Below, piece after piece: positions 1 to 16,620 of a stretch of 16,620 bases of DNA. The stretch is from Fibrobacterota bacterium (GTDB lineage Bacteria > Fibrobacterota > Fibrobacteria > UBA11236), in assembly GCA_043753995.1 (NCBI GenBank), contig JAYUVP010000090.1:1-16620 (forward strand). Reading direction: 5' to 3'. A program made the translations under genes and the position numbers. The notes beneath the pieces were generated by a model, which saw nothing but the letters and a program-made list of their open reading frames with translations, ran no database searches and was not told the origin of the DNA. Positions within the stretch are counted from its first letter, which is position 1, and each line of letters starts with the position of its first letter.

Positions 1-1
1 C

Positions 2-430
2 AGCTTCGGCGCCATGTTCTCGTATGTGCTTTCCTTGGAATATCCGGAAAAAATCCGGGCCGTGGCCACCTATGCTCCCGCCAACTATAATATGACTCAA
101 CCAACCAACAGGCATATCCCGATTGCCTATTACCAGACAACCGGTACCGGCGATCCTACCTGCCCATGGGTCTTTAATGACGCACAAAAAAGAGGTGGGA
201 AATACTGCCTCCTGCAGCATATGGAAGACAATGGGTGCACTTCCACTGCTACTGATATCAAGATTGCAACCAGTAGCACTCACGTCTCCACACAATTCAC
301 GGGATGCAAAGAAGGATATCCTGTGAAATTCGGTTCCTTTGTTGGCAACCATCAGGCTGTGCATTCGGATCCTGGGACGAACTTTAACTGGATCGAAAAA
401 GAAGCCTGGGAGTTTTTCAAGCAATTTTGA
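2..430 (+). CDS. Alpha/beta-hydrolase, PHB-depolymerase/feruloyl-esterase-like (5' truncated by window edge)
   Basis: The frame is open from position 2 (S-F-G-A-M-F-S, the tail of a GxSxG nucleophile elbow). It continues through IRAVA, GTGDPTC (candidate acid), GNH (candidate His) and a typical C-terminal EAWEFFKQF. Confidence 0.75.
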   Translation, partial: SFGAMFSYVLSLEYPEKIRAVATYAPANYNMTQPTNRHIPIAYYQTTGTGDPTCPWVFNDAQKRGGKYCLLQHMEDNGCTSTATDIKIATSSTHVSTQFTGCKEGYPVKFGSFVGNHQAVHSDPGTNFNWIEKEAWEFFKQF

Positions 431-435
431 ACAAG

Positions 436-465
436 TCGGCCGGCATGAGTGAGTGCCGGCCATAC
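436..465. repeat. Hairpin direct repeat, copy 1 (GGCCGGCA-N8-TGCCGGCC); probable terminator between convergent genes
   Basis: TCGGCCGGCATGAGTGAGTGCCGGCCATAC, with a perfect 8-bp stem. It starts 6 nt after the esterase stop and is 29/30 identical to 2266-2295. Confidence 0.85.
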
Positions 466-537
466 AGATCGACTTTCTTTGGATGGGCAAAATAGCCTTC
501 CGTTACCGACATCACATCTTATACTCTCGTGATTTTA

Positions 538-1881
538 CTACCGGCTCGTGATTTCCATCAGAGTCGGAAGTCGAGACGCCAGATAAAGTGGAATTTGGAA
601 AATTCCTTTGGCTTTGTTGTGGGAGAAATTCTTGGCACTCAGAACTACCCGGTGTGGAGGCAGGTACTTTTCCGCGAATACTTTCAGGCTTTTGGCCTGG
701 GTGACCCATCCAGATTTGACTTCCACTGGTAGGATGGCGCCATCCAACTCATACAGAAATTCCACCTCCGCCGTATTTTCCCGCCATGAAACCACATTGC
801 CTTTTCCAACTGCCGCCATCTCCTGAAGCACAAAATTCTCGGCCACATATCCTTTAAAAGATCCAAAGGAGAAATCCAATAGGACCTTGGGCGATAGCCC
901 ACCCATGGCCCCCAGCAAACCAACATCGATCAGGTACAGCTTGAAAACACTTTCCTCGGCATAGGCCGATAAGGGCATCCATGCCTTGTTGACAATGGGT
1001 AGCTTGAAAATAAGTCCCGCCGTTTTCAGCCAATCGATGGCCCCCGCCAGACGTGCATACCCCTGTACACCCGGTACCACACCTTTGAATCCGAATTTGG
1101 CTGAAGATCCATCTTGGGACTTGGCAAGTTGCTCGGGGACGCTGCGCATGACGCGCTCGATATGCATGGAATTGGTTTTGCCCGAGTGCTTGGCAATATC
1201 CGCAAGGTAGGCGGTCACGAGATCTTGTTGTTTTTTCCGAACCGCCTCGAATGCGGCGAAAAGATTCGCTCGTAATTCCGCATAAGCGACAACAGCTTCC
1301 GGAAGGCCCCCGACCACGAAATAGACTTTCAACATGTCCCATAGGTGGTCGTGAATCATCTCCGGGATGGGCGCGTCGAATTCATAACCTTCCAGGAAAC
1401 GGATCGATTTCTCGTCACCGATGCCGAGGAGAAATTCCTCAAAGGAAAGTGGATGAAGGGCCAGAAATTCCACCTTCCCCACCGGGAAAGCACTATCTGC
1501 GAGATGAAGACCAAGCAAAGAACCGGCTCCGCAGATCGAGAGTTCCGGCTTTTCCTCGGCGAAATATTTCAGCGAAGTCACCGCGCGGGACGCGCTTTGA
1601 ATCTCATCGAAAATCAGCAGGTCTCGATTGGGGTGGATGGGGGTATCGAGGTGAAAACTGATTTCCTGGAGCAGTCTTTCGGGTTTAAGGTCTCTTTCGA
1701 AAATCCCGGCCAGCCTAGGCTCCTCTTCGAAATTGAGATAGTGGACTTTATCATAAGCGGTCTTTCCAAATGCTTTCAGAGCATAGGTCTTTCCCACTTG
1801 GCGAGCCCCCGTTAGGATCAGGGGTTTTCGACCGCGCTTTGACTTCCAAGTGATGAGATCGGCAAGAATGCGACGTTCCAT
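538..1881 (-). CDS. ATP-binding protein, AAA+ (AAA_14) with C-terminal DUF4143 / PD-(D/E)xK-like domain
   Basis: Walker A GARQVGKT, Walker B LLIFDEIQ, and family motifs YFVVGGLPEAV, KLYLIDVGLL, AENFV and EVEF...PVEVKSG. Start placed at ATG 1881 (MERRIL, GGAG upstream) rather than GTG 1902. Confidence 0.9.
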   Translation of the reverse strand: MERRILADLITWKSKRGRKPLILTGARQVGKTYALKAFGKTAYDKVHYLNFEEEPRLAGIFERDLKPERLLQEISFHLDTPIHPNRDLLIFDEIQSASRAVTSLKYFAEEKPELSICGAGSLLGLHLADSAFPVGKVEFLALHPLSFEEFLLGIGDEKSIRFLEGYEFDAPIPEMIHDHLWDMLKVYFVVGGLPEAVVAYAELRANLFAAFEAVRKKQQDLVTAYLADIAKHSGKTNSMHIERVMRSVPEQLAKSQDGSSAKFGFKGVVPGVQGYARLAGAIDWLKTAGLIFKLPIVNKAWMPLSAYAEESVFKLYLIDVGLLGAMGGLSPKVLLDFSFGSFKGYVAENFVLQEMAAVGKGNVVSWRENTAEVEFLYELDGAILPVEVKSGWVTQAKSLKVFAEKYLPPHRVVLSAKNFSHNKAKGIFQIPLYLASRLPTLMEITSR

Positions 1882-1933
1882 CAGGCTCACTCTCCAGGCC
1901 ACATGCTACTATTTTTTAACATAATAGTCAATT

Positions 1934-1945
1934 AGTCATATGACT
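1934..1945. promoter_or_regulatory. Perfect 12-bp palindrome AGTCATATGACT, possible operator
   Basis: Lies in an AT-rich tract about 50 bp upstream of the ATPase start. An extra TAGTCA half-site sits at 1925-1930. Confidence 0.3.
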
Positions 1946-2155
1946 TTTTATACATATCGACATTAAAGTACATCACATGAGGAGTAAACGGCAATCCCAC
2001 GTCAATTGGGTTGGTCGCTCGCTTTGGGTATGCTGAAGGGAGACTCGATTGGACCAAGAGTTATAAAAACTTGATTTAAGCAGGAAAGGAATAGGATGTC
2101 ACTCTAGGGCTCCGGCGCGAATAAAATTTTGCCAACACCAAGGGCGGAATGCGGC

Positions 2156-2232
2156 CAGCTGACAAGGCACGAGGCGCGTCGCATACCTCGGGAGTAAGTA
2201 AGCACCGAGTAACGCCGCCAGGTGAAACCTGG
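2156..2232. repeat. Structured intergenic element, possibly a REP/MITE-like remnant
   Basis: GC-rich imperfect inverted repeat (CAAGGCACGAG...GCATAC...GTAAGT...GAGTAACGCCGC) ending in the hairpin CCAGGT-GAA-ACCTGG. Only one copy is present in the window. Confidence 0.35.
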
Positions 2233-2265
2233 GAATGTCTCGAGCGCTTTGTGCTTTTGATAGTT

Positions 2266-2295
2266 TCGGCCGGCATGAGGGAGTGCCGGCCATAC
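2266..2295. repeat. Hairpin direct repeat, copy 2
   Basis: TCGGCCGGCATGAGGGAGTGCCGGCCATAC. One loop mismatch versus 436-465. It lies about 95 bp downstream of the stop of the large lipoprotein gene. Confidence 0.85.
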
Positions 2296-2388
2296 GTTTT
2301 CTGGGGCTGAAATACACAATCTAACAGCCGCCTTACAAAATGGATCGATTAAACTCGCCGCCTGGGTGAAGTCACTGAAACACTGGCT

Positions 2389-5300
2389 TTAGAAGCCTGT
2401 TCCTTTACAAGACCCCGTTCCTCCATCATTAAAGATGGTGCCGCAATCGATTGTGACGGATTTCTCTACCGTTAGATTTCCCGTATTGTGAATTTGAGTT
2501 GAGGAACCAATGTTTGTGTTGCCATTTCCACTGATGGTAAGATTTCCCTTAAAGGATACCACAGAAGTCGAAGAGGATGTTATTTCGATAGGATAATAGC
2601 TGCCAACTGGATTATTACCGGTAATTTTTCCACCATCCCAGTCGATTTTTCCGTCAATACTTAATACAGCATTATCGGTACCATCAACATCAATAAGTTC
2701 ACAACCGACAAAATTGACATTTAAGGCAGATATTATGCTAATGGGGCCCATAAAGCGAATAGTTCTGAATTTCAAATAATTTGTAAAAGTGGTCAAACCT
2801 TTAATAGTCAACCCATCAAAGACGCAGCTATCGTTTCGAAAAAGGGACACTTGTCCAAGCGTTGTGGAAAAGTTGACCCGGCTATTCAAATCTGTAGGAT
2901 AAGCCGATGCGTTAAACCCTCCGTAAATGTTGAACCAGGATTGATCGGTGCTAATCAACTTAGCTGAATAATCTCCGGAAGCAATCCAAAGATCTTTCCC
3001 ATCGATTGCCGCTCCCTTGGTCAAGTTCACAAAATCAACCAAATCTCCTCTCGCATTTTCCCAACTTGAGCCATCTTTTGAGCCCTGACCTGTGGTTGTG
3101 AAAAAGACGACATTCGATCGTCTCCAAATATGGCGGGTAAGCGTAGAGGGATTTCCCACAGCATCCGTGTTCGCAACCGAACAAGTATTCAAACCATTGT
3201 CGATCGCCAACCTGCACCCGAACTGCTTTGTTACACCATCCGATTTATAGGAGATGAAAAGGGTATCGACATTCGTGATATAACCTTCCCGCACAACCGT
3301 GGTGGTTCCAAACAATTGTACCTCGGTATACACCGGCCCCGTCCTATCCAATTGAATGGTGAAATGCCCTTCGGCTCCCCAACGCCCCATTTCATCTTGC
3401 TCGGAGACATGGATGGCATAAGTCCCGTCGAGATCAGTTGTATCTAAACTCCAGGCGGTTTGCGTTCCGCCCGTTTGCGGATGGGTTCGATAGGCGCTCT
3501 CCGTATTGATTCGCACACGGTATTTGCCATTACCACCGCCACCTGAGGTCCAGGTGAATCTTGGATTATTGGTCAAACCATTATTGGCCACATTCGCTGC
3601 GCTCTTCACATTGGGGATGGCCGGTGGATTCACCTTCACCCGATAACTAAAAGATTTCGCAGGCCCAGTAACGCCCTCTACTTGATCTTTTTCTTTCACC
3701 GTCAAAGTGTGCATGGCATTGTCGGATAGAGCGGTGGTTGGAGAGAAAGTGGTCGAAGCCCAATCGAATTCGACTCCGGCATCCAGCTTCAATACATAAA
3801 CTCCCGTGCCACCATTGGTCGAAGAGGGTGTCCAAGCCCAGGTAGGAGAGAGCGAGGTCGTATAGGACGAATCAATGCCTGTAAACCTCACCGCATCGGG
3901 AGCCCTGGTATCCACGGTTAGCGATTGGCTGGCTGAGGACGAGGCATTTCCTAATGCGTCGACCGAACGCACAAAGAGGGTGTGCCGACCCTCGGTCAAG
4001 GCTCCAGAGGTATAGGTTGTGACCGTCACGTCTAGGGTACCGGTGGGCTTGGCAAAACTGCTGTCATCGAGGCGTACCTGATATTTGGCGGCTCCGACGA
4101 TAGCGCCCCAGCTCCAAGTGGGGGTATTGTCGGCGGTGAAGGCTGGCTGAGCGGTCAGCACCGGAGTTCCTGGGGCGGTTTGGTCCAAGGTGATCACCAC
4201 TTGCGCTGAGCCCGTGCCTCCGGCATTGCTTCGCGAGACTCTGATGGTATTGGGGCCACCTGTCAAGGTGACCACCGAATCCTTCGCCTCATCCACAGCC
4301 TTGGTCGGGTCTTTCACCGTGAACTTGACGGTATAGCTTGCCGTATTCACGGTAATGGCTGAAGCTGGGTCGACGATTTTCACCGTGGGTGCCGCCGGAG
4401 CGGCGACGGTGACGGTGCGCGCAATATCGACAATATTGCCTTCGCTATCCTTGACCTGAAAGGCCACATCGAAAACCTTGACCTGGGAATAGGTCGCCCT
4501 GAAAGTGACCGAATCCATGGCGAGAAGGACTTGCTCATAGCTCCCATTGCCATCCATGTCCGCCTTGATTTCAGCGACCGTACCATACTGCTGGGTCACG
4601 GAAACCTTGAAGCTAGCCTCACCGCCATAGGCGATGGCCTGGTTCGGCGTCACCGAAACCCTGGGCGTATCCGTGACTACGGCCACACTACAGACCGAAG
4701 TCTTGGAAGAATCACCCACCACGGTGGCCGTGATTTGGGCGATTCCGGATTTTAGGCCCTGAACCGCACCGGAACTTTTCACCGAGGCGACGGTGGCATT
4801 GGAGCTGGTAAGGGTGTACTTAGCGCCGCTATCGTTGCCGACCAGAGTGACCGTCAATTGGCTATCTGCTCCACCACTATAGAGGCGCAGGGTTTTAGGA
4901 CTCAGGGTGATGGCATCGACCTTCACGGGCTTGACCACCTGCACTTCGAATTGCTTGGTGATGGAAGCCTTCACCTTGGAGGTGCCGGTGATGATGGCTT
5001 TCCCCAAAATTCCGGATTTGATTTTATTGTCGGGAGTCACCTGTGCGATATTCGTATCGGAGCTGGTCCAGGTCATACCCTGCCCGACGCCCGTGGGATA
5101 AACCGTCCAGAGGATGTCGCTCGTGGATCCGCTCGGGGCAAGAAAGACCGGGACCGGCATATTCACGGCGATGGATTCAGGCTCGGCACCAGCGCTAATG
5201 GTCACATCGAGAACAGCAAAAACGGTCAGCGCTATCGAGCTGGAGGCCGTAACCTTTACGTTTCCCGGCTTCAAGCCTTTGATTCTGTTTCCGAACTCCA

Positions 5301-6123
5301 GAATGGCCAAGTCGGAAGGAGGCAGGGTCCACACCACGGTTTGTCTGGCATCGTCGGGAAGCACGCTGGCATTGAGGGCGATGGAGGCATCGTCCACGGT
5401 CACGATCAGGGGGTTCGGATTGGCAATCACCACGCTTTGGGGGAAACTGGTGGGCGTTGGCAATACGGTGATGCGAAGAGAATCGGAAACATTCGAAGAC
5501 AATGCGCTTGTCGCCTTGAGGACAAATTCTCCCGGGGTGAGACCGGTGATTTTATTGCCCGAAATGATTTCAGCATGGGTGAGATTGGAGACACTCCAAA
5601 GAATGGCTTTGGAAGCCTTGGCATTGTCGAAATCAACTAATAAGGCCACGGTGTCCTTCACATAAAGCCACTTCGAGGCCGGGCTCAGGATGGTGACTTT
5701 TCCTGGGGCAACCTCCCCTGTGGGCGCTTCAGGTAGCAGGGCCAAGCTTTGCGGTTGCGGCGATCCGTTCACGACCTTATTGGTGAAAACCCAGGCCTCG
5801 TTCGTGGTTTTGGATTGCGCCGTAATTCTGACGACAAAGGGTTCGGGAGGCTTGGCGGTCAGAGCCAGCTTAGCCAGCTTGAGGCTATCGGCCCTGAAAT
5901 AGGGCGCGAAGAAAAGGTGTTTTTGCACCACGTTTCCACTCGTATCGAGCAAATCCACTTCAAGCGTGTCGTATTTGCCGGCTTCAACGGTCAAAGAATC
6001 ATTCACCGCCACACGCAAGAAAAAGACTTCCTCAGGATCACTCACATTGCAATTCCACAAGGCGAACGTGGACAAAGCCCCCAGGCAAAGGAGCCAAGCC
6101 CAAAAATGAATTTTCGATTTCAT
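2389..6123 (-). CDS. Large surface (lipo)protein with tandem Ig-like (Big_2-like and DTxAP-type) domains and a C-terminal beta-helix-like domain
   Basis: Signal peptide ending LWNC (lipobox-like). Repeated W[ST]SS/V..A...G.I.G..PG...[IV]TA units resemble Big_2. It also has DQTAP/DTRAP/DRTGP with PTW[SA]W modules, a GSKDGSSWENA motif and a G/N-rich tail. Start placed at 6123 (GGAG upstream). The alternative ATG 6150 overlaps the upstream stop. Confidence 0.85.
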   Translation of the reverse strand: MKSKIHFWAWLLCLGALSTFALWNCNVSDPEEVFFLRVAVNDSLTVEAGKYDTLEVDLLDTSGNVVQKHLFFAPYFRADSLKLAKLALTAKPPEPFVVRITAQSKTTNEAWVFTNKVVNGSPQPQSLALLPEAPTGEVAPGKVTILSPASKWLYVKDTVALLVDFDNAKASKAILWSVSNLTHAEIISGNKITGLTPGEFVLKATSALSSNVSDSLRITVLPTPTSFPQSVVIANPNPLIVTVDDASIALNASVLPDDARQTVVWTLPPSDLAILEFGNRIKGLKPGNVKVTASSSIALTVFAVLDVTISAGAEPESIAVNMPVPVFLAPSGSTSDILWTVYPTGVGQGMTWTSSDTNIAQVTPDNKIKSGILGKAIITGTSKVKASITKQFEVQVVKPVKVDAITLSPKTLRLYSGGADSQLTVTLVGNDSGAKYTLTSSNATVASVKSSGAVQGLKSGIAQITATVVGDSSKTSVCSVAVVTDTPRVSVTPNQAIAYGGEASFKVSVTQQYGTVAEIKADMDGNGSYEQVLLAMDSVTFRATYSQVKVFDVAFQVKDSEGNIVDIARTVTVAAPAAPTVKIVDPASAITVNTASYTVKFTVKDPTKAVDEAKDSVVTLTGGPNTIRVSRSNAGGTGSAQVVITLDQTAPGTPVLTAQPAFTADNTPTWSWGAIVGAAKYQVRLDDSSFAKPTGTLDVTVTTYTSGALTEGRHTLFVRSVDALGNASSSASQSLTVDTRAPDAVRFTGIDSSYTTSLSPTWAWTPSSTNGGTGVYVLKLDAGVEFDWASTTFSPTTALSDNAMHTLTVKEKDQVEGVTGPAKSFSYRVKVNPPAIPNVKSAANVANNGLTNNPRFTWTSGGGGNGKYRVRINTESAYRTHPQTGGTQTAWSLDTTDLDGTYAIHVSEQDEMGRWGAEGHFTIQLDRTGPVYTEVQLFGTTTVVREGYITNVDTLFISYKSDGVTKQFGCRLAIDNGLNTCSVANTDAVGNPSTLTRHIWRRSNVVFFTTTGQGSKDGSSWENARGDLVDFVNLTKGAAIDGKDLWIASGDYSAKLISTDQSWFNIYGGFNASAYPTDLNSRVNFSTTLGQVSLFRNDSCVFDGLTIKGLTTFTNYLKFRTIRFMGPISIISALNVNFVGCELIDVDGTDNAVLSIDGKIDWDGGKITGNNPVGSYYPIEITSSSTSVVSFKGNLTISGNGNTNIGSSTQIHNTGNLTVEKSVTIDCGTIFNDGGTGSCKGTGF

Positions 6124-6146
6124 CGCGCTGCTCCAGCCTTTGCCCA

Positions 6147-6827
6147 TCATGGCTTAGGGGTGCCATCAAGAAGTGTTTCTTTTTTTCCGACAGACTCATT
6201 AGACGACATGACATAGAGCCCTATGCCTCCTCCCACCACCACAGCACCCAAGACCCAAGGCCAAATCGCCATTCCTTTTCTCTCGTCATTCAAACTTTGC
6301 CGGGGAGTATTGCGAATAGGAGTCTTGGTTTTGTCGGAAGCTTCGTCTGATTTTTTTTGATTTGCCAAAGCGGCCATGGCTCCCCCCTCGTCGCTGGATG
6401 CATTGCCGCCTTGTTTCGGATGACCGAGTTCATCGACGGCATTGGCGCTTCTCTGCTCCTTCAGAAATCGCTCTTGGGTTTTTTCAAACAAATTGTTGAC
6501 GGTGGACGACACATACAATTCGGTCAAAGTCACCTTGGGGGAAAGGTCGAATAGCCGAAAGAAGTAAGCCTCGGCCTGCGGTGCGCCATCGGGTCTGCTG
6601 GCATAGACCACGCCTAAATATTTGTAAGCCAGAATTCGTTCGTCGCGTGTTGCGGTGGCGTCGGAGCGCTTGAGAAAGGTTTCGAGTTGGGTGCGGACTT
6701 TGTCGAACTCGCCGTCTTTGTAAAGCTGCTTGATGCCTTGGGGCGATATGCTAGGAGCAGCGCCTTGGACGTAACCTAGAGTTAGTACCGCGAAAATCAG
6801 GGAGAGAAACCAGGGTGAAACTTTCAT
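6147..6827 (-). CDS. Hypothetical exported protein: helical TPR-like N-terminal domain, low-complexity linker, C-terminal TM segment
   Basis: Signal peptide MKVSPWFLSLIFAVLTLGYVQG, TPR-like AYKYLGVVYA...AEAYF, and TM IWPWVLGAVVVGGGIGLYVM. Co-oriented with and adjacent to the Ig-repeat gene. Start inferred at 6827. Confidence 0.75.
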   Translation of the reverse strand: MKVSPWFLSLIFAVLTLGYVQGAAPSISPQGIKQLYKDGEFDKVRTQLETFLKRSDATATRDERILAYKYLGVVYASRPDGAPQAEAYFFRLFDLSPKVTLTELYVSSTVNNLFEKTQERFLKEQRSANAVDELGHPKQGGNASSDEGGAMAALANQKKSDEASDKTKTPIRNTPRQSLNDERKGMAIWPWVLGAVVVGGGIGLYVMSSNESVGKKETLLDGTPKP

Positions 6828-7219
6828 AGGTATTAAACATGTCCTGAATGGCGGGAGTTTGTCCACATCGCCAAAAGGTAGAACGCACAATCAACCTACG
6901 ATGTGACGGCGGTCAACAAATTTGGAAAGTGTTTCAAGAACTGAAGGTTTTTCAGTCTGTTTTTCTAGCCCAATCTTGCTTGTCATTCCTTCGGCGGAAA
7001 TTCATTTCCACTTCACCCCGTCCTCTTACTCCGCCCATCGAGGCACGCCTTAGCCCAATCGTGTGATCGCGCGCACATACTCGTATTTAAATACCGTTTA
7101 AATTTCTCTCCACGCTCTCATGAGTCAAACCTAGGCTCAGCGGAATTTCACTCGGTGGAATCCGCCTAAAGAAACCCAAAACCTGGGTGCTTGCCTTTTT
7201 CCTTTTGGAGAAAACAGCC

Positions 7220-9361
7220 ATGGGCAAACCCGCCGCCAGACTCACCGACACCACCGCGCACGGAGGCTCCATCGTGGGGCCGGGATGCCCCATGGTGATG
7301 ATTGGCAAAATGCCCGCAGCGACCATGGGCGACATGCATGTATGCCCTATGTGCACAGGCCCGGTACCCCATGTCGGTGGCCCTATTTCGCTGGGTAGCA
7401 TGGGCGTTTTCATCGGCAAAAAGCCCGCAGCACGTATCTCGGATGTTTCGGTATGTGTCGGCCCTCCTTCGATGCCAGTGGTGGGGCATTTTCAAACCAT
7501 GATTGGCGAAGTGGGCGGCGCAGGAGGCGGAGGACAGGCGGCCATGGCGGCAACGGCACCGTCAGCGGTGTCGAATCCTGGATCGGTGACGCCGATGGAG
7601 GTACCTGAATACGAGCAGGTGGTGACTGAAAACCATGAGATCACCGTGGAGGTTGTCGACTCAGCCGACTTGCCCTTGATGGTGCCTTATGAAATCAAAG
7701 ATCCGGCGGGGGCCATGCTTCGCGGCGTGTCGACGGTGCAAGGCAAGATTTTTCATGGGGGCTATGCCAAGGCAGGTGGGTATGAGGTGAGGTTGAAGGC
7801 CTTGACCCAATGCCGCATCAGCGCCTCTAAGGTCAAACCAGGCGACAAGTTGCAAATCGAGGTTTTAGCCGAAGGCTTCGGTCCCGAGGAAAGCATTTCT
7901 TTTGCTGTGCTTTGGATTACTTCGCTTGGCGAAAGGCTGCATGCGGTCTTGAGCGCCAAGGTTCAAGGCAATAAGGCCAAGGTCGACTATGTCTTGCCAC
8001 TCGATTGCGGTGACGGCGAGCCCGGTGGCGGTGACTCCAACGGTAACACTAGTACTACCCAGAGCGCCTATCAGGTTTCGGGACTTTGGGTCATGGCACG
8101 TTCGGGCCAATGGATTGCCGTTTCGACGGTTTCAAGCATAACCGCTGAAGTGAAAGCGGAGTTGTATTGCGGCAAAAAAGCCGTAGCGGACGCAGGCGTC
8201 AAATTGATTTTGATAAATGGAGCCATCCAGGAATGCAAAAGCGACAGCCAAGGCACGATTCAATTCAAGGATTTACCAGCGGGATGCTTTCGCCTCGAAG
8301 TTTCGCAACAAGGTGAGGTCCTTTATAATGGCATCATGCCATCCGGTACATCGAAGCCCGTGCGTCTCACCTTGCATAGGCAACTCACCATCAAGGCCGT
8401 CGCTGAAAAGCTGGTTGAAATTGAAGGTAGGGACGGATTTGCCGCCGCCCGTGATGCGGGAACATGGCTGGATTATAAACAGTTGAATGGCATCGCCAAA
8501 TTGAAGCATGCCACCCAAGACCCCAACTTGATGCCATCACGATTCATGATTTTACAAAGCGCCACGGATTCTACTTTACAGGCGAAAGGGAATCTGAATG
8601 ATTGGCCGCTCAAGCTACATGATGCCGCGAAGCATAAGGTTTCTATTGAGAATTTGGTAGCGGGTCTCAAGCACTTGGAGTTTATCCCAGAGGCCGAAAA
8701 GCCTGATTTATCCAAAGGGTTGACGGGAGATATCCTGCCCGCCTTCATCCGGTTTCTGAGTCGCTCCAATGGCCAAGCGCCTAATCTGAAAGGCTGGAAG
8801 CATGCTGTGGCCGAAGGCGATCGATTGAGTGAAATCGCGGCGCGTTTTGGTGAGGCATCGTGGGAAACCGTCCTGGCGAAAAATGCGGCCGACTTGAAAG
8901 ACGATCCCGATCGAATGAAACCTGGCATGACCTTGAGCATGCCTGAGCGAGAGCATCCATGGCTTAAGTGGTTTGAAGAAGAAGGCTATGACCCGGTCTT
9001 TCTCGGAGGCGGCGCTTACCAATATCCCTGGCAATATATCAGCCTCACCTTGGTGGACAATGAGGGCAAGGATTTGGAGGACAAGGAATTTCCAATGGAT
9101 GTGACCTTGCTCACACAGTCAAGTGAAGCCAAGTCCACCGGAAAACTCATTGCCAAGCTGACCTTGAAAAAAGCCAATGAGCTTTTCTTCATGAGCCCGC
9201 GTTATGCGTCTATCGAAGTGCGCACGCCGAAGGCGATTTATGTCTATACGCCGCCATCGAATGCGGCAAAAAAATCCGCAGATTCGTCCATAGGACAGGC
9301 GACCGACCCGGGAGGAATGAACCCCGATGAATTTCAAAACTCAAAGGTGACCTTGGTATGA
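7220..9361 (+). CDS. PAAR-domain protein with long C-terminal extension including a LysM domain
   Basis: Three PAAR motifs (KPAAR, MPAAT, KPAAR) with His/Cys metal ligands, GGAG RBS at 7207-7210, and a Gly/Ala linker. Beta-sandwich-like segment KSDSQGTIQFKDLPAG. LysM-like HAVAEGDRLSEIAARFG...W...N...PDRMKPGMTLSMP at about 8801-8944. Confidence 0.9.
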   Translation: MGKPAARLTDTTAHGGSIVGPGCPMVMIGKMPAATMGDMHVCPMCTGPVPHVGGPISLGSMGVFIGKKPAARISDVSVCVGPPSMPVVGHFQTMIGEVGGAGGGGQAAMAATAPSAVSNPGSVTPMEVPEYEQVVTENHEITVEVVDSADLPLMVPYEIKDPAGAMLRGVSTVQGKIFHGGYAKAGGYEVRLKALTQCRISASKVKPGDKLQIEVLAEGFGPEESISFAVLWITSLGERLHAVLSAKVQGNKAKVDYVLPLDCGDGEPGGGDSNGNTSTTQSAYQVSGLWVMARSGQWIAVSTVSSITAEVKAELYCGKKAVADAGVKLILINGAIQECKSDSQGTIQFKDLPAGCFRLEVSQQGEVLYNGIMPSGTSKPVRLTLHRQLTIKAVAEKLVEIEGRDGFAAARDAGTWLDYKQLNGIAKLKHATQDPNLMPSRFMILQSATDSTLQAKGNLNDWPLKLHDAAKHKVSIENLVAGLKHLEFIPEAEKPDLSKGLTGDILPAFIRFLSRSNGQAPNLKGWKHAVAEGDRLSEIAARFGEASWETVLAKNAADLKDDPDRMKPGMTLSMPEREHPWLKWFEEEGYDPVFLGGGAYQYPWQYISLTLVDNEGKDLEDKEFPMDVTLLTQSSEAKSTGKLIAKLTLKKANELFFMSPRYASIEVRTPKAIYVYTPPSNAAKKSADSSIGQATDPGGMNPDEFQNSKVTLV

Positions 9362-12273
9362 CAACTGGTTTTGCTTATCGACTTGGCGCACGCGCTGGAA
9401 CCTGGAAAAGCTGCGATGTTCATTGGGCCAATCCAGCGAAAGGGGATTTCAAGAAAACCTTGAGCTATCCCGAAATCGAATTGGTGCCCGACAACAAGCA
9501 ATTCATCGCCGATTTCACTATAGCCCTGCCCAAGCCTTATAAGGCCGGTGCCCCAACCGATCGCCATTACAAGACCAAGGGCATTATCGCCAATGCCGTT
9601 TCGCAATGGGTGTTAGTTGAAATCGATACGGGTGCGCCCATTCCCAAGGACGGCCCTTGGCCTAGCGCCTTGATCTGGGGCTTTCTGCAACCCGCCACTA
9701 TTGGTTGGGACGAAAAACGTGTCAAGCAAAATCATGGTTATGTGGTCGATGATTTGCCTCGCGCAGGTTGGTTTGAAGCCAAGGCCGATGGCAAGACTAA
9801 GCGATTGCAAGTGATCGATAGAAGCGTCGATGGCAAACAGGGCGAGGCTCGCACTCTCGATTTGCCCTTGCTGTCCGAAATCGACGCCAAGAATCCACAT
9901 GTAATTCGCTATAAGATTTGCGTCACGGTTAAGAATAATGAGTCTTTGCAAGAGCTGGGTGGCAAGGTCGATGAGTGGAAAGAGGGCAAGCGACCGCTCT
10001 CCGGTTTAGAGGCTGGATGCTGGCTCAAGGTTTGGGCTCGAAACGAAGCCTATGGCTGGTCGAAGCCGGTTTATCCGAAGGATGACAAGGATGAATCAGT
10101 GGTCGAGGCCATGGCGTCTGAAGATCCCACCTACCGTGACAACCCTGACGCGCCTCATGACCCGCGCACCCATCGCAATCATACCTGGCGCCGCAACCGA
10201 ATTTTGGCGGGTGGCGAACTGGCGGAAAAACTGGGTGGCGATCGAAGCCTAGTTTATGTCGGTTTATATCCCACCGAAGTGATTAACCGACTGAATGAAG
10301 TCGATGCCTTGATGAAGGCTAAAGGTGAGCATACCGTCAGTGTCGCGTCTATGGTGACGGTCTTGGCGGGATATGGGCTTACGCTTTATGTGCTGCGAAA
10401 TTACCTGAACAAATACGCCGACAAAGTGAAATCAGGAGCCACGATAAGTAGGGTTGAAAAGCGAAAGGTCTATGCGGCTGCCCAAACCCTTTTATGGTCC
10501 TGGCGAGCCGCGCAAGTGCCCAAATTGGCGACATCTTATGCCGTGGGTGGGCTGTATGGGGAATCGCTCGCGCTCAAAGAGACCGTCGAGCGTGCAAACC
10601 AACATGAAGATTGGAGTGCGCAAATCGAGGAGACTCTCGACTTGTTTGCCGAAGCCATGCTGGTTTTTGACAAAGATCAAAAATCCTTCGAAGAGGCTAA
10701 GGACAGGCTGGCCAAGCGTCGCGCCAAACTCAAGTTCAAGCGATGGCCTTGGAAGCACTGGGGAACCCTAGACCGCAGTCTTTCAGGTGAAATGGATTGG
10801 GAGAAACTGAAACTCTCGCTTCCCTTGACCTTGCTCGAAGGCGAGATGAAGACTCCGCCGGATAGCAAATACATGATGCCCATTGCTGCCTTTCCGCTTT
10901 TTTCCTGGGGGGTGCAAATGAAGCTCGAAGGCGAGTTAAAGGTGACGCCTTCGATAGAACGAGACGAAGAAAAGAATGTGAAGATTTCAGCAAAGGTCGA
11001 AGGCAAGGGCAAGATTGGTTTCCTAATGAACGTACAAGCGACGCATACCGCAGCGGCGGAAAAAGCCATAGGCCAAAGTTCGGTGGCCATCGGCGCTTTT
11101 TCGAAAAAGTTGAAATCGCTGGCCGAGGTCACCGATATTCAATTATCGCTTGATGCTTCAGCGACCCTGTCTGGAATGGGTTCGGTAGAACTTGAAATTC
11201 CTGCTGACAATCCGCAAAAACCAGATGCCATCAGCTCGGCCAAGGCCAGCCATGCCGGGAAGAAAGAGGGTTCATCCTGCAAGCGCACCTTTAAATTCAA
11301 TCTTGACGCCGAAATTCCGGCGCGTTTTCAGCTCTCGGTTTTTCAATGGACCTATCCCGTGGCCAATGGCGAAATAGCCCAGGTGAGCCCAAACCAATTG
11401 CAATTAGCCCGGGACTTCTCGGTTTTAGGCAAACGCATCGAAGGCCGAGTGTGGACTTGGGGGAAGAATCAGTTTGATCCGTTCTTGGAAATGGAAAATG
11501 CGAATTCCCTTTTCCTTGGCCAAGATTTTCGTTTTAGGCTGCTCTATGAAAACTTGGACGGAGCCGAGCATTGTAAGGCGAGCTTATCCTTCAAACAAGG
11601 GATGGCGCTTACCCATGTTTTGGCCAAAAAAGGCATAGAAACTGGCACATCCGTTACGCTATCCGATAAACTCAAGACCACCGACAAAAAGGATTTGAAA
11701 CAAGTGCTTTGCGAATCGCGCCTGGCTTGGAACCCTGGGCCCTTGCCTTTGGGTCGTGCCAGTCTTTTGGAGACCTTGGTTGGCGACAATGGCGATTCCG
11801 TGATCGATACTTTTTATGGATCGCTTTTGAAAAAAGGGGTGCTTGACTTGGTGCCTACCCTAACCTTACCCGATGACACCGAGAGATCAATTAAAGGGGA
11901 CGGCTTTCAACTGCTATGCCCCCAGTTCAAAACGCTAGGAGCCACGGTGAGAACCCTCGGCAAAAAAGCCCTCCTATGGCGAATAGAAGCTCAACACTAC
12001 CTCGACCAATACCTTTGGGTCCGTATTCGCCATGGTGGTTTGGTTCAGGATTTGATCAAAGGTGATAAGCCAGGAGAAGGGCCCGTACTCACACGTGGCG
12101 ATTGGCATTTAATCAACCTTTTGGGCCAGGCTACCCGTGCCCCTTGGCCGTTCACAATCATTTTGCCTTTGGACTCTATGCCGCACTTCACCTCGGGTGA
12201 TACGGGAGCCTGGAAATTGGACCTATCTCTCGGTCCGACCGAAGCAGGAACGGTGCTTTCAGTGAATCTGTGA
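9358..12273 (+). CDS. Hypothetical 971-aa protein, coupled to the PAAR gene (candidate cargo/effector)
   Basis: Long ORF with ATGA overlap on the PAAR stop and no signal peptide. It has a central hydrophobic helix (VSVASMVTVLAGYGLTLYVL), a helical stretch and then an amphipathic beta-strand-rich region. No family recognised. Confidence 0.8.
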   Translation: MTTGFAYRLGARAGTWKSCDVHWANPAKGDFKKTLSYPEIELVPDNKQFIADFTIALPKPYKAGAPTDRHYKTKGIIANAVSQWVLVEIDTGAPIPKDGPWPSALIWGFLQPATIGWDEKRVKQNHGYVVDDLPRAGWFEAKADGKTKRLQVIDRSVDGKQGEARTLDLPLLSEIDAKNPHVIRYKICVTVKNNESLQELGGKVDEWKEGKRPLSGLEAGCWLKVWARNEAYGWSKPVYPKDDKDESVVEAMASEDPTYRDNPDAPHDPRTHRNHTWRRNRILAGGELAEKLGGDRSLVYVGLYPTEVINRLNEVDALMKAKGEHTVSVASMVTVLAGYGLTLYVLRNYLNKYADKVKSGATISRVEKRKVYAAAQTLLWSWRAAQVPKLATSYAVGGLYGESLALKETVERANQHEDWSAQIEETLDLFAEAMLVFDKDQKSFEEAKDRLAKRRAKLKFKRWPWKHWGTLDRSLSGEMDWEKLKLSLPLTLLEGEMKTPPDSKYMMPIAAFPLFSWGVQMKLEGELKVTPSIERDEEKNVKISAKVEGKGKIGFLMNVQATHTAAAEKAIGQSSVAIGAFSKKLKSLAEVTDIQLSLDASATLSGMGSVELEIPADNPQKPDAISSAKASHAGKKEGSSCKRTFKFNLDAEIPARFQLSVFQWTYPVANGEIAQVSPNQLQLARDFSVLGKRIEGRVWTWGKNQFDPFLEMENANSLFLGQDFRFRLLYENLDGAEHCKASLSFKQGMALTHVLAKKGIETGTSVTLSDKLKTTDKKDLKQVLCESRLAWNPGPLPLGRASLLETLVGDNGDSVIDTFYGSLLKKGVLDLVPTLTLPDDTERSIKGDGFQLLCPQFKTLGATVRTLGKKALLWRIEAQHYLDQYLWVRIRHGGLVQDLIKGDKPGEGPVLTRGDWHLINLLGQATRAPWPFTIILPLDSMPHFTSGDTGAWKLDLSLGPTEAGTVLSVNL

Positions 12274-12282
12274 TTGAACGGA

Positions 12283-12876
12283 TTAGTAGGCCATACCTCT
12301 GGGTATAACCGTGAGAAACATATCTTGCCCACCGGCATGCTTATCCATTTTAACCACATGCCCGGCAATATGTAATCGGGTGCTGCGGTATTCGCAGCCG
12401 GGCTGGCCTTCAACGAAGTTGCATTTGGTGCAGACATCGAGTTCGACGGGTAAGGCCTTTTCAATTTCGAGGGGGGTTCCGGTATAGTCGGTGTCGGTGC
12501 CGTCTATCCATTCCAGTATTTCATCACCGAAATTGAAAAAAACCGTGATACCGGTTTCACGCAAATCGGCGCGCTTTTTGGTGGGGATTCCCACCTTGGT
12601 ACCATAGGCCTGGGCACAAGCATTGGTCTTGGCCTCGTTTTTGGCACTTGGCCCAAGGGGTAGCAAATGGGTGAAGGTCCAGGTTTTGCCGAGGTATTTC
12701 TTCGAGGCATCTTCATAGCTGAGCGAAGCGACATCATTCCAGTCGACGACATTTTCGAGATCGACTTCACCGAGGACGGTGAGCTTGGGTTGGCAGGCTA
12801 TGGGGAGGCTGAAGCAAATCGCAGCAATGGCGAGGGCGGGCAAAAGGGTGAGGGCAAGCTTGAGCAGGTGGCGCAT
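12283..12876 (-). CDS. Hypothetical lipoprotein, possibly OB-fold
   Basis: Hydrophobic signal ending PIAC (lipobox-like). ASKKYLGKTWTF resembles OB-fold lipoprotein motifs (weak). Four further Cys in the mature part. Convergent with the 971-aa gene across a 9-bp gap. Confidence 0.7.
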   Translation of the reverse strand: MRHLLKLALTLLPALAIAAICFSLPIACQPKLTVLGEVDLENVVDWNDVASLSYEDASKKYLGKTWTFTHLLPLGPSAKNEAKTNACAQAYGTKVGIPTKKRADLRETGITVFFNFGDEILEWIDGTDTDYTGTPLEIEKALPVELDVCTKCNFVEGQPGCEYRSTRLHIAGHVVKMDKHAGGQDMFLTVIPRGMAY

Positions 12877-13136
12877 GGCGTAAAGAATAATTTAGCGGGA
12901 GGGGCTACTAAGCCGTGGGAATTGCTTGCCTTTATGGAGATCAAGCTAGGGCAAAATGCCTACGCAATCCCGGCTTAACCGATAAATAAGTACGACTTGC
13001 GATGTGGTAGCCATGTGACGGCCATCACTAAAATTCGGGTTTTTGCATAAGCGACGGGCGGATGACGTCCACCGCTGACCTCTGCATACGCAGAAAATGC
13101 CCCCTATGCAATTGGGCTACAAGGGGATACATCACT

Positions 13137-13332
13137 CCAGGGAAATGCTACCTGGCGCGAAATACTTGCGGGGAAAGGCACCTCCGCGCCGATCCCCGAG
13201 ACCTGGGCAAGCGAATTGGCGGTCACCGCAAACGGACGGGCGAGTTCCGCCTCGACACTTGTGGAGAGGCGGGTGTCTGAGCCCGCCCGGATTGCGGTGA
13301 CATCAGACGATTCGCGTCCCAGCACCAGGGTA
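13137..13332 (+). ncRNA. Putative structured ncRNA, unit 1 (family not recognised)
   Basis: Closing stem CCTGGCGC (13151-13158) / GCACCAGG (13322-13329). Short hairpin GCGGGG/CTCCGC. Long hairpin 13203-13322 including a perfect GTCACCGCAA/TTGCGGTGAC and CCGCCTC/GAGGCGG. Shares motifs with unit 2. Confidence 0.6.
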
Positions 13333-13439
13333 CTGCGATCGCAGGGAGAAGAGAAGCCAATCCCAGAAGTAACGGGGGCGTTACGGGGGCGGCAGCCCCT
13401 GTAGAAGGGGCAGCGAAAGCCCCCTGGGCGCGTTCGTCC

Positions 13440-13657
13440 CCAGGGAAATGCTTACGGCGCGAAAGGAAAGTATGCGACCGGGGAAACGACCACCTTCGCG
13501 ACGAGTCTCCGAGGCCATGGCCAGGGGTGGCGGTGAGAGCCTGAAAATCCGGCTCGCTCCGCAGGCCCAAGACTACTGGGTTATGCAAAGGGCCGAGGAC
13601 CCGCGAGCCGAATTTTCATGGCCGAACATCAGCCACCCCGTCCAGCGCCACGGAGGC
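13440..13657 (+). ncRNA. Putative structured ncRNA, unit 2 (paralogue of unit 1)
   Basis: Closing stem GGCGC (13456-13460) / GCGCC (13645-13649), extendable via GCTT/AGGC. Short hairpin GCGA/TCGC. Long hairpin 13518-13644 including GGGGTGGC/GCCACCCC and 15/16 pairs in TGAAAATCCGGCTCGC/GCGAGCCGAATTTTCA. Confidence 0.6.
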
Positions 13658-13663
13658 TAGAGC

Positions 13664-13683
13664 GCGGGGAAAACCTTCCCCGC
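13664..13683. terminator. Hairpin GCGGGGAA-AACC-TTCCCCGC, probable terminator
   Basis: Perfect 8-bp stem just beyond the methyltransferase stop and directly after ncRNA unit 2. No clear U-tract. Confidence 0.55.
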
Positions 13684-13687
13684 CAGC

Positions 13688-14299
13688 CTACTTACCGGCC
13701 TTCTTCAAAATCCAAATCTCTTCCTTGCCCACGCGCTCGGGCACGCTCTTCTTGGGCACAATGCGCTCGGTCACGTCAAAGACGCCATCGAGACGCGCCA
13801 GCAATTCGCCTTCGGAAGTGGGATGAGGAGGACCATCCAAGGAGGTTGCACGAATGAGCGGGAAAAAGGCCGCGATGACAATGCCACCGGGGACCAGCAT
13901 TTTCTCCCAGACCTCGAAATACTCATCGCGACGGCCAGGATGAATGGCACTGAAGCAATTGTATTCCCAGACAATATCAAAGGGCTCGGTGCTCTTGGGA
14001 TTGAGATCGAAGAGATCGATTTTCAAAGCCGACAGGCGCGGGTGTTTGGCCGCCGAGTCATTGATTTGTCCGAATGCGCTTTGCGCGAAATCGACGGCCA
14101 CGGTGTCGTGACCACGCTCCGCCCAAGCAGCGGCGTCATAGCCACGCCCCGCTCCCGGCACCAAGACGCGCCCCTTTTTCGGGCAGCTCTTATGCTTGAA
14201 GAATTCAAGGAGAATCGGACTGACCTTTCCCAAATCCCAAACATCTTTCTTGGTTTGGTATAGCGATTCCCAATACTCCGGCAAGTTCTGTGTAAGCAT
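13688..14299 (-). CDS. Class I SAM-dependent methyltransferase, thiopurine/thiol S-methyltransferase (TPMT) family
   Basis: YWESLY...WDLG, motif I RVLVPGAGRGYDA, AVDFA, FDIVWEYNCFSAIHP..R..Y and GPPH. TGATG overlap with the rlmN stop. Confidence 0.9.
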   Translation of the reverse strand: MLTQNLPEYWESLYQTKKDVWDLGKVSPILLEFFKHKSCPKKGRVLVPGAGRGYDAAAWAERGHDTVAVDFAQSAFGQINDSAAKHPRLSALKIDLFDLNPKSTEPFDIVWEYNCFSAIHPGRRDEYFEVWEKMLVPGGIVIAAFFPLIRATSLDGPPHPTSEGELLARLDGVFDVTERIVPKKSVPERVGKEEIWILKKAGK

Positions 14300-15396
14300 C
14301 AGACGACCTTTTCAACGTTTGAGGAACCAGGCGCGCCCGCGCCGTTTAAAACTGGGCGACGACGCGTCTGCTGCGCCAATTGGCCGCAGGCGGCTAAAAT
14401 ATCGGGGCCGCGAGCCCGGCGACGCAACACTTGAAACCCACCGCGAGGCCGAAGCAAACGCTCGAACTCGACGATTTCGGCTTCCGTGGGCGCCAACATT
14501 TCTGGATTACCCGCATTGAGCGGAATCAAATTCACTTTGCAACTGCGATGGGCCGCAATTTGCCGCAATTCTTGCGCGGCTTGCGGCGTGCAGGTTTTAC
14601 CTGCAATGAGCACATATTCGAAAGTCAGCACTTGGCCGGTCTTGCTTATATAGGTGTCGGCGGCTTCGAGCAAGGCGGCGATATTCCAACGGCGATTCAC
14701 CGGCATAAGGGCGCTACGCACCGCATCATTGCTGCCATTGAGACTCACGGCCAGCTTAAAGTCGGGAGCGCGATCGGCCCACTCCAGCATTTTCGGAACC
14801 ACGCCTGAAGTCGACACGGTGATATGGTCCTTGCCGATGCCGAAACCTTCGGGCGAGGACAGGCGCTCGCAAGCCAGAGCCACGTTTTCGAGATTGTGCA
14901 TGGGTTCGCCCATGCCCATGAAAATGACATTGGAGAGGCGGCCGCCATCGGTATCACGCAAGTGACGGGCGACGCGATGCGCTTGCTCGAGAATTTCGCC
15001 CAGAGTGAGATTGCGTAAAAACCCCATGGTCGCGGTGCGGCAAAAAGTGCAGCCCATGGCGCAACCGATTTGCGAACTCATGCAAATGGAACGGCGGTCG
15101 GCGCTGGGAATGAGCACGGTTTCAAAGACATGACCGTCATGGGTTTCGAAAGCCCACTTCGTGGTGCCATCGGTAGAAACCTGACGGCCGACTTCGGTCA
15201 AAGTATGAATGCGGGAGCGTGAACGCAGCTCATCAAGGAATGGTTTGGGCAAATTGCTCATGGCATCGAAATCGATCGCCAGAGAACTATGCAACCAAGA
15301 CCAAATCTGTTTCGCTCGAAAGCGAGGTTGACCAAGACCCTGAACCCAAACCTCCATGTCGGCGAGGCTGAGATTCAAGAGAGAAACGAGCTCCAT
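14299..15396 (-). CDS. rlmN: 23S rRNA (adenine2503-C2)-methyltransferase RlmN (radical SAM)
   Basis: FRAKQIWSW, DGTTK, ETVLIP, CMSSQIGCAMGCTFC (CxxxCxxC), FMGMGEP, VSTSG, FEYVLI, VNLIP and AACGQL. Confidence 0.95.
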   Translation of the reverse strand: MELVSLLNLSLADMEVWVQGLGQPRFRAKQIWSWLHSSLAIDFDAMSNLPKPFLDELRSRSRIHTLTEVGRQVSTDGTTKWAFETHDGHVFETVLIPSADRRSICMSSQIGCAMGCTFCRTATMGFLRNLTLGEILEQAHRVARHLRDTDGGRLSNVIFMGMGEPMHNLENVALACERLSSPEGFGIGKDHITVSTSGVVPKMLEWADRAPDFKLAVSLNGSNDAVRSALMPVNRRWNIAALLEAADTYISKTGQVLTFEYVLIAGKTCTPQAAQELRQIAAHRSCKVNLIPLNAGNPEMLAPTEAEIVEFERLLRPRGGFQVLRRRARGPDILAACGQLAQQTRRRPVLNGAGAPGSSNVEKVV

Positions 15397-15572
15397 ACCT
15401 TAGCAAAAGTAAAAAATCTTTCAACTCAGTTAAATCCTTGGTATTAGACCTTCGTTTCAAGGCACCACTTTTGACCATTTGGGGTTCACATGGCCCTTTG
15501 TATAAGCCAATTGGCACTCCCCCTAGCCTAAACGGTTTCCCAGGCTCATATTTTCAAGGTGAAAGCGCCGTT

Positions 15573-16103
15573 ATGAATCCCGAAACCGGTAAAAACGAGC
15601 CGCGCGCGGCCGTAGCCTTGATTCGGGTTCAAAATCCCGAACCCGCTTTTCTCGTCATTCGCCGCGCTGCCAACCCCAAAGATCCCTGGAGCGGCCATTT
15701 TTCCCTACCCGGGGGACGCCGCGAGAGGGACGATCTCGATTTATTAGCGACTTGCCGACGCGAAACCCGCGAAGAGGTGGGCTTTGATTTAGCCGAAGAG
15801 CATTTTATTCGGCCTTTGCCGCTGGCCCTGGCCGGATCAGCAATTGGGAACCCCACCCCGGTGCAGCCTTATTTATTCGAGGTCAAACACAAACCCGATT
15901 TGGTTTTGCTGTCCGCTGAAGTCGCATCCGCTCACTGGGTCGAAGAGGGGTATTTGCTCGATCCCGACAACCATGTCTTCGCTCCCATGTTGCCACAGGT
16001 CCCTGATCGAAAATTCCCAGGCATACCCTTGGCCGATTATTTCATCTGGGGCTTTACCTATGGAATTCTAGGCGATTTCTTCGGGGATTTCCCCCGTCGA
16101 TGA
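15573..16103 (+). CDS. Nudix hydrolase, CoA pyrophosphatase-like
   Basis: AAVALI, RRA...DPWSGHFSLPGG, Nudix box GGRRERDDLDLLATCRRETREEVG and IWGFTY. Start inferred at ATG 15573. Confidence 0.9.
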   Translation: MNPETGKNEPRAAVALIRVQNPEPAFLVIRRAANPKDPWSGHFSLPGGRRERDDLDLLATCRRETREEVGFDLAEEHFIRPLPLALAGSAIGNPTPVQPYLFEVKHKPDLVLLSAEVASAHWVEEGYLLDPDNHVFAPMLPQVPDRKFPGIPLADYFIWGFTYGILGDFFGDFPRR

Positions 16104-16141
16104 AAAGCTGCCGCGCGAGGGCGCGGCCTAGGTGATGTCCC

Positions 16142-16327
16142 TTAAACTGTTCCCGACATACCCGGATCGTGTTGTGCGGGCCGTCCGGCTTCGCCCATAT
16201 GTTCGCGATCTTGATCGAGCTTATGCTTGAGATTCTTGGCGGGGTATTCGTTGGGGTGCAGAGGAACGACATCCTCTAAAGTCACTTCTTTATTCTTCTT
16301 CTCTTCTTTTTTGCCTAGACCGAACAT
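16142..16327 (-). CDS. Small hypothetical protein (61 aa), paralogue A
   Basis: Strong RBS TAAGGAGG a few nt upstream of the ATG. Clear paralogy with the adjacent ORF at 16448-16620. Confidence 0.85.
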   Translation of the reverse strand: MFGLGKKEEKKNKEVTLEDVVPLHPNEYPAKNLKHKLDQDREHMGEAGRPAQHDPGMSGTV

Positions 16328-16447
16328 AGAGTCCTCCTTAAAGAGTTCTATGCCTAAGGTGCCTTATTTCAGACCACCCCCGCTGATTTGTTTTTAAGAC
16401 AAAGTTGCAAGGGGGGTCCAAAGGCTGAAATCACCTCTTTTTCCGCG

Positions 16448-16620
16448 TCACACATGGCCAGAAAAACCGATATCGCGTCCCTGGAAGAAACCTCGGCTTT
16501 CCATCAGGCGTTCACGATCGGCGGCCAACTTGGCCCGCAGGTGGCGGGCAGGGTAGGCGTCGGGGTGCAGGGGCACCACGTCGTCCAGAGTGATTTCGGG
16601 TTTGGGGTTTTTCTTATTCC
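16448..16620 (-). CDS. Small hypothetical protein, paralogue B (5' truncated by window edge; not in ORF track)
   Basis: Manual translation from 16618: NKKNPKPEITLDDVVPLHPDAYPARHLRAKLAADRERLMESRGFFQGRDIGFSGHV*. It is 19/29 identical to paralogue A over the core. Confidence 0.85.
   Translation of the reverse strand, partial: NKKNPKPEITLDDVVPLHPDAYPARHLRAKLAADRERLMESRGFFQGRDIGFSGHV

Follow-up and report, generated by a model that had tools for sequence, protein, structure and literature searches.

BOX elements of Streptococcus pneumoniae have the make-up boxA-(boxB)n-boxC, with their modules arranged linearly. The attC sites of integrons are imperfect hairpins whose base is conserved and whose terminal structure varies; they are situated just after stop codons and fold on the strand opposite the gene. 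REPs have been described as GTAG-tagged palindromic repeats of 20-40 bp, mostly located downstream of ORFs and with a possible action as RNA (PMC3733652), and both REP/BIME elements and REPINs as being mobilised by RAYTs (PMC3733652, PMC3116915). Reviews count Correia/NEMIS, ERIC/IRU and RUP among the MITEs of bacteria (PMC2229807, PMC10969869). In addition, the 'mobile/repeat sequence candidate' MRSC-65-2 has been reported as a multicopy covarying motif present across phyla, for which its authors favour a selfish element over an ncRNA (Narunsky et al., 2024, PMC11109978).

The window analysed here is a stretch of 16,620 nt corresponding to one whole contig (C90) of a Fibrobacterota genome, and its region 13137-13657 represents one and a half copies of an interspersed repeat that is structured and modular and whose core crosses phyla. 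The region sits inside an 810-nt gap between two minus-strand ORFs. One of these (12283-12876) codes for 197 aa with no Pfam match and its start faces the element across approximately 250 nt, while the other (13688-14299), which is convergent to the element, is a TPMT-type methyltransferase gene (Pfam PF05724, E = 1.2e-23) with its stop codon 6-7 nt from the element end. The initial annotation had described a tandem pair, or mini-array, of ncRNA genes with shared motifs. These motifs do lie where it placed them and in the order given, namely CCAGGGAAATGCT at 13137 and 13440 and GGCGCGAAA at 13154 and 13456 of the window sequence, and the remaining common motifs are collinear in an alignment of unit 1 with unit 2. 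The combination CCAGGGAAATGCT-N2-8-GGCGCGAAA has three occurrences in the 5.2-Mb genome, compared to none for a reversed-pattern control. The overlapping ORFs (13062-13280, 13223-13588 and 13448-13660), already regarded as spurious, have no Pfam match, and loop lengths among the cross-phylum cores described below are not multiples of three, which indicates that the element is non-coding.

The apparent pair of novel RNA genes is a false lead and is really part of a repeat family. The source genome as searched comprises 356 contigs (5.2 Mb, 97.3% complete), and BLAST of 13120-13670 against it gave 39 matches. Iterated nhmmer gave 80, which reduce to 50 loci without overlap, spread over more than 30 contigs; 21 of the loci are full length (302-position profile), and covariance model R1, built from an alignment of the 21 full copies (A3), has 47 matches in this genome. 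Copies occur at the ends of contigs C57, C319, C147, C284 and C213, as expected of repeats that break assemblies. The long hairpins of the two units represent two subtypes, each of which recurs elsewhere in the genome with 75-93% identity, type 1 at no fewer than six other loci and type 2 at 25 or more; the type 1 hairpin recurs on contigs C323, C109, C249, C353 and C224. It had been proposed that the hairpin sequences diverged while their pairing was kept. Compensatory changes are indeed present, but the sequences are subtypes repeated genome-wide and not the product of divergence in place. There are also 12 loci at which the long hairpin is found alone, and these hairpin-only copies are often inverted and located about 100 nt upstream of a full copy. 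Many dispersed copies with target duplications had been named in the initial annotation as speaking against its own reading; the dispersed copies exist, and target-site-like duplications are concentrated in a Spirochaetaceae branch and do not exceed the control in the source genome.

Unit 2 is a complete element of approximately 300 nt on the + strand (13372-13684), matching nhmmer profile positions 2-302 with 219.5 bits and R1 with 225.3 bits over 13402-13684. It is the unit 2 previously recognised, extended by a 5′ module on one side and a terminal hairpin on the other, and all parts given here lie on the + strand. The 5′ module H0 (13369-13401) has GTAACGGGGGC GTTACGGGGGC followed by a GC hairpin and is kept in at least 16 of the 21 full copies, and its GGGGCGTTGCGGGG..CCCCGCAGAG module also precedes cores in records of Fibrobacteria and Treponema. 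Next is the 5′ strand of P1 (13413-13431), a long-range closing helix whose 3′ strand is at 13645-13663 (GCGCC..GGAGGCT..GC). In A3, P1 closes a junction which holds a small hairpin, P2, and a hairpin of approximately 120 nt, P3, after which the terminal hairpin T follows. P2 (13455-13503), the 'scaffold' of the earlier description, is a GGCGCG..CGCGCC helix around a variable GGGGAAA-type hairpin, with 13455-13461 paired to 13497-13503. P3 (13524-13639; alignment helices 4-9) is the 'type 2' long hairpin and has an invariant G-U at its base. T (GGGGAAAACCTTCCCC) occupies 13666-13681. An intrinsic (Rho-independent) terminator was considered for this GC hairpin and rejected for want of a U tract: no U run follows T, a terminator consensus scan lists nothing at 13666-13681 on either strand, and the tails 3′ of T in 26 copies have no U runs.

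Unit 1 is a partial copy on the + strand (13130-13316), which covers nhmmer profile positions 63-263 of 302 and scores 61.8 bits with R1 over 13124-13320 (model positions 27-238 of 273). It possesses a scaffold (13137-13215) and a 'type 1' long hairpin (about 13216-13305, with arms at 13222-13231 and 13292-13301), but neither a 3′ P1 strand nor a terminal hairpin of its own. A degenerate remnant of its 5′ P1 strand is present at 13090-13129 (+ strand), where 13090-13105 is an 81% repeat of 13410-13425. As to the folds drawn by hand in the initial annotation, the long hairpins are real, being more stable than shuffles in both units (z = -4.9 for unit 1 and -4.1 for unit 2, with 0 of 200 shuffles as stable), while the boundaries were misplaced, the element being 13372-13684 with the helix 13413-13431/13645-13663 closing it.

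In A3, for which 59 pairs were scored, 89.9% of cells are paired, as against 38-47% with the 3′ partners slid, and both sides are changed in 25 of the 59 pairs, values reached by none of 500 shuffles, although these covariation figures overstate independence because the copies are paralogues. Both sides are changed in 5 of the 14 pairs of P1 (helices 1-2), in all 7 pairs of P2 and in 4 of the 6 pairs of T, where 96.7% of cells are paired. Covariation among homologues, which the earlier reading had called for, was found in copies from relatives and across phyla. The 30 copies from other genera have 89.8% of their cells in pairs and a covariation score of 0.257 vs 0.095, and in 99 distinct cross-phylum cores one pair is AT in 60, GC in 38 and GT in one, and another is CG in 90 and GC in seven. 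The proposal of a conserved scaffold with variable stems is borne out by compensatory changes in all three sets, namely the source-genome copies, those of relatives and the cross-phylum cores. Each of the 99 distinct cores has the GGGGNAG pattern, in most cases with GTAG, and full copies of the source genome show both GCAG and GTAG. A number of other candidate features were set aside. A k-turn in P1 was rejected by eye since GA falls at the wrong positions for it, and a tRNA-like ACCA tail following T was rejected as only some copies have it. What resembled a sigma-70 promoter, in the 5′ module of one subfamily of Fibrobacterota, was weak by eye and dropped.

With regard to the strand, the initial annotation had preferred + on account of purine loops, and the base-pair composition together with the purine-rich internal loops moderately favours this strand for the structured form. 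G-U pairs outnumber A-C on the + strand by about 48 to 22 in source-genome copies (invariant G-U dropped), by 17 to 4 in relatives and by 3 to 0 in the 99 cross-phylum cores. Folding of the P1 region slightly favours the + strand, which is the more stable one for 31 of 52 cores (Wilcoxon p = 0.0015), and the A.G mismatch of a symmetric GGA/GGA internal loop, which is kept in 90 of the 99 cores, fits a purine-rich loop on that strand. There is no strand difference in the folding energy of the whole element (+ favoured in 13 of 21, p = 0.17), and G-U counts from single-sequence folds are contradictory (19 forward vs 43 reverse).

The excess of G-U over A-C, the slightly better folding of P1 and the retained A.G mismatch would also suit a multicopy functional small RNA, encoded on the + strand and convergent to its neighbour, with the three-hairpin core as a protein-binding or catalytic scaffold and T as its 3′ end; read-through past T would then be antisense to the 3′ end of the gene. 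In its favour as well are a core that is near-identical across phyla and junction and internal-loop nucleotides which are kept while the helices covary and loop lengths vary. Such an RNA is nevertheless unlikely. No promoter-like site was found in 12700-13900, and no conserved sequence was found upstream of the 5′ module, either in aligned flanks or among solo copies. T lacks the U tract, the folding energy of the whole element shows no strand difference, and the dozens of copies include truncated and hairpin-only derivatives. The TIRs and flanking duplications of one branch and the polymorphism of the pair between strains, both described below, also count against it.

The family was not recognised by the databases consulted, in agreement with the initial annotation. 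Rfam 15 gave 0 matches to the window at gathering score and chance-level matches only to 12850-13720 at E ≤ 10, and a search of 13 foreign core loci returned no element match at E ≤ 0.1. In the main texts of the literature, the scope of the search, no description of this repeat family was found for Fibrobacter, Treponema or elsewhere. BLAST of the element against 40 relatives was nearly empty as well, with two tiny matches only; it took the covariance model to reveal the minimal forms carried by relatives. Of 31 other genomes in the family of the source organism, 10 have R1 matches, all of these matches being 57-110 nt in length, and they are minimal forms and not the full pair. They span the whole model with its middle ~200 positions deleted, the minimal form being made up of T and of a P1 capped by a short apical hairpin that is specific to the locus. 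The source genome itself has at least 11 minimal copies, with their halves 1-12 nt apart, in addition to intermediates that possess P2 and lack P3 on C98 (131 nt) and C213 (164 nt). It follows from these minimal copies and P2-only intermediates that the 300-nt form is a minimal element with hairpin modules nested in its P1 loop. There is accordingly a modular series of core only, core with P2, core with P2 and P3, and P3 alone, and the T loop and 5′ hairpin loop also bear insertions in some copies. Separable sub-modules, intergenic location and multiple copies are features shared with BOX; the element differs from it in its unrelated sequence and host phylum and in having modules that nest inside hairpin loops.

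An exact degenerate pattern of the minimal core was used to scan across collections. It was found in 103 stretches of a one-genome-per-species collection and in 93 stretches of metagenome contigs, with 0 in viral contigs. The titles of the genome matches are mostly those of Fibrobacterota (including Chitinivibrionales and Fibrobacter) and Spirochaetota (Treponema, Spirochaetaceae and Rectinemataceae), together with one Acholeplasmataceae MAG and one Bacteroidales MAG, and single genomes can have a dozen or more core copies. Across the two phyla the core is nearly identical in sequence, with fixed junction nucleotides and variable loops. Such a core could conceivably be a functional module, either a protein-recognition or a self-processing RNA or ssDNA, which is carried in different mobile shells and which in the source genome is selected antisense behind stop codons, acting on the 3′ end of the neighbour; we give this a small but real chance. 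MRSC-65-2, as described, is likewise multicopy, structured and strongly covarying across phyla. By its description it is a single long stem, which would set it apart from the present element.

The position of the copies relative to genes is strongly biased in the source genome. In 23 of 35 3′ halves, T overlaps the stop codon of a convergent gene or is 0-26 nt away from it, and in 27 of the 35 it lies within 60 nt; the copy on C252 extends over the final 13 codons of an MbnB-family gene. Tabulation of neighbouring genes, as previously suggested, revealed unrelated housekeeping families. Sixteen of 20 stop-adjacent neighbours have Pfam domains of such families, including LepA, chorismate synthase, G6PD, SOD, RNase E/G and RseP, and no recurrent protein family was found among 197 ORFs within 3 kb of the source-genome copies. 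Outside the source genome the orientation bias is weak. In other genomes, 56 loci gave 84 candidate downstream ORFs; 42 of these ORFs are Pfam-supported, with 26 convergent and 16 co-directional. The Pfam-supported ORFs replaced a stop-to-stop ORF orientation test across phyla, which told nothing about orientation, since long spurious frames arise on either strand of GC-rich DNA.

Location immediately behind stop codons would also be consistent with a 3′-UTR module acting on the gene's strand, as a terminator or as a block to 3′ exonucleases, and kept for its benefit to the upstream gene. On that strand the 23 of 35 copies mentioned start no more than 26 nt from the stop codon or overlap it, and the perfect GC hairpin T is the first thing after the stop. 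A role of this kind has been proposed for REPs. In addition, REPs are described as lying mainly downstream of ORFs and as possibly acting as RNA (PMC3733652). Yet on the gene strand the G-U pairs become A-C mismatches and the purine loops pyrimidine loops, and there is no U tract in either orientation. Moreover, the 16 co-directional genes among the 42 place those copies 5′ of a gene, and a simple hairpin would be enough for the purpose, leaving the 300-nt mosaic unneeded. This makes selection as a 3′-UTR module an improbable account of the family.

The element resembles REP, BIME and REPIN sequences in its dozens of extragenic copies, in having mosaic units in alternating orientation and in lying mostly downstream of ORFs. 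It may also resemble them as a short imperfect palindrome to which an unpaired G(T/C)AG is attached as a tag, this unit being longer and of greater complexity than REPs of 20-40 bp (PMC3733652). It differs from REPs in having as its core a three-hairpin unit of approximately 65 nt which grows to 300 nt by loop expansion, and in that this core is common to Fibrobacterota and Spirochaetota, with a Spirochaetaceae branch that has TIRs and flanking duplications. In REPs and REPINs a RAYT gene is typically flanked by the repeats (a REPtron). The present element also differs from them in that no match to a RAYT or Y1 transposase (PF01797) was found in the source genome (97.3% complete) or in three of the five other carrier genomes. 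At the Y1 loci of G052 (within 1.5 kb) and G049, R1 found no core match at E ≤ 1, and one Y1-like gene of G049 has a core-bearing MITE about 95 nt upstream which R1 missed. An IS200/IS605 TnpB omega-RNA or PATE was also considered, and was set aside in view of the lack of Y1_Tnp; the one TnpB-type match is marginal (PF07282, 26.2 bits) and lies on C145, an unrelated contig without element copies.

As for MITEs, the element is likewise non-coding, less than 350 nt in length, multicopy and strongly folding, and it shows presence/absence polymorphism in the form of a 323-nt indel. In contrast to MITEs, its conserved part is internal and not terminal, the source-genome copies have a strong orientation bias toward gene ends, and they are without detectable TIRs or target duplications, with no parent IS found. 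The source-genome copies have no recognisable terminal inverted repeats, and flanking direct repeats of 8 nt or more were found for 1 of 27 copies compared to 21 of 216 mismatched controls. A search of the source genome for an autonomous form, in which a gap large enough for a gene would part the 5′ half from the 3′ half, was negative. A likeness to MITEs in termini is seen in one Spirochaetaceae genome, in which the core lies within a unit of 180-196 nt bounded by 17-nt inverted repeats, with flanking direct repeats of 11-16 nt. This genome also has some 30 Y1-like genes. The TIR CGGTCAACNNGTTRMGG has 17 forward and 17 reverse matches in genome G049, with inverted pairs 163-180 nt apart, and the flanking repeats are present around the TIR units at L112, L116, L117, L127 and L208 (12 nt in the case of L208). 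Taking all foreign loci, flanking repeats of 11 nt or more occur at 6 of 72 compared to 1 of 360 mismatched controls, and are concentrated in the Spirochaetaceae subfamily, with L208 as an additional case.

These data also bear on the idea that the element is a substrate for ssDNA recombination, REP/RAYT-like or attC-like, with a Y1/HUH enzyme or a tyrosine recombinase recognising both the + strand in its folded form and the G(T/C)AG that tags the P1 base. The GTAG or GCAG lies directly 5′ of an imperfect palindrome, which would match the GTAG-tagged REP as defined in PMC3733652, and the inverted hairpin-only modules beside full copies are REPIN-like. By analogy, there may be a likeness to attC bottom strands too, the element having a conserved stem base, a variable terminal structure and a fold on the strand opposite the gene. 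The neighbours, however, are core housekeeping genes on more than 30 contigs and not cassette arrays, and no attC R′/R″ (RYYYAAC/GTTRRRY) core sites were seen by eye. HUH enzymes are not known to leave target duplications, and those of 11-16 nt in the Spirochaetaceae branch point to a cut-and-paste enzyme of the DDE type. Together with the missing Y1_Tnp and the G052 Y1 genes that have no core nearby, this renders ssDNA recombination very doubtful.

The element is probably a new structured, non-coding and non-autonomous interspersed repeat of REP/BIME/MITE-like kind, which has spread as selfish DNA. It would be built on a core of approximately 65 nt, made up of the imperfect hairpin P1 with G(T/C)AG at its 5′ base and purine-rich internal loops, a G-rich module on the 5′ side and the GC hairpin T on the 3′ side, with the hairpin loops as likely sites of expansion. 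In the source lineage, the P1 loop would have gained the scaffold hairpin P2 and then the 90-125-nt hairpin P3 in its two subtypes, to give the ~300-nt form. Spread may have relied on a transposase or recombinase supplied in trans, which would recognise folded or terminal sequences, and insertions presumably survive chiefly in the harmless slot just past a stop codon. The 'pair' of the window may have arisen by ectopic recombination or nested insertion between copies, and any effect on the host, such as 3′-end protection or termination, would be secondary. Some observations run counter to spread as selfish DNA, namely that no autonomous partner was found and that neither TIRs nor an excess of flanking repeats were recognised in the source genome. 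The near-identical core across two phyla, with fixed junctions and variable loops, also fits a functional RNA. The strong convergent bias of the source genome is not expected from random transposition alone, and the weakness of this bias across other genomes (26 vs 16) is listed on the same side. The element is newly defined here as an uncatalogued structured interspersed element with a core in two phyla, nested modules and, in the source genome, a preference for stop codons.

Elements of this type break assemblies, seed recombination and get mistaken for regulatory RNAs, and recombination may be reflected in the strain polymorphism of the present locus. A 13,584-nt contig of metagenome run X3 joins 13318 directly to 13642 and is about 92.5% identical over 13642-15400, which covers the TPMT-rlmN genes, and the same 13318 to 13642 joint is present in a second metagenome, run X5. 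Since a related-strain contig has this joint, the pair is not conserved. The segment skipped in the two other metagenomes is 13319-13641 on the + strand, comprising a spacer, 5′ module, 5′ P1 strand, scaffold and type 2 hairpin. In the X3 contig the type 1 hairpin is joined straight to the 3′ strand of P1 and T, and the contig ends inside the hairpin. The 323-nt indel is bounded by repeated GTCC(C)AGC, which fits recombination between copies or a nested insertion. In metatranscriptome X8 there are contigs with family copies and parts of rlmN, from which neither strand nor transcription can be read, library DNA being a possible origin. The arrangement of the window is present in run X1, the probable source run, in which a 380-nt contig bridges 13261-13640 with zero differences.

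Many full copies of the roughly 300-nt folded repeat in the source genome carry a conserved extension of 220-250 nt on their upstream side, examples being C245:17664-17880, C45:6507-6733, C323:10141-10364, and C56:4496-4636. This extension consists of a third hairpin subtype, inverted, together with the motif GCGCCGACCGCCTTCGCGCCCGCAGGGAAAT, so that some copies in this genome are composites of approximately 550 nt. On contig C252 (6845-6884), an MbnB/TglH/ChrH-family gene overlaps a copy of the element, the final 13 codons of the gene extending into the terminal hairpin of the copy; the C-terminus and the stop codon of this gene are provided by the repeat.

The cores of one Fibrobacterota MAG (L099, L111, L115, L125, L148, and others) have their own conserved 5′ module of approximately 50 nt (ACAACAATGCATGGTCTTGCAGCTGCTTTGTCAAGGCGGCTACCCAGGAG) ahead of them. 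Within this module lies the arrangement TTGCAG-N18-TACCCA, which could represent a weak promoter.

In the 1.7 Mb Spirochaetaceae MAG (G049), matches to the transposase domain Y1_Tnp (PF01797) comprise about 30 copies of one short ORF (loci L202 and L204-L210, an example being L208:1369-1968), with open frames of 120-236 aa and weak scores of 22-37 bits. Three of these ORFs, on contigs C58, C158, and C53, lie 130-300 nt from a core-carrying MITE bounded by terminal inverted repeats. A core-bearing MITE in reverse orientation at L208:1196-1375 possesses a perfect 12-nt direct repeat (GGGAAGCTTTAG) on both flanks and was not detected by covariance model R1 in a search with default filters. A Y1-like gene has this copy on its upstream side, approximately 95 nt before its ATG.

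The window also encodes a 247-aa ORF with no Pfam match followed by a 1253-aa protein that contains bacterial Ig-like domains (Big_2, Big_13) (2389-6890), as well as a 724-aa PAAR-motif protein followed by a 971-aa ORF, likewise with no Pfam match (7187-12273). The stop and start of the latter two overlap, and they may form a pair of the polymorphic-toxin or T6SS-spike type.
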